Source: a virus (Duplodnaviria; Caudoviricetes). From it: 53,461 bases of DNA. Within the stretch, counting starts at the first letter, position 1, and every line of letters starts with the position of its first letter. Below, one piece after another: positions 1 to 53,461 of this stretch. Both the position numbers and the translations under genes were made by a program. The notes under the pieces are model-generated. The model did not search any database, was not told the origin of the DNA, and saw only the letters and a list, made by a program, of their open reading frames with translations. Where the stretch lies: the IMG/VR virus record IMGVR_UViG_3300048599_000841, positions 1 through 53,461 of that record, one strand, 5' to 3'.

Positions 1-1248
1 TTACGATCCAACCGCTTGCCGGAGGGTGTCGTCGATATCGCTCTTAAAAAAGTGGACATACCGGTTGTAGGTAATCTCCACGCTGGCGTGGCCCAGAAGC
101 TTCGAGATGATCTTCACTTCCACACCCCTGGCGTACAGGTTGCTGGCGAAGGAGTGCCGGAGCGCATGCAGGCCACGGTGTTCCACGCCTGCCGCTGCGC
201 AGGCCGTCTCCATCGTCGCCAGCAGGTTCCGGTAGCTCAGGTGCTTTCCGGTCTGGGTGGCGAACACGTAGGGGCAGCCTGGGACCACCTGCGCTTTCAT
301 GTGCCGGACCGCTTCTATCGCCCTGGCGTTTAGCGGAATCGTCCGCCTGCCCGACTCCGTCTTCGTCGTTCGCTGGACAAGGTTCTTCCCGTCAACCCTG
401 ACCATGTTCTTTGTGACCTTCAGCGTCCGCTTCTCCTCGTCAATGTCACCCCATTCCAGCGCCAGCGCTTCACCGGCACGGAGCCCAGTCTCAAGAATCA
501 GAACACAGCCCCAGCCATAGCGGAGGTGGGGCCTGCCGTTGTTCTCTTCGGTGAAGGCGGTGACCAGCTTTTCCTGCTCATCCCTTTCGTAAGGGAACAC
601 CACCTTCGTATTGTGGGTCATGGGGGGCATCTGCACGCCCTCGACGGGGTTTCGCTGAATGGCCTCGGTCAGCATCGCGTACTCCAGCACCTGGCTGAGC
701 AGAAGCTTCTGTTTCTTGATAGTCGAGGCGCTCATGTCCTCCAGGCGGTTGACGTACTCCTGCACATGCTCGAGCCGGATCGCTCGAATGTCCATTTGGG
801 CGAGCTCATCCTTGCAGAGGAGTTGAAGGCAGAACTGGTAGCGCTCGTAGGAGCTGGGTCGGACTTTTCCCTTTTTGAACTTCTCCAGCCAGTTCAGCAT
901 GTAATCGGCTAGGGGAATATAGTCCTCTACGGACGCAGCATGCGGAACGGGAGTTTTTCCAGTAACCTTCGTCCCCGCATCCACCTTCGGCCGCTCGGGT
1001 TTCTTCTCGGGTTCTGGCTCACTCTCCTGCGCCAGTTGGAGCGTCTGGAACCGCTTTAGCACTTCATCCTCCGAGTTGCAGGTGATGAATTTCCGATTTC
1101 CGTCCACGTCGCGGTACCCCGCCTGGTACCGCCCATCGGACCGTTTGGTGATCTTGCCAAGCTTCAAGTGAACGATCGTCACTGCCTTCCCTCCCGCTTG
1201 TTTGCTGCCATCCGGAGAACCAGTGACATGATAAATCGTTCGTTCCAC
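1..1248 (-). CDS. int: Tyrosine recombinase / phage integrase
   Basis: Catalytic motifs LETGLRAGEALAL (R), TTKTESGRRTIPL (K), HALRHSFAS (HxxR), LLGHAS and YNRYVH (Y); N-terminal arm-binding-like segment KRSDGRYQA; GTG start after GGAG; stop TAA at bases 1-3. Confidence 0.95.
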   Translation of the reverse strand: MERTIYHVTGSPDGSKQAGGKAVTIVHLKLGKITKRSDGRYQAGYRDVDGNRKFITCNSEDEVLKRFQTLQLAQESEPEPEKKPERPKVDAGTKVTGKTPVPHAASVEDYIPLADYMLNWLEKFKKGKVRPSSYERYQFCLQLLCKDELAQMDIRAIRLEHVQEYVNRLEDMSASTIKKQKLLLSQVLEYAMLTEAIQRNPVEGVQMPPMTHNTKVVFPYERDEQEKLVTAFTEENNGRPHLRYGWGCVLILETGLRAGEALALEWGDIDEEKRTLKVTKNMVRVDGKNLVQRTTKTESGRRTIPLNARAIEAVRHMKAQVVPGCPYVFATQTGKHLSYRNLLATMETACAAAGVEHRGLHALRHSFASNLYARGVEVKIISKLLGHASVEITYNRYVHFFKSDIDDTLRQAVGS

Positions 1249-1390
1249 GATATCAACTCCGTTTCAGATCATAATCGGCGTCGTGGGGACAGAAAGAAAC
1301 CGCCGGGATTTGTCTTGGTTCCACAAGCAAATCCCGGTGGGGAAAAGGGTGAAAGACGTAAGATGCACCCTCTCGCCCTTAAGCGAGCTG

Positions 1391-1843
1391 TTATTTGTCC
1401 TTCGGGGCGGTGTCGGAGCCGTCACTGTTCTCATCGGACACGTCGTCATTCTCATCTTTGAGCTTGGTCAGCACATTGGTGAGAAATGCGGGCAGTTTCA
1501 CGCCCATTTCGCCGACATTTTCAACAATCGAGAGGCCGTCATTGGCGATAAAGAAGAATGCGGTGGAGGTGCGAAACACGCCCGCCGCGTTGCCCGTGAT
1601 CCGGTCGAGCTGCGCCGCGAGGATGACGATCAGGAAGATCGAGCCCTTCTTCATCAGCCCTTCGAACCCAACCGAGGACTTGAGCGTCTTGGTCTTGATT
1701 GCCGCGCCCACGCCGGTGATGTAGTCCAGCGCAATGAAGATGAGCAGGATTTCGAGGCTCTTGTCCCAGCCACCCAAGAGTGTCGATACGATGCCCGCGC
1801 CAATAGCGGTCAAGGAGGAAAAGAAAGCGTCTTTCACGGTCAA
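1391..1843 (-). CDS. Phage holin (phage_holin_4_1-like)
   Basis: LLGGWD..L..LLIFIALDYITG, LKSSVGFEGL.KK and ANDGLSIVEN..MGV.LP motifs; transmembrane segments; located downstream of the endolysin. Confidence 0.9.
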   Translation of the reverse strand: MTVKDAFFSSLTAIGAGIVSTLLGGWDKSLEILLIFIALDYITGVGAAIKTKTLKSSVGFEGLMKKGSIFLIVILAAQLDRITGNAAGVFRTSTAFFFIANDGLSIVENVGEMGVKLPAFLTNVLTKLKDENDDVSDENSDGSDTAPKDK

Positions 1844-2097
1844 CCCTCCCGCTTTTTGTCGGTAGATGCCGGCGAGGCCATCCGCATCGCTTCCCGGATC
1901 GCCTCGTCGGTGTAGTAGCTCTTCAGGGACTGGATATTTCCGTCCGAGAGGATGTTGGCAGCCCGCTGGAGTGCGTTGCGGCGCTCCGCTCTGGCTGCCA
2001 TAAGCCTCTGCAGCGCATCGATCCCGGTCAGCAGGCAGACCATCGCAATCAAGCCGGCGCAGAAGCCGGCGAGTACTGAGAGAAGATACCGATCCAT
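1840..2097 (-). CDS. Small membrane protein in the lysis cassette
   Basis: 85 aa with an N-terminal hydrophobic helix; overlaps the lysin stop and the holin start. Confidence 0.6.
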   Translation of the reverse strand: MDRYLLSVLAGFCAGLIAMVCLLTGIDALQRLMAARAERRNALQRAANILSDGNIQSLKSYYTDEAIREAMRMASPASTDKKREG

Positions 2098-3803
2098 CAG
2101 GCCTCCTCTCCCCGGAACCAGGCGACAGACCTGCCCTTGCCGGTCACGCGGTTGACGTCGACGTTGCCGGAGATGCCCGCCACCTTGCCCCGGCTGGCGT
2201 ACTGGTGGAGGTCGCAGGAGTAGGCTGGTTCCTTCTCCGGCACGCCGGAATTGGAACCATACCGGGGAATCCAGACGAACTCCACTTCGGCCGTGTCCAG
2301 GTTGTACTGCTTGAAGCGGTGGCGTGCGATGTAGAGGCCCACTTTCTTCACGCCCAGCCGCTTAAGCTCCGCCACGAACGCGGACACCAGCGCGCGGACG
2401 TTTGGCTCATCCCCGCCGTAGGATTCCACATCGGCGACATAGTAGAGCGCGGGGCTATCCTTGCAGAGGGAGTACAGGAGCCGCGCCTCGGCCTTCGCTT
2501 CCTCCACCGTCTTCCCTTTCATGTAGTGGTAGACGCCGAAGGGCACACTGTTTTTCACGCACCCGGCGACGTTCCGGGCAATCTTCGCATCCGCATGCAC
2601 GCCCACACTGCCCCGGAGGATCGCGAAGTCGATCGCGTTGGCCGTCAGCGCCCAGTCGATGTTCTCCTGGTACTGGCTCACATCGATGGCGAGGCCCTTG
2701 TACTGCCCGGCGGCAGGCGCCTCGATCAGCTCGGCGTACTTGCCGCTGACCCAGGCGGGCTGATCCTTAACAAGCACGCGGTGCCAGCCGTTCCGGGACT
2801 CACCCTCATAGGGCAGTGTCCGGCCCTTCTTCAAAACCTGGAGCACGCTGTTACTGGTGGAAGGCCCGGTCCGCACGTTGACGTTGCCGGTCGCCAGGAC
2901 GAGCATCGGCCGATCGGTCCCACCGTCGTCGCTGGGCGTCTCTTCTTCATCACCGTCGGTTTCGGAGCCGCTGCCGTCGGGCGGGCTGTCGTCGTCCAGG
3001 GCGCCGGAATCCGGGAGCCCGTTCGTAAGCGCTACCTTCAGCGCCTCATACTCCTCCTCGCCGAATACGCCGTCCGCCGCAAGACCGACCCGCTGCTGGA
3101 ATGCCGTCACAGCGGCCTGGGTCGTCAGGCCGAACTCGCCGTCGACGCCGTCCTTTCCGTCGCCGAAGGAGCCCAGTTCAAAGCCCAGCGTTTTCAGCGC
3201 CCGCTGAAGCTCGATAACGTCCGCGCCCGCACAGCCCTTCGAAAGCTCCCGGTCGCCCAGTTCGCGGGCCTCTTCCGATGCGCTTCCGCTCACGTACCGG
3301 AGGAAGGGCAGCCTAGCCCAATCCGTCCAGCCGCGAGAGGCGATCCTGGTCCGAACCACATCGCTGGAAAAGCCCTGCGCCTCGATGGCATACCCGCCAC
3401 CGATCGTCACGCCCACGTGGCCCTTCTTGTGTAGAAGCAGGCCGGGGACGTCGGGCAGAGCGGCTATCCCGCCGTTCTCGCAGCCCTTTTTCTTGCAGTA
3501 GGCGAATAGTCCGTCGGCGCTGAGGTCAGGACAGCCGTTCGAGGCGTAGACCGGCTCGCGCTCCCCGGCGTTCGACCACGCCGCACCCTTGATCAGCCCC
3601 ACGCAATCGACGGCAAACCGCCCCCCTGCGATGTCCTTCCGGTATCCGGAGGCCCTGGAGGCGGTGTAGTGCGCGGGATACTGTGCCTTCTTTCGCTTGT
3701 AAAGCGATTCGGTGCACTTGAGCCCGTACGTGCCGTACCAGTACACCCAGCCTTCCCGCCAGGCATTCAGCGCGTATTCCACCAGTTGAAGGTTGGTCAG
3801 CAT
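2097..3803 (-). CDS. Modular endolysin: NlpC/P60-CHAP-like peptidase + peptidoglycan-binding domain + SH3b + GH25 muramidase
   Basis: VDCVGLIKG and GHVGV (Cys/His peptidase); GADVIELQRAL...DGEFG..T..AV.AFQ...GL.ADG (PG-binding 1); GNVNVRTGPST...GW..V......WVSGKY (SH3b); IDVSQYQENIDW...DVE...HQY...G.V.GI.GNVDVN (GH25); RBS AAAGGAG. Confidence 0.9.
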   Translation of the reverse strand: MLTNLQLVEYALNAWREGWVYWYGTYGLKCTESLYKRKKAQYPAHYTASRASGYRKDIAGGRFAVDCVGLIKGAAWSNAGEREPVYASNGCPDLSADGLFAYCKKKGCENGGIAALPDVPGLLLHKKGHVGVTIGGGYAIEAQGFSSDVVRTRIASRGWTDWARLPFLRYVSGSASEEARELGDRELSKGCAGADVIELQRALKTLGFELGSFGDGKDGVDGEFGLTTQAAVTAFQQRVGLAADGVFGEEEYEALKVALTNGLPDSGALDDDSPPDGSGSETDGDEEETPSDDGGTDRPMLVLATGNVNVRTGPSTSNSVLQVLKKGRTLPYEGESRNGWHRVLVKDQPAWVSGKYAELIEAPAAGQYKGLAIDVSQYQENIDWALTANAIDFAILRGSVGVHADAKIARNVAGCVKNSVPFGVYHYMKGKTVEEAKAEARLLYSLCKDSPALYYVADVESYGGDEPNVRALVSAFVAELKRLGVKKVGLYIARHRFKQYNLDTAEVEFVWIPRYGSNSGVPEKEPAYSCDLHQYASRGKVAGISGNVDVNRVTGKGRSVAWFRGEEA

Positions 3804-3822
3804 CTGTAGCTCCTTTCAAAGT

Positions 3823-3843
3823 AAAACCGCCCTTTCGGGGCGG
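3823..3843 (-). terminator. Intrinsic terminator between tail-tip genes and lysin
   Basis: Minus strand reads CCGCCCC-GAAA-GGGCGG-TTTT. Confidence 0.6.
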
Positions 3844-3871
3844 CAATTCAGCGTTTATATGTAGTTATGGA

Positions 3872-4585
3872 CTATTCGTATAGGACCCACCGGAGGCTGC
3901 CGGCCTTGGGCGTGAATACGACCGACTTGAGGTGCCGGGCCGTGCAGATCCAGGTCTGGCTACCGTGCTTTACCACCGTGTCCACTTCGATCACCGTCAG
4001 GTCCGGAATCTCCGACCAAACGAGTACCGCCGGGCCGGAGGCGCTGTCTACTGCCCAATAGGTCCCAATGTTTTCCGGATTCACTGGGTCTTTATCCCGG
4101 CTGTAGCGCAGCGCAACGAAGCCCGAGACCTTGTCCCCTTTGATGTATCGGGTAACCGCGTTCCACGTACCGTCGGAGACGGGTGCGGCAATCAACCCGC
4201 TCCGCGCGGCCTCAAGCGCCTCCTCCAGGTCGAGCTGCGCCTGGTCCGCAGCGGATTCGCGTTCGTCGAGCTTCTTTTGCAGCGCGCGCAGCGCCGCCTC
4301 ACTCTCCGCGCGCACGCGGGCGATCTCCCGCTGCGCGTCGTCCGTCTTCGTCACCAGTAATTCATAGCGCAGGATGGTGTTGTACCCGGCGTGCCGGCCG
4401 ACCTCCTTTCCACTTTCGAGGATCACCCAGTCTCCCGCCGTCAGCGCCGCGAGTTGCGCATCGATAAGCGGTGCGTCCGTCGCGATCCGCATCACCTGCT
4501 TGGGCACGCCATCCAACTGCGCAATCTCCCGGATCACGCTGTCCACTTGAATCTCCGTTTCTCCCGCCCGGATCACCATATTCAT
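3872..4585 (-). CDS. Tail-tip associated protein with coiled coil and CBM5/12-like C-terminal motifs
   Basis: ATG at 4585 overlaps the upstream stop (ATGA); WNAVTRYIKGDKV and VKHGSQTWICTARH resemble ChiC-type carbohydrate-binding repeats. Confidence 0.6.
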   Translation of the reverse strand: MNMVIRAGETEIQVDSVIREIAQLDGVPKQVMRIATDAPLIDAQLAALTAGDWVILESGKEVGRHAGYNTILRYELLVTKTDDAQREIARVRAESEAALRALQKKLDERESAADQAQLDLEEALEAARSGLIAAPVSDGTWNAVTRYIKGDKVSGFVALRYSRDKDPVNPENIGTYWAVDSASGPAVLVWSEIPDLTVIEVDTVVKHGSQTWICTARHLKSVVFTPKAGSLRWVLYE

Positions 4586-5634
4586 CCCTCCCACACACCG
4601 GAGCGCAGCGTCCGCGCGCCCTCCGATTTGACCCATACGCCGCCCTGGCGAACGTAGGGGGATGCCGGGGCGAAAACGCCGCCTTGTTTCACATACAGGT
4701 TGTTGAGTGACTCCTCCACGAAGATGCGGATGTACCCAGGATAGGAATAGCCAAGGCTGGCAGGATCTGCGGATACAGTGACCGGCCCATACACAGAAGA
4801 AGGCAGTGGGCATCCGTTGATGCCCGCGGTATAGTCGGCATAAGGATAGGACACACCGGACACCCTCGCCAGGTCTGTCCAACTGCTGCCGCCTCCCCCC
4901 GCGTGTTGGCCGCCTCCGCCCGCGCCGCCAAAGTAGCCGCTTGCCCCGCCTCCACCCGAACGGGACCAGGTGCTGGAGTCGGCGGTTTGCGTGCCGTTCG
5001 CGCCGCGCCCACCCTGCAGGGAGGATCCCGCTACCTGGCCCTGGGTCCCGTACACCGTGCCGCCTGCCGTCAATGTGCCGCCTCCGCCACCGGAAGCCGT
5101 GGTTGATTCGCCGCGCGCGCCTTCTCCGCGGCCGAGGGCGCCGCTGCCGCCCATGTGGACCACTTCATTTTGGCCGCCGCATGCGCCGCCCCCGCCGCCC
5201 GCGACCAGAAGATACGCGCTGCCCTGCCTGATCCAGGAACAACCGCCGCCCCCGCCGCCGGTCCAGGCTTTGGCTGAGGACTGTTTGAGCATGGTACCGC
5301 TGTTGCCACCTCCACCTGCCCCACCGGTCGCAGTGCGCGTGCCGGAGGTGGAACTCTTGACGGCGGCCTGACCGTAGCCGGCCGCGAACAGCGTGAGTGA
5401 GGTAGCTAAATTCAGAACGACTGTGCCGCAGGTCGCGCCGGCGCGACCGCCGCCCCACTTGTCGCCGGCGCTGTCGCGGGCGTCGCCGCCGGACCCGCCC
5501 CACAGGTAGAACCGGTAGCGCCCGGCGGGCAGCGTCAGCGTCGTGGAGATGCCGGTCGTCGATAGGTTGAGCACATCCCCTGCCCGGATCGCGTCCACGG
5601 TGGGATTTCCCGCGGAGATTTCGTATGTAGCCAT
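4582..5634 (-). CDS. Glycine-rich tail/receptor-binding-associated protein
   Basis: LPAGRYRFYLWGGSGG and LLVAGGGGG motifs plus many GGGGG runs; lies in the tail-tip operon. Confidence 0.75.
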   Translation of the reverse strand: MATYEISAGNPTVDAIRAGDVLNLSTTGISTTLTLPAGRYRFYLWGGSGGDARDSAGDKWGGGRAGATCGTVVLNLATSLTLFAAGYGQAAVKSSTSGTRTATGGAGGGGNSGTMLKQSSAKAWTGGGGGGCSWIRQGSAYLLVAGGGGGACGGQNEVVHMGGSGALGRGEGARGESTTASGGGGGTLTAGGTVYGTQGQVAGSSLQGGRGANGTQTADSSTWSRSGGGGASGYFGGAGGGGQHAGGGGSSWTDLARVSGVSYPYADYTAGINGCPLPSSVYGPVTVSADPASLGYSYPGYIRIFVEESLNNLYVKQGGVFAPASPYVRQGGVWVKSEGARTLRSGVWEG

Positions 5635-5643
5635 GCTTTCCCT

Positions 5644-6387
5644 TCATATCTTGAGCCACACGCTCCCCTCGGAGGCGTTTGCGGGCGTGGCGGTGGAGAC
5701 GATGATGTTCCGAACCTGTTCGACGACATTCGCATCGTGGGTGGCCGCCGCCGGAGCATACAGGTTGATCATGCCCTCACCCAGCGTCATGTGGCCTTGG
5801 ATGTCGACGCTCTCCTCGGAGTAGAGCTTCAACGGGCCGCGCGCCACCACGCCGCCATAACGGTCGTCGGTCCAGACGCCCTCCTCGTTCAGGTATCCGT
5901 TCCGGCCGTAGATCTCCAGCTGATTGGCATATTCCGTCCCCGTCCCCGAAAAGGAGTCCAGGCACATGAGCCGCAGGTGCAGCTCGTTGTTTTCGGTGGT
6001 CACGTAGAAGTAGGAGGTGGAGCTCGGGTTGGTGGTGTCCTTCAGCCGGTTGACCGCAAAGTACGCTTCACCGTTCAGGACGCCGGCCTCTGCGACCGGA
6101 GCGTTGCCCGAGGTCTTGTAGAGCCCGAACCTCGCCGCGTTTGCCTGAAAGTAGGTCCCGAGTCCCGACTGGCTGACCTTGAGGCCGCTCGCCTCGTCGA
6201 TGGTCACCGCCTGGGCTGCCACAGCATTGGATACGACCGGCTTCCATGCCGAACCGTCATAGCGGCTGAGCACACCGGTCGTCGTGTTCAGCCACAGCAT
6301 GCCGGCGACCGGATTGGTCGGCGCCGCGGCTTGGACGATCGGGTCGTTGAGATCGCTTATCGTGAATTGTGCGCGCGCCAAGGGCAT
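5644..6387 (-). CDS. Minor tail protein
   Basis: APTNPVAGMLWLNT..GVL.RYDGSAW motif, common in siphovirus tail proteins; translationally coupled to neighbours. Confidence 0.7.
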   Translation of the reverse strand: MPLARAQFTISDLNDPIVQAAAPTNPVAGMLWLNTTTGVLSRYDGSAWKPVVSNAVAAQAVTIDEASGLKVSQSGLGTYFQANAARFGLYKTSGNAPVAEAGVLNGEAYFAVNRLKDTTNPSSTSYFYVTTENNELHLRLMCLDSFSGTGTEYANQLEIYGRNGYLNEEGVWTDDRYGGVVARGPLKLYSEESVDIQGHMTLGEGMINLYAPAAATHDANVVEQVRNIIVSTATPANASEGSVWLKI

Positions 6388-8229
6388 CTAACTCACCTCG
6401 CAGGTAAAGGTGGTCTTGACAGTAACGTCGTCTCCGTCGATGTAGATCACCTTGCCGGTGGCGAAGGCGGCGCCGCCGTCCAGCGCGTTCCCGTCCTTGT
6501 CGCGCCGGTACCAAGCATAGGTGCGGGTGTGCTTGTAGGACGCGTCCGCGGTCACGTCAACCCACGCAGAACCCGAGTAGCGCATCAGCGCGATCTGAGG
6601 CGTGGACGAGGTGATCTTGTAGTAGAAATCCCCCGTCGCAGGCGAGGAAGGCGCGGTAACGGAAAAGGTCGTAGACCTCAGCGCGTCGGTCTCCGCTCCG
6701 TTCTGCCAGAGCCGGCAGATCAGGCAGGAGGTGCCCACGGTGTTCTTGAACACGCTGCCGCCGGTACTATCGATTGCAGCCTGGTAGTTGTCGGTCTTGT
6801 CGGTCAGCGTAATGGTGTCGGTATAGGTCTTGCCGCCGTAAGTCATGGCGCACTGATAAGCCTGAATTCCGACCACATCCGAGCCGCCTACACTGAGGGT
6901 AGACGCCGTCTGTCCGGAGATCGTCGTCCAGGCACCGGCGGTGTACTTCTTCCAGATGTAGGTCGCACCGGATGAAATGGCGGTGGCGCCATCGTAGGCG
7001 GCGGTCGCCAGGGTCAACGTGCCCAACTGATTCTGGAATACCGCGCCGTTTGGCGCGTACACCGAAAAGACCACCGCGTTCGCGCCGGCAGCGCCGGTGG
7101 CACCGGCAGCGCCAGTCGCGCCGGTGTTGACCTTGGACCAAGTGATGGCGAGCGTGGTGTTGACGGGCGAGGTAACCGGTACAGAGAGCGTGCCCTGCTG
7201 TGGCCCGGCGCCGCCCAGCGTCGCGTTGGCCGCAATCGTCAGGGTGATGGGGATCTCGTTGTTCACGGCACCGCCCACCGTGACCGTCATGCCGGTGGGC
7301 GTGCCGGTGACGGAGCCCACGGTGGGTGTGACCTTGGTGGTTCCGGTATAGGCCACGACGTTGCAGACGACGCTGGCCGCAGCCACCTGGCCGGAAGCGT
7401 TGCCCGCAAAGGTGATGTTCTCGTTGGTCAGCATGGCGACGGAGGCGGACGCACCGCTGGAACCATTGGTGCCCGCTGCGCCGTCGGCAACCTTGTACAC
7501 GCTAGTGGCGTCGCCGATACCGGCGTCCGACGTGACCGCGCGGATGGTCGCCACATCGCTGACCCACACCGCGTGGCCGGGCTTGACCACCAACGTCGTG
7601 GTGGTGATCACGGTGTTCCCGTCGCCGGTGGGGTAGTCCGTCCAGACGCCGGAGGAATTCTTGTACTGCCACTTGGAGAAGGTGGCGTTCTGGATGTTGG
7701 CGGTCAGTGTGATAGACGCGGGGTTCGGATTGGAGGAGCCGGATGCATACTTGAACACCTGCTCGCCGGAGATCCAGCAGTTCTTCGCGTTCTGGCCGGT
7801 CCTCACCAGCGCGAAGTCGATAGCGGCGGAGACGGAAATGGCTTCCCCGGTGTCCGGATCAGCGTAGGTCACGTAGGCAATGTAGGTCAGCGTGCCGGCG
7901 GAGATCGAAGCCATCTGGTTCTGGGAGACGGTCAGCACGCCGGAGGTGGCTGATTCGCCTGTGGTCATCGCGGTCTCGGATGCGGAGCCTTCCCGGCGCT
8001 TCCAGTCAATCGAGAGCCCTGCCTGGGTGAGTGGAATTTGCGCCTGGTCGGCATAAACGACCGGGGTCAGCACGACGTTGCCGGCGGCGATCGACCAGTC
8101 GGGCGAGAAAGTTCCGGCGTTGACCTCCTGTACCTGGATGCGCGGCTGATTGGAGTTGATGTAGCAGGACAGCGACTTGCCGTCCGCGAGGTCCACGATG
8201 CTGATCTGCCCGGTTGCTAATGCGGCCAT
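6388..8229 (-). CDS. Minor tail / fibre protein (Ig-like modules, short collagen-like stretch)
   Basis: ATGQISIVDL.DG start, Thr/Gly/Ser-rich beta modules, GATGAAGATGAAG triplets. Confidence 0.75.
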   Translation of the reverse strand: MAALATGQISIVDLADGKSLSCYINSNQPRIQVQEVNAGTFSPDWSIAAGNVVLTPVVYADQAQIPLTQAGLSIDWKRREGSASETAMTTGESATSGVLTVSQNQMASISAGTLTYIAYVTYADPDTGEAISVSAAIDFALVRTGQNAKNCWISGEQVFKYASGSSNPNPASITLTANIQNATFSKWQYKNSSGVWTDYPTGDGNTVITTTTLVVKPGHAVWVSDVATIRAVTSDAGIGDATSVYKVADGAAGTNGSSGASASVAMLTNENITFAGNASGQVAAASVVCNVVAYTGTTKVTPTVGSVTGTPTGMTVTVGGAVNNEIPITLTIAANATLGGAGPQQGTLSVPVTSPVNTTLAITWSKVNTGATGAAGATGAAGANAVVFSVYAPNGAVFQNQLGTLTLATAAYDGATAISSGATYIWKKYTAGAWTTISGQTASTLSVGGSDVVGIQAYQCAMTYGGKTYTDTITLTDKTDNYQAAIDSTGGSVFKNTVGTSCLICRLWQNGAETDALRSTTFSVTAPSSPATGDFYYKITSSTPQIALMRYSGSAWVDVTADASYKHTRTYAWYRRDKDGNALDGGAAFATGKVIYIDGDDVTVKTTFTCEVS

Positions 8230-8231
8230 AG

Positions 8232-10109
8232 CTATTCCCCCTCAAGAGTGCAATGAAAAACCGCCTGGCGCTTGACGTCGGCGGCAGTGACGGTGACGGA
8301 CTTGGTTCCCGTGTGGGCGGCGTTCCATAGGACGTCGCCATAACTGTCTGCGCTTTCCCGCGTCCAGGAAAAGCGGGAGGCGTCGTATTGGCCGGTGAGG
8401 TCGGTGGCGCCACGGAGGACCTTGGCGGTGAGGACCGTCTCCGGCACCTCCGCGGTCAGCACGCCGCCCCGGGAAGCGACGATGGAGAGAGTGATTCCCA
8501 CGGTCTGCTCCGCGACACCGACCACACTGCCGTTCAAGGAGAGATCAATCTCTTCCACCGATTCCGGCTCCAGTTGCGCCGCGGAGATGCTCTCCATCGC
8601 GATCCTCCGGCCGGAGATCGTGGAGGGCAACTGCCAGGCAGCGACGGCGGTCTTTCGCATATCCTGACGGACGGAGCCCAGTTCGATGGACTGAAACTTC
8701 TCGTTTAGGCAGTCGAACTCGACGCGATTGACCTCGGTCAGGACGTCGATCTGGATACCCGGGTGCTTGACCCGAACCCGGTCGTAGAGGAACACATCCT
8801 CCAGGCTCCGGTACTGGGCGTACTCCTCCGTATCGCCCAAGGAGAGGAATTCCACCTTCAGGGACACCTTGGGCAGGTCGGCGTCGTTTGCCAGCACGGC
8901 CAGCGCCTCCCGGATCATCCGGATGCGCACGGCAGTTTTCGAGACGGTCTTGGTCTCCTTGCATTCGCCGGAGCAAGCCAGCGCCCGTACATGGGGCGTA
9001 GGGTATAGGCCAGCACGAGGACTATCGATCCAGGTCTGGCCGGCGACGATTGTGTGCACGGTGCCGTCCACGTTGTAGGTGCCCGGGGCGAGCAGGAGAT
9101 CGTTACCCTTTTTGTCCTTTCCGACCGGCACAATCCGCGTGACCACGTCCGAGGCGTCCACCTCGCAGGAGACGCCCAGCAGGTTCTTGGCGTACTCGAT
9201 CCTGACCCCGCGGTTGAGCCCCGCGTCCCGGAGCAGGTAAAAGTCGAAGTTGTCGCGGACCAGTTCCGCGCCCCACAGAGATGCCGCGCCGGATTCGGGG
9301 TCGAGCAGCGCGCTGACAGGATTGACCCTCGTCCAGCCGTCGATCACCCGCTCGCCTCCGATGTCGGTGAAACCGGAGAAAGCTGTGTCGCCCAGGCAGT
9401 TCTCCAGGATACCGTCCACCGCGTCCACGCAGGAGGTCTGCCCGGCAGGGTAGGAGGTGAGGTTGTTCAACAGGTCGTAGAAGATGTGCCGGGCATAGGC
9501 GGTCACACCATCGTCCCGGAGATCCACCTTGTAGATTCGGAACAGTTGGTCGGCCACGATCCAGGCGGGTGCGACAGCCTCGATGGCGGCAGGATCGTTC
9601 GGCCAGTTCTCGGTCAGCGTGTATTGGATAGCAGATTTCGCGATCCAGCCGTAGTAGGTATAGGTCTTCCACACCCACTTGCCGTGGCGCCTGACCTTCT
9701 TCTTTCCGGTGAAGATCCCCTTGTACCGATTCTCGCCCTTGAAGATAATGGGCAGATCCATGCCCACCGGCAGATTCTTCTTCCGGACCCTGTTGCCGGA
9801 GTGGTGGTAGTAGAGATTCCGCTGCGTTTTCGTGGTGCCTGTGCGGATTGTCCAGACCTCGTGGGCGGTGACCAAAATGCCCTCTGGGGTAATGGGCGGC
9901 ACGGTACGGACAGGGACGTCGCACTTCAGAATGTAGTCGTTCTGCAGGAACGTCCAGCGCTTGTTCTCGTCGATGGGGTGTTCCAATTGGATCTCCGAGA
10001 GGTCGTTCCGCGCCTCGGTGTGCACGCAGGAGGTTGGCGTGAGCGCCCCGCACAGGCCCATCGTGTCAAAGTCCTCGGCGTCGGGGAAATAGATGTACAC
10101 CTCGCTCAT
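8232..10109 (-). CDS. Phage tail endopeptidase / Tal-like baseplate hub protein
   Basis: QLFRIYKV, AYARHIFYDL, WGAELVRDNF, RGVRIEYAKNL.G and VVTRIVP.G motifs; directly after Dit. Confidence 0.9.
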   Translation of the reverse strand: MSEVYIYFPDAEDFDTMGLCGALTPTSCVHTEARNDLSEIQLEHPIDENKRWTFLQNDYILKCDVPVRTVPPITPEGILVTAHEVWTIRTGTTKTQRNLYYHHSGNRVRKKNLPVGMDLPIIFKGENRYKGIFTGKKKVRRHGKWVWKTYTYYGWIAKSAIQYTLTENWPNDPAAIEAVAPAWIVADQLFRIYKVDLRDDGVTAYARHIFYDLLNNLTSYPAGQTSCVDAVDGILENCLGDTAFSGFTDIGGERVIDGWTRVNPVSALLDPESGAASLWGAELVRDNFDFYLLRDAGLNRGVRIEYAKNLLGVSCEVDASDVVTRIVPVGKDKKGNDLLLAPGTYNVDGTVHTIVAGQTWIDSPRAGLYPTPHVRALACSGECKETKTVSKTAVRIRMIREALAVLANDADLPKVSLKVEFLSLGDTEEYAQYRSLEDVFLYDRVRVKHPGIQIDVLTEVNRVEFDCLNEKFQSIELGSVRQDMRKTAVAAWQLPSTISGRRIAMESISAAQLEPESVEEIDLSLNGSVVGVAEQTVGITLSIVASRGGVLTAEVPETVLTAKVLRGATDLTGQYDASRFSWTRESADSYGDVLWNAAHTGTKSVTVTAADVKRQAVFHCTLEGE

Positions 10110-10245
10110 GCATTACTTCCCCTCCTTCAGGGCGAAAATAGAATGATCAACCTTTCAAAGGGGGCAGGCAACTTCATCATACCCCCCTGCTTGGCAGGAC
10201 TATGATTGCCTCATACCGAAATAACCGGAAAAGGAGCGTTACCCC

Positions 10246-10488
10246 ATGACCCATGAGAAAACCGCGCGCATCGGCGAACTGACTCGCCTCTCTCGCGAGC
10301 GGGCGCTTACAAAGGAAGAAGAGGAGGAGCGCAAGCTTCTGCGCCAGGCGTTCAACGAGGACTTCAAGGCGGGCGCCCGGCAGAAGCTTGACGATACCCT
10401 CGTTCAGTACAACGACGGCACATGCATCACGCTGGAGGAATCGGCCAAGAATCGGGACAAGAGCGCCGATCCGAGTGGTACGGTTTGA
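10246..10488 (+). CDS. DUF896 (YnzC-like) small protein, antisense moron
   Basis: RIGEL...SRER.LT.EE.EER..LRQ.F...F pattern; RBS AAAGGAG. Confidence 0.75.
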   Translation: MTHEKTARIGELTRLSRERALTKEEEEERKLLRQAFNEDFKAGARQKLDDTLVQYNDGTCITLEESAKNRDKSADPSGTV

Positions 10489-10498
10489 TCCCGGCCTA

Positions 10499-11197
10499 CT
10501 AGAGCGTCCTCCAGTTCGGGGTGATGGTGACGCGGGAGACGCTCCCCGTCCAGGAGACGGTGGTGGTCCCCACCGGCAGCGTCGGCCAATCGTCGCCGGT
10601 CAGCGAGCCTGTCAGGTTGATGCCGTCGTTGTACGCCAGCCGCTGCGGCACGTCGATGGTGATCGAGGACGCGAGCGCATCGATCCCCAGCGTCACATCC
10701 CCTACCGACAGGTCGATGTCCCCGGAGCCGGTGATGGTGATAACCGGCTCCGCGAACATAGTGCCCTGGTTTACGGTCTGTCCTGGCGCAGTCAGCACGA
10801 CATCCGGCATGTTCAATAGATAAAGGAAGGGTTGGCATCGGAAGTTGACGGTGAACTTGCGGTTGGGCCGCCCGCGCATCACCGTTTCGAAGTCGATCTG
10901 GTTGTTGACGCGGGCGTGGTAGTAGCCGATGGGGCGGTTCCCGAACATCACGACGCCGGGGCCATGCAGCCACGCGGAGAACGCGGGGATGGACGCCGGG
11001 TCCGGCGCGATGCACTCGCAGGCGGCGATGAACTCGTCGTACACGCAGTCGCCCTCCGTGATGGTCAGCGTGCCGCTGCGCCCCGGCACCGTTTGTGTGG
11101 TCATGCGTTCTTTCGGCCGGGAGATGGCCGGATGGGTCAGCACATGAACTCCGTAGTCGGTGCACTTCACGCCGTTCCAGGCGAACCAGTCAGCCAT
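10499..11197 (-). CDS. Distal tail protein (Dit)
   Basis: WF.WNG..C.DYG, VPGRSG.L, F.CQPF.Y and N.GT..AEP.ITI.GSG motifs; follows the tape measure. Confidence 0.9.
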   Translation of the reverse strand: MADWFAWNGVKCTDYGVHVLTHPAISRPKERMTTQTVPGRSGTLTITEGDCVYDEFIAACECIAPDPASIPAFSAWLHGPGVVMFGNRPIGYYHARVNNQIDFETVMRGRPNRKFTVNFRCQPFLYLLNMPDVVLTAPGQTVNQGTMFAEPVITITGSGDIDLSVGDVTLGIDALASSITIDVPQRLAYNDGINLTGSLTGDDWPTLPVGTTTVSWTGSVSRVTITPNWRTL

Positions 11198-11221
11198 TCC
11201 TCATCGCCTCGCAATGCTTCT

Positions 11222-14200
11222 TTAGCGAACGCCCACCCCCGCGTACTGTGTCTTGTTGAACTGCGCCAGCTCAATGGCGAGGCTGCGCACGTCCTTTTCG
11301 TCCCGGACGTAGAGCTTGTCCACCTGAACGGTCACGCTCTGATCCTGATGATAGGTTCGCCGGTTATCATAGCTGTTGCTGCCGCCAACGCTCGCTTGCG
11401 CCGCGCCGGTCAGGTACCGGGCGGCGTTCCGGATGATCTTCGCCTGGGCCTTGCTCTCAAGGATCGTGCCCTCGCCGATGCCCCGAACCATCATCCGGCC
11501 GACCTCATCACGGAATACCTTAGATGGGGACTGGATCTTGAGCTTCGCCTTCGCGGCGCGCACCGCGGCCTCGGCCACGATCCGCATGGCGTTCACTACG
11601 ACGTTCCGACCGCTCAAGATACCGGCTGCCATGCCGATCATGGCGTTGAGGCCTATCGGCCTTGTGACGCTGGAGGACATTCCCGCTCTCAATGCCGAAA
11701 TGGCCTTCGCCGCTGTCACCCCGGCCGCGGAGCCGAACCCGTAGGCCATCATGCCAGATGCAATGCCAGAAGACAGGTCAATGCCAATCGGGCGCGTCAT
11801 GGTCGATGGGGAGTGCGTCTGCGAAGCGGCGCGCAGCGCCGTTTCGATGGAAGTGGCGACGGTCGTCGCATCGCCGGTCCAGCCGTAGGCGGTGAGCCCG
11901 CTCGCAATGCCTGCGGAAATGTCGTTGCCAACGCCCAGGTATTCGTCCGCGGTCCGCACGGCGGTGAGCAGGGAATTGAGTTGCTCCTGTACCTTCGCTT
12001 CGGTGTCCGGGTCCAATGTACCGCTCGCGAGCGCCGCCATGGCGGCCGCAATCGAATCCGATGTCTTCGCGAGGTCACCGGAATTGAGGCTCATCAGCTG
12101 GTCGAGTACGACAGACTTTCCTTGTTGGGCGCCCAGTTCGTTCCCTGCGGCCGCCAGGTCCTGAATCCCTTCTGTCAAACTGACGATCGATGTTACCTTG
12201 TCAGAGGTGCTGGATTTCAGCCAATCGGGGAGAAAGTTTTCTGGTACTTGCTTGAGCTGATTATCCGCGGCATCCACAGCTTCTTTGGTCCCCACCTTCT
12301 GCGTGATGACCACGCCCAGTATGGCATTTCCATTTTCATCTGTCATCCCCTCAAGAAAGATGTCCGTCGGTCCAATGCGCTTGAACACCTCAGGGGTAAC
12401 GGCGAGTTGTGCGCCATCCTTGCCGAACACCTGCAGTGTCCCGTTTGCGTAGGCCGTTTGAAGCGCTTCTGCCCATCCGGTTTTTAGCCCCACATCCATG
12501 ACGACATTCGGCTTTTTGTCGGGGTTCGCTGCGTAGAATGCGTCCAGTGTCGCTTGATCCAGCCCCGTGAATTCGAGGCTGGCGGTTCCCGCGAGGGTAA
12601 AGGTCTCATGGCTGTCCACCCATTCCTTTACGGCTTCCCCTTCCGGAGTGATCCCGATGTCCAGCAGCACGCGGTTCGCTTCCGCACCCGCGGCCCCGAA
12701 CATACCGGCCAAGCCTTCGAACGTCCCGGCGTTGGCCGTGAGGAATGCTGCGACGGTGTCGTATCCTCCCAGAAGATCACTGGCCTTGATGGGTGCTTCT
12801 TCTGTGCCGAGATTGAGGCCGCCCAGCCCACCCTCGTCGATCTGTTTCAGCAATGCGATGTAGCTGGCGAGCTTCCCCTCGTCCAAAGAGTCGGTGAATG
12901 TCTTCAGTTGCATCAGCTCGTCGCCGGTGACGACACCGTCGCTCTGGAAGGTTGCGATCATCTGCCGCAGCTTCTCCATGTCGGCCTGCGCCTGCTGGAC
13001 TTCCGGAGCTTTGAACGCCTCGGTGGCGTACTGTCCCAGCACCGCGTTGTACTCCTCGCGGGCGACCTTCAACTGCTGCACATGCTCCAGGTTCAACTGA
13101 TCGAGGGCGTCTTGGCGTTCCTTCTCATCTGAAATCGCTTGGAGATCTGCGTACTGGTCAGTGTACGACTGGTTGATCGAGTCGATCTGGGTTTTGTATC
13201 CGGTGGCGGCCGCGGACAGCGCGTCCCCGTACAGATCCGACCCCGGAGTCTGTCCCTCGGAGGCGAGGCGCGCCTTCTCAGCTTCCACCGCCCGGGTGAT
13301 GCTGTCATAGCCCCCGCCTTCCCCGGTGATGTAGCGCAGCTTGATCTCCACGCGCTCCTGCACGATCTGTTCGAGCCGCTTCTGGTCGTCCTCCGTCAGC
13401 GTCTTATTCCGCCGTTTTTTAAGGAGAGCCGCCACTTCTTTGTCATACGCTTTCAGCTTCTTCAGGTCGTCCGTGGCGGTCTTGTCATTCTTGACCCCGT
13501 ACTTCTCCTGAGTGGCCTGCCGCGCTTTAATCGCTTCTCGAACCTCGTCCGACCCGGCGGTGAACTGGTCGATGTACTCGCTTACAGCCGTTTTCGAGTC
13601 TTTTGTACCGTCGGACCAAATCTTGCGGATGGCGTCCAGCCAATCCTTCGCGGCGCTGACACCGCTGGAAAACGCCGATTCATCGATGCCAAACCTTGTG
13701 AACGGATCGTTGCCGGTATCGTAGATGGTCTTGGCCTGGGTGGTCTGCCAGTCCTTCGCGGTGTCGATCATGCCCCGCGTCGCTTCCCGCGCCGCCGCGG
13801 CCCCCGAGGCGTAGTCGTACCATTTGTATGCGCCGTACAACGCCGCCGCGGCCACCGCCGCAATGCCCGCCGGACCCAATAGACCCTTGAGTGCGGTAAG
13901 CATCCCGGTCGCGCCGCCCCCGGCTTCCGTCGAGGCGAGTAGCAGCTTTCCCAGTGTGGTCGATACGGCGCCAATGCCGGTGTTCAGCTTGCCCACCAGC
14001 ATGATGGCGGGGCCGATCGCCGCAATCCAGGCGGCCGTACTGATGAGCGCCTTCCGCTGGCCCTCATCCATTTCATTAAACCCATCCAACAGCCCGGAGA
14101 GACCGGACATCACATCCTCCATTGTGGGGAGCATCGCTTCGCCAAAGGTCGCGGCGGTGAGCTGCGCGCGATTGTTCAGCATCTTCAGCCGGTTCGCCGT

Positions 14201-15826
14201 GGTGTTGTAGCGGTCTGCGACCCGAGTTGTGATGGCGCTGTTATCCCGCCAGGCCTTATTGGCGATGGACTGGGTAGAACTCAGCAGCTCCGTCGCATTG
14301 ACCATGCGGAGCGTCGTATCCCGAAGCCGTACTTCCTTGAATCCGATGTCCTGCAGCGTGGCGATGGCGCTGACGCCCTCATCGTCCATCCGAGCCAAGC
14401 CTTCGATGAATGCCTGGAACGCCGCCGCAGGGTCGGACTTGAACAGCCTCGAGAATTCGTCGGCGGTCATGCCGGACACCTTCGCGAAGTCCTTCAGCGA
14501 CTGGCCGCCGTTTTCGACCGCCAGCTCCATCTTGATCAGGGCCTTGCTGAATGCGGTGCCACCCATCTGGGCTTCGATGCCGACCGACGAGAGTGCCGTC
14601 GCAAATCCGATGATCTGGGGTTCGGTCAGCCCTACCTGCTTCCCGGCCGCGGCGAGTCGCATGGACATCTCCACAATGCCGGCCTCCGTGGCTGCGGAGT
14701 TGACGCCCAGTTCCAGGACGGCGCTGCCTAGCCGTTCAAAGTACTCGTTGGTCTGTTTGTCCCCGGTGACGCCCATAATGTTGGCGAGCTTTGCGAGGTT
14801 TGTCGCCGCGTCCTCGGCGGAGAGGTCGGTGGACACGGCGCCCAAGTCCGTCATGACGGAGGTAAACCCCTCGATGGCGTGATTTGCGACGCCCAGCTGC
14901 CCTGCCGCTTCCGCCACGGCGGCGATCGTCTCATAATCAGCAGGCTTGACGAGCGTCATCCGCTTTATGGAGGCGTCGAGCGCCGCATACTCGTCCTTCG
15001 TCATGGAAACAGTTTTTCTGACGCCGGCGAACGCATCTTCAAAGTCGATGGCAGACTTAATTGCAAACGCGCCGAGCCCGGCGATGGGCGTCGTCACGTA
15101 GCGCGTCAGATCTCGCCCTACGGGCGCGAGCGCCTTGCCGGCGGCAGTTGCGCGCTTACCAAACGCGGCCAGGTCGTCCCCCGCAGCGCGCAGCGCGGAC
15201 TTCGCGGCGGCAAGCTGCTTGTTCAGCTTGCCAATCTCGGCCTGGGTTTCACGCACGGCGACGGTGGAGTTGTTCAGGTTCGTCCGCGCCTGGGTATAAT
15301 CGTCGGCGGACTTCTGCATCGCCTTCCCGGTTGCCACGACTTGACCCTCGAGCTTCGTGACTTCCGCCGAAGCGCCGGCGTACTCCGCGGTCAGCGCTTC
15401 GAGGTTGGCCTCAGAGGCGATTGTCGCGGAATCCGACGCGCCGAGCGTTGTGCGGTACGCTTCCACCTGTTTTGCCGCGCGGTCCACTTCGCCCCGCAGC
15501 GCGGCCTGCCTCGCGCGCGCCGACTCGAGCGACGCGCTGAACTTGCCATGGTTTGCCACAGAGGACTGCAACTTCGAATCCGCAGCCGCGAGCGCGCGCT
15601 GGTACTGTTCGACCGCCTGGCGCTGGCTTACGAGCTTCTGTCGAAGCGAGCCGATCTGCGAGCCCAGCACGCTCGTGGACTTCTCAAAGCCCTCGACCCC
15701 GGCGGCCGCGAGCTTGAACTTGCTTTCCGCTTCGGCGATCTGTTTGTTGACAGTCTTGATGTTTCGCGTGAAGTTGTCCGTGCTCAGGGACAGCGACACT
15801 ACCAGATCGCGAAGCGTCTCGCTCAT
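11222..15826 (-). CDS. Tail tape measure protein
   Basis: 1534 aa, Ala-rich and helical; TP901-type core (AIDFEDAFAGVRKTV, AEAAGQLG, IEAQMGGTAFSK); C-terminal LKIQSPSKVF. Confidence 0.95.
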   Translation of the reverse strand: MSETLRDLVVSLSLSTDNFTRNIKTVNKQIAEAESKFKLAAAGVEGFEKSTSVLGSQIGSLRQKLVSQRQAVEQYQRALAAADSKLQSSVANHGKFSASLESARARQAALRGEVDRAAKQVEAYRTTLGASDSATIASEANLEALTAEYAGASAEVTKLEGQVVATGKAMQKSADDYTQARTNLNNSTVAVRETQAEIGKLNKQLAAAKSALRAAGDDLAAFGKRATAAGKALAPVGRDLTRYVTTPIAGLGAFAIKSAIDFEDAFAGVRKTVSMTKDEYAALDASIKRMTLVKPADYETIAAVAEAAGQLGVANHAIEGFTSVMTDLGAVSTDLSAEDAATNLAKLANIMGVTGDKQTNEYFERLGSAVLELGVNSAATEAGIVEMSMRLAAAGKQVGLTEPQIIGFATALSSVGIEAQMGGTAFSKALIKMELAVENGGQSLKDFAKVSGMTADEFSRLFKSDPAAAFQAFIEGLARMDDEGVSAIATLQDIGFKEVRLRDTTLRMVNATELLSSTQSIANKAWRDNSAITTRVADRYNTTANRLKMLNNRAQLTAATFGEAMLPTMEDVMSGLSGLLDGFNEMDEGQRKALISTAAWIAAIGPAIMLVGKLNTGIGAVSTTLGKLLLASTEAGGGATGMLTALKGLLGPAGIAAVAAAALYGAYKWYDYASGAAAAREATRGMIDTAKDWQTTQAKTIYDTGNDPFTRFGIDESAFSSGVSAAKDWLDAIRKIWSDGTKDSKTAVSEYIDQFTAGSDEVREAIKARQATQEKYGVKNDKTATDDLKKLKAYDKEVAALLKKRRNKTLTEDDQKRLEQIVQERVEIKLRYITGEGGGYDSITRAVEAEKARLASEGQTPGSDLYGDALSAAATGYKTQIDSINQSYTDQYADLQAISDEKERQDALDQLNLEHVQQLKVAREEYNAVLGQYATEAFKAPEVQQAQADMEKLRQMIATFQSDGVVTGDELMQLKTFTDSLDEGKLASYIALLKQIDEGGLGGLNLGTEEAPIKASDLLGGYDTVAAFLTANAGTFEGLAGMFGAAGAEANRVLLDIGITPEGEAVKEWVDSHETFTLAGTASLEFTGLDQATLDAFYAANPDKKPNVVMDVGLKTGWAEALQTAYANGTLQVFGKDGAQLAVTPEVFKRIGPTDIFLEGMTDENGNAILGVVITQKVGTKEAVDAADNQLKQVPENFLPDWLKSSTSDKVTSIVSLTEGIQDLAAAGNELGAQQGKSVVLDQLMSLNSGDLAKTSDSIAAAMAALASGTLDPDTEAKVQEQLNSLLTAVRTADEYLGVGNDISAGIASGLTAYGWTGDATTVATSIETALRAASQTHSPSTMTRPIGIDLSSGIASGMMAYGFGSAAGVTAAKAISALRAGMSSSVTRPIGLNAMIGMAAGILSGRNVVVNAMRIVAEAAVRAAKAKLKIQSPSKVFRDEVGRMMVRGIGEGTILESKAQAKIIRNAARYLTGAAQASVGGSNSYDNRRTYHQDQSVTVQVDKLYVRDEKDVRSLAIELAQFNKTQYAGVGVR

Positions 15827-16019
15827 GGGTTCACCTCAAATTTCGCCAGAATTGTCCAGTCTGGGCCATGGTATGGTCACATGCGGTTCACATCCGGGCG
15901 GTATACTAATTCGTATCGAGGGCGGTGACGCCCGTTCACATAGAGACAGCCACCGCGGAGCACGAAAGTGCGCGGTGGCTGTCTGTGTAGCATGCCGAGA
16001 AACCAGGCAAATGAAGGGT

Positions 16020-16244
16020 TTAGCGGTTCTCTGGCCACACCTCGTCGATGTAGCGGCGTTTGGGCGCCTGGGCGGCTTTCATGCGGTTTGTCTCCCATGC
16101 CCGCACCCGGAAAAAGCCCGGCATGTCCATGTTGTCGATGTCGTTCATGCGCCAGCCGGCGCTCAAGAGTTCATTGTAGGTGGCGTAGATGTAGTCCCGC
16201 AGCGTCAGGACGCCGGCTCCCCCTGCGCTGCCGGCGTAGGGAAC
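16020..16244 (-). CDS. Tail assembly chaperone C-terminal extension (gpT-like), probably reached by -1 frameshift
   Basis: Open -1 frame ...GVLTLRDYIYATYNELLSAGWRMNDIDNMDMPGFF...YIDEVWPENR* overlapping the end of the chaperone gene; no clear own RBS. Confidence 0.65.
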   Translation of the reverse strand, partial: VPYAGSAGGAGVLTLRDYIYATYNELLSAGWRMNDIDNMDMPGFFRVRAWETNRMKAAQAPKRRYIDEVWPENR

Positions 16245-16579
16245 TCATTCAAGACTTCGGTGGTCTGGGTCTGCACCGCCAGAAGCGCCAGCACGACGTC
16301 ATGCATCAGCCGGTCCACGGGGTAGTGGTCGTATACGTCGTCCGGGCTGAACTGGTTGCCGAATACCAAGCAAAACCACTTCACCAGCACGTCGAGCGCC
16401 GCCGTGACGGACAGCACATCGCCGTTATCTTTCGGTTTCACAAGCTTTCCTGCGACGGCATCGGCCGCAACAGACGAGAGGCTTGCATACATGTCCCAAG
16501 CCGGACCCATCTCCCTGAGTGCGCGCCCGGAGATGAAATCAACGCTGTACTTCTTTTCCCCAAGGGTGCAGGTGATCAT
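16205..16579 (-). CDS. Tail assembly chaperone (gpG-like)
   Basis: Between major tail and tape measure genes; FGNQFSPDDV motif; RBS GAAGGAGG. Confidence 0.8.
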   Translation of the reverse strand: MITCTLGEKKYSVDFISGRALREMGPAWDMYASLSSVAADAVAGKLVKPKDNGDVLSVTAALDVLVKWFCLVFGNQFSPDDVYDHYPVDRLMHDVVLALLAVQTQTTEVLNEFPTPAAQGEPAS

Positions 16580-16601
16580 CTTTCTCCTCCTTCACGGGAA
16601 C

Positions 16602-16631
16602 AAAAGGGCCGCCAATGCTTGTTGACGGCCT
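16602..16631 (-). terminator. Terminator-like hairpin after the major tail gene
   Basis: Minus strand AGGCCGTCAA...TTGGCGGCCC-TTTT. Confidence 0.5.
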
Positions 16632-16663
16632 TCTGTGGCGATTCAAATAGGCGGTACGGATGG

Positions 16664-17272
16664 TTACGCCCCCTGCGTAATGACGGGCGTGTAGACACTG
16701 GTCAGGAAGGTGGCGGCCTTCTCGGCCGTGAACCCATTCTGTCCTTCGTCGGCGACCGCCTGATAGCGCTTGTCGAACGTGCGCTTGATGAACGTCCACT
16801 CCAGCTTGCCGGTCTGGCGGGTCAGCGTGGTTCCTTCCTTCGTATGATACTGCTCGGTCATCGGCGCAGCGCGGCCCTTGTACAGCCAGACATAGCGGTA
16901 CTTTCCATCCGCCTTTTCGCTCTTAAACCCGAGCGCGAAGTAGCCCGGTGTGTCGCCCGCGGCGCGCAGCAGCACGCCATTATCGTCGATGATGTTGCTT
17001 AAGATCATCTCCTGGACGAGCAACGGGATGTCCGCCATCTCCATCGTCAGCTTGATCTCCGGGTCCGGGTATACAACGTCAAATTCCGCGTCGTCGGCGT
17101 ACTGCACCTCCGGATCTGCGTTCTCCGGCTCGATCTGCGCGTCGATGGCGCCCGCGAAGTCCTGTAGCGTTCCATAGCTGACGCCCGCGTCGGTATCGGA
17201 TGTGAGCGACGCGATGACGACATTCTTGAGGCCCACCGTGCTGGCCACGGCGGGAGAAGCGGTATTCGGCAT
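16664..17272 (-). CDS. Major tail protein (phi13-like family)
   Basis: VGLKNV, YADD and YFALGFKS.KADG.YRYVWLYKG motifs. Confidence 0.92.
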   Translation of the reverse strand: MPNTASPAVASTVGLKNVVIASLTSDTDAGVSYGTLQDFAGAIDAQIEPENADPEVQYADDAEFDVVYPDPEIKLTMEMADIPLLVQEMILSNIIDDNGVLLRAAGDTPGYFALGFKSEKADGKYRYVWLYKGRAAPMTEQYHTKEGTTLTRQTGKLEWTFIKRTFDKRYQAVADEGQNGFTAEKAATFLTSVYTPVITQGA

Positions 17273-17292
17273 GGATTTCTCCTCCTGTAGGG

Positions 17293-17706
17293 TTATAGCT
17301 TATTGCTGATTGCGTTCTTGAGACCAGTCCGGATGATGTTATAGGATTCATCGGCCTTTGCGTCATAGGCGGGCCGGACAAACGGATGGGCAGGGGCCGG
17401 TGCGGGCCCGCCATGCCCTCGTTCGACAGGGTTTGCATAGTACGCACCTTCCGCGGAATGGTGCACACCAATGGTGATATTCCGGCCGGTTTTTCGCCTT
17501 TTCGCACGTCCGACCAAAATAGACCGGTACAGCGCGCCGGTGATGATCTTCAGATCGGAAGAAGCGTTGGCTTTCATCTGTTGGTGGATTGGGACGGCAG
17601 CCGCCTCCAGGATACTGTTGCAGGCGGGGCCATCCTCATCCAAACGAGCAGCCATTGCGGCGAAATCCTCTATCAACCGGTCAGTTCCTTTCAACCTCAT
17701 ACTCAT
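17293..17706 (-). CDS. HK97 gp10-like tail component
   Basis: TGAL..SI, YYA..VE.G and PAHPFVRPAYD motifs. Confidence 0.85.
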   Translation of the reverse strand: MSMRLKGTDRLIEDFAAMAARLDEDGPACNSILEAAAVPIHQQMKANASSDLKIITGALYRSILVGRAKRRKTGRNITIGVHHSAEGAYYANPVERGHGGPAPAPAHPFVRPAYDAKADESYNIIRTGLKNAISNKL

Positions 17707-18080
17707 GGGGACTCAGCGCCCTCCTCCGTGGCGTAACTGCGTAGGCACCAGGTCCACTGCACGGTGTACTGACGGGTGGCGCTGTCGTAGGCAGGCTGGT
17801 TGTAGCCCTTGTCGGTCTCCTCCACCATGGCGAACCCCGCCTCGTACATGGCGGTCCGCACCCTGGCGGCCGTACCGGTGGGATCGCTGTCGCTCCAGAG
17901 GTTCAGGTAGACGTAGGTCCGGTAGGATACGACCGCATCGTCCTGGTGCGCGTCCTCTGCGGTAGTCGTGGAGTACACCATGTACTGGCCGGGCGGGTTC
18001 TGCCCGGAGGCGGTGGGCCGCCAGATCCCCGCGAACACCGGAACGCCCACCTTCTTTAGCGCTTCCTGTACCTTGAACAT
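17703..18080 (-). CDS. Tail completion / terminator protein
   Basis: Start MFKVQEAL overlaps the upstream stop (TGATG); position in the head-tail block. Confidence 0.7.
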   Translation of the reverse strand: MFKVQEALKKVGVPVFAGIWRPTASGQNPPGQYMVYSTTTAEDAHQDDAVVSYRTYVYLNLWSDSDPTGTAARVRTAMYEAGFAMVEETDKGYNQPAYDSATRQYTVQWTWCLRSYATEEGAESP

Positions 18081-18436
18081 CAACTCACGCCCTTCACGAC
18101 GGAGGTCTTGAGCCCCAGGTACCGCCGCTTGAACTCGTACTCGCCCATGGTGCTGATCACCCGCTTGTCCCCCAGAAACCTCACCCACATGCCGGGCTGC
18201 ACGTCGTCACGATAGCGGATGGTGAAGTTGATGACCCCTTCGGCATTCTCGGTGTCGGCGGCACGGAAGGTCTGGTTGCCTGCCTCGATGGCGGACGCCC
18301 ACACGCGGCACACGACGACATCGCTGGGCTCAGGGTAGCCGTTCTCATTGATCGTGTTCTCGGTGTAGCCGATCTCGACCAAGTGCCGAAGATCTCCCGG
18401 GTGCGGGTCGGACTCGAAGTTCTTGTAGCCGCGCAA
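18080..18436 (-). CDS. Head-tail adaptor / head closure protein (SPP1 gp16-like)
   Basis: GDLRH.VEI, VWA and FTIRYR.D...GM.V.F motifs. Confidence 0.85.
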   Translation of the reverse strand: MRGYKNFESDPHPGDLRHLVEIGYTENTINENGYPEPSDVVVCRVWASAIEAGNQTFRAADTENAEGVINFTIRYRDDVQPGMWVRFLGDKRVISTMGEYEFKRRYLGLKTSVVKGVS

Positions 18437-18451
18437 GCGTATTCACCTCCG

Positions 18452-18736
18452 TCAGAAAAACTTCGCCACATCGCGATGGGGATACAGAAGGTTCTCAAAC
18501 GCCATCCGCATGGCCAGATAGACCTGCTTGTCCGGGTTATCACGATTTTCATAGTAATGACTCACCATGAGCAGCACCGCCAGGCGGACAGCCGGCGGCA
18601 CGATGTCCGTGAACCCAACACGACAAAAGTCCTCTGCAGCCGCCTGTGCCTGCTCGATGAGGGAGGCAAGGTACTCATCCTCCTCGTCGTTCTGGATGCG
18701 CAGGTGCGCCTTGACCTCAGGAACGGTCACGACCAT
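18452..18736 (-). CDS. Head-tail connector (HK97 gp6-like)
   Basis: EVKAHLRI..DEED..L..LI..A and AVLLMVSHYYENR motifs. Confidence 0.92.
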   Translation of the reverse strand: MVVTVPEVKAHLRIQNDEEDEYLASLIEQAQAAAEDFCRVGFTDIVPPAVRLAVLLMVSHYYENRDNPDKQVYLAMRMAFENLLYPHRDVAKFF

Positions 18737-18748
18737 ACGCTCACCGCC

Positions 18749-19009
18749 TTACCCGGCTGAGGGTTCATCTGTCGCCATAAGACCCGAGGTCTTGAGCGCC
18801 CCGATGAGGCCGTTGAAGCTCTCCCGCAGCGCGGCCACCGTCGTGGCTTCGCTGGGTTGTATGTTGGGCAGTTGCGCCTGCGCCCCCGCCGGTGAATCGA
18901 ATAAACCCTCCGCGCCCTCCACCGTCGCGCCGGGCAGGAAGGTCAGCTTGCCGCCGATCACCCACTCGTTGCCGCCGTGGGCATGGTAGTTCCGGGATGT
19001 CTGACTCAT
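18749..19009 (-). CDS. Head fibre-like small protein
   Basis: NY...GG.EWVIGG.L and ATTVAALRESFNGLI..LK..GLM motifs; follows the capsid gene. Confidence 0.7.
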   Translation of the reverse strand: MSQTSRNYHAHGGNEWVIGGKLTFLPGATVEGAEGLFDSPAGAQAQLPNIQPSEATTVAALRESFNGLIGALKTSGLMATDEPSAG

Positions 19010-19079
19010 ACGGCTTCCTCCTTCGGGTAGATAAAGGAAGGGAGAGCGTTACCGCATAAGGAATGCTCTCCCTTGGTGT

Positions 19080-20285
19080 TTAGGCCGCCTTCATCTTGAG
19101 GCACTTGACCGCCTCGGTGAGGATCAGTCGGCCGTCCAGGCGCTGCGTGATTTTGAACCCGACCTGATCGGTTGCCGCGTACAACTCGTTCAACCGCTGC
19201 AGCGAGCGGCCCTCGCGGTCCGCCAGCCAGTAGTAGCTGTAATCGCCGTACAGGATCGCCTTGTTGCCCGCGGCGGGCAGCGGCATGTAGTTCGAGGTCA
19301 GCACCCGCTGGTTGAGCAGCGTATCCGGTTGGCCATAGAGAAGTCCAGGTTGCCACATGAACTGCCCGTTCCCGTCCTTGAGCTTGCGGATCATCTTGAT
19401 GGTGGCGTCGTTCATGAGAAACGCCGCGCGGCGGCGGTGGCCGGATTTCAGCGAATGCTGAAGGTCCAACAGCTCATCCGCGGTGATGGCAGCCGCCGCA
19501 GCCGAGGTCACGCCCAGCTCGGCGCCCAGGGTTTCGTGCAGCAGGCCGGTGGGCTTATGCACGCCATCTCCACCGATGATGGCAGCCTCTTCCGCCGCGC
19601 CCACGCGCCGGGCAAACTCGTTCCGGATGTAGCCGGCCAGATCAAACGCGGAGTCGCGCAGCAGTTCCTCCGAGATCCGGATCATGCTGCCCACCTTGTG
19701 CGCGCCCAGGGTGATCTGCCCGAAGGCATCATCCGACTCGGGGATGACCGCTTCCTCCTCCACCCACGACGCCGCGCCCTTGCTGGTGACCAGCGGAATC
19801 TTACGGTCACCGGAGGAGGTGGTGATCACGTGCACCAAGCCGCGCATGATGTTCTCGTCCTGCAGCGCTTCGATCAGCTGATGCTCGAATTCATCCGGCA
19901 CCGTATAGCCGCCCTCGCTGAGCTCGCCAATCTGCAGCGCGTTGCGCAGTTCGTAACCCCTGCGGTCCACGTCGCGCATCAGCTTCCAGAAGGCGTCGTT
20001 GTAGGCTGTGCTGCCACGACCGGGTTTTTCACCCTTGGTGTCTCGCTCCGGACGGGAGGACAGCGGCGCGTTCGCCGGCGCGCTCATCTCCCGGTCCAGC
20101 TCGGAGGCGCGCTCCTCCCGCTCGATGGCGTGGCCCAGATCCACGACCTCCTGCTCCATCCGCTCGTAGGTTGCGGTATCCTCCGCGGACAGAAGGCCGC
20201 TCTCGTCTTTTTTGGATTCCAAGAACGCCTTTGCCTTGTCCCAGATTTCGCCGCGCTTCCTGCGCATGTCCAGTACCTTACTCAT
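19080..20285 (-). CDS. Major capsid protein (HK97 fold)
   Basis: Start MSKVLDMRR after AGGAGG; EGGYTVPDEF, GDG..KPTGL, LKDGNGQFMWQPG, GDYSYY and RLDGRL motifs. Confidence 0.96.
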   Translation of the reverse strand: MSKVLDMRRKRGEIWDKAKAFLESKKDESGLLSAEDTATYERMEQEVVDLGHAIEREERASELDREMSAPANAPLSSRPERDTKGEKPGRGSTAYNDAFWKLMRDVDRRGYELRNALQIGELSEGGYTVPDEFEHQLIEALQDENIMRGLVHVITTSSGDRKIPLVTSKGAASWVEEEAVIPESDDAFGQITLGAHKVGSMIRISEELLRDSAFDLAGYIRNEFARRVGAAEEAAIIGGDGVHKPTGLLHETLGAELGVTSAAAAAITADELLDLQHSLKSGHRRRAAFLMNDATIKMIRKLKDGNGQFMWQPGLLYGQPDTLLNQRVLTSNYMPLPAAGNKAILYGDYSYYWLADREGRSLQRLNELYAATDQVGFKITQRLDGRLILTEAVKCLKMKAA

Positions 20286-20299
20286 TCTGTTCCTCCTGT

Positions 20300-21163
20300 T
20301 TATCGCCGCGTGGGCATGATTAAGCCCAGCCGCTTTTGCAGCTGGGCGACCGGGGTGCCGGGTTCTTCCGGCTGTTCGGTTGGGCTGGATGTCTCCGGCG
20401 TTTGAACCGCTTGGACGGACTCCGGCGGCGAACTGCCCGTGCCCACCGGCAAGGCTTGCGCCGTCCCGCCCCGCCCTTCGGGCCCTTTCTCCTGCTCTCC
20501 GGCAGGCGTTACAGAGGATGTATGTTCGTCGCCCTGTGTTGGGCGGGACGGCTGTTGTTTCCGGCGGTCCAGCCAAGCCTTCACCTTGGCTTCCGCCTCT
20601 GCGCGGTCCACGGCGCGCGGTTTTGCGGTGTTTTGAGGGCCGCTGCCCGCGGCATCCTCCACGATCCCGTCGATGAAGCCGTTTCCAAGTGCCGCCTTCG
20701 CATCCATCCACGCGGTGGCCGTCATCATGGCGGCGAGTTCCCCGCGTTCCATTTTGCATCGAGTGGCGTAGACGTTGAGGATGCTCTCCTTACAGGCGCG
20801 GAGCAGGCAAATCGCCTCGGCGAGATCCCGCTCATTCCCCAAGGCGATGACGCTGGGATCGTGGACCATGAGTAATGACCCGGGCGTCATCTCCAGCCGG
20901 TCGGCCGCCATGGCCAGTACGGTGGCGGCGGAGGCCGCCGTGCCCGAAATGGTGATGTGTACGTCGCCCGGATAGGCCCGGACATCGTCGAACATCCGCG
21001 TCGCGGCGTTACAGGAGCCGCCATAGCTGTTCAGCCGGATGTGCACGTCGTCGGCGAATTGGTTTTCGGCTCCGTACATCGCCTCGTGTAGGTTTTCCGG
21101 CGTAATCTCGTCGCCGAACCACACCTCCTCATCGATATAGCCGTTCAGGGTTAGCTCTCTCAA
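20300..21163 (-). CDS. Clp-type head maturation protease
   Basis: LNSYGG, AASAAT.LAMA and LMVHDP motifs; low-complexity C-terminal tail. Confidence 0.92.
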   Translation of the reverse strand: MRELTLNGYIDEEVWFGDEITPENLHEAMYGAENQFADDVHIRLNSYGGSCNAATRMFDDVRAYPGDVHITISGTAASAATVLAMAADRLEMTPGSLLMVHDPSVIALGNERDLAEAICLLRACKESILNVYATRCKMERGELAAMMTATAWMDAKAALGNGFIDGIVEDAAGSGPQNTAKPRAVDRAEAEAKVKAWLDRRKQQPSRPTQGDEHTSSVTPAGEQEKGPEGRGGTAQALPVGTGSSPPESVQAVQTPETSSPTEQPEEPGTPVAQLQKRLGLIMPTRR

Positions 21164-22401
21164 GGGTCATCCCTCCGTTTTTCTCTGGCGATTCCCGCCC
21201 GCGCCGCCGTGATGGGGATCATATTGCCGTTGACCATGTACTCGTTGCCCCCGTCCTCGTCGGACAGCGGGTTCATGTTTTCGAGCTCCCGGATGTCGTT
21301 GGCGGACAGCCAACCGTTTTGGCGCCCAATGGCGTATCCGTCCATCCGCTCCTTATAGCTGCCGCGCATCAGGCCGTCGATATTGAAGCGGACATAGAAG
21401 TCACCCTTTTCCCGTTCGAGGAAGAGCACCTTGTTCATGGCCTGCTCGATCCGGACCAGCCATGGGCGAATGGTGTGCATCGCAAAGCTGATGGACTGAT
21501 GCTCGATATTGCTGAAGGTCGCGTGTTCCAGATCGCCCACCAGATGGGGCGGCACGCGGTAGATCCGGCAGATTTCGGCCACCTGAAACTTCCGGCTCTC
21601 CAGAAACTGCGCATCGTTGTTGGGCATGGCGATCCGTTCGAATTTGAGGCCCTCCTCCAGGATGGCCACCTTGCCCGAATTGGCGGAGCCGCCGTAGGCC
21701 GCGTTCCAGCTCTCCCGAAGTGCGGCCGGGTTCTTGACGGTGTTCGGATGGGTCAGCACGCCCGCCGGCGTGGCGCCATTGGAAAAGAACCGGCTTCCAT
21801 ACTCTTCGGCAGCAATGCCCAGGCCAATGGCGTTCTTCTGAAGTGCCACGGGACTGTATCCCATGATTCCGTCAAACCCGAGGCCTGGGATATGCAATAC
21901 ATCCTCCGGCCGCAAGCGGGCGATACCTCCATCCCGGGTGGTGTATTCGTAGGTCAACACCCCGTAACTGTCCCGGTCCACCAGCATCTTGTCCGGCAGC
22001 AGCGGGTACAGGCCCAGGATCTGGCCGCGGCCGTTACGGATGATTTGACAGTAGGAATTACCCCACAGCAGAAGGTGGGAGAGCATGGTTTCTCGCAAAA
22101 TGAACGAGGTCATTTCCGCATTGGGCTCGTCGTGCAAAATCCGGTAGAGAGGATGATTAAATGCCTTCTCGCTGCCTTTGTCCGTGTACTGATACACATG
22201 GAGCGGCAGGCTGGCCACCGTTTCCGCGATCACCCGTACGCAGGCGTACACCGCCGTCATCTGCACCGCCGTTCGGGGATTGACCGGCTTTCCCGCCGCG
22301 CTGTTCCCGAAAAAGAACGCCAGAGCGGCGCTCACGCTGTTCCTCGGCCGCCCCCCTGGTTTATCCCGGGAGCGGAAGAGATGTGTAAAGGGGTTGTTCA
22401 C
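21160..22401 (-). CDS. Portal protein (HK97 family)
   Basis: AVYACVRVIAETVASLPL, LLLWGNSY, LHIPGLGFDG..GYSP, QFLESRKFQ and FSNIEHQS motifs. Confidence 0.96.
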   Translation of the reverse strand: MNNPFTHLFRSRDKPGGRPRNSVSAALAFFFGNSAAGKPVNPRTAVQMTAVYACVRVIAETVASLPLHVYQYTDKGSEKAFNHPLYRILHDEPNAEMTSFILRETMLSHLLLWGNSYCQIIRNGRGQILGLYPLLPDKMLVDRDSYGVLTYEYTTRDGGIARLRPEDVLHIPGLGFDGIMGYSPVALQKNAIGLGIAAEEYGSRFFSNGATPAGVLTHPNTVKNPAALRESWNAAYGGSANSGKVAILEEGLKFERIAMPNNDAQFLESRKFQVAEICRIYRVPPHLVGDLEHATFSNIEHQSISFAMHTIRPWLVRIEQAMNKVLFLEREKGDFYVRFNIDGLMRGSYKERMDGYAIGRQNGWLSANDIRELENMNPLSDEDGGNEYMVNGNMIPITAARAGIAREKRRDDP

Positions 22402-22515
22402 GCGGGAACCTCCTGTCGTCGCTATGAAAAGACATCTTTTTATGAAGCGCCTTCGATCTCCGGTCTCTTTTGTTTTCAGTCTATGCGGGGAATACTGCCC
22501 TCGAGGTGAGAAGGC

Positions 22516-22641
22516 ATGGATTACTTCAACTCGCTGTTCCTTGCGCTGGGCCTCAGGAGGCTACTCAGAAACAAGCACGGTTATAACGACGACGGGACAC
22601 TCAAAGAATCCGAAGAGGAAAAAGAGGACTTCCCGCCGTGA
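22516..22641 (+). CDS. 41-aa antisense micro-ORF (MDYFNSLFLALGLRRLLRNKHGYNDDGTLKESEEEKEDFPP)
   Basis: GAGGTG-AGAAGGC-ATG start, TGA at 22639-22641, followed by a + strand terminator; below the ORF-track size cutoff. Confidence 0.55.
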   Translation: MDYFNSLFLALGLRRLLRNKHGYNDDGTLKESEEEKEDFPP

Positions 22642-22665
22642 GAGGTGTTGGAACGATTGCCTATG

Positions 22666-22699
22666 CCGGGGCGGGTTATAACCCGCTACCGGTTTTTTT
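22666..22699 (+). terminator. Intrinsic terminator for the antisense micro-ORF
   Basis: CCGG-GGCGGGT-TATA-ACCCGCT-A-CCGG-TTTTTTT. Confidence 0.65.
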
Positions 22700-23002
22700 G
22701 TCATGGCAAGCCTTACAGAGCGTCTGCCAGTTGGCTTCGTCCCAGAACAGCTGTTCATCCCCGCGATGCGGGAGGATGTGATCGACCACTGTGGCGGGAG
22801 TCAGCCGGTTTTCGCGCAGGCACTCAGCGCAGAGAGGATGTTTTTTCAGGAAAAGCGACCGTGTCCTGCGCCAACGCCCGTCGTATCCGCGCCGTGTGGC
22901 GGTCTCACGGGCGTAGCGGCCTCGATGTTGTTCGCAATATGGTTCATCACTCAGATTGGGACATCCCGGATGGCGGCAGGGCCGCTTGGGTGCTCTGGGC
23001 AT
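22676..23002 (-). CDS. HNH endonuclease (terminase-associated, HK97 gp74-like)
   Basis: PCRHPGCP, RGY..RW, HPLCAEC, ATVVDHILPHRGD..LFWD..NWQ.LC..CHDKKT. Confidence 0.95.
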   Translation of the reverse strand: MPRAPKRPCRHPGCPNLSDEPYCEQHRGRYARETATRRGYDGRWRRTRSLFLKKHPLCAECLRENRLTPATVVDHILPHRGDEQLFWDEANWQTLCKACHDKKTGSGL

Positions 23003-23010
23003 CCTTCACC

Positions 23011-24567
23011 TCATATGAAAAGCAGCCCGCGCTCATCGTACACGCTGCCGTCCGATCCCTGATTCTTCATCGCCCGGTCCAGCGCCATCACCAGCGCCAC
23101 CGCGCCGTCCACCTTTTCGGTGGACTTTTCTTTGTCGATCTTGAGGTTTCCGGCAGGATCGGTGCGGACGTACGCGTTGTCCATGTTCCACCGGAGGATC
23201 GGGTGCCCGCCGTGGGCGAGCCTGCGCTCCAGAACGATACGCATCAGCTCCTTGGTGGGCGGGCTCATATCGCGGAACCCTTGGCCGAACGGCACCATGG
23301 TGAACCCATCGTCTTCCAACGTCTGCACCATCATGGTAGCGTTCCACCGGTCGTAGGCGATCTCACGGATGTTGTATCTCTCCCCAAGGCTCACAATGAA
23401 CTGCTCGATGAAGCCATAGTGGACAACGTTCCCTTCGGTGGTCATCAGGAAATTCTGTGCCTCCCACGTGTCGTACATCACGTGGTCGCGCCGGACGCGC
23501 AGCTCCACCGTCTCCTCCGGCAACCAGAAAAAGGGCAGCACATAGTACGGTTCCTCCTCTGATTCGGATGGGAACACCAGCACGATGGTGGTCAAGTCCG
23601 AGGTGGATGCGAGATCCAAACCGGCATAACAGACCCGCCCCTCCAGCGCCACCGCATCCACCAGGCCGCCGCATTCGTCCCACCGGTCCATGGGCATCCA
23701 GCGCACCGACTGCTTGACCCACTGGTTCAGGCGCAATTGCCGGAACATGTTCTCGTCGGCAGGCGTTTCCAGCGCCTTTTGGTAGGCGTCGCGTACCTTG
23801 TCAATGGTGATGGTGTGGTCAAGCGAGGGGTTGGCCTTGTACCAGTTCCGCTCATCCTGCCAGTCATCGCCGTCTGCCAAGCCATACACCACCGGATAGA
23901 AGCGCAGATCCCGCTTTCTTCCCTCGAGGATGTCCATGGCCTTCTGGTGAACCTCCCAGCAGATGCTGGCGCGATCCGTCCCCGCGGTGGTTAAAAAGAA
24001 AAACAGCGGCTGCTTGCGCGCGTCGCCGCTGCCCTGGGTCATGACGTCAAAGAGTTTTCGGGTGGGCTGGGTGTGCAACTCGTCGAAAATGCAGGCGCTG
24101 ACGTTCAGGCCGTGCTTGGTCGCCACCTCCGAGGAGAGCACCTGATAGATGCTCCCATTGGGCTGAAATATCATGCGCTTGGTGGACGGGATGATCTTGA
24201 TCCGCCGCATTAGCGCGGGGGATTGCTTGACCATGTCTACTGCTACGTCGAACACGATACCGGCCTGCTGCCGGTCCGAGGCGCAGGAATACACCTCCGC
24301 CTTCCATTCATCGTCGTTCACCAGCATGTTGAGCGCCAGCGCCGCGCCAAGCTCTGATTTCCCTTGTTTTTTGGGAATTTCGATGTACGCCTGCGTGTAC
24401 TGGCGCTTGCCCGGCTCCTCATCCCGCACCGTGCCGAACACGTCCGACACGATCTGCCGCTGCCAGGGGAGCAAGAGGAACGGCTTTCCGTGAAACTCCC
24501 CCTTGGTGTGCTTCAGACACTCGATGAAGTTCAGCACGCGATGGGCCTTTTGCTCGTCAAAGGTCAT
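23011..24567 (-). CDS. terL: Terminase large subunit
   Basis: Walker A IPKKQGKSE, Walker B IFDELH, TTAG, nuclease GLDLAST.D and EKVDGAVA. Confidence 0.96.
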   Translation of the reverse strand: MTFDEQKAHRVLNFIECLKHTKGEFHGKPFLLLPWQRQIVSDVFGTVRDEEPGKRQYTQAYIEIPKKQGKSELGAALALNMLVNDDEWKAEVYSCASDRQQAGIVFDVAVDMVKQSPALMRRIKIIPSTKRMIFQPNGSIYQVLSSEVATKHGLNVSACIFDELHTQPTRKLFDVMTQGSGDARKQPLFFFLTTAGTDRASICWEVHQKAMDILEGRKRDLRFYPVVYGLADGDDWQDERNWYKANPSLDHTITIDKVRDAYQKALETPADENMFRQLRLNQWVKQSVRWMPMDRWDECGGLVDAVALEGRVCYAGLDLASTSDLTTIVLVFPSESEEEPYYVLPFFWLPEETVELRVRRDHVMYDTWEAQNFLMTTEGNVVHYGFIEQFIVSLGERYNIREIAYDRWNATMMVQTLEDDGFTMVPFGQGFRDMSPPTKELMRIVLERRLAHGGHPILRWNMDNAYVRTDPAGNLKIDKEKSTEKVDGAVALVMALDRAMKNQGSDGSVYDERGLLFI

Positions 24568-24568
24568 G

Positions 24569-25048
24569 CTACCACCTGCCCTTGAGCAGCCGCTCCATGG
24601 GATCCTCGGCGGTTTCCTCCAAACCACTGCCTGCCGCGATGATCCGGGCGCGGGTGGCCGGAGTCAACCCAAACTCCGTGCAGAAGGACTGCATGATTTT
24701 GAGGTTCTGTTGTGCAATGGATACCTGCGGCACCTGCTGGACGTAGCCAGAGGGTGTCTTGAAGATGCTGCCGTGCTGGGTGATAAACTCCTCGGCCTCC
24801 TTCCAGCGCGCGAACGCCTGACAGTAACCGGCGAAGGCGGTCAGGTCCGCCATCGTCAGTACGCCCATGGCCTCGAGGGAAGGCGCCAGACGCTTCCACT
24901 CTTTCTTGGCTTCGGGCATGAGCCAAGTGGGGCACTTGATGTCGCCCTTGGGCGGGACAGGCTCGCGGTCATTGAGCTTTCGCTTGCCCGGATTCCCTTC
25001 CAATACCTTGAGCGCGGTGGGCTTGGGCTTTCTGCCTCGGGTCGCCAT
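24569..25048 (-). CDS. terS: Terminase small subunit (P27 family)
   Basis: RGRKPKPTALK.LEGNPGKR.LN and EFGLTPA.R.RI motifs. Confidence 0.95.
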   Translation of the reverse strand: MATRGRKPKPTALKVLEGNPGKRKLNDREPVPPKGDIKCPTWLMPEAKKEWKRLAPSLEAMGVLTMADLTAFAGYCQAFARWKEAEEFITQHGSIFKTPSGYVQQVPQVSIAQQNLKIMQSFCTEFGLTPATRARIIAAGSGLEETAEDPMERLLKGRW

Positions 25049-25081
25049 ACAGCGCACCTCCTTTCGTAGAAAATGGGCATG

Positions 25082-25109
25082 AAAATACCGCTGCGCACCA
25101 CGCAGCGGT
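25082..25109 (-). terminator. Terminator-like hairpin upstream of terS
   Basis: Minus strand ACCGCTGCG-TGGTG-CGCAGCGGT-ATTTT. Confidence 0.5.
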
Positions 25110-25134
25110 TGATGAAGATGGCTCTGAAAATCAG

Positions 25135-25863
25135 TTAATTTTCAGGAGAAACCGGCGCCTCTGTGAGATGTCGAGTGGAACCGTTGCCCGGGATCCCCTT
25201 TATCAGCAGTTTACGGGCTTCCTTGTACTCGTCGCCGATGAACCCCAACCGCAAAAGAAAACAGCGGAAAGCATACCTCGGATTATCTGTCTCGGTCTCC
25301 GTCAGCACCACGCGCCTTTGCCTCTTCGCCAACTTGATCAGCGCGGCGATCAGGAGGCCGCAAGCACTGGTCAGTTCGCTGGGCGCGGAGGCCGGCAGCC
25401 ACGGAAAACGTAGTACACCATCGCCTTCCTCGACGGGCAAAGCCTCGGCCTCCAGGGCCATGCGGATCAGACGGCTCTTGCCTTCGATCAACTTCTTGAG
25501 GTTGGAAACAGCCAGGTCGTCCATGCCGTTTTTCGGAAAGATCAGGGTGATGCCATCAACCTCCGGGAGGCTCATGCACGCCGTTAGCTCCTTCTCTTCC
25601 GGTGGAGTCTCCGGCTCGTTCCAGTCTCCCTCCAGTGGGATGAACCCTAGAGCCCGCAGCGTGTGCAACAGGAGGCCGAGCGCCTTCGGGTCCGCAAAAT
25701 CGTCCGTCTCTATGCTGCCATCCTTGTGGATCAGGAAGCCGCCGACCTCATAATCGAAGGACGGCGCACCCTTGTAACTGATTTGTCCGTTCGCCGCCTC
25801 CGAGATCGCCCTGACCAGCTCCTTGCGCCGCTCACCTGTCGCCCCTTCAAAGTGAATGATCAT
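25135..25863 (-). CDS. Phage 'virulence-related' protein with an amidoligase-like C-terminal motif
   Basis: RKELV.AISE, Y.GAPSF.YEVG and DNPRYAFRCFLLRLGFIGDEYK.ARK.L motifs; RBS AAGGAG. Confidence 0.75.
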   Translation of the reverse strand: MIIHFEGATGERRKELVRAISEAANGQISYKGAPSFDYEVGGFLIHKDGSIETDDFADPKALGLLLHTLRALGFIPLEGDWNEPETPPEEKELTACMSLPEVDGITLIFPKNGMDDLAVSNLKKLIEGKSRLIRMALEAEALPVEEGDGVLRFPWLPASAPSELTSACGLLIAALIKLAKRQRRVVLTETETDNPRYAFRCFLLRLGFIGDEYKEARKLLIKGIPGNGSTRHLTEAPVSPEN

Positions 25864-25890
25864 AGGAAACTCCTTTCCTTGTTGTGACCT

Positions 25891-25921
25891 ATACATCCCT
25901 CTTTCGGGGCGGAATAGCAAG
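25891..25921 (-). promoter_or_regulatory. Putative promoter (TTGCTA-N18-ATGTAT)
   Basis: CTTGCTATTCCG...GAGGGATGTAT; aligns without gaps to the motif at 27863-27893. Confidence 0.4.
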
Positions 25922-25971
25922 CAAAATCAGCCGGTTCATCTGTAGAAAATAGGGCAAGGATTCTGTGTGAT

Positions 25972-27231
25972 TTACACCCCGGCAGGTGAGGCTGCGATCG
26001 CTTCTTCATAGGACAGTACCTCGCCTCCGCGCAGCACCTTCACCCCAGTAGCCGCGCCGGACTGGTCGACGTACCGAAGCACAATGACCGAAGCGTACTT
26101 GGGGTCCAACTCCATCATATAACAGATGCGGTCCAACTGCTCGCAGGCGATGAGCGTACTGCCCGAACCGCCGAAGGGATCGAGCACAATGCCGTTGGGC
26201 GCGGAGCTGTTCCGGATCGGATATGCCAGAAGTGGAACCGGCTTCATCGTCGGGTGCTGGTCGCTGCGCTTGGGCTTGTCGAAGTTCCAGATGGTGGACT
26301 GCTTGCGGTCGGTGAACCATTTGTGTTTCCCGTTGGGGAGCCATCCGAACAGCACCGGCTCGTGCTGCCACTGGTAGGGGCTTCGACCCAGCACCAGCGA
26401 CTGCTTCACCCAGATGCACACGCCGCTGATGTGAAAGCCCGCGTCCTTGAACGCGCGCCGGAAGTTGAGCCCCTCTGTGTCCGCGTGGAAGACGTAGGCT
26501 GAGGCACCCTCGGCCATGTGCGCGGCCATGTTTCTGAAGGCGGCCAGCAGGAACTCATAGAACGCACCGTCCGCCATGCTGTCGTTCAAAATTGACTTGC
26601 CATCCGCGCTTTGGTATGCAACATTGTACGGGGGATCGGTCACAACGAGGTTCGCCTTGACGCCGTCCATGAGCAGCGAGACATGATCCACATCGGTTGC
26701 GTCGCCACAGACCATGCGATGCCTACCCAGTGTCCAGACGTCGCCCGATTGCACGAAGGAGGTTACGCTCTCCGCATCCAGGTCGCAGTCGTCGTCCTTG
26801 ACTTCCTTGTCGTGGATCTTCGAAAAAAGGTCGTCGATCTCCGTAGCGTCGAAGCCCGTCGCCCCCAGGTCATAGCCGTTCTTCTGCAGGTCGGTCAGGA
26901 GGTCCGCCAGCGCCACAGGCTCCCACTCGCCGACTGCCTTGTTGAGCGCGATGTTGAGCGCCTTCTCATCCGCTGCGTTCTCGATGTGCACCACGACGCA
27001 GTCGATCTCGGTGGCGCCTTCCGCCACCAGGACCTTGTACCGCTGGTGACCACCCACGATGTTGCCCGTCACCTCGTTCCAGATCACCGGATCGACATAT
27101 CCGAAGTCGTGAAGCGACCGTTTGATTATCTCATACGCCGGATCGCCGGGCTTCAGGTCCTTACGAGGATTGTATTTTGCGGGCTTCAGCTTCTCCACCG
27201 AAATTCGCTGAAGATTCATGCTTGTGTTCAC
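25972..27231 (-). CDS. ParB-N-fused N6A/N4C DNA methyltransferase
   Basis: ParB-like YNPRK...IVGGHQR; catalytic TDPPYN; HPTMKP; SAM-binding DPFGGSGSTL; GTG start after GGAGGTG. Confidence 0.93.
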   Translation of the reverse strand: MNTSMNLQRISVEKLKPAKYNPRKDLKPGDPAYEIIKRSLHDFGYVDPVIWNEVTGNIVGGHQRYKVLVAEGATEIDCVVVHIENAADEKALNIALNKAVGEWEPVALADLLTDLQKNGYDLGATGFDATEIDDLFSKIHDKEVKDDDCDLDAESVTSFVQSGDVWTLGRHRMVCGDATDVDHVSLLMDGVKANLVVTDPPYNVAYQSADGKSILNDSMADGAFYEFLLAAFRNMAAHMAEGASAYVFHADTEGLNFRRAFKDAGFHISGVCIWVKQSLVLGRSPYQWQHEPVLFGWLPNGKHKWFTDRKQSTIWNFDKPKRSDQHPTMKPVPLLAYPIRNSSAPNGIVLDPFGGSGSTLIACEQLDRICYMMELDPKYASVIVLRYVDQSGAATGVKVLRGGEVLSYEEAIAASPAGV

Positions 27232-27299
27232 GGCGCACCTCCACATTTTTTTCGATATTCGAAAGGCCGCCCATATTGAGCGGCCCGATTTTCGTTTTG

Positions 27300-27398
27300 G
27301 GGCGGAAACCCCACCCCCCGAATATCGCGAAAACTCACGCGAGAGGGGGCCGCGGTCTCCGGCGAGAGCTCCGCAGAGATTCGATCCCCCCTCCCCGG
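27300..27398 (-). other. Putative cos / packaging-initiation region
   Basis: Minus strand GGGGAGGGGGGATCGAATCTCTG...GAGACCGCGGCCCCCTCTCGCGTGAGTTTTCGCGATATT resembles, from recall, the non-coding motif upstream of packaging operons in P27-TerS/HNH siphoviruses; not verified. Confidence 0.5.
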
Positions 27399-27401
27399 CA
27401 C

Positions 27402-27677
27402 ACTTCTCCGAAGCGGAGCGCAAAAGTCCACCGCGCCGGTCGGACTTCTCCGAAGCGGAGCGTGAAAGCCCACCAGGCCTGTGGGACTTCTCCGAAGCGG
27501 AGTGCGAAAGTCCACCAGGCTCGTGGGACTTCTCCGAAGCGGAGCGCGAAAGTCCACCACGCCGGTCGGACTTCTCCGAAGCGGAGCGCGAAAGTCCACC
27601 ACGCCCGTGGGACTTCTCCGAAGCGGAGTGCGAAAGCCCAGCGCGCCGGTCGGACTTCTCCGAAGCGAAGCGCGAAA
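27402..27677. repeat. Tandem array of seven 42-bp units (last one partial) with internal palindromes
   Basis: Units start at 27402, 27444, 27486, 27528, 27570, 27612 and 27654; consensus ACTTCTCCGAAGCGGAGCGCGAAAGTCCACCACGCCGGTCGG. Confidence 0.95.
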
Positions 27678-27862
27678 CTGTGCGCGCGGGCGGGTGGACG
27701 GCGGCGCGGCGGGAGGCGCCTTTGCGGCGCGCGGGCGGGGCACACGGGCGTGGCGGCGGGCCGCGCGGGTGTTCCTTCCTACCACGCGCGTTCGCGCGTA
27801 CGGGCGGCGAGCGCGGCGTGTCGGCGTATCGCAAACGACGCAAAAACAACGGTGTTTGTTAT

Positions 27863-27893
27863 CTTGCTTTTCCGGCGGGGCGGAGCGATTAAT
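27863..27893 (+). promoter_or_regulatory. Putative promoter of the + strand accessory operon (TTGCTT-N18-ATTAAT)
   Basis: CTTGCTTTTCCG...GAGCGATTAAT about 90 nt upstream of the first RBS/ATG. Confidence 0.45.
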
Positions 27894-27980
27894 GGGTCGC
27901 GGGCCGGGGAAAGGCGAAGGTCGCCCCCCGCCCCCGCCGCCGCAGGCGGGAAAAACCGCCGGGCAAAAGGAGCCGATCCC

Positions 27981-28279
27981 ATGACCACCACCGAAAAAAC
28001 CGCCGTTTTGGCCGCCACGCTGCCGCACGGGAAGCCGGGCGCAAAGCCCGCGCCGCCGCAAAAGCCGCCGCGCAAACTCCGTTCCGCGCCACCAAAGCCG
28101 CCGCCGCACACGCCGCCTTCGAGGCCTTCCGCGCCGCCCAAGCCGCACAGGACGCCGCCCTCGGCCTGGACCCCGACGAGGCCTTGGAAGACGCCGAGGT
28201 TTGGGAAACCCATTGCCTCGCGATGGGCGCGGCGGAATTCGCCCGCGCGGCGGCGGACGCCGCCATGACCCGCGCCTGA
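27981..28279 (+). pseudogene. Ala-rich small protein, apparently frameshifted near its start
   Basis: RBS AAAGGAG and ATG 27981 give a Pro-rich product; the -1 frame gives a natural-looking AAREAGRKARAAAK...DPDEALEDAEVWETHC...AMTRA* ending at 28279. Confidence 0.55.
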
Positions 28280-28280
28280 C

Positions 28281-28343
28281 CCTGCCCGACGAGGCCTGGC
28301 GGCTCCGGGCCGAAACCGTCGCAAGGCGGTCGCGGGAGAGCCG
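28281..28343 (+). ncRNA. Type I hammerhead ribozyme A (variant core CCGACGA)
   Basis: Stem I CCUGC/GCGGG; core CCGACGA; stem II GGCCUGG-cggcu-CCGGGCC; GAAA; stem III ACCGUC-gcaa-GGCGGU; GUC site, predicted cut after 28331; loop II CGGCU complementary to AGCCG at 28339-28343. Confidence 0.8.
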
Positions 28344-28369
28344 CAACCCACGGAAGGGAGTGTGTCTCC

Positions 28370-29254
28370 ATGAAGGACCAGACCTTTGGCATCGAGATCG
28401 AGATGAACCACATCTCTCGCGCCAAGGCCGCCCAGATCATCGCCGCCCACTTCGGCACATCGATCGAGTACGTCGGCGGCACCTACGACACCCGGTGTGT
28501 GCCCGACGGGCAAGGCCGGAAGTGGAAGGTGGTCTCCGACGCCAGCATCGCCGGGCCCGCCGACGAACGCACCGAGTTTGTCAGCCCGGTGTGCCGGTGG
28601 GAGGACATCGAAACGGTTCAGGAGTTGGTGCGCAAGCTCCGCAAGGCGGGCGCGAAACCCGATCCCAGCTGCGGCATCCACGTCCACATCGGGCGCGGGC
28701 GGCACACTCCGAAAACCTTGCGGAACCTGGTCAACCTGGTCAACGCCAAGGAGGACCTGCTCACGATGGCTCTCCAAATCTCGCCCGAGCGCCGCGACCG
28801 GTGGTGCAAAAAGGTCGACTCCGACTTCCTCGACCGCCTGAACCGGCGCAAGCCGCAAACCGACGCCGCCTTCGCGCAAGCTTGGTACGACACCACCCAG
28901 TGGCAATTCCACGCACAGCAGCACTACGACCCAAGCCGGTACCACCTCTTGAACCTGCACAGCGTGTTTCAAAAGGGCACCATCGAGTTCCGCGCCTTCA
29001 ACGCGACGCTCCACGCGGGCGAGGTCAAGACCTACATCCAGCTTTGCATGGCGATTTCCCACCAAGCTTTGGAATCAAGTTCGGCCTCCACTCGCCCGCC
29101 GCTCACCGACAACCCGAAGTACACCTTCCGGTGCTGGCTACTGCGGCTGGGGTTCATCGGGGACGAGTTCGAGACCGCCCGTCAGCACTTGCTCAAGCAC
29201 CTGCCCGGCAACGCGGCATGGCGGCAGGCGGACTCCGCCAGGCAGGCCAGCTAA
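28370..29254 (+). CDS. Putative amidoligase (Amidoligase_2 family)
   Basis: TFGIEIE, W.VVSD.SI, EFVSP, SCGIHVHIG, RY..LNL and GTIEFR.FN.TL motifs. Confidence 0.92.
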   Translation: MKDQTFGIEIEMNHISRAKAAQIIAAHFGTSIEYVGGTYDTRCVPDGQGRKWKVVSDASIAGPADERTEFVSPVCRWEDIETVQELVRKLRKAGAKPDPSCGIHVHIGRGRHTPKTLRNLVNLVNAKEDLLTMALQISPERRDRWCKKVDSDFLDRLNRRKPQTDAAFAQAWYDTTQWQFHAQQHYDPSRYHLLNLHSVFQKGTIEFRAFNATLHAGEVKTYIQLCMAISHQALESSSASTRPPLTDNPKYTFRCWLLRLGFIGDEFETARQHLLKHLPGNAAWRQADSARQAS

Positions 29255-29322
29255 CATAGCGAGCAACTGACGGCAGCCCCCGCGAGACACACAGCTTCCA
29301 AATCAAGCGCGCCGCGCCGCGC

Positions 29323-29382
29323 TCCCGCCTGATGAGGGCCGGCGGCTCCGGTCCGAAACGTGACACACATCGCGGGAAGCCA
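29323..29382 (+). ncRNA. Type I hammerhead ribozyme B (canonical core)
   Basis: Stem I UCCCGC/GCGGGA; core CUGAUGA; stem II GGGCCGG-cggcu-CCGGUCC; GAAA; short stem III with one C-A mismatch; AUC site, predicted cut after 29371; loop II pairs with downstream AGCC. Confidence 0.8.
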
Positions 29383-29412
29383 CGCAACTTCCAAATCAGA
29401 AGGAGGTACACC

Positions 29413-29559
29413 ATGAAGAAGTTTGCAATCGGAATCCTTATCGGCCTGATCCTCGGTGCGGTGACAGCCGGAACAACGCTCATGTACAACGCACAGGTCA
29501 GGGGCACCGACAACGGCTACACCATCACGGTCTTTGGTCAGGACTTTGAATACAGGTGA
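29413..29559 (+). CDS. 48-aa small membrane or secreted protein
   Basis: RBS AAGGAGGT; MKKFAIGILIGLILGAVTAG hydrophobic N-terminus. Confidence 0.75.
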   Translation: MKKFAIGILIGLILGAVTAGTTLMYNAQVRGTDNGYTITVFGQDFEYR

Positions 29560-29625
29560 CGCTCGCCCGACGAGCGCCGGGTCGCTCCCAACCGAAACGC
29601 TCCGAAATCAAGGAGCGTCGCGGCG
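29560..29625 (+). ncRNA. Hammerhead-like copy C (stem II damaged)
   Basis: CCGACGA core at 29567-29573; GAAAC; perfect stem III ACGCUCC/GGAGCGU; GUC at 29617-29619; stem II 3' strand is CCCAAC where copy E has CCCGGC. Confidence 0.65.
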
Positions 29626-29678
29626 GGGGCAGACCTTCCGCAAGCGGAAGCTTCCGAATCAAATGCAGGAGGTTCACC

Positions 29679-30062
29679 ATGAATTTCTTCGAACAGCAGC
29701 TTCGCGGCCTTACCGGCAAGACCACCGCTTTCAAATCAGCCAGCCCGGTCTTCATCGGCAGAGCCTGCTTCCTCACACTGAGCGAAGGCCGCAGGGCGCG
29801 GTTGGAGTTCATCACCCTCGGCACGGCCGACCAATACGAAGCCCTGCAGGTCAGCGTCATCAACCTGAACGACGGTAAAATCGACTGCATCCAGTTGCGC
29901 TTTTCCGATTACTTCGCGCCCAAGCGGACAGTTAGCGGCGATGCGCGCGCGCCTCACATCTGGGTGTACCAAGGCAAAGCCGAGTGGTACGGCGAACCGG
30001 CCGAAACCGAGAAGGCCGCGCTTTCAAAAGCTGCCAGCGACTACGTCAAGCTCTTCGCCTAA
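29679..30062 (+). CDS. Hypothetical protein (127 aa)
   Basis: RBS AGGAGG; MNFFEQQL start. Confidence 0.8.
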   Translation: MNFFEQQLRGLTGKTTAFKSASPVFIGRACFLTLSEGRRARLEFITLGTADQYEALQVSVINLNDGKIDCIQLRFSDYFAPKRTVSGDARAPHIWVYQGKAEWYGEPAETEKAALSKAASDYVKLFA

Positions 30063-30090
30063 CGCTTTCAAATCAAGAGGAGGATTTCTC

Positions 30091-30420
30091 ATGAAACGGC
30101 AATTCGCGGTTCGTCTACTCGTAAATGCCTACGCCACTGTAGAAGCCGACACACCCGAAGAGGCTGCGGAGCTCGCTCGATCTCTGAACTTGAGCACCTG
30201 CGCCTTCGACGACTACATCGACTCGTCGGATGTCACGGTGGGCGATGAACTCACACCCGCCAAACGCGCCGGGCCGCGCCTTGCCGAAACGCTCCTGAAT
30301 CAAGGGGCGTCGCGGGAAGCTGAAACGCTGGCGAAAGCATCCAGATCAATCAAAGGAGGCACACCCCATGAACGATCAAGCGAGACAGGAGCTTCGGGAG
30401 CATCTGGCCATCCTGCGTAA
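30091..30420 (+). CDS. Hypothetical protein (VEADTPEEA.ELA motif), probably C-terminally extended by loss of a stop at 30262
   Basis: RBS GAGGAGG; reads through hammerhead-like copy D and overlaps the next gene. Confidence 0.65.
   Translation: MKRQFAVRLLVNAYATVEADTPEEAAELARSLNLSTCAFDDYIDSSDVTVGDELTPAKRAGPRLAETLLNQGASREAETLAKASRSIKGGTPHERSSETGASGASGHPA
30256..30316 (+). ncRNA. Degenerate hammerhead-like copy D
   Basis: Stem I CCCGC/GCGGG, GAAAC, stem III and GUC (30309-30311) retained; core is CAAACGC and stem II is weakened. Confidence 0.55.
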
Positions 30421-30622
30421 AAGCCCCGTCAACTACCGCACGTATCTCATCGAAATGGGCATCGTCACCGGCATGCTCGCCGCCGTCAACGCGCTCACCG
30501 GCAGCGCCTGGACGCTGGTGGAATCGGAATGCCTGCAGGAGCATTACGCCCACAACGAGGCGACCGGCGAACACATCGCGGCCACCAAATGGCTTGAGGA
30601 TCAAGGAGGCGAACGCAAATGA
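30368..30622 (+). CDS. Hypothetical protein (84 aa)
   Basis: RBS AAAGGAGG. Confidence 0.75.
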   Translation: MNDQARQELREHLAILRKSPVNYRTYLIEMGIVTGMLAAVNALTGSAWTLVESECLQEHYAHNEATGEHIAATKWLEDQGGERK

Positions 30623-30822
30623 AGATCACGACCCTTTCCCAATGCATGGACATTCTCGACTGGTTCGACGACCCGCTCTACGAGTACCTGAATCATATCC
30701 TGCTCTCCAAGCTGGACGGTGAAGCGCGCGTCACACGGGCGCTGCCCGACATCATCGGCCACGCGGAGGCGCTGGTGCGCAGCACGCGGGCACAGAGGCC
30801 GCGTACCCCGTCGAACTCCTGA
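30619..30822 (+). CDS. Hypothetical protein (67 aa)
   Basis: RBS AAGGAGG; ATGA coupling with the upstream gene. Confidence 0.75.
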   Translation: MKITTLSQCMDILDWFDDPLYEYLNHILLSKLDGEARVTRALPDIIGHAEALVRSTRAQRPRTPSNS

Positions 30823-30826
30823 ATCA

Positions 30827-30888
30827 GCCCGCCAAACGCGCCGGGTCGCTCCCGGCCGAAACGCTCCGAAATCAAGGAGCGTCGCGGC
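30827..30888 (+). ncRNA. Degenerate hammerhead-like copy E
   Basis: Stem II GCCGGG-ucgcu-CCCGGC, GAAAC, perfect stem III, GUC at 30881-30883; core is CAAACGC; near-duplicate of copy C and its downstream hairpin. Confidence 0.6.
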
Positions 30889-30944
30889 GGGGGTGGACCT
30901 TCCGCAAGCGGAAGCTTTCAAATCAACCAAAGGAGGCAAGGCCT

Positions 30945-31184
30945 ATGCAAATCACGCAGGCGCCCATCCAGACCAAATCGCTGAAGGACGCACTCACTAA
31001 GGCGACGCACCTCGGCTTCAGCCAGGCGGAAACCGCTATCGGCACCCATCGGCCCATCGACGAATGGCTGAAGGAGCTTTCCGAATCAGGTGGCGGCTGC
31101 GGTGGCTACGCCCTTTTCGGTAGCGTCATCGTCCGCATCCGGGACGTATGGCAGCGGGACGCCGAGGTTGTCCACCCTGACTGA
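30945..31184 (+). CDS. Hypothetical protein (79 aa)
   Basis: RBS AAAGGAGG. Confidence 0.7.
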   Translation: MQITQAPIQTKSLKDALTKATHLGFSQAETAIGTHRPIDEWLKELSESGGGCGGYALFGSVIVRIRDVWQRDAEVVHPD

Positions 31185-31219
31185 TCCGCAGCTTTGAAAT
31201 CAAGGCGAGGAGGCACACC

Positions 31220-31405
31220 ATGAAAAAGGTCTTTTCTCTGGAGGGCGAGCGGATCACCCTCAAACGCGCCAAGGAGCTTCTTGGGGAAAAGCGCTACAAG
31301 AGGTTCGTCGGTCTCTCCAAGGCCATCTTCCTTACAGATCCGGTCGCGGAATACCGCTGCGCGACCAACGAAGGCATCCTGACCGTCTACTTCCGCATTG
31401 ATTGA
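31220..31405 (+). CDS. Hypothetical basic protein (61 aa)
   Basis: RBS GAGGAGG. Confidence 0.7.
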   Translation: MKKVFSLEGERITLKRAKELLGEKRYKRFVGLSKAIFLTDPVAEYRCATNEGILTVYFRID

Positions 31406-31449
31406 TGCCCACGCAACATTTACACTTTGAAATCAAGGAGGAACCCCCT

Positions 31450-31914
31450 ATGAAATACATCGCCTACGGCTCCAACATGAGCACCGGGCAAATGGAATAC
31501 CGCTGCCCGGATGCCAGGCTCGTCGATGTCGGCCGCATCCATGGCGCGCAGCTGGAGTTCTTCATCCATGCCACCGTAGAACTCTCCCAAATCAAGGACG
31601 CCTTCGTGCCCGTCGCGGTCTGGGAAATCTCCGAACGGGATGAGAAGCGTTTGGACAGGTACGAGGGCTTCCCCAACTACTACATTAAGGAGGAGTGGCC
31701 GGTCACCCTGGCGGATGGCTCTGACATCACCGGCATGATCTACCTCATGCGCACAAAGCGGGGCGATGTACCCGCCATGGGATACTACGAGGGCATCCGC
31801 TCCGCCTACGAGGATTTGGGGCTGCGTTCCGAAATCAAGTCGGCGCTGGAGTCCGCGCTGCGCAGGTCAATGTACCGACGGTTCCGGCTCGCAACCGGCC
31901 GCCGTGCCAAATGA
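31450..31914 (+). CDS. Gamma-glutamylcyclotransferase family protein
   Basis: Y.AYGSNM...QM..RCP and DE..LDRYEG.P..Y motifs; RBS AAGGAGG. Confidence 0.92.
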   Translation: MKYIAYGSNMSTGQMEYRCPDARLVDVGRIHGAQLEFFIHATVELSQIKDAFVPVAVWEISERDEKRLDRYEGFPNYYIKEEWPVTLADGSDITGMIYLMRTKRGDVPAMGYYEGIRSAYEDLGLRSEIKSALESALRRSMYRRFRLATGRRAK

Positions 31915-31934
31915 AAGAGCCGCTCAAGCAAGAA

Positions 31935-31956
31935 GCCGCCCTCGCAAAAGGGCGGC
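31935..31956. terminator. Hairpin between convergent genes, likely a bidirectional terminator
   Basis: GCCGCCCT-CGCAAA-AGGGCGGC with T-rich flanks on both strands. Confidence 0.6.
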
Positions 31957-32006
31957 CAGGATTTTCAGTTGCCTGAATTGGCCAAATAGAGTGATAACTT
32001 GTAGTG

Positions 32007-33116
32007 CTACCCAACCATCGCGACCGGCTTGTATTCACCGGTCACGAGATCGAACAACCAAAACTGTCCAATTCCTTCGGCTGCCTCGTCGAAGGCCTGC
32101 ATCAGTACGCTACCGTCATTCCTGATGCAATAACTCGCACTCAACTGATCCATCGCCTTCGGCCTTGGGTACTCCGTGGTCCCTGTGTCTTTTGTCCATG
32201 CCACTAGAGTTTCCTCATCCAGCTTAAGACCAAAGCGCATATTGGACGACACTCCGACATAATCGTCAACTGTTTCGTTCATCCAGCGCGCTATTCGTTT
32301 GTCTGCTACGCTGAAAAGTAGGCTGCTGTAGCTGGCGTCATTGTCAGACCAGTCCGGCATATCATAGACAACAAACCCACCGAGATTAACGCTGCCTACA
32401 AAGTATTTATGCTTGGGCTTAGGCAGTTTCATGATCGTTTCGCCGTTTCGCTTGACCGTATTGCCACTCAACGACCAGATGCCTTGAGCATCAACAAACG
32501 CCAGCACACCATCGATATCGCTCTTCTTCCAACCTGTATCCACATCATATCGCCAGTAATGGCCCTCTTTATTCCCGCTGTAGATAACAGCACGATCATC
32601 GATCAAGATACGCTTGAGTTGCTCAGCCTGTGGAGGCATGTCCGTGGTATACTCCTGTTTGGGAATCTGCTGCATTATTACGCCCTGCTTCGTGATTATC
32701 AAGAAACAGTTAAAGTCGCTTAATACGGCAGATTGTTCACCGGGAGAGATTCTGTGGACACACCAATTTATCGGATGTTCGAATGTCGCCACCTCAAGCT
32801 CTTGACCAGTATCAGACAGTACTACCAGACCATCCTCGCCATAGACAGCGATGTGCTGAATACCGATTAGTGGCAAGATGGATTCCGCTCGAAATGAGAG
32901 TTCATAATCCCACTTGCTAGTCATCTGTTGCCCTCGCATGGCGTACATTGACACGAACTGTTGCGTACCAATGTGTTTAATGACAAGCACATCTTCCTGA
33001 TCGTAAAGCGCAAAAGACTCGATTTCCGTCGTGGTTTCCGCTGTCCCCACACTCCATGGTAGTATAGGCAAAGCGACTACGGTCAGAAAGATGACCAGCG
33101 AGATACACTTCTTCAT
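32007..33116 (-). CDS. Secreted hypothetical protein (possible beta-propeller), lower-GC moron
   Basis: Signal peptide MKKCISLVIFLTVVALPILPW; visibly more AT-rich than the phage core. Confidence 0.75.
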   Translation of the reverse strand: MKKCISLVIFLTVVALPILPWSVGTAETTTEIESFALYDQEDVLVIKHIGTQQFVSMYAMRGQQMTSKWDYELSFRAESILPLIGIQHIAVYGEDGLVVLSDTGQELEVATFEHPINWCVHRISPGEQSAVLSDFNCFLIITKQGVIMQQIPKQEYTTDMPPQAEQLKRILIDDRAVIYSGNKEGHYWRYDVDTGWKKSDIDGVLAFVDAQGIWSLSGNTVKRNGETIMKLPKPKHKYFVGSVNLGGFVVYDMPDWSDNDASYSSLLFSVADKRIARWMNETVDDYVGVSSNMRFGLKLDEETLVAWTKDTGTTEYPRPKAMDQLSASYCIRNDGSVLMQAFDEAAEGIGQFWLFDLVTGEYKPVAMVG

Positions 33117-34201
33117 TTTTTATACCCCGCAACCACATGCAAATATGTCTTTTGGCTCGGCTTTTCATCTAGCCAATACTGGCCATTGCTGGTGTGCTGA
33201 GCTATGCGGACACGTCCACTGGAACTGAAATAGAGGATAATCATGGCGTGATATGGGTTCATGACACCATCATCCGTTAGCTGAATAATGTCGCCAATCC
33301 CTACACCGGTGATGTCATCCACCTTTTCAATCTGCGGTCCATAGTGCTTGTTATATCGAACATACTTAATAAACTCTTTGTTTCTGATGAATGAAGACGA
33401 GTACTTATGCTTACTTTTCCAGCCCCATTTATAGTCACCATCAGTATCGTTTGGCATACCTCCACTTTTCAGGCATTGACAAACGAAATTCATACAATCT
33501 CCATCAGGAAAATACTCATATTTAGAGTTCGGGCTCATATACCATTCAATCGCATAATTTACAGCCGTTTCGCGCTTATACTTAACTTTGATGGCCTTTG
33601 CGACAGGCGCTTCACCATTCTCCTTTTCTTCGATACCACCAGAAAATGCTATCAGTTTTTCTCTTTCAATTCTATCTTCCATCGTCTGATCCAAATCCAG
33701 TTTCATGCGCTTTCGAACAAAATCCACGTCAATATCCGTCAGCTTTGATGTGTGTACCGCTTCGTCATAGACATCTTCCGCTCGCACGCCGGAGAAGTAA
33801 GCAAAAACGTCATCCTGCTGAATGTGCTGCTTGATGGAGAAACTGTCCTCCGAATTTTCCAAAATAAAGTAGTGACGTACCGAGCGTTCACACGGGTTGT
33901 CGTCAATTTGATGGAATAGCAGAGTGTAATCTGCAGCCATGGTAACATGCAATTCGTTTTCCACCGGAACGCAGTTTTCCATCGCCGCTGAATATCTGGT
34001 TATCTCATATTCCAGATCACCCATAGCTGAATTGTGAGCTATTATCGCTTGTGTTATAAGACTATCCGACAGGATCACGGACATGCCTGTATCCTTAATC
34101 ACTTTTTCGTTCTGATTACCAATAGCCACCAACTGTGAGTAGATATAGTCTGAGAGTTCCTTCTCCAAATTCGTGATGAAGCCGTCATTGGTGAGCGTCA
34201 T
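33113..34201 (-). CDS. Amidase_6-domain putative cell-wall amidase, lower-GC moron
   Basis: Y.R..AV.YA..W....N..Y, DC.NFVCQCL..GG, GDIIQ, HAMI and AQHT motifs; RBS AGGAGG. Confidence 0.8.
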   Translation of the reverse strand: MTLTNDGFITNLEKELSDYIYSQLVAIGNQNEKVIKDTGMSVILSDSLITQAIIAHNSAMGDLEYEITRYSAAMENCVPVENELHVTMAADYTLLFHQIDDNPCERSVRHYFILENSEDSFSIKQHIQQDDVFAYFSGVRAEDVYDEAVHTSKLTDIDVDFVRKRMKLDLDQTMEDRIEREKLIAFSGGIEEKENGEAPVAKAIKVKYKRETAVNYAIEWYMSPNSKYEYFPDGDCMNFVCQCLKSGGMPNDTDGDYKWGWKSKHKYSSSFIRNKEFIKYVRYNKHYGPQIEKVDDITGVGIGDIIQLTDDGVMNPYHAMIILYFSSSGRVRIAQHTSNGQYWLDEKPSQKTYLHVVAGYKK

Positions 34202-34587
34202 ATTGCTATACCTCCTGCTTATTGTCTCTTAAGGCCAATCCACGATATTGCCTATTGCATCAGAGCAAGCCCCATCTGTCTGACGGAATCGCGTGATTTG
34301 CTGCCTCTTCCCTTCACATCCTCTCTTCTACCTATATAGACAATTTGCACGAATAATTTGTAACTATTTTTATGTAAATGTTTGGTTAATCCCTTTGCGT
34401 GACAGATACGATCGTTAGTTGTTTGCGTTATCAGAAGCGTGTATAATTGCACGGCTGGGTCCAGACATAAAATCCCGGCGAGGGCGGCTTTCCTCGTCCG
34501 GTGCCGAGAACGGTGCTTTAAAATCACTCGCTCTTAGGCAAGAGAAAAGCGGCCCCCGCATCGAGGACCGCCGCTGCTCCAGATACC

Positions 34588-35118
34588 TTATCCACCCTGC
34601 TTGGAAATCAAATCGCCCGCGACCTCAATACCCTCCGCCGTGCTTTTGAATCGGACGACGATCTCGCCGTCTGCGGCCTTATAGCGCGCATGGAAGGGGG
34701 AATCCCAAAGCTCCGTGAGTCCCGGGCAGTTTTGCTTCGCCGCCTTCCGGTATTCATCGAAGTCCTCATATTCGTGCTCGTCCTGCCAGCGTTCGAACAG
34801 CGTGGTCAGGAACCGGATGTGTTCCTGGGCGATCCGCGCCCACAGTGCCTGCATGGTCAAGCCGGCCGTGTCTTCGGACGACACGTCCTCCTTGAAGCAT
34901 GCCCACTGGTTCAGGGGCAGCGGGTTCCGCATCATGGCGAGCATCGCCTCGGCGGTCCCACACTCATCACAGACAAACACATCCGCGCTGCGGCTCAAGG
35001 CATTTCGAACGGGTTCTTCGTTCATGGCATCCCGCCCGCAGCGCGGACAAGAGAGCCGCTCGCCCGCCAGTTGGCGCGCTTTTAAATCAAGCAGCCTTGC
35101 CTCCATGTCCGTGATCAC
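34588..35118 (-). CDS. Hypothetical protein with a zinc-ribbon
   Basis: CPRCG...NALSR....VCDECG..EAM. Confidence 0.75.
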   Translation of the reverse strand: MITDMEARLLDLKARQLAGERLSCPRCGRDAMNEEPVRNALSRSADVFVCDECGTAEAMLAMMRNPLPLNQWACFKEDVSSEDTAGLTMQALWARIAQEHIRFLTTLFERWQDEHEYEDFDEYRKAAKQNCPGLTELWDSPFHARYKAADGEIVVRFKSTAEGIEVAGDLISKQGG

Positions 35119-35450
35119 TCCGCATCCCCCTTCCTTGGCAGCTCGTGGGTGAGGAAGGCGTGATAGATCCTGCCGTCGTCCAGCACACCGCGCTTGTACA
35201 TCTCGATGGCCAGCGCGCCCCCTCGGGCATGACAGGCATGAAGGATATCATCCGTCTCCATCTCATCCCCGCCCAGCTTCTGAATCAAATCGCGATCCGC
35301 TTCTACCAACAGTGCCGCCGCTTGGGTAAACTCCGGATAGGCGTCCGAATTCGCCTTCGCCTCCCGCTCGAACCGGGTGCTCTGCCAGTCTGCGATATCG
35401 TCCGTGTATGCTCCGATCTCGTCAAAGATGTTCCGTTCCATTACGATCAC
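35115..35450 (-). CDS. Hypothetical protein
   Basis: RBS GGAGGTG; coupled to the next gene. Confidence 0.7.
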   Translation of the reverse strand: MIVMERNIFDEIGAYTDDIADWQSTRFEREAKANSDAYPEFTQAAALLVEADRDLIQKLGGDEMETDDILHACHARGGALAIEMYKRGVLDDGRIYHAFLTHELPRKGDAE

Positions 35451-35534
35451 CTCCGCTTTAGAATCATGGTGATATTACCGTAATGCCCGCCATATATCCA
35501 GCGACAAAACGGAGAACTCTCTGACCGAGAAACG

Positions 35535-35801
35535 TCACAGATCAGGAGGACGGGGAGCAGCCCGCGCCTCCCTGTCGATCGCCTCAAACAACGTCCGGCT
35601 GCTTTTGTCCGCGTAATACGCTTTGAACGTCTTGATCAGCGGTTTACAAGCCGGGCACACATATCGTCGTCCGGCAATGTAGTTCCAACTCCGCACTTCG
35701 CGCAGGCAAAAGAAACAGCACGGATAATACTCCGTGCCGTACTTGCCCTGCCCCATGCGAACATCATCTCGTTGGGCATCTGCCACGCCCATGTGGACCA
35801 C
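35535..35801 (-). CDS. Small zinc-finger protein
   Basis: CFFC...CPAC; RBS GGAGGTG. Confidence 0.6.
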   Translation of the reverse strand: MVHMGVADAQRDDVRMGQGKYGTEYYPCCFFCLREVRSWNYIAGRRYVCPACKPLIKTFKAYYADKSSRTLFEAIDREARAAPRPPDL

Positions 35802-35834
35802 CTCCCAAGGTGTCTACCCGCTCCAACTGTGTCC

Positions 35835-35886
35835 ATGATACCAATATGCACAGGTGGGGGGTGACATTCAATGACATTTCGTGACA
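35835..35886 (-). promoter_or_regulatory. Putative activator-dependent late promoter
   Basis: Three TGTCA direct repeats at 10-bp spacing (35862, 35872, 35882) upstream of an extended -10 TGGTATCAT, immediately after the ArpU/RinA-like gene. Confidence 0.65.
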
Positions 35887-35890
35887 GCTT

Positions 35891-36316
35891 TCAAGGGTTT
35901 CTCGAATCAACCGGCGGCAGCTGGATTTTTTGGAGCGCTTCCCCATGCAGCCGAAGCACCTGACGGGTACTATAGTTCATCATGGTCGCGATATCCTCCC
36001 AGCTTCGGTAGTTCAGATAATGCTGCTCCATCAGAAGTTCTTGCTCGGGATTCCGGAGCGCACGGATCGCCGCAATCACCGTGTGTTTCAAATCCACCAA
36101 GCGATCGATGTCTTCATTGATGGAGCACTCCATGTCGATGATCTTGACAATCACGCTCTCCATCCTTTGAAGGTTGGGCGAATCGCTCCTGGGCATATCG
36201 CTCATGGTAAACGTCGCCTTCGTCGCCGTGTCCCGCAGCCGCTCCGTAAGCGCGATCTTGCTGTCGATCCGCTGGTCAATCCACCGAACCTGACGGAGAT
36301 ACTCTTTCGCAGTCAT
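35891..36316 (-). CDS. ArpU/RinA-like (DUF1492) late transcriptional activator
   Basis: MTAKEYL.Q, IDRLVDLK and WEDIA..MNYS.RQV.RLHG.AL motifs. Confidence 0.88.
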   Translation of the reverse strand: MTAKEYLRQVRWIDQRIDSKIALTERLRDTATKATFTMSDMPRSDSPNLQRMESVIVKIIDMECSINEDIDRLVDLKHTVIAAIRALRNPEQELLMEQHYLNYRSWEDIATMMNYSTRQVLRLHGEALQKIQLPPVDSRNP

Positions 36317-36540
36317 ATGCACACCCCTTGCCACGGCATCCGGCCGCCGTGATACTTCTCAGCAATCTCCAGCTGCGTATCCTCCGGCAGCGAACACAGA
36401 CGTTCGTTGGCCGCGTTCAGGTCCCGCTTGAACTCCTGGACACGTTTATAGAACGGACATCCATATTGTCCGGGACAACCCTGCACGTTCAACGCGCCAC
36501 AGCCGCCGTCTTTTCTCCGTGCAAAACAACGACCCATCAC
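36313..36540 (-). CDS. Cys-rich hypothetical protein
   Basis: CFA....C.AL....C....CPFYK; coupled to neighbours. Confidence 0.7.
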   Translation of the reverse strand: MMGRCFARRKDGGCGALNVQGCPGQYGCPFYKRVQEFKRDLNAANERLCSLPEDTQLEIAEKYHGGRMPWQGVCI

Positions 36541-36875
36541 TGCAACACCTCCCGGCAGTCGGTGGAAAACCGGCGCACAGGCTTCCCCAATGTGATGGCC
36601 GCGGAAACTTCATGCGCCATCCCGACGGTCGGCTTCCCGAACGCCCACAGCTCGTCGCAGCGCTTCAACACCTCAATTCCCATATTCAGCCCCGCGCGCC
36701 GCTCGTCCGGATCGTCGTCGTCCAGGAATCGTGGGTACAACAGGTGCGGCGCGAAGGGTACCCCCTGCTGCTCATACACAAAGCGGCAGAACCTTTCGGC
36801 CTGCCGCACGTTGGCTTCCACAACTCCCCGATAAGGGGAGCAGACATAGACCAGCCGGTGCTTCGGTTCGTTCAT
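36537..36875 (-). CDS. DUF4406/DUF7768-like (nucleoside deoxyribosyltransferase-like fold) protein
   Basis: LVYVCSPYRG, APHLLYPRFLDD and CDELWAFG...GM..E motifs. Confidence 0.85.
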   Translation of the reverse strand: MNEPKHRLVYVCSPYRGVVEANVRQAERFCRFVYEQQGVPFAPHLLYPRFLDDDDPDERRAGLNMGIEVLKRCDELWAFGKPTVGMAHEVSAAITLGKPVRRFSTDCREVLQ

Positions 36876-36884
36876 ACGCGCACC

Positions 36885-37757
36885 TCAATCCTTCGCGGTC
36901 AGAATGCGGGGATCGAGAGAGCCTCTTCCGCCGCCGCGGTTGTACACCTTCAAAAGCGCCAGCGCCTGCGCGATGTCCGAGGAGGAGCGCTGCTGCCTTC
37001 GCGCTTCATCCCGCAGGTCCTCATACGTCACACTCCGCAGGCGCTTGATGAACCGGTCGCGGTTGATCGCCGCACCGTACTCCATGAGGAGCACATTGAC
37101 TCCGCCCAGAATGTAGCTGGTCAGGCTCCACGCCGCGCCGCTCCAGGTGTCCACGATCAGGCGGAGGATGCGCCCGTATTCCTCCGGGCCGCGATCCTTG
37201 TACAGCTTGTACGCCTTTGCCAGCGCCACGATGGTGTTCTTCGTCGCGCTGCCCGTGCCCTCAGTCAGCGCAAGTCCGGTGTCTGCGGTGCGGGCTCGGA
37301 AATCCTGCGCCTCCGTGCTTCCCGAAATCAGCATCGCGCGTAGCCGGGCGCGGAACGCGACCTCCTTGGATTCCCCGTTCTGAAGGGCGAACAGATACGC
37401 TTCGTCCTCATAGGTCAGACCGTAGAACACCTTGCAGTCCACATGGAACGGGCCGTCTCCATTGATCCGCTTGAGCGCCAGCAGCGTATGAGCACCGTCG
37501 AAAACATAAAAGCCGCCGTTGCGGCTGGAAACCTTCAGGGTGTTCACCACGCGCGGATCGAAGTTTTCCACGATCCGATCCACGCGTGCGGATTCGATGT
37601 CGCGCTGATAGCTGGTGTCCGTCAATAGCGCGTTGCTCATCAACTGACGATACTCATAGCCACAGGTCTTGGTGCACATCCGTACGGCTGTACCCTGAGG
37701 CTGAACGTTCAGAGGGGCGACACTTGCGCGACGGGCGTTCCGGTTTTTCCTACTCAT
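36885..37757 (-). CDS. ParB/Srx-like protein (DUF6551-like)
   Basis: YQR, VS.R.G.FYVFDG.HT and LTYEDEA.LF motifs. Confidence 0.75.
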   Translation of the reverse strand: MSRKNRNARRASVAPLNVQPQGTAVRMCTKTCGYEYRQLMSNALLTDTSYQRDIESARVDRIVENFDPRVVNTLKVSSRNGGFYVFDGAHTLLALKRINGDGPFHVDCKVFYGLTYEDEAYLFALQNGESKEVAFRARLRAMLISGSTEAQDFRARTADTGLALTEGTGSATKNTIVALAKAYKLYKDRGPEEYGRILRLIVDTWSGAAWSLTSYILGGVNVLLMEYGAAINRDRFIKRLRSVTYEDLRDEARRQQRSSSDIAQALALLKVYNRGGGRGSLDPRILTAKD

Positions 37758-38775
37758 GATAAGGCATCTCCTTTACGTGTTCGTCGAAGGCTTTTACGAC
37801 GTTCCCCGCGGACTTCAAAATCTCCCGAAGGGTCTTGGTGTTCTCGGGCGAGGCCATGCCGGGCGTGTACATCTTCGTGGCGTTTGAAGCGCCGGCGAGG
37901 AAGTTATCGGCGATGAGGCGCATGTGCTCCTCCAGATACGAAAACATATCCGGCCGGTCCGGGAGCGGCGCACCCACATGAACGGGGTGTCCCTTGTGCA
38001 TGCCGACCGAGGAAATCGGGCTCGTCGTCACCGGCTCCGGGGTCTGCTTGGCCACATCGGCCGCCTGTTTCGACGCCTCGGCGATCTCCTTTTCGCAGGC
38101 GCGGCACAGCGAAGAGAAGCCGTGACGGTTGGAGGGGATATCAAAATCCGAAACAGGCTTTTCTGCTCCGCACCGGTCACAGGTTTTCAGTTCATCGGCG
38201 TGCTCCTTGTGCATCAGTTGGGTGTACGCCTTGTTGATGGACACCTCGCCCCGGCGAAGCTTCCACTTGGTTTCGTCGTCGGCGGCTTCGGACAGCTTCT
38301 TCACCTTGTGAATCGTGTCGTGAGAGACGCCTGCAAGCGTTCCCAATTTCTTCAACGTCCTCCCCGCACCGTTCTGTTGATCAGAATTCTGATCAACAGG
38401 TTCGCCATCAATCGGTTTGCGGATCTGCCGCTCTTTTGCCTGTGCCTTGAACAGCGGTTCGAACTTCATCACCAGCTCGCCCCGCTGATACGAGCTCAAA
38501 TTCCGTCGCCCCAGCTGGTTGGTAATGATCCATAAAAGCACATCCTGGTGGCTCTCGAAGTCCTTCTCCCGCACGGCAAAGGGTACACTGTGTTTCTGGC
38601 AAATCTCGTAGCGATTATGACCGTCCACGATCACACCGTTCCAGACAATCAGTGGCGTTTCGCAGCCATCCTTCAGAATGCTGGTTTCCAGCAGCTCCCG
38701 CTCCTCATCCGTCAGCGGGGGAATCAGGTCGCGAAACTCCGGGTCGATGGTTAACGTCCTCGGTTTCTTTTCCAT
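37750..38775 (-). CDS. ParB-like N-terminal domain protein with HTH and zinc ribbon
   Basis: IDPEFRDLIPPL, VDGHNRYEIC, NQLGRRNL, AGVSHDTI.KV, CDRC...CRAC. Confidence 0.8.
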   Translation of the reverse strand: MEKKPRTLTIDPEFRDLIPPLTDEERELLETSILKDGCETPLIVWNGVIVDGHNRYEICQKHSVPFAVREKDFESHQDVLLWIITNQLGRRNLSSYQRGELVMKFEPLFKAQAKERQIRKPIDGEPVDQNSDQQNGAGRTLKKLGTLAGVSHDTIHKVKKLSEAADDETKWKLRRGEVSINKAYTQLMHKEHADELKTCDRCGAEKPVSDFDIPSNRHGFSSLCRACEKEIAEASKQAADVAKQTPEPVTTSPISSVGMHKGHPVHVGAPLPDRPDMFSYLEEHMRLIADNFLAGASNATKMYTPGMASPENTKTLREILKSAGNVVKAFDEHVKEMPYHE

Positions 38776-38777
38776 GG

Positions 38778-39083
38778 TCAATTCCTCCTCGTCCGTTCTT
38801 CGTCCGCCTGCCCGATGACGGCTTTCACATCTTCCACGCTCTCCACCCGGCAAGCGATGCCGCCGGCGCGGTTGATCTTGTCGATGGCCCGCTTCTGAAG
38901 CTCCGTTAGCCGGCCGCCCGGCAGCTTGGCCTCCAGCCCCAGAAAGCGGCCCTTGTAGCAGCACACGATGTCGGGAACACCGCTGGAACCGAACGCGCTG
39001 CCGTGCTCCTTGAAATAAAAAACGTCGCTTCCCAGCGACGTTAGGTACCGCCGAATGGCAGCGATCAGGTCACGTTCCAGCAT
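38778..39083 (-). CDS. VRR-NUC domain nuclease
   Basis: GVPDI...G.F..LEAK.PGGRL..LQ motif. Confidence 0.9.
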   Translation of the reverse strand: MLERDLIAAIRRYLTSLGSDVFYFKEHGSAFGSSGVPDIVCCYKGRFLGLEAKLPGGRLTELQKRAIDKINRAGGIACRVESVEDVKAVIGQADEERTRRN

Positions 39084-40476
39084 GTATGATCCCCTCCATC
39101 CTCGCCCTCACCGCCTGCAAAAGCGCGTTCTGGTCGGCAGCCTTGTCATGGAGCGCCTTCATCACCTGTTCGTCCATGGTGTCTCTGACCATCAGGTGGT
39201 GAATGACTACCGTCTCCCTCTGCCCCTGGCGCCAGAGCCGGGCGTTGGCCTGTTCATACAGTTCCAGGCTCCAGTTCAGGCCGAACCATACGATGGTGGA
39301 GCCGCCGTGCTGGAGATTGAGGCCGTGGCCGGTGGAGGCTGGCTGTGTCACAGCGACGGGTACGCGGCCGGCGTTCCAGTCCTCCATGTCCTGAGTGCTC
39401 TTCAGCTCGCGCACACCGTCCGGCGTATCCGCGCTCCACTTCCCGAACCGTTCCTGAATCCTGGTGAGGTCGTGCTTGTAGGCGTAGAGTACCAGCACCG
39501 GTTTTCCGTTGGCAGCTTCGATCAGGTCCTCCAACGCGTCCAACTTCCGGTCGTGAATCACGCGGATGTTGTGGAATTCGTCGTACACCGCGCCGTTGGA
39601 CAGTTGGAGGAGTTTCCCGGCTAGCGTCGCGGCGTTCAGCGCCAGCACATCGCCGTCCGCGTAGGGGAGCAGCATTTCCCGCTCCATCTGCTTGTAGAGC
39701 TTTTCTTCCCCGGGGGAGAGAGCCAGTTCCACCACATTGTCGATCCGGTTGGGCATGTTCAGGTGGTCCGCCGCCCGCATGGACACGCAGATGTCTGAGA
39801 GCCGATGGTAGATGTCCGCCTCCGCGCCGGGTTTCAGTTCCCGCTTGTAGGGCTGCCAGGCGTTCGGCGTTATGAAAAACAGATCCAGATACGTGCGCAT
39901 TGTCCGCCCAAGCCGTTTTCCGCGATCCAGCAGGAAAACCTGCGGCCAGAGATCCTCCATCCCATTGGGGGCAGGGGTGCCGGTCAGTCCTACGACGCGA
40001 TCAAACTGGCCGATCACCTTTTTGAGCGCCAGGAACCGCTTGGCCCGGCTGTTCTTGAAGGAGCTGAGCTCATCGATCACCAACATATCGAAGGGGAGCT
40101 TCCGTCCTGCGTAGTGCTTTACCAGCCATTCTACATTCTCGCGGTTGATGATGTACAGCTCCGCTTTGCGAGACAGCGCCACGATCCGTTCCTTGGGCGT
40201 GCCGAGGATACGCTCCATCCGAATGCCTCTTAGGTGTCCCCACTTCGAAAGCTCGGCAATCCACGTGTCCCGCGCCACGCGCAGCGGGGCGATAATCAAA
40301 ACACGGCTGATCTCGTAGCTGTCGTACAACAGGTGCGAGATCGCCGTGAGCGCGATAGAAGTTTTCCCAAGGCCCATATCCAGGAAGATGCCGCAGGACG
40401 AGTGCTCCTCAATAAAGTCCACGCAAAAGGTCTGATACGTATGAAGATCGCTTTCCGTCAGGAACCTCTCTCCCAA
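39070..40476 (-). CDS. SNF2-family DEAD/DEAH helicase
   Basis: LDMGLGKT, VIDELSSFK, GLTGTP, GHGLNLQ and QANARLWRQGQ motifs. Confidence 0.93.
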   Translation of the reverse strand: MGERFLTESDLHTYQTFCVDFIEEHSSCGIFLDMGLGKTSIALTAISHLLYDSYEISRVLIIAPLRVARDTWIAELSKWGHLRGIRMERILGTPKERIVALSRKAELYIINRENVEWLVKHYAGRKLPFDMLVIDELSSFKNSRAKRFLALKKVIGQFDRVVGLTGTPAPNGMEDLWPQVFLLDRGKRLGRTMRTYLDLFFITPNAWQPYKRELKPGAEADIYHRLSDICVSMRAADHLNMPNRIDNVVELALSPGEEKLYKQMEREMLLPYADGDVLALNAATLAGKLLQLSNGAVYDEFHNIRVIHDRKLDALEDLIEAANGKPVLVLYAYKHDLTRIQERFGKWSADTPDGVRELKSTQDMEDWNAGRVPVAVTQPASTGHGLNLQHGGSTIVWFGLNWSLELYEQANARLWRQGQRETVVIHHLMVRDTMDEQVMKALHDKAADQNALLQAVRARMEGIIHAGT

Positions 40477-40608
40477 ATTCCATCACCTCCGTATTGCGGC
40501 ATAGCCGCAGACGAAGATAACCCCGGCGGTAGCATGCCATGCCCTAACAGCACAGCTTGCATGCACCGGGGTTATCAACGCCTATCCCGTTTTTATTCTG
40601 CTTTCACA

Positions 40609-40827
40609 TCATCCGCACGTAAACCTCGCTCGCCGAAAGTCCCTATAGGCGCGCTTGAACACCTCGATCGCTTCGTCACAGGCAAACTTCCCATCCAGAT
40701 AGTTCAGAATGACCGTACGATCGCAGGTATTGGGAAAATCTCCGGACCGTTTCATGTCTCCCGCCAAATCACCACGCGGCGAGTCTTTCCCGGCATACCG
40801 AGAGAGCATCCACTCGTAGAAGGACAC
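40609..40827 (-). CDS. YozE/SAM-like small protein
   Basis: SFYEWM......DSPRGDLA.DM....DFP motif; GTG start after GGAGGTG. Confidence 0.75.
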   Translation of the reverse strand: MSFYEWMLSRYAGKDSPRGDLAGDMKRSGDFPNTCDRTVILNYLDGKFACDEAIEVFKRAYRDFRRARFTCG

Positions 40828-40875
40828 ACCGTTCACCTCCAGCATCGCCATTTCGGGTTCATCAGCCGCTCTTTC

Positions 40876-41072
40876 GGAACAAGAAAACAAACAGAACAGC
40901 ATTTCCTTACGCGCGCATATGCGTATATACACATGCATCCTTCTTCTTTCTTTATTATTCTCATATCTCATAAGGAGTTTTTTGTTCCATTGTTCTCTTG
41001 TCCGATCCTTTCTTATTAAAGGTGCATAGAACAACACCGTAACAAGCTCTTTTGAGGTTGTTACGGTTGTTC
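40876..41072. other. Putative replication origin region
   Basis: AT-rich tract right after the primase-helicase, with repeated AACA/TGTT motifs, alternating purine-pyrimidine runs and an inverted repeat GAACAACACCGTAACAA...TTGTTACGGTTGTTC (41029-41072). Confidence 0.5.
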
Positions 41073-43439
41073 CCGAATGTAAGCACGCTGCCTGCCATAG
41101 ATCGGGAACTGCATCAGCCCACCCGCTTTGGTGGCTTTTGACCATCCGCCGAGCCTGCGCAGCATCGTCGCGATCTCGAAGGAGTCGGACTTTTTGATGG
41201 CCGAAGCGTCTTTGCCCAGGCACTCGCACCAGATCTCCATGTTGCACACGTGCTTTCGCTGCACGGATCCAGTGTGCGTCGGGCCGCCGAACTCACTGCC
41301 GTTCAGGAAATTGCGCCGCTCAAACAGATCCATGTCGTCCCACTGCTCCGGCAGCGGCCGCTCCAAGTACGCATGCACGAGGCCCTCGCGCTCGTCCGTC
41401 TCCAGAGCGTCCCGTTGACTGTCCTGCGCCGCCTGCGCATCCTCGCCCTCGAGGTACAGTCTCTCTCCCGCGCGGTGGATGTGCAGCGCCTCCGCCCATA
41501 TTTGGTCGACCTCGGCCTGGGTCAGCGCCCAGGGCTTCTTCGCGCATTCCCCGCTGACGCTCACCGGCCAGAAACGCCGGTTGCCGGTGATGTCCCGGAG
41601 AAAGCCCGTTTCCGAGTTGGTGCTACCCACGATCACGCACTGGCGTGGATGGTTCTCCACGCTAAAGCCGTAGCTGGCGCGGTACTTGTCGTCTACACGA
41701 CTGATGAAGGATTTCACTGTCTCCACATCCGCCTTGCGCATGCCGGCCAGCTCGCCCAGCTCCAATAGCCAAAATCCCTGCAGCTTTTCCGCACCGGTCT
41801 TATCCCGCATCTCGGTCAGCGTCAGGCTGTCTGAGAACCATTCACCGGCCAGCTTGGAAAAGAAGGTGCTCTTGCCGATCCCCTGCGGGCCGTTCAGGAT
41901 GAGCACGCTATCAAACTTCGTTCCCGGCCGGTAGATGCGCGCCACCGCCGCCACCAGCGTCTTGCGCATGATGGCTCGGGTGTAGCCGCTGTCCACTGCA
42001 CCAAAGTAGTCCGTGAGAAGCGCATCCACCCGGGGGATTCCGTCCCAGACAGGCAGCCCTTCCAGGTATTCCTCAATGGGGTGATACGAGCGTGAGGCCG
42101 CCACGGCCAGAACGGCGTCCTTGGTCTTGGTGGGCGAGTATAGCCGGTAGATACTGCTCAGGTACACCTTGATCGCCGCGTTGTCCGAGTCGTTCCAGCC
42201 CGGCTTGATCTGCTCCCAGGGCAGGGGTTCCTTGGCGTCGATGCCGTCCCGGTGGCGGTTGAAGGCGATGCCCTTGAGCTTCAGATCGTGCTTCAGAATC
42301 AGGACGAGGTTGTCCAGGGTATCCTTGACGTTCCCGGCCTTGTCCAGCTCCAGCTTCTGCTGCCAGTCCGGATCTTCCTTCTCATCCGTGAAGTCCTCCT
42401 CTGCCTGCTGAAGCCGCTCCTCCGCAAGCTGCCGCCGGGTGGCCTCGTCGTTTGCCGCGTATTCCTGCATGGCCTTCATGCTGGCGCGCTCATCTGCGAT
42501 CTCCCCGATGCCGGGGGTGAACAGGTGCAGGCGCACCAGATCGAACGCGTTGCACAACTGCCCGCCGGCCGGATCGGTAGCATGGTGGGAATAGGCATGC
42601 TTATCCTCGTAAATGACCAGGCCCCCCGTGGTGCTGCCGCCCACAAAAGAGAACCGATCGTCGAAAGCGGAGGAGGTGTATTTGTCCGCGAGGATGCTCT
42701 CCAGCACATCGGTGATGGAGTGCGCCCGGCAGAACGCGCCGATGATGCCGCGTTTGATGAGCGGGTCCTCCTGCTTGCCCACATTGGCGCGCACGCGCTC
42801 CTCCAGCGGTTTCGTGGTAGGCCAGAGCGAAGCGTCCCGCCAGTCAGCATAGGTGGTAAGCACCACATCCGGATCGAGGAACGGCTTGTCGGAGAAGCGG
42901 AACACGAACTCGCCGTCATCGGGCGTCGAAGGCCAGTACATCAGGCGAGAGGGTTCGAAGGTGGTCGGGTCGAAGCGCGACAGCGTCAGATCGTCCGCCA
43001 CCCGCCGGGCGATGGCCGCGTACTCGTCCGGCGTCACGGCGCGGGAGAGCGGGATGATGAGCCGGAGCCGCATCTTCTCCGGCGTGTGGCTGTGGGTGGA
43101 GTAGAGCGCGTAGGCGTTGATGAACGTCACATCGAGGTCGTCGAAAATGCCCTCATCGACGTGGTCGATGTCCAGGCACGCAAGGCAGCGATTGATGACC
43201 GAAGCGTTGTTGCGCTTGCCGTTTTTCAGGTATCCGCCGACAAAGCCGCCGACGTCTTTCACGGTGTCCTTGTCCGCCTTGGCCATAGCCGCATACTCCG
43301 CCACTGTCTCGCGGGTGCGGGTTGTTGAGGCGAGCTTGTCCATGAACTCGCTCCAAAGGATCTCCTTGTTCTGCCACGTCGAGGCGCGTCGGCTCCGGCC
43401 GAAGGCGATCAGGAGCTTTTTGTCGTGGGTGACCTTCAT
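41061..43439 (-). CDS. VapE-family primase-helicase (virulence-associated protein E)
   Basis: KDVGGFVGG, YSTHSH, RLMYWPS, Walker A GPQGIGKST, ELGEL and LRDITGNRRFWP motifs. Confidence 0.93.
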   Translation of the reverse strand: MKVTHDKKLLIAFGRSRRASTWQNKEILWSEFMDKLASTTRTRETVAEYAAMAKADKDTVKDVGGFVGGYLKNGKRNNASVINRCLACLDIDHVDEGIFDDLDVTFINAYALYSTHSHTPEKMRLRLIIPLSRAVTPDEYAAIARRVADDLTLSRFDPTTFEPSRLMYWPSTPDDGEFVFRFSDKPFLDPDVVLTTYADWRDASLWPTTKPLEERVRANVGKQEDPLIKRGIIGAFCRAHSITDVLESILADKYTSSAFDDRFSFVGGSTTGGLVIYEDKHAYSHHATDPAGGQLCNAFDLVRLHLFTPGIGEIADERASMKAMQEYAANDEATRRQLAEERLQQAEEDFTDEKEDPDWQQKLELDKAGNVKDTLDNLVLILKHDLKLKGIAFNRHRDGIDAKEPLPWEQIKPGWNDSDNAAIKVYLSSIYRLYSPTKTKDAVLAVAASRSYHPIEEYLEGLPVWDGIPRVDALLTDYFGAVDSGYTRAIMRKTLVAAVARIYRPGTKFDSVLILNGPQGIGKSTFFSKLAGEWFSDSLTLTEMRDKTGAEKLQGFWLLELGELAGMRKADVETVKSFISRVDDKYRASYGFSVENHPRQCVIVGSTNSETGFLRDITGNRRFWPVSVSGECAKKPWALTQAEVDQIWAEALHIHRAGERLYLEGEDAQAAQDSQRDALETDEREGLVHAYLERPLPEQWDDMDLFERRNFLNGSEFGGPTHTGSVQRKHVCNMEIWCECLGKDASAIKKSDSFEIATMLRRLGGWSKATKAGGLMQFPIYGRQRAYIREQP

Positions 43440-43469
43440 GGTGTTCCTCCTTCGTCATGATGGGATAAG

Positions 43470-43517
43470 AAAAGGGGCTGTCTCAAAGCGCAAAGATCGC
43501 TTAGAAACAGCCTTTCT
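43470..43517. repeat. REP/MITE-like imperfect palindrome
   Basis: GGCTGTCTCAAAGCG-caaagat-CGCTTAGAAACAGCC. Confidence 0.45.
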
Positions 43518-43597
43518 ACCTCAAGCCGTTATGCTCCCAGAAACCCAGATCGTTGCTTCCACGAAGGGTGGGATGAAACGCGGTTGGCGTCGCGAGA

Positions 43598-44557
43598 TTA
43601 TCCCGCCCCATCCAACCAAACGATCGGCTCCGCATCTTCTGTGAAAATCATCATATCGTCTTCGGGTGCGATCTCGCTAATCTCGCTTTCAACGCCGTCG
43701 GGCGCATTGAACAGGTGAACTTCGAGCTTGTTCTCCTCGAAATTGACCCACAAGGCTTGGATGTGCAAACGCAACATCGAGGGCGTCAAGGTCTCCTGCA
43801 GATCCCGCAGTTCCTTCAGCGAGTACTTCGCGGGGTGTATTTGGACGAAGTCCTGGCCGATGCCGGGAACATCGATGGGCTTCCCATCGAGCTGGTTGAC
43901 GATGATCACCTTGGAATTGTCACTCAGGTAGTAGCCGCCGTGTTCCGACTCGCTCAGTTTCGCCAGTTCCTCAAGCACTTTGCCGACCGCCTCGGTCATG
44001 GCCGGCTCCGACGCCTGCGCAGTGACGGCAGGCGATCCCAAGTATATGATCGTTTTCAGCGCGTTCAAGAGAGCCGCATACCCGTCCTCGCCGCCGGTCG
44101 CGGCAATCAGTACCAGCGAGTTCCCATGCCAGCAGTGGCACAGGAAGTACGGCATACCAAAGGCGGTGCCCTCCTCCACATAGGCGGTCATGTCGCTCTC
44201 CGGGATGCCCAGGTCCAGCGGATACGTCTTTCCCACCGTAAACGCCTTGTAGACACCCGTCAGGAACGCGTCCTCGAGGTAGGCCTGCTCGAATTCCTCC
44301 CGGGGCAGCGAGGATTCCGTCGCATAGTAATCGGTTATCACGCAGGAGGTGTCTCCCGTGACGAGGGTGTACTGGGTCCTCTCCATCGACGTGTCCGCAA
44401 AGTCAAATATCGCACTTTCGCAGGTAGACGTTGGCGTTCCCGGCAGCTGAATCTGCAGGAAATCCACCCGGAACACGGACGGCGGCGTTTCCGCGGCCAG
44501 CGCCGGCGGGTAGGCGAAGAAAAGAAAGGACAACAGCAGCGCGAACAGCTTCTTCAT
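43598..44557 (-). CDS. Secreted acidic hypothetical protein (moron)
   Basis: Signal peptide MKKLFALLLSFLFFAYPPALA-A. Confidence 0.8.
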   Translation of the reverse strand: MKKLFALLLSFLFFAYPPALAAETPPSVFRVDFLQIQLPGTPTSTCESAIFDFADTSMERTQYTLVTGDTSCVITDYYATESSLPREEFEQAYLEDAFLTGVYKAFTVGKTYPLDLGIPESDMTAYVEEGTAFGMPYFLCHCWHGNSLVLIAATGGEDGYAALLNALKTIIYLGSPAVTAQASEPAMTEAVGKVLEELAKLSESEHGGYYLSDNSKVIIVNQLDGKPIDVPGIGQDFVQIHPAKYSLKELRDLQETLTPSMLRLHIQALWVNFEENKLEVHLFNAPDGVESEISEIAPEDDMMIFTEDAEPIVWLDGAG

Positions 44558-44627
44558 GAATCAACCCCCCGTATTACTTTGCGCCTGGAACTCGACTTAA
44601 GCGGACAAACACCACGCATTGGCCGGT

Positions 44628-45782
44628 TCAGTTCGTTTGCTTCAACACTATGGAATGGATGTCCGCAAAGATTTTCCAGAACTGGGCGTTGGCCTTTTCG
44701 GAGATCTCGTAGCACATCGCGCTTCCGAAGACCAACGTGTCGCAGCTGTCGGTGGCCTTGTGCACCGTCACCACGCGGCCGTCCTTCATGACCATCGTCA
44801 AAACAGCGGTGAAGGGACAGTTACTCAAGTCCGTCTTCCTGGCGCGCGTTAAGATGGAGGCTAGCTTTTTGAGCGCCTCTTTGTCTTCTATCACCTGGGT
44901 GCTGGTTTCGCCCTGACGGGTGGTGATCGTCATGGTCGCCCGGACGATCGTGCCAATATCATTGGGCGAAGCGACAGTAAAGCCGCACCTTTCAGCCGCC
45001 ATCGCGTACAACGAGACGGGGATGTCCCGCACACTCTCTCCGTACTCGACTTTGGCATCGCTTGTGATCAGTGATATCGAGTCACCGATCGTTTCGGATT
45101 TGAAGACGTATTGGTCGGACGCCGCTGCTTTCAGGTCGGCCTCCGTCAGACGGATGTATTCGTAGCGGGACTTTCCGTTTTCCTGCAGGTGGACGCTCAG
45201 GTAGGGGACGGGCGGCGCGCAGACGGTGACGCCCCGTCGAGTTGCGTCCCTGAGATACTCCATGTCCCCGCCCGTGGCATAGCCGTAGAGTTCGTTATAT
45301 TCTAGCCCAAACCCTTTCTCGCGCGCGTAAGCGCCAGGTACGACGATCAGGACACCGGGCGAATCGGCGTTGTAGAAAACGCGCGAGCCATCCGACAAGC
45401 GGTCCGCGGCCCCCCGCCCTTCCGCCGCCGGATTTCGGCTGACTTTCAGAACGCCCGCAATGTAGCCGTACTGGCTGTCAAGGCTCACCCGGCCGGTCAA
45501 ATTGTAGTTATCCGAGATATCCCCGAGCCTTGCGACAGAATCATTCAGCGTCTGTTCGTCCATGGGGCCAAAAGAATACCACGGGAGCTGCGCCTCAAGA
45601 ATGTCCGGCAGACCGCCGCTGGTCACGTAGATCGCCGTGGGACCGTCCGCGCCGCCGATGACCGCGACGGACTGCCCGCCTGCAGCCTCTTCTGCAAGCG
45701 CACGGCCCGCAAATGCGGCTAAGAGTAACACCAATACTACCCACGCGGGCAGCTCTATCCTATTTCCATACTTCTCCGGCAT
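44628..45782 (-). CDS. Secreted hypothetical protein with an N-terminal IGGADGPT motif (moron)
   Basis: RBS AGAGGAGG, ATG at 45782, signal peptide ending ALA-EE. Confidence 0.75.
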   Translation of the reverse strand: MPEKYGNRIELPAWVVLVLLLAAFAGRALAEEAAGGQSVAVIGGADGPTAIYVTSGGLPDILEAQLPWYSFGPMDEQTLNDSVARLGDISDNYNLTGRVSLDSQYGYIAGVLKVSRNPAAEGRGAADRLSDGSRVFYNADSPGVLIVVPGAYAREKGFGLEYNELYGYATGGDMEYLRDATRRGVTVCAPPVPYLSVHLQENGKSRYEYIRLTEADLKAAASDQYVFKSETIGDSISLITSDAKVEYGESVRDIPVSLYAMAAERCGFTVASPNDIGTIVRATMTITTRQGETSTQVIEDKEALKKLASILTRARKTDLSNCPFTAVLTMVMKDGRVVTVHKATDSCDTLVFGSAMCYEISEKANAQFWKIFADIHSIVLKQTN

Positions 45783-45855
45783 ACTCGTCGCCTCCTCTTT
45801 GTAATAGACAAACCTACCTGCCAATATGTTGCTAAACAGTCGACAACATAGATAT

Positions 45856-47796
45856 CTAGTCCTTACGATAGAACGCACACTCGTAGCCATCCGCGCGGAG
45901 CGGCAGTCCGGCCGCCCATTCGGGGGGCCGGCCCATGATGGCGCAGGCTTCCTCCACCGAGCCTTTCCCGATGAGAACTTCCATGACAGCTTCGTCATGT
46001 ACATGGAACACGATGGGGTACCCGGCCGCCTCCAGGTTCAGCATGGCGAACGCGAGCAGATCACGGGCAACCGCCTGCGTAATGTTTTCCGCCAGCTTGC
46101 CACCGAAGGTTTTATCCAATGTTAGCTGGCCGGATTTGCTTGCGCTCAGGTATCCGATGCCGTGACTGCCGAAACGGTTGTCCACGAACCGTGGCGCAAG
46201 ATAGGTCAGCCGCCTGCCCGAAGGCAGCTGGATGAACATCTTCTCATCATGCCAGAACAGCACAACCTTACCAACCCGTGCTGTGGTCCTCTCATCAACA
46301 ACTTTCTGCGCGGCTGCATCGAGCGCGATCCAAAACCTCACGATCTTGCGGTTGGCGCCGCGCCAGGCGTCCACCAGCGACTGCATCTCCTCCTCGGGCA
46401 TCTTTGCGCCCATCTTCTTCAATGCGCCAACGCCACCTCCGTAGCCACAAGACAGCACGGCTTGTTTCCCCTTCTGCCGAAAGGCGTAGTTTTCGTGTCC
46501 CTTGACAATGGTGTCGGCGGGGATATGAAACATACGCGAGGCCGTGGCTTCATAAATCTTTCCCTGGTCCCGGAATTCCTCCAGTACCCATTCCTCTCCC
46601 GCCAACCAGGCAAGAACCCTCGCTTCTATGGCTGAAAAGTCCGCCACGATGAACCGGCAACCTTCCTTCGGAATGAGCGCGGTCCGGATCAGTTCAGAAA
46701 GTGTATTGGGCACGGAGCCGAACAGCAACTCCAACTGGCCCGCGTCACCGCTTTTTACTACTTCGCGGGCGAGTGCTAAATCCGGCAGGTGGTTTTGGGG
46801 CAGATTCTGCGCCTGGACCAACCTTCCCGCCCAACGGAATGTGCGGGACGCGCCGCCGAACTGCAAAAGGCCGTGGATCCGGCCGTCCCGGCACACCGTG
46901 CGCGCCATGGCCTCGTACTTTTTGACCGAGGTCTTCGAAAGTTCCAGCCGGAGGTTCAGAAGCTCGCCCACGATACCCTCTGCATCCTTGGCCTTTTCCT
47001 GCACCAGCTTCTTGGCCAGGCTCTCCATGGGCATGTCCTGATCGGCCAGCCAAGCCTTGAGCTGCGCGACGCTGCCAGGGTTTTCAAGGCCGGTCAGCTG
47101 CTTCGCACGCAGGAACGCCTGCTCCGAAAACACCCGATCGACCGCCATCGCCTGTTTCACCAGCAGCCTGTCCACCCGCACGCCACGGTCGTTGATGCGC
47201 TGGTCCAGCGCGTACAGCTCCCATTCGTGCTCCGGGAGCGGATGCTTCTCCAACGCCTTGCGCACCGCGCGCTCCGTTTCCACGTCCTGCGCGTTATAAG
47301 CCTTGTAGGTTGCCCACTTGTCCGGCGCATGGGACGGAAGGTTCCGCGTCCTGCCGCCGTTTGTCTTCGTCTGCTTGCAGGGCATCGAAAAGTATCGGAT
47401 CAGGTCCTTGCCCTCGTCCATCTTCTGCTGTGTAAGGCCCAGTGCCCGCGCCGCGTCCCCCAACCGCGCGGGGAGCGTCAGGTAGGAAGCCATGACCGCG
47501 GTACACCGCCACTGGGCGGGGTCAAGCCAACGGCCGAGATACTTGGAGAGGCAGACGCGTTCAAAGGCCGCATTCCAGCTTCCTTTGATGATTCCTGGGT
47601 CTTCCAGCGCGAGAAGGACATCCTCAGGCAGCTTTCCTCCGCAAGTCATATCGACCGTTTGCACAGGTCCATCATCGAATGCATATGAGAACAGCAAGAT
47701 TTCAAAATCCGGCGCATCAGCGTATCGGTATACACCACACTTGGGCAACAGTGCGGAGGAGAAGGTTTCAATGTCGATTTCAAGTATCGTGGGCAA
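45856..47796 (-). CDS. Phage DNA polymerase, family A
   Basis: DIETFS exonuclease motif, NAAFER, ADFSAIEARVLAWLA (motif A), RQKGK..VLSCGYG (motif B), HVHDE (motif C); TTG start after GGAGGTG. Confidence 0.95.
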   Translation of the reverse strand: MPTILEIDIETFSSALLPKCGVYRYADAPDFEILLFSYAFDDGPVQTVDMTCGGKLPEDVLLALEDPGIIKGSWNAAFERVCLSKYLGRWLDPAQWRCTAVMASYLTLPARLGDAARALGLTQQKMDEGKDLIRYFSMPCKQTKTNGGRTRNLPSHAPDKWATYKAYNAQDVETERAVRKALEKHPLPEHEWELYALDQRINDRGVRVDRLLVKQAMAVDRVFSEQAFLRAKQLTGLENPGSVAQLKAWLADQDMPMESLAKKLVQEKAKDAEGIVGELLNLRLELSKTSVKKYEAMARTVCRDGRIHGLLQFGGASRTFRWAGRLVQAQNLPQNHLPDLALAREVVKSGDAGQLELLFGSVPNTLSELIRTALIPKEGCRFIVADFSAIEARVLAWLAGEEWVLEEFRDQGKIYEATASRMFHIPADTIVKGHENYAFRQKGKQAVLSCGYGGGVGALKKMGAKMPEEEMQSLVDAWRGANRKIVRFWIALDAAAQKVVDERTTARVGKVVLFWHDEKMFIQLPSGRRLTYLAPRFVDNRFGSHGIGYLSASKSGQLTLDKTFGGKLAENITQAVARDLLAFAMLNLEAAGYPIVFHVHDEAVMEVLIGKGSVEEACAIMGRPPEWAAGLPLRADGYECAFYRKD

Positions 47797-47813
47797 TCAG
47801 ATCACCTCCATGA

Positions 47814-47850
47814 AAACGCCGCATGCCAGGTGTAGCCCTGACATGCAGCG
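47814..47850 (-). terminator. Terminator-like hairpin after the SSB gene
   Basis: Minus strand CGCTGCATGTCAGG-gctaca-CCTGGCATGCGGCG-TTTT. Confidence 0.55.
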
Positions 47851-47918
47851 ATGAGCGATTCCATGCCGTGAACACATGATCCTTTTGGGGAACGATGCAG
47901 CATGCTAATCGTTTTGGA

Positions 47919-48458
47919 TCAGCTCAAAAAGTCCTCGTCGTCCCCGGCATCCAGCGCGTCGAATTCATCCTCTGCACGGACGCGGCCGTTGAGCGGTTCG
48001 CCATCCTCCCATTTCTGGATGTTTCCGAGCCCGGCAGCGACGCCCCGGTTGCCATTCGTATTGAAGGCATAGAAGTTGATGGACGCCCGGACGTAGCAGC
48101 CGGAGTACAACTCCAGCGGATCGGTGACGGGGACACGCCTGCGATCCACCACGCCGGGCTTCTCCTTGCTGTTGGCGTTCACGAAATAGCTGTCCGCATA
48201 CGCCGCGTCTTCGGGGCGCTCCACGTCCCCGTCGCGCAGGGGGAGCTTCAGATTGGCGGGGATCTTCCCGCCGAACTTTGAGACACCCTCCTGTTTGGCC
48301 TGCTCGATCGCCGCCTGAATCGCCCGCACCGTTTTCGTGTCGGATTTGGGGATGATCAGGGAGCAGGAGTACTTGGGCTCGGAACCGTTGACTGACTGTG
48401 CCTCGAACACATGGACAAAGGACGCACGCGCCTTTCCGGTTATCACCTTGGTAGACAT
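47919..48458 (-). CDS. DUF2815 single-stranded DNA-binding protein (T7 gp2.5-like)
   Basis: KYSCSLIIPKSD, LRDGD, YSGCY.RASI, GVAAGLGNIQK and an acidic tail. Confidence 0.92.
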   Translation of the reverse strand: MSTKVITGKARASFVHVFEAQSVNGSEPKYSCSLIIPKSDTKTVRAIQAAIEQAKQEGVSKFGGKIPANLKLPLRDGDVERPEDAAYADSYFVNANSKEKPGVVDRRRVPVTDPLELYSGCYVRASINFYAFNTNGNRGVAAGLGNIQKWEDGEPLNGRVRAEDEFDALDAGDDEDFLS

Positions 48459-48533
48459 GATTGAATCCTCCTCATCCGTTTCTTGATCGCTATTTGGGTC
48501 GTCGGCTTGTGCGGTCGCACCGTGCCAGTCGGA

Positions 48534-49697
48534 TCAGCTGGCAAAGTCGGTCTCCGCTGTGGAGATCGCTCTGCGAGAATCCGCCTCCGGGACGAGGGTC
48601 GGCGCGCCGGCAGGCTTGACGATGTACTTGCCCAGCAACTCCTGGAACGCCTTCCGGCCCATGCGCTTCTCCAGCTCGCCGATACCCAGTAGACTCGTCT
48701 TGTAGATATCGGTGTAGCCGGCTTCGGTCGCGGCCCGGATCACGTCGGCTTCGCTCGTGTACTTGCGCACCGACCGGCCCGCAACCAGCTTGTACCCCAG
48801 CCACTGCTTGCCTTCCACCGCCTTCTGTGTGGCATAGGCGATCAGATCCTGAACCCAGTTGTTCATGCTCTCCGCCACCGGCAGAATGTCGGTGATTTCT
48901 TCATCGGTAAGCAAATTCGGCGCTTTGAAATCGCGCTCGGCCAGCCGCATGTGATATTCGCTCCGGGTGCGGCAGGTGTGGCGCGCGCGGCAGAAGCGGC
49001 AATGCTCACCGGCGCAGAATTCACCCTTGCCCTCATAGGCCAGGCGAGCTTTGAGCCGTACTTCCGCCTCTGCCCAATGAATCAGCGCCTCCGGCGTGCT
49101 TTCGTAGGTGGAGATTCCACCCATCCTGGGCTGCACGATGGTCATGCGAACGGACTGGATGTCGTACAGCGCGCCGAATTCCGTGAGCGCACCCAGCGCG
49201 TACAGCATCAGCTGACTATTGTGGTCGGCGTCCACCCGGACGCCGCGGCCGCCCTTGAAATCGATCACCTCGATCACGCCGTCCGCCACGATCACCAGGT
49301 CGCCTGTTCCGAACCCCCCGGGCACGTACGCCGAGTAGTCCAACCGGTGCTCGATGAGGATCAGCGGATCGGAGCAGCCAGCCCTTACGGCCTCGATGGT
49401 TTCAGCGCAGAAGGCGACGTATTCATCCGTGACGCTTTCGGCTTCGTCGGTATAGAACTCGCTATCCATATGCCTGGCGTACTGCTCGTCCACCTCATCC
49501 GGCGGCATGTCGCCCAGGTACTGGTGCAGCTTCAACTCGCACAGCTCGTGGAGGTACGTGCCTTCCTCGGCATATTGGGACGGGGAATCGACAAACTGCT
49601 CCGAGAGCTTGACCGAGGGCGGGCACGCAAGCCAGCGATGGGAACTTGAGGCGTTCAGGAGCGCGTGGGCACGCGAGGCGTGCTGGATCTCGCTCAT
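48534..49697 (-). CDS. DUF2800 PD-(D/E)XK (Cas4-like) nuclease
   Basis: HALL.ASSSHRWL.CPPS, GFGT.D, IDFK.G.G, QLMLYALG and CRFC...C motifs. Confidence 0.92.
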   Translation of the reverse strand: MSEIQHASRAHALLNASSSHRWLACPPSVKLSEQFVDSPSQYAEEGTYLHELCELKLHQYLGDMPPDEVDEQYARHMDSEFYTDEAESVTDEYVAFCAETIEAVRAGCSDPLILIEHRLDYSAYVPGGFGTGDLVIVADGVIEVIDFKGGRGVRVDADHNSQLMLYALGALTEFGALYDIQSVRMTIVQPRMGGISTYESTPEALIHWAEAEVRLKARLAYEGKGEFCAGEHCRFCRARHTCRTRSEYHMRLAERDFKAPNLLTDEEITDILPVAESMNNWVQDLIAYATQKAVEGKQWLGYKLVAGRSVRKYTSEADVIRAATEAGYTDIYKTSLLGIGELEKRMGRKAFQELLGKYIVKPAGAPTLVPEADSRRAISTAETDFAS

Positions 49698-50023
49698 AGC
49701 GCCTCCACCTCACGCATCAGGGCGGGATACTGATCCTCAGCGAGCTCCGTCAGCTTCTTTACATCGAACTTCTCTAGAATGGCTTTGATTCTCGTGCGGT
49801 TCTCGGGGGTGGACTTCTCCGCCACGAAGGCGCGCAGTTCCACCAAGGTGGGCTTGGGCGTTTCTGACTGTTTCTGCTGCAGGGCGGGAGCTTCAGGTGT
49901 TGCCACCGGCTGATCTGCGGCGGGGACTTCACCGCTATCGGCAGCGTTGGCCAGTGCTTCAATGCTGTCGGCCAGGTTGCGAAGGTCCTGAACGACGTTC
50001 AGCGCAAGTTTCATCTTCGACAT
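49694..50023 (-). CDS. Conserved phage replication-module protein
   Basis: PTLVELRA...KS....IKAILEKF...KLTEL....Y..L; typical upstream partner of DUF2800. Confidence 0.75.
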   Translation of the reverse strand: MSKMKLALNVVQDLRNLADSIEALANAADSGEVPAADQPVATPEAPALQQKQSETPKPTLVELRAFVAEKSTPENRTRIKAILEKFDVKKLTELAEDQYPALMREVEAL

Positions 50024-50130
50024 GGATTTACCTCGCTTCCTTGGGTAATTGGTGATGACGGAATATTGGGTATGGGCATCGTCACCGGCATCTCATTGCA
50101 CGTGGGGGCACGAATGCGGTCCTCCACGGC

Positions 50131-50550
50131 TCAGCCCTCAGCGCCATAGCGAGGCAGCGGGTCAATCAACACACACGTCTTTTCCGTGCGCTTCAAGGAC
50201 AGTATTCGCCAGCCAACGAGCACCTTGGCAACGAACTCACGCCAGCCGCGCTTTACGCGCTGCCAAAGGTACACGGGCACAAAGCGGTCCGGCGCTTCCG
50301 TCGACCAAATTTCGGTGATGTACCAGACGCCCTGGCACTTCATGAGCAGCATGTAGATTCCGCAGTCATAGTGAATTTCCTGGCAGACGGTATCGAGCCG
50401 AATGCCCACCTCCTCATGGGCGGCGATGTAGGCGGCCACCTCGCGGCGGAGCACGTACCCCCGGATGAACTGGGCGCCGAGGCCGCGGTTCATGACGGCG
50501 AACTGCCGCCAGCCTGACCGGGTAAACTCGACCTGCGTGGACCGCTTCAT
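50131..50550 (-). CDS. Hypothetical protein
   Basis: Start MKRSTQVEF overlaps the upstream stop (ATGA). Confidence 0.6.
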   Translation of the reverse strand: MKRSTQVEFTRSGWRQFAVMNRGLGAQFIRGYVLRREVAAYIAAHEEVGIRLDTVCQEIHYDCGIYMLLMKCQGVWYITEIWSTEAPDRFVPVYLWQRVKRGWREFVAKVLVGWRILSLKRTEKTCVLIDPLPRYGAEG

Positions 50551-50780
50551 TTCTCCGCGCCCCTTTCCGGTTTCTGAGCGTGGGTGAAGGTGACATTGTC
50601 CACGTTTCGGCTGGGTAGAATGATGACGACCTCGTGCTGTTCGCCAAACAGCGTCGTCAGGAGCCGGCTGCGGATGGAGCGTTTTTTGATATCGGCCAGC
50701 AAGCGGCACGTGCCGCCTGTGCGAGGAGACGGCATATTGACGTTGAGCCGGATGCTGTCCTGAGTGGTGGTGTGGTCCAT
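50547..50780 (-). CDS. Hypothetical protein
   Basis: RBS AGGAGGAGG. Confidence 0.7.
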   Translation of the reverse strand: MDHTTTQDSIRLNVNMPSPRTGGTCRLLADIKKRSIRSRLLTTLFGEQHEVVIILPSRNVDNVTFTHAQKPERGAEK

Positions 50781-50869
50781 AGCGTGGGTACCTCCTCCTG
50801 GTCATTTGCGGAGGTTTTTAGGCCCCTCCACAAGTCCCACGCTGGCAAAGGGGTTTGTCACCCTCCTTC

Positions 50870-51472
50870 TCATAGTTTTTCTAAAAAACATCTGAACCGG
50901 TCAATGGCAGCCTGAATGTGTCGGCAGACAACCTGCTTGCGAATCATCAAATAATCCGCAATCTGCTGCTGTGTCAAGCCTTGGACAAAGTACATCTCCA
51001 CGATCTGCCGCTGCCTGTCGGTCAGCATCGGGAGCATTCTGTTTACCGTGTCTCGATCCTCAATGCGCAACGTGAAATCTACACCGTCACCCCACCCCCT
51101 GTCCGAGCCTTCCTCATCCAGGGAGAATCCATGGGGCTTTTCTTCGCGCCGGTTCCCATTGTGCTCCAGCCGGTCCTCCCCAGCCAGCATCAGGCGCAAC
51201 GTCCATTCCTCGTTCTCGAAAAACGCGACCCCAAGCGCCATTCCGCCGTCGTAAGCGTATCCGGTGCAGCGGTCCACCGCGTATACCGTCGTGTGTCCCG
51301 CCACGCTATACGTGAAGAATCCATTTTTGTACACTGTGAGCACACCATTACCAACCTCTGCTAAGGCGACCACGGGTACCCCACTCTCCCGAAGCGCACT
51401 GGCTGTGGGTATCTTCTTTCCTGCCGTCGTATCGACCAGCCTGCGCAGTTCCCCTAGTGTGAATTCCTCCAT
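50870..51472 (-). CDS. Sigma70 region-4 domain regulator
   Basis: LTDRQRQIVEMYFVQGLTQQQIADYL helix-turn-helix; start MEEFTL after AAAGGAG. Confidence 0.85.
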   Translation of the reverse strand: MEEFTLGELRRLVDTTAGKKIPTASALRESGVPVVALAEVGNGVLTVYKNGFFTYSVAGHTTVYAVDRCTGYAYDGGMALGVAFFENEEWTLRLMLAGEDRLEHNGNRREEKPHGFSLDEEGSDRGWGDGVDFTLRIEDRDTVNRMLPMLTDRQRQIVEMYFVQGLTQQQIADYLMIRKQVVCRHIQAAIDRFRCFLEKL

Positions 51473-51540
51473 TGTTCCTGCTCCTTTCGTGGAGCCGGAA
51501 CAGAGCGCCGGATGCCGCAGACCGCTTCCCGAGCAACGCC

Positions 51541-51586
51541 AAAAAAAGAAGCCGGATGACATGCTCAATAAAAGCAGTCATCCGGC
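51541..51586 (-). terminator. Terminator/attenuator hairpin in the leader of the sigma-like gene
   Basis: Minus strand AGCCGGATGAC...GTCATCCGGCT-TCTTTTTTT. Confidence 0.65.
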
Positions 51587-51771
51587 TATTCGGTGATCCC
51601 CGTTTCGGCCCCCGTTGCTCAGAGTGGTTGCGGTGTCGCAAGATTTTCAAGGAGAGAGGTTTTTACAGGGAAACGCCCGTCAAGGCCCAAGGCTGGCGCG
51701 GCCTTTGCTCATACCTTCGTCGCAGGCGATTGACGCCGCCCGCTCCGGTATGTTCCTCTCTCCATACCATG

Positions 51772-51924
51772 CTATTTGGTTTTGCGGCGCTGGTTTTCCA
51801 GGGTCCGCACCCGGACCGTGACTCTGCGTTTGCACCTCCGGCAAACGAGTTCCAGCGCCGATTCTGACCCGCCCCCTGCGCTGCAGCTAAACAGCTTTGC
51901 CTTGCACAGAGGGCACCGTATCAT
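51772..51924 (-). CDS. Small zinc-ribbon protein (Com-like)
   Basis: IRCPLCKAKLF...LVCRRCK. Confidence 0.65.
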   Translation of the reverse strand: MIRCPLCKAKLFSCSAGGGSESALELVCRRCKRRVTVRVRTLENQRRKTK

Positions 51925-52792
51925 TTTCGCATCCCTCGCCCCTTTCCGTTTCGTCCACGCTGCAAACAAGTTCCGTCAACCACGGCGCGGTAGGCTGGGC
52001 GTACAGCCGGGCGTTCAGATACGCCATTTCGAGTGTGAGGCACGTATGCCCATAATAATAGCCGTCCATCGCCGAGAGCGCCATCGCCAGGTCGGGCCGG
52101 GTCATGTTGGTCAGATGAATCGGCATGAGGTATTGTAGCCTGCCCTGATAGACTTGGGGAACCATAAGAGATGGAACGACGGCGGCCTTTCGCCTTCCGA
52201 GTTCCACCGCCGTCTCCAGAAGAAGAGGCAGGTTCCATACTCCCTGTACAGATATAGGGAGCCGTGACACGTTTTCAGCGTCGCCCAAAATGTGCTCGAC
52301 GTTGACACGGATTTCCCACTCGGGAATGTATCTGAGCCCATATTCCATGGCCAGGAACGACGGCCGTGCTGGCAGCGGCTCGATGTATTTCATGAGAGTC
52401 GATGTCTCGTCGGCCCAGCCCCGGAAATACCAGTCGATGATGCTGTCCTTTCGCTTGTTCCGTTCAAAACACATGTAAATCCCCATAAAGCGCTTATTGA
52501 ACAAGCCCGTATGGAAGCACGCTGTTTCATTGCGGATATAAAACACCCGGTCCGCCTCGTATGGATTGGCTGCGGTTTGCCAGTCTATGGCCTGCTTGTG
52601 GAACACGGTTTTGATGTAGCGCTCAAGGATGGGGGTATCGGTGTTCTTTATTGGGCAGACTGGATTCCGAAAGCGCCACGGCTCGGGCAAGCACTCTTGT
52701 GCAAGCGTATCCAATTGATCAAACCATGAAGGGATATACGCGAACGAGAATAAATCGGTCTGAACGGTCATGGTTATGTCCTCCCTTGTCAT
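51887..52792 (-). CDS. DUF3825 domain protein
   Basis: LFSFAY, PEPW.F, ILERYI..VF, FHTGL, VPQ.Y....Q.LMP and T.LTLEMAY.NARL motifs. Confidence 0.8.
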   Translation of the reverse strand: MTREDITMTVQTDLFSFAYIPSWFDQLDTLAQECLPEPWRFRNPVCPIKNTDTPILERYIKTVFHKQAIDWQTAANPYEADRVFYIRNETACFHTGLFNKRFMGIYMCFERNKRKDSIIDWYFRGWADETSTLMKYIEPLPARPSFLAMEYGLRYIPEWEIRVNVEHILGDAENVSRLPISVQGVWNLPLLLETAVELGRRKAAVVPSLMVPQVYQGRLQYLMPIHLTNMTRPDLAMALSAMDGYYYGHTCLTLEMAYLNARLYAQPTAPWLTELVCSVDETERGEGCENDTVPSVQGKAV

Positions 52793-52923
52793 TGCTTATC
52801 ATTTCGCGCAGCACAGATCAGTACAGAATCGGTTTGATACCTTTTTCTCCTTCGATGCCGAATCATTGGACATCCCGTGTACACGGTTGCCGCCGGTACA
52901 TCCGACCTGTCATGTTAATCACT

Positions 52924-53148
52924 CTACTTGCCTCCTGCCTCAACAAATTCAAAGACGATCCTCCGCAGCTTCTGCTGCAGTTGCGCTTTGATGTCCGGAT
53001 CAACGTGAGAAACTCTTCTGCCATCCTTGGTTCGCAGCCGGACCGTTGCGAGCGTGTTGATATAGTCGTTGTAGTACGCCACGATATACTCCATGTGAAA
53101 AGGACAACCCCGCTTGGCTGACTGAATGATTTCTTTCGTAAGAAGCAA
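52924..53148 (-). CDS. Helix-turn-helix protein (Tn916 Orf8-like)
   Basis: I..AK.G....M..IV..Y..YI..L...VD.D....LQ.KL...V..F pattern; follows a sigma-like gene. Confidence 0.7.
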   Translation of the reverse strand: MLLTKEIIQSAKRGCPFHMEYIVAYYNDYINTLATVRLRTKDGRRVSHVDPDIKAQLQQKLRRIVFEFVEAGGK

Positions 53149-53152
53149 GAAT

Positions 53153-53461
53153 TCATCCGTCCCTGCCGAGGAATTGCGGCACCAGCGACGCCAACTTCAT
53201 AATGGCGCGCTTCTTTCTGTAATGGACCATCTGCGGCGATATATCAAGCACTTTCGCGATTTCCTGCTGGTTCATTCCATGCCAATAGTGAAGCAGAATA
53301 ATGTTCCTTTCCTTTTCGGGCAAGCGGATCATGGCTTGGAATATCTCATTTCTTTCAATCAGAAATACAAAGCCGTGGGCTGAGATGTGATGATTCGTGG
53401 ACGGATACACATCGCTTTTCGCGCCGTACAGCTCGTCAAGTTCTGCGCAATCCGAGATCGG
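53153..53461 (-). CDS. Sigma70 region-4 protein (Tn916 Orf7-like), 5' end outside the window
   Basis: LPEKERNIILLHYW.GM...EIAK.L.IS...V...KKRA; frame stays open to the window edge. Confidence 0.8.
   Translation of the reverse strand, partial: PISDCAELDELYGAKSDVYPSTNHHISAHGFVFLIERNEIFQAMIRLPEKERNIILLHYWHGMNQQEIAKVLDISPQMVHYRKKRAIMKLASLVPQFLGRDG

Follow-up and report, generated by a model that had tools for sequence, protein, structure and literature searches.

Arrays of hammerhead ribozymes in prophages have been known since 2011, when Perreault et al. (PLoS Comput Biol; PMC3088659), in the passages of that article used here, described clusters of hammerheads flanking the genes of prophages, and reported pseudoknots in hammerheads of all three types. 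On the accepted interpretation, given in those passages, a polycistronic RNA with such an array processes itself. In vitro, polycistronic constructs taken from three bacteria underwent cleavage (the arrays tested were those of Clostridium scindens, Azorhizobium and Agrobacterium), and the authors allow that some copies may be non-functional. Tertiary stabilization by a pseudoknot is also reported for the hammerhead solved by Zhan et al. in 2024 (PMC11300833); in the form presented there, the pseudoknot helix replaces helix II, via an extra stem-loop joined to helix I. We analyzed a window of 53,461 nucleotides, whose source record is a provirus judged complete, in which five elements, A to E, lie within 2.6 kb, all on the + strand, at the junctions of one + strand operon that runs from an amidoligase gene to a gamma-glutamyl cyclotransferase (GGCT) gene. 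Intercistronic structured RNAs that split a long phage transcript and repeated regulatory cassettes that bound variable small genes have parallels elsewhere, in phage T7, whose early polycistronic mRNA is processed by RNase III, and in phage T4, whose promoter-stem-loop cassettes mediate gene shuffling. Those systems need a host enzyme or promoters, whereas the RNA of the window would cut itself.

As in the arrays described in PMC3088659, several co-oriented hammerheads separate individual genes or short gene blocks of a prophage operon, the flanked genes vary, pseudoknots replace loop-loop contacts, and phage copies can have a weak stem III or a variant core. Here, however, a type I subfamily is found in prophages of Christensenellales and Oscillospiraceae, and, compared with the arrays described in the text of that paper, this one goes with an amidoligase-GGCT module and a 12-nt leader motif, and three of its five copies are decayed. 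Unlike the form reported in PMC11300833, the family keeps helix II intact, and the loop of that helix pairs with a tail 3′ of stem I. Our literature search returned no paper with both “hammerhead ribozyme” and “amidoligase,” nor one with “hammerhead” and “Heliusvir.” The array is a new example, not a new mechanism, and the initial annotation of this DNA overrated its novelty, since such an arrangement was already published in 2011. Comparison with related loci leads us to propose, with a probability of roughly 0.72, that A and B self-cleave the polycistronic RNA, that C is marginal or dead and that D and E are relics, all five belonging to one type I family.

The elements were located with a covariance model (R1) built from 49 elements, none of them from the window, and run with filters off over the full 53 kb on both strands. 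It returned exactly five matches, each on the + strand and with an E-value between 9e-12 and 8e-6: B at 29323-29391 (55.8 bits, E 9e-12), A at 28280-28352 (52.5 bits), D at 30255-30331 (37.6 bits), C at 29561-29638 (32.2 bits) and E at 30829-30887 (31.4 bits). The sixth-ranked match reached only 15.3 bits (E 0.07). These are the places at which five related elements had initially been annotated and, judging from this search, the repeats are real, homologous copies of one type I hammerhead family. All of them have GAAAC, a stem III hairpin closed by an A-U pair, and GUC (C17) followed by GCGG. Every copy nevertheless deviates somewhere from the family consensus, and in the viral set the window copies score among the lowest, with the values of B and A standing against 54 to 84 bits for nearly all other full-length members.

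The comparison set consisted of 132 related amidoligase loci, namely 52 other phage loci and 80 GTDB loci. R1 found 87 hits in the former and 139 in the latter, 226 in total, all on the amidoligase strand, and 93 of the 132 loci carry one to eight copies. The seeds had been picked by a regular expression that demanded no pairing in stems II or III and were aligned with MAFFT. In the seed alignment, 98.5% of cells are paired and both partners have changed in 9 of 15 pairs; no shuffle out of 500 attained any of the five measures, and slid controls paired at 27 to 46%. At the family level the three helices pair at 97 to 100%, with compensatory changes, and stems II and III covary strongly. The proposal in the initial annotation that stem III is selected for its structure is borne out for the family by this covariation in homologues, and the sequence comparison as a whole indicates a hammerhead family under selection on structure. 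The homology, the family-level covariation, the strand exclusivity and the element positions are direct observations. Of 77 unique viral-set elements, five of them from the window, 69 have the core CUGANGA; among 128 unique GTDB elements the number is 119. The GUC triplet is present in 181 of the 186 unique elements from outside the window that could be scored (64/68 viral and 117/118 GTDB).

Loop II and the 3′ tail are associated by type: 54 of 70 elements combine a GGC loop with a GCC tail and 10 have neither (Fisher p 1.5e-7), and other partners are GGU with ACC and GCGG with CCGC. The pseudoknot argument rests on this association, as a test based on the longest helix was only moderate: 58 of 77 elements reached 4 bp or more, compared with 27 of 77 when upstream sequence was used and about 39% when tails were shuffled. 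The link between amidoligase and hammerhead is not universal, since 16 more distant amidoligase loci (Lacrimispora and others) gave no Rfam hits and none by R1.

In the window, only A and B retain the full architecture, in which three helices surround a junction, stem I is open and loops close stems II and III; each has one defect. Stem I of A pairs 28281-28285 with 28332-28336, and stem II pairs 28293-28299 with 28305-28311. The GAAA sequence is at 28312-28315, stem III (28315-28330) has 6 bp and a GCAA loop, and C17 at 28331 places the predicted cut at 28331/28332. Loop II (28300-28304) is complementary to the tail at 28339-28343 (CGGCU:AGCCG), a pseudoknot that is extendable to 7 bp and is the longest of the set. 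The defect of A is its core strand C3-A9, CCGACGA, which has C at position 4 (U4C), while the core-adjoining pairs (10.1-11.1, 1.1-2.1 and the 15.2-16.2 region) are all intact. Core U4 is reportedly conserved, and its mutation is said to be strongly deleterious in minimal ribozymes, a result attributed to Ruffner and colleagues in 1990. The same slot in two relatives (L002 and L068) has C4 too, in spite of compensatory differences in stems II and III, which argues that the C4 form has been kept by selection; four GTDB loci provide four more C4 copies whose stems are intact. According to the discussion of PMC3088659, a U4C variant of a viroid hammerhead is much less active in vitro but sufficient in vivo. 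The two share C4 in a natural, tertiary-stabilized hammerhead; that of the viroid is of type III, whereas that of the window is a type I prophage copy with predicted activity.

Element B has the canonical core CUGAUGA (29329-29335), a stem I pairing 29324-29328 with 29372-29376, a stem II pairing 29336-29342 with 29348-29354, and GAAA at 29355-29358. C17 is at 29371, with the predicted cut at 29371/29372, and GGCU at 29344-29347 is complementary to AGCC at 29378-29381, forming a 4-bp pseudoknot. Its stem III (29358-29370), in which the initial claim of preserved pairing failed, is weak, with a C·A mismatch at 15.2/16.2 that adjoins the essential A15.1-U16.1 pair. In the corresponding slot of L002 and L068, stem III is fully paired.

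As far as can be judged from their sequences, A and B are probable ribozymes, and the other three copies are probably relics. C combines the CCGACGA core with a 4-bp stem I and a stem II reduced to one closing G-C pair plus GGG/CCC; in the R1 alignment, which marks non-pairs in stems I and II, pair 10.1-11.1 is followed by four non-pairs. Stem III of C is GCUCC/GGAGC with the loop GAAAUCAA, its predicted cut site is 29619/29620, and it has no AGCC tail. C appears marginal or dead, and its activity as a ribozyme is doubtful. In D and E, CAAACG takes the position of CUGANGA, leaving no counterpart of G5, A6 and A9; lacking the catalytic strand, these two are not hammerhead folds with a core. In D, stem II is altered, and GAAAC, stem III and GUC (C at 30311) are retained. 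In E, stems I, II and III are intact, and its minimum free energy (MFE) of −39.3 kcal/mol (z −3.3) corresponds to a stable three-way junction without the catalytic strand. C and E are 90% identical over 99 nt. No pseudoknot between loop II and the 3′ tail is present in C, D or E. Decayed copies are found in relatives as well (L034:8162, L026:7303, L106:5006 and L116:1991). A 17-mer search of IMG/VR did not find the D/E form in other phage hammerheads; the ten contigs that contain the 17-mer have no hammerhead-like element and were rejected as chance matches.

The cores initially reported for A, B and C, the three predicted cut positions and the pseudoknots of A and B, whose loop and tail types covary in the family, are thus confirmed. 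The common hammerhead layout holds for A and B, and for all copies with respect to GAAAC, stem III and GUC, but D and E are coreless and stem II of C is vestigial. The initial count of five ribozymes has to be reduced, as by family consensus only A and B are plausible cutters.

The Rfam hammerhead models have the same core consensus and three-helix junction as these elements, yet none matches A or B. We take the type I and type III models to be RF00163 and RF00008. A scan of the entire window at gathering scores gave no hits, and when 27800-31400 and 28270-29400 were scanned by E-value, no hammerhead came up at A, B, C or E, with nothing for A and B even at E up to 10. For D there was only a weak alternative reading as a type II hammerhead (Hammerhead_II, RF02276), of 19.2 bits at E 1.8, where the threshold is 37; that reading requires stem I to be unpaired and a core, CUGGCGA, that departs from the consensus. 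The models also find nothing in canonical relatives (L001 and L051), so their failure on the window says little, flawless relatives being missed as well. The lack of hits by the Rfam covariance models, which the initial annotation would have held against the ribozymes, is therefore a false negative. MFE folding gave no signal for A (z −0.86) or B (z −0.78); the MFE structure of A is a three-way junction, and that of B lacks stem III. As the z-scores of A to D are not significant in such G+C-rich sequence, folding is uninformative, and A and B are supported as candidate ribozymes by what their relatives show, not by folding energy.

In the mechanism that we propose, the family, with stem I open and loop II pairing with the tail immediately 3′ of stem I, would punctuate the amidoligase-to-GGCT accessory operon in prophages of Christensenellales and Oscillospiraceae. 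A would cut at 28331/28332, 38 nt upstream of the amidoligase start codon, and B at 29371/29372, 41 nt upstream of the following start codon. Each cut would leave a 2′,3′-cyclic phosphate upstream and a 5′-OH leader bearing the ribosome-binding site. Both would probably be slower cutters than consensus copies, A because of U4C and B because of the mismatch beside A15.1-U16.1. D and E may persist as structured intergenic spacers after losing the catalytic strand. We infer cleavage itself, and its effect on expression, from these features.

The operon, all on the + strand, comprises the amidoligase gene (28370..29254; Pfam PF12224, E 6e-65), a series of small ORFs and, last, the AIG2-like GGCT gene (31450..31914; PF06094, E 2e-10). 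The first small ORF encodes a hydrophobic 48-aa product (29413..29559) of no Pfam family, with a homologue in one of the 132 related loci, at a different position. It is followed by a 127-aa ORF (29679..30062), also of no Pfam family and with homologues in 5 of 132 loci, and by a 109-aa ORF (30091..30420) that spans element D and overlaps the start of the next gene; its first 54 residues have no homologue among the 132 loci. The ORF list adds products of 84 aa (30368-30622), 67 aa (30619-30822), 79 aa (30945-31184) and 61 aa (31220-31405). A scan for terminators detected no terminator-like site of note interrupting the operon. The elements do lie between + strand ORFs, as described initially, except that D has no preceding stop codon and is read through by ORF 30091-30420, and that the stop codon preceding A is uncertain. 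The frame that ends at 28277-28279 is open from 27893, without a start having a ribosome-binding site, and the ATG at 27982 belongs to a different frame, with its stop at 28268. The patchy distribution of the operon's small ORFs among relatives, together with one rearrangement breakpoint that falls in the 3′ tail of B in comparison with relatives, lends some support to the earlier suggestion of gene shuffling.

Many junctions also carry a 12-nt leader motif, GCTTYCRAATCA, which occurs 748 times on the + strand and 21 times on the − strand in the 132 related loci. The window has 34 matches compared with 14.2 +/- 4.3 expected, and none of 100 shuffles reached 34. Fifteen + strand copies with at most 2 mismatches are found in 29066..31594, starting at 29066, 29294, 29387, 29599, 29650, 29727, 30064, 30291, 30337, 30863, 30914, 31077, 31191, 31424 and 31583. 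They are mostly directly 5′ of a Shine-Dalgarno sequence; others fall within the stem III loop of C, D or E, or inside ORFs. The motif trails most hammerheads, precedes many, and occurs in ORFs in differing reading frames. The + strand sites at 34515-35466 are antisense to − strand genes, read as their codons, and were treated as chance.

The important junction signal might therefore be the motif, for example, as a protein-dependent processing or translation-control site, with the hammerheads as optional passengers. The motif outnumbers the 226 hammerheads of the 132 loci, is equally strand-specific, and is present in 10 to 13 copies in hammerhead-free loci (L020, L027, L095 and L107) and at hammerhead-free junctions of the window (30064, 31191 and 31424). 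However, complementarity of the motif to a host 16S rRNA was no better than chance, the longest helix of 8 bp being equaled in 140 of 200 shuffles. The ribozyme tail and the 5′ half of the motif form a mean longest helix of 5.08, compared with 3.98 for shuffled halves (none of 300 as high), but swapping partners among elements gave 5.03 (253 of 1000 permutations as high), and thus no covariation was found and a tail-motif hairpin remains only an idea. We consider this alternative possible, if on the unlikely side, and it is compatible with ribozyme activity of A and B. An unlikely extension is that the hammerhead and the strand-specific GCTTYCRAATCA(A) form a two-part intercistronic cassette, the motif being an undescribed nucleic-acid signal of the phage clade. 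One idea is that the freed tail, GCGGGAAGC, would pair with the GCUUCC half of the motif after cleavage, and that the hairpin would cap the new 5′-OH end and reset access to the adjacent Shine-Dalgarno sequence; another is that hammerhead-plus-motif repeats would provide homology for shuffling small accessory genes between amidoligase and GGCT.

It is distinctly unlikely that all five copies are inactive, processing having been lost and the elements persisting only as structured spacers or recombination homology. Each copy has at least one departure from consensus, three of five are clearly decayed, and relatives have decayed copies too. Neutral decay, however, would not have left perfect stems and the longest pseudoknot in the A slot through compensatory changes among three relatives; the core of B is flawless, and the viroid case in the discussion of PMC3088659 indicates that U4C is viable in vivo. 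That all five self-cleave, releasing every gene unit, is scarcely credible: GAAAC, stem III and GUC are retained in five of five and E is a very stable three-way junction, but CAAACG in D and E replaces C3-A9 without G5, A6 and A9 and was not found in other phage hammerheads (10 IMG/VR contigs, 0 R1 hits), C lacks stem II and the pseudoknot, and D lies within an ORF.

Self-cleavage by A and B would leave unchanged the known principle that prophages cut polycistronic RNAs with hammerheads. A scan limited to curated models would wrongly dismiss the finding, since Rfam misses a subfamily with 231 hits in the window and the 132 loci. The single operon offers a natural series that begins with a predicted working ribozyme, continues with a core variant that is tolerated and ends with a dead relic, and it could help to show how much hammerhead activity is enough for a phage. 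The C4 variant, kept with compensatory stem changes, is a testable natural deviation of the core. An unstudied level of control over expression, in a widespread group of gut and anaerobe prophages, is suggested by the leader motif, with its many copies, and by small ORFs that turn over like cassettes.

The provirus record is complete (53,461 bp), with the majority of genes on the − strand. A single + strand operon located at approximately 27.98 to 31.91 kb, divergent from a gene coding for a ParB_N/DNA-methylase protein (Pfam), contains all five hammerhead-like elements, A to E. It encodes an amidoligase (28370-29254, + strand; PF12224) and an AIG2-like gamma-glutamyl cyclotransferase (GGCT; 31450-31914, + strand; PF06094), together with seven small ORFs without Pfam families. 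As no noteworthy terminator-like site was found within the operon, a polycistronic RNA is plausible. At its 5′ end, an ATG at 27982 preceded by a ribosome-binding site begins a proline-rich frame whose end, at 28268, is 5′ of element A. An alanine-rich frame that looks more protein-like stays open between 27893 and a TGA at 28277-28279, with no start upstream. This ambiguous gene (27893-28279) could reflect a frameshift, an assembly indel, or noncoding sequence. Between the ParB_N/methylase gene and the operon, a 42-nt unit is repeated seven times in tandem (27360-27737), forming an array that may be ParB-binding or replication-related.

We gathered 51 IMG/VR loci, each encoding a relative of the amidoligase, and picked out candidates by a regular-expression search. 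The pattern fixed only the arms of stem I, a slot of 7 nt for the core, GAA, and the U-H-GCG context, and demanded no pairing in stem II or stem III. Forty-nine elements, excluding the window copies, were aligned with MAFFT. The hammerhead structure was 98.5% paired on this alignment, compared with 82.7% in shuffles, and in 9 of the 15 pairs both partners had changed. The observed value was not reached by any of 500 shuffles on any of five measures, and sliding the 3′ partners by one to three columns left only 27 to 46% pairing. Covariation among homologues, envisaged in the initial annotation, is thus present; it resides in stems II and III, with the nearly invariant stem I contributing little. 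The covariance model built from these elements, R1, was run over the entire window with filters off and returned exactly the five proposed elements, all on the + strand, with scores of 55.8 bits for B, 52.5 for A, 37.6 for D, 32.2 for C, and 31.4 for E. The sixth-best candidate scored 15.3 bits (E = 0.07).

In contrast, the Rfam models yielded no hammerhead match at gathering scores in the entire window; at E values up to 10, they offered solely a weak type II reading of D, which scored 19.2 bits where the threshold is 37. This does not refute the assignment, because textbook relatives also escape Rfam. The Christensenellales phage NatCom_6392 (GenBank), whose ParB-amidoligase-GGCT synteny is that of the window, carries two elements of the form CCCGC-CUGACGA-stem II-GAAAC-stem III-GUC-GCGGG, neither of which was detected. 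Similarly, the two best-scoring family members, both in locus L051, were missed even in a 721-nt search. In NatCom_6392, the gap corresponding to that of the 42-nt array contains G-rich, GAAAA-containing repeats, and a tRNA gene (1957-2027, − strand; 60.4 bits) lies between the ParB-like gene and the amidoligase operon.

The proposal of five hammerhead folds holds for A and B, which retain the complete architecture, but not in full for the others. In element A, stem I spans 5 bp and stem II 7 bp, stem III is a perfect helix of 6 bp capped by a GCAA loop, and the triplet is GUC; the core is CCGACGA, with C at position 4 (C4). The pseudoknot of A, CGGCU:AGCCG, is extendable to 7 bp and is the longest of the set. 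In element B, the core is the canonical CUGAUGA, stem II comprises 7 bp, and the pseudoknot comprises 4 bp. Unlike its two closest relatives, B is mismatched (C·A) at 15.2/16.2, and stem III is not formed in its minimum free energy fold. In C, which also has C4, stem II is reduced to one closing pair plus GGG/CCC, stem I to 4 bp, and the AGCC tail is missing. Both D and E have CAAACG in place of C3-A9, a form that we sought but did not find among other phage hammerheads. E keeps all three helices in a very stable fold (-39.3 kcal/mol, z = -3.3) but lacks the catalytic strand. ORF 30091-30420 has no stop before D, reads through it, and overlaps the start of the next gene by 53 nt, as if the ORF had lost its original 3′ end to the D repeat. 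C and E share 90% identity across 99 nt (29574-29672 and 30838-30936), a stretch that includes the downstream hairpin, leader motif, and Shine-Dalgarno sequence. The better core is in C and the better stem II in E, a pattern suggestive of a recent duplication or of gene conversion between the junctions.

The slot preceding the amidoligase gene holds a C4 element in the window and likewise in L002 and L068, the relatives closest to it (amidoligase identities of 89% and 86%, respectively), and stems II and III differ among the three through compensatory changes. A further four copies whose stems are intact also have C4; they come from four GTDB loci. In a viroid, the activity of a U4C variant is much reduced in vitro but sufficient in vivo (Perreault et al. 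2011, PMC3088659). On these grounds, A is predicted to be probably active but slow, and B probably active but weakened.

R1 identified 87 elements in 52 other phage loci and 139 in 80 loci of GTDB genomes (Candidatus Limiplasma, other Christensenellales, Oscillospiraceae, and other Clostridia). All 226 lie on the amidoligase strand, and 93 of the 132 loci contain one to eight copies each; the 16 most distant loci tested, from Lacrimispora and similar hosts, gave neither R1 nor Rfam matches. The core is CUGANGA in 69/77 unique viral-set elements, where the 77 include the five of the window, and in 119/128 of the GTDB set. Among scorable unique non-window elements, GUC is the cleavage triplet in 64/68 (viral) and 117/118 (GTDB). 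An extra unpaired U separates A9 from the first stem II pair in 101/193 unique elements (41/70 viral, 60/123 GTDB); many members without it have G10.1-C11.1 followed by a one-base bulge (family alignments A3 and A4). GGC is present in nearly every loop II, and GCC in the tail 3′ of stem I. The two occur together in 54/70 elements and are both replaced in 10/70 (Fisher P = 1.5e-7). GGU loops are matched by ACC tails, and GCGG loops by CCGC tails. These associations support the loop II/3′-tail pseudoknot that had been proposed for A and B.

A 12-nt leader motif, GCTTYCRAATCA, occurs in 15 + strand copies between 29066 and 31594 (up to two mismatches); the whole window has 34 matches versus 14.2 ± 4.3 expected. 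With at most one mismatch, the 132 related loci contain 748 copies on the + strand and 21 on the − strand. The motif usually sits 0 to 5 nt 5′ of the Shine-Dalgarno sequence. It follows the hammerhead within 45 nt in 53/70 unique elements, precedes it in 27/70, and is housed in the stem III loop in 27/193. It is also present inside ORFs and in hammerhead-free loci, and one copy within the GGCT gene is retained although the reading frame differs between two cases. The ribozyme tail is complementary to the 5′ half of the motif, with no covariation, and the complementarity of the motif to a host 16S rRNA was no better than chance.

Each small ORF lying between the amidoligase gene and the GGCT gene is present in just 0 to 23 of the 132 loci. 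A 48-residue ORF occupies a different operon slot in L068, the closest GTDB relative (regions compared: 29370-29559 in the window, 6432-6622 in L068), and position 29370, within the 3′ portion of element B, marks where homology with L068 breaks. The idea that the repeats act as modules for gene shuffling fits this relocation and breakpoint, with repeated ribozyme/leader units as the putative vehicles, but is not proven by them.

Our literature searches found no paper pairing “hammerhead ribozyme” with “amidoligase,” and the supplementary alignments of Perreault et al. 2011 may already list this subfamily. That study (PMC3088659) describes prophage single genes or short blocks flanked by multiple hammerheads, with variable gene content, and reports that such polycistronic constructs cleave in vitro. 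It also describes pseudoknots for all three hammerhead types, as well as weak stems III, core variants, and possibly inactive copies. The window array is a further example of this kind. In the proposed processing, cleavage at A would free the amidoligase cistron with a 38-nt 5′-OH leader, and cleavage at B would split it from the downstream block, leaving the latter a 41-nt leader, while the junctions of C, D, and E would stay uncut.

Follow-up and report, generated by a model that had tools for sequence, protein, structure and literature searches.

Type I hammerhead ribozymes in the gene gaps of a gut provirus amidoligase operon and their possible role in separating phage messages

Why should a bacterial virus place self-cleaving ribozymes between the genes of one operon, and what would become of the messages that they bracket? 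The question is raised by IMG/VR record IMGVR_UViG_3300048599_000841, which we analyzed as a whole stretch of 53,461 nucleotides (the window). A Christensenellales/Clostridia gut phage is present in the window as a complete provirus; the record carries the provirus class, and its relatives are filed under Ca. Heliusvirales. An accessory operon occupies about 27.9-31.9 kb of the plus strand and consists of small ORFs, an amidoligase gene, six or seven small genes and a gene for a gamma-glutamyl cyclotransferase-like protein (Table 1). An earlier note on this DNA had proposed that two hammerheads around the amidoligase gene release its message as a candidate circular mRNA.

The terminator scan gave no convincing terminator-like site on the plus strand at 27.4-31.9 kb, and a terminator-like hairpin (31934-31957) lies 3' of the gamma-glutamyl cyclotransferase-like gene. 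The promoter and terminator scans, which serve only to say that the operon has no obvious interruption, returned a single promoter-like site, which lies on the minus strand, and four terminator-like sites where 7.4 were expected. The 48-aa small gene downstream of the amidoligase matched neither Pfam nor PHROG, and the provirus has neither an RVT_1 match that would indicate a reverse transcriptase nor a detectable RtcB. The short motif CTTCCAAATCA has 12 matches against 1.7 expected, with a plus-strand cluster at 29295-31584.

Table 1. Features of the amidoligase operon and its hammerhead copies (window coordinates).
Feature	Position	Strand	Details
Hammerhead A, type I, core CCGACGA (U4C)	28278..28348	+	predicted cleavage after C28331; R1 58.1 bits, E 1.3e-11
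Predicted released RNA, 1040 nt: leader, RBS, amidoligase ORF, hammerhead B as 3' end	28332..29371	+	putative release
Amidoligase gene, 294 aa	28370..29254	+	PF12224 Amidoligase_2, E 6.4e-65; relatives found
CTTCCAAATCA motif, 5' of hammerhead B	29295..29305	+	member of motif cluster
Hammerhead B, type I, canonical core CUGAUGA	29321..29388	+	predicted cleavage after C29371; R1 60.1 bits, E 4.5e-12
CTTCCAAATCA motif, between B cleavage site and RBS of 48-aa gene	29388..29398	+	repeat family D6
48-aa small gene, hydrophobic N-terminus, RBS AAGGAGG	29413..29559	+	
Hammerhead C, degenerate, core CCGACGA	29559..29638	+	R1 34.4 bits; nominal cleavage site after C29619
Hammerhead-derived D, core destroyed (CAAACG for CUGANGA)	30253..30328	+	R1 39.6 bits, with alignment
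Hammerhead-derived E, core destroyed (CAAACG)	30825..30901	+	R1 34.3 bits; repeat families D1 and D2
Gamma-glutamyl cyclotransferase-like gene, last of operon	31450..31914	+	phrog_2520, E 1.5e-29

The two copies that bracket the amidoligase gene have a complete hammerhead anatomy. In A, the 5' strand of stem I (CCUGC, 28281-28285) is followed by the core (28286-28292), stem II GGCCUGG/CCGGGCC with loop CGGCU, GAAA (28312-28315) and stem III CCGUC-GCAA-GGCGG; on the 3' side come U28330, C28331, GCGGGA (28332-28337) and AGCCG (28339-28343), and loop II has the tail GCGGGAGAGCCG as its pairing partner. In B, the stem I strand UCCCGC (29323-29328) precedes the core (29329-29335), stem II is GGGCCGG/CCGGUCC with the same loop CGGCU, GAAA lies at 29355-29358, and U29370 and C29371 are followed by GCGGGA and AGCCA. 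Stem III of B (GUG-ACA-CAC) is weak and has one C.A mismatch, which comparison with the relative L003 traces to a G-to-A change. The pseudoknot between loop II and tail is 5 bp long in A, one more than the 4 bp of B. The two are different copies, with 83% identity over 36 nt.

The conserved hammerhead core consists of C3 U4 G5 A6 N7 G8 A9, G12 A13 A14, the pair A15.1-U16.1 and H17, which is not G. Hammerhead B agrees with it throughout (CUGAUGA, GAAA, U29370, C29371), and A agrees at every position except 4, where C stands for U. A hammerhead descriptor applied to both strands of the window found A and B only; 100 dinucleotide shuffles of the window gave a mean of 0.01 matches, with a match in one shuffle. 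The MFE fold shows A as a three-way junction and B without stem III. Fold z-scores of A and B in their GC-rich context are not significant (-0.86 and -0.90), and thermodynamic folding was therefore dropped as support for the two copies.

The U4C change is a known natural variant, which has lower activity in vitro and is sufficient in vivo in a viroid; because of it, the predicted cleavage of A is probably slow. The same C4 is found in the orthologous upstream hammerhead of relatives L003 and L170, where the stems have changed with compensation.

Both copies belong to a genuine, covarying family of type I hammerheads. The covariance model of this family, R1, found five copies in the window, every one on the plus strand and in gene gaps. 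All 91 matches in 322 kb of IMG/VR relatives and all 128 matches in 388 kb of bacterial-genome prophages lie on the amidoligase strand. The sub-family is large: the 128 copies are spread over 80 bacterial-genome loci, a pattern scan of IMG/VR gave at least 111 stretches with the motif, and some loci have as many as six hammerheads in about 4 kb. A hammerhead follows the amidoligase stop within 250 nt in 32 of the 40 loci with enough flank.

Selection on the fold can be read from the alignment. In its 77 distinct rows, which had been fitted to the model, 92.6% of the cells are paired against 75.3% in shuffles, a value reached by none of 500 shuffles, and sliding the partners leaves 25.8-44.2% paired; compensatory changes on both sides are present in 13 of the 18 pairs. 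The contact of loop II with the tail covaries as well, as GGC:GCC (104 of the 157 classified sequences, a combined set that is biased in stem I and C4), GCGG:CCGC, GGU:ACC and GGG:CCC. In most members, as modelled, A9 is followed by one additional base. Stem I, by comparison, is almost fixed: CCCGC/GCGGG is kept in 71-76 of the 77 distinct rows per pair, and its strands in 109 and 107 of the 128 prophage copies. C4 is found in 4/91 and 4/128 family matches. The A3 set was gathered by a pattern in which stem I and CUGAYGA are fixed, and it was left out of these stem I and C4 frequencies.

Rfam 15 returned no hammerhead for the window at gathering score, nor for A and B at E<=10 in searches of 2.4 kb or 86-91 nt, and its models gave no hammerhead match in the best relatives either. 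We read this silence as a sensitivity limit of the Rfam models, because the defining hammerhead features are present. Since Rfam misses the sub-family, annotation pipelines would not flag it.

The other three copies (C, D and E) show decay in their sequence. Stem II of C has three non-pairs, its stem I has 4 bp plus a bulge, the GGC/GCC pseudoknot is missing, and the MFE fold is not a hammerhead. C and E share a 99-nt repeat with 90% identity, and an ORF (30091-30420) runs through D. The variant tail of C and E was considered as a conserved subclass and rejected, with 0 matches in the IMG/VR scan. Among the copies of the window, A and B alone look able to cut. For the 248-nt B-to-C unit (29372-29619) that the earlier note had put forward, the length is correct; its release is unlikely because C looks inactive.

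What RNA would A and B set free? As had been claimed from the sequence, cuts after C28331 and C29371 bracket 1040 nt with the RBS and the whole amidoligase ORF; this unit contains GGAAGGGAG, the ATG at 28370 and the ORF to 29254. As both hammerheads lie on the strand that codes for the amidoligase, cleavage at the two sites would free this cistron as one RNA. Its 5' end, GCGGGA, comes from A and is the complement of UCCCGC in B, as can be read directly, and loop CGGCU of B makes 5 bp with AGCCG of A against 4 bp with its own AGCCA. The sequence and the family membership support the idea that the ends of the excised RNA could rebuild a hybrid hammerhead. Two sequencing runs (0.05 and 0.04 of sampled words), aligned at 85% likeness, yielded seven short contig pieces from relatives; these consist of ORF sequence only, show neither joints nor ends and cover neither hammerhead.

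The most likely role of the family, to which we give a probability of roughly 0.6, would be the self-cleavage of a polycistronic transcript of the phage, which would yield separate linear mRNAs. Five copies of one type I family lie in the intergenic gaps of the plus-strand operon. At each active site, the ribozyme body (5' strand of stem I, core, stems II and III) would remain at the 3' end of the upstream cistron, which would carry there a structured hammerhead and a 2',3'-cyclic phosphate. The mRNA on the downstream side would begin with 5'-OH-GCGGGA(A)GCC, 39-62 nt 5' of its start codon, and this end could pair with stem I and, as a pseudoknot, with loop II. Neighbouring genes could thereby differ in stability and translation, and if A and B cut, the amidoligase message would be freed as a linear RNA of 1040 nt. 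The cleavage, its efficiency and its effect on expression are inferred; the anatomy of the motif and its membership of the family, the strand bias, the covariation and the intercistronic position are observed.

Several observations count against such separation of mRNAs. A deviates at a conserved core position, stem III of B is mismatched, and both copies have low scores for intact family members and fold z-scores short of significance. The near-invariant stem I also goes beyond what is needed for cleavage within one ribozyme. Moreover, in firmicutes a 5'-OH end is a substrate of RNase J1, as described for the glmS ribozyme in the available text of PMC3328962, and RNase J is present in all five host-clade genomes tested. 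With 5'-OH ends open to this enzyme, simple cleavage could make the downstream mRNAs less stable instead of freeing them.

The defects themselves suggest a first alternative, that A and/or B are relics without a useful rate of cleavage and that the operon yields a polycistronic mRNA which stays uncut. All five copies depart from the family consensus, A by U4C, B by the C.A mismatch, C at several places and D and E by the loss of their cores; the window copies are among the lowest scores of the 91 R1 matches, the scores of A and B (58-60 bits) being near the bottom of the 47-81 range of other intact full-length copies. The classification of the record as a provirus was also counted in favour of relics. 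Retained selection is nevertheless argued for by the C4 that A has in common with its L003 and L170 orthologues, whose stems are compensated. A viroid tolerates U4C in vivo, active hammerheads commonly have a weak stem III according to the available text of Perreault et al. (2011, PMC3088659), and the core, stem I, stem II and pseudoknot of B are intact. On balance we regard the loss of function as unlikely.

A second alternative places the function at the level of DNA: the units of about 70 bp would act mainly as recombination repeats that swap cassettes, or as selfish insertions, and RNA cleavage would be secondary. The hammerheads do sit where related prophages reorder their gene cassettes. 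Compared with L170, whose amidoligase is 86% identical, the window has its cassettes, bounded by hammerheads, in a different order. The 48-aa gene lies after hammerhead B in the window and after the fourth hammerhead in L170, and a 127-aa gene lies after C in the window and after the second hammerhead in L170. The presence of a hammerhead is itself polymorphic, since the 48-aa gene is followed by C in the window and by none in L170, and in L052 only the joined halves of stem I remain. The near-identity of stem I and core among copies with different stems II and III fits this picture as well. Against it, the strict strand bias and the compensation in three helices and in the pseudoknot indicate selection on an RNA fold, beyond DNA identity; the breakpoints are not placeable to the base, because the repeats themselves are alike, and the provirus has no reverse transcriptase for an RNA-mediated route. 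A mainly DNA-level role is in our opinion quite improbable; it is compatible with the separation of mRNAs and does not exclude it.

The nearly fixed stem I leads to the third alternative. With a shared stem I and a matching pseudoknot in nearly every copy, every excised cistron would have interchangeable ends. The phage might then close single-gene mRNAs into circles or re-join the pieces in new orders, which would shield them from RNase J; we hold such a use of the ends to be very doubtful. For the amidoligase, the 1040-nt RNA would pair its 5' end with its own 3' hammerhead B, and the reverse reaction or host RtcB would close an exonuclease-resistant circle. The ends fit, with a 6-bp stem I and a pseudoknot of 5 bp instead of the 4 bp made with the own tail of B, and since A and B share the length and loop of stem II, the hybrid would have the geometry of A itself. 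Furthermore, type I architecture leaves the catalytic body on the end with the cyclic phosphate, according to the available text of Perreault et al. (2011, PMC3088659), and RNase J in 5/5 host-clade genomes supplies a motive for hiding 5'-OH ends.

The fit of the ends is, however, generic across the family, and the compatibility that the earlier note had taken as a pointer to circularisation loses its weight in this comparison. Neighbouring hammerheads pair 4.82 of 5 positions in stem I with a pseudoknot of -7.15 kcal/mol; copies drawn randomly from other loci give 4.82 of 5 and -7.36 kcal/mol. The cross-compatibility of A and B is thus without specificity, neighbours matching no better than copies from unrelated phages. 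In favour of the circle, stem I pairing across neighbours equals that within the ribozyme in 33/42 and 54/66 neighbour pairs of relatives; against it, the pairing across neighbours is worse in 6/42 and 10/66 and better in 3 and 2. Four loci (L004, L005, L006 and L172) have a compensatory CUCGC/GCGAG in the hammerhead 5' of the amidoligase, which keeps its own stem I and mismatches the downstream ribozyme; the amidoligase-bracketing pairs of L004, L005 and L006 are thereby among those that are broken. Mixed pseudoknot flavours further weaken cross-neighbour pairing, for example in L026 (-2.2 against -6.0 kcal/mol). Nor is the bracketing of the amidoligase conserved, as an upstream hammerhead lies within 500 nt in only 6/47 IMG/VR loci.

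The enzymology is divided. In the available text of PMC7229834, 30-80% of type I hammerhead retrozyme monomers are circularised by RtcB in vitro, against 1-3% self-circularisation by the hammerhead in retrozyme assays. RtcB is present in two of the five host-clade genomes; it was not found in the provirus or in the other three, which are MAGs and may be incomplete. Perreault et al. (2011, PMC3088659) state in the available text that circular or spliced products were sought and none detected (data not shown). We found no report in the literature of a natural circular mRNA from phage hammerheads, and the main text of the Heliusvirales paper mentions neither hammerhead, ribozyme nor amidoligase. 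If the closed form does exist, it would be the first case in nature of small ribozymes making a circular, translatable mRNA in a bacterial virus; we consider it very unlikely.

Cleavage into linear mRNAs is thus the reading that we prefer, and the nearly fixed stem I beside freely covarying stems II and III exceeds what cleavage alone explains. The locus is a further example of hammerheads between phage genes, a layout known since 2011 and a habit still unexplained. The sub-family offers a convenient system for the role of phage hammerhead arrays, be it mRNA separation, end protection, ligation or recombination.

How does this array compare with known systems? According to the available text of Perreault et al. 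(2011, PLoS Comput Biol, PMC3088659), clustered hammerheads lie on either side of single prophage genes, three tandem arrangements, one of them from the gut firmicute Clostridium scindens, cleaved as expected in vitro, and Agrobacterium tumefaciens hammerheads cleave in vivo, in E. coli. These authors proposed that the transcripts are processed into single-gene mRNAs and raised circular or spliced products as an alternative. The present array resembles the clusters they describe in that same-strand hammerheads occupy successive gaps of a prophage operon with varied flanked genes: five plus-strand copies lie in gene gaps of this provirus, and relatives are arranged likewise. It differs in that every member of the sub-family is of type I, stem I (CCCGC/GCGGG) hardly varies, and the sub-family is tied to the amidoligase operon of Christensenellales/Clostridia phages. 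This comparison was made by text, and the same sequences may already be in that collection.

The same source, in the text available, describes pseudoknots in all three hammerhead types and their critical importance for speed. The present hammerheads resemble its type I pseudoknot hammerheads: stem I is open, stems II and III are closed, and a loop makes a covarying Watson-Crick contact with a flank. Here, however, it is loop II that contacts the strand immediately 3' of stem I, the extra base follows A9 in most members, and Rfam 15 is blind to them.

Retrozymes and hammerhead viroids and satellites (PMC7229834, PMC5680766, PMC7761336, in the text available) likewise have same-polarity hammerheads that bound a unit whose ends can rebuild the ribozyme, and RtcB-type ligases close retrozyme and viroid monomers with 5'-OH and 2',3'-cyclic phosphate ends (PMC7229834). 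As described there, these are non-coding repeats of identical monomers with demonstrated circles; the present case is known from sequence. Instead of a non-coding tandem or LTR-bounded repeat, the unit here is a single-copy protein-coding cistron in the operon of a dsDNA phage, bounded by two different ribozymes, in a provirus without reverse transcriptase (no RVT_1 match) or RtcB.

Another parallel comes from Bacillus subtilis, where glmS mRNA is subject to decay by RNase J1 (available text of PMC3328962, after Collins et al. 2007): ribozyme cleavage of a firmicute mRNA leaves a 5'-OH on the downstream coding part. In that account glmS cleavage is ligand-dependent, concerns one gene and destabilises the message, whereas the hammerheads of the present family look constitutive and are repeated between many genes.

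The bases of copies A and B, the two hammerheads that bracket the amidoligase gene, agree with what the earlier note says of them. In A, stem II has 7 bp with the loop CGGCU and is followed by GAAA; stem III has 5 bp and is closed by GCAA. Then come U28330, C28331 and GCGGGA, with AGCCG three bases further. In B the core is canonical, and stem II, again of 7 bp, shares the loop of A and is followed by GAAA. Stem III of B is short (GUG/CAC and A:U, one C.A mismatch) and leads into U29370, C29371, GCGGGA and AGCCA. The proposed complementarities are also present: GCGGGA with UCCCGC, and loop CGGCU with the tail of A over 5 bp versus 4 bp with B's own. Predicted cuts after C28331 and C29371 would free positions 28332-29371 (1040 nt), a unit that contains GGAAGGGAG, ATG 28370 and an ORF ending at 29254, which is a clear Amidoligase_2 (PF12224, E 6.4e-65).

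Positions of the hammerhead copies, their parts and adjacent features in the window
Feature	Position	Strand	Sequence, score or match
Copy A	28278-28348	+	R1 58.1 bits
A, stem I strand	28281-28285	+	CCUGC
A, core	28286-28292	+	CCGACGA
Copy B	29321-29388	+	R1 60.1 bits
B, stem I strand	29323-29328	+	UCCCGC
B, core (canonical)	29329-29335	+	CUGAUGA
Copy C	29559-29638	+	R1 34.4 bits
Copy D	30253-30328	+	R1 39.6 bits
Copy E	30825-30901	+	R1 34.3 bits
ORF running through D	30091-30420		
Hairpin at operon end	31934-31957		
42-bp tandem repeat	27402-27677		6.6 copies, 88% match
ParB-like domain fused to DNA methyltransferase	25972-27849	-	phrog_498 E 8.7e-169, phrog_620 E 5.2e-40

Our own hammerhead descriptor (core C[CU]GANGA, GAAA and U followed by any base but G, with three helices allowing at most one mismatch) matched A and B and nothing else when both strands of the 53-kb window were scanned. 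In 100 dinucleotide-preserving shuffles the mean was 0.01 matches, with any match in just one of them. At minimum free energy, A folds into the expected three-way junction and B folds without stem III; z-scores in this GC-rich DNA (-0.86 for A and -0.90 for B) are not significant. Rfam 15 detects no hammerhead in the window at the gathering score, and none at E<=10 in 2.4 kb or in the 86 nt around B. The family is outside detection by Rfam models, because even its best-scoring relatives are unmatched. Evidence from the single sequence alone would be thin; support for the hammerheads comes from related loci.

DNA matches to the amidoligase come from gut phages classed as Ca. Heliusvirales, with Christensenellales hosts. 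Protein-guided searches yielded 51 IMG/VR loci and 80 bacterial-genome loci, the latter mostly in MAGs of Christensenellales and other Clostridia. Nearly all of these loci have a similarly built type I hammerhead after the amidoligase stop, and further copies follow subsequent genes. R1, a covariance model built from an alignment of 62 distinct copies, finds five copies in the window, each on the + strand and in a gap between genes. Every copy found by R1 in the IMG/VR loci plus window (91/91) and in the genome loci (128/128) lies on the amidoligase strand. A fixed-pattern scan of IMG/VR added at least 111 more stretches, and among the pattern matches listed R1 confirms 115 copies in 80 loci. 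Over 77 distinct rows, standard pairs occupy 92.6% of cells versus 75.3% in shuffled and 25.8-44.2% in slid partners, with both-sided changes at 13 of 18 pairs, counts that are biased toward R1 since the alignment itself was fitted to the model. The contact of loop II with the strand after stem I covaries as well (GGC/GCC, GCGG/CCGC, GGU/ACC, GGG/CCC). The hammerhead reading is secure. Some related prophages (L198, L200, L107, L078) carry six family hammerheads within 3-4 kb and would be good material for probing the function of such arrays.

Given the observed anatomy, family, strand, covariation and position, we infer cleavage and its consequences as follows. The hammerheads would cut the polycistronic transcript between cistrons, a reading to which we assign a probability of about 0.6. 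Each upstream piece would thereby end in the folded ribozyme as a cap, bearing a 2',3'-cyclic phosphate, and each downstream piece would have its 5' end 39-62 nt ahead of a start codon. Within the operon no terminator-like site on the + strand is convincing, and its end is a hairpin facing convergent genes.

Are the hammerheads of this provirus only relics? Of the five copies, no more than two look competent to cut. Copy C has C at core position 4 (C4) and three stem II non-pairs; its 4-bp stem I is bulged, it lacks the GGC/GCC contact, and its predicted fold is not that of a hammerhead. In D and E the core is replaced by CAAACG. E and C share a 99-nt repeat with 90% identity. Even A and B score at the low end among intact members. 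B has A at the position where the related locus L003 carries a stem III-completing G, and A also has C4, which is rare in the family (4/91 and 4/128 R1 matches). The same C4 is common to the orthologous upstream hammerheads of L003 (amidoligase protein 89% identical) and L170 (86%), despite compensated differences from A in stems II and III, so the variant appears to be maintained. A viroid U4C variant is cited in Perreault et al. 2011 (PMC3088659) as far less active in vitro and sufficient in vivo. We regard the relic explanation as unlikely.

An ORF with a good ribosome-binding site runs straight through the dead copy D and overlaps the start of the next gene by 53 nt; here either a relic has turned coding or a gene has lost its stop. 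In locus L052 (~3382-3420), directly after the amidoligase stop, the stem I halves stand alone and joined (CCCGC-C-C-GCGGGAAGCC), with core and stems II and III missing, which looks like a precise hammerhead deletion.

The strand-specific motif CTYYNRAAYC (typically CTTCCAAATCAA) occurs on the + strand of the window between 29295 and 31584 (for example at 29295, 29388, 29651, 30065, 30915 and 31192), 2-8 nt ahead of the Shine-Dalgarno in almost every small operon gene and also within the stem III loops of C, D and E. The window holds 12 matches versus 1.7 expected, and 1.22 Mb of related loci hold 1229 on the hammerhead strand versus 64 on the other. Of 278 hammerheads, 118 have it at most 45 nt downstream and 69 at most 40 nt upstream; it may enhance translation as an AU-rich element or serve as a binding site for a protein. 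Between the operon and its divergent neighbour, the ParB-like/methyltransferase gene (longest ORF; phrog matches begin only at residue 202), sits a 42-bp tandem repeat conserved in L003, L170, L036 and L176. As the period is divisible by three, one strand of the repeat may be protein-coding.

The order of cassettes differs between the window (29372-30062) and its closest genome relative, L170 (3431-3816 and 4932-5122). The 48-aa gene lies behind hammerhead B in the window and behind the fourth hammerhead in L170, which has no hammerhead C after this gene; the 127-aa gene lies behind C and behind the second hammerhead, respectively. A role of the hammerheads in recombination at the DNA level, which is compatible with transcript cutting, seems quite improbable.

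For each pair of neighbouring hammerheads we compared pairing of the downstream ribozyme with its own product and with that of the upstream ribozyme. The stem I sequence CCCGC/GCGGG is shared, at each of its base pairs, by 71-76 of the 77 distinct rows, and among the 128 genome copies by 109 and 107 for the two strands, frequencies perhaps somewhat overstated as model-based collection favours the consensus. Across neighbours, stem I was worse in 6, equal in 33 and better in 3 of the 42 non-duplicate IMG/VR pairs; for the 66 non-duplicate pairs of the genome loci these numbers were 10, 54 and 2. For the pseudoknot across IMG/VR neighbours, 12 pairs were shorter, 11 were longer and 19 showed no difference. 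Genome neighbours had a mean of 4.82/5 stem I pairs and a pseudoknot of -7.15 kcal/mol, versus 4.82 and -7.36 kcal/mol for random pairings from different loci. Neighbours match no better than strangers. In five loci (L004, L005, L006, L051, L172) the hammerhead upstream of amidoligase has CUCGC/GCGAG, compensated within the ribozyme and mismatched against the CCCGC of the downstream one; where the sequence varies, the change serves the ribozyme's own pairing. Mixed pseudoknot flavours give weak contact across neighbours (for example, -2.2 vs -6.0 kcal/mol in L026). An upstream hammerhead lies within 500 nt of amidoligase in 6 of 47 IMG/VR loci and a downstream one within 250 nt in 32 of 40; bracketing of this gene is confined to the window's near relatives. 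The cross-compatibility claimed for A and B holds in that the ends fit, slightly better across A-B than within B, but strangers fit equally, and most fragments in these phages would have ends fitting the next ribozyme.

That the amidoligase RNA forms a functional circle, as the earlier note suggested, is highly improbable. The two sequencing runs found, which contain 4-5% of the sampled words, gave only short pieces of related amidoligase genes and no joints, and neither an RtcB (RNA ligase) nor a reverse transcriptase gene was found in the provirus. Of five genomes from the host clade that carry related prophages, two were found to have RtcB and all five RNase J, the absence of RtcB being weak evidence because these genomes are MAGs. 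Monomers of type I hammerhead retrozymes are described with 1-3% self-circularisation, and 30-80% in vitro needs RtcB (PMC7229834). RNase J1 of B. subtilis takes the 5'-OH product of the glmS ribozyme as substrate (PMC3328962), which offers a conceivable motive for hiding such ends. Perreault et al. 2011 considered circular or spliced products for clustered prophage hammerheads and reportedly detected none. Literature searches turned up no account of a phage in which ribozymes naturally make a circular mRNA.

Cutting of the transcript between cistrons is also the reading given by Perreault et al. (PMC3088659), in whose in vitro assays three tandem arrangements, including one of Clostridium scindens, gave the products expected. 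The window hammerheads are a further member of this known class of clustered prophage hammerheads, and sequences of the family may already be in the 2011 collection. New are the size and host range of the sub-family, its escape from detection by Rfam, a stem I that is nearly fixed while stems II and III covary freely, and the different order of hammerhead-bounded cassettes in the window and in L170.
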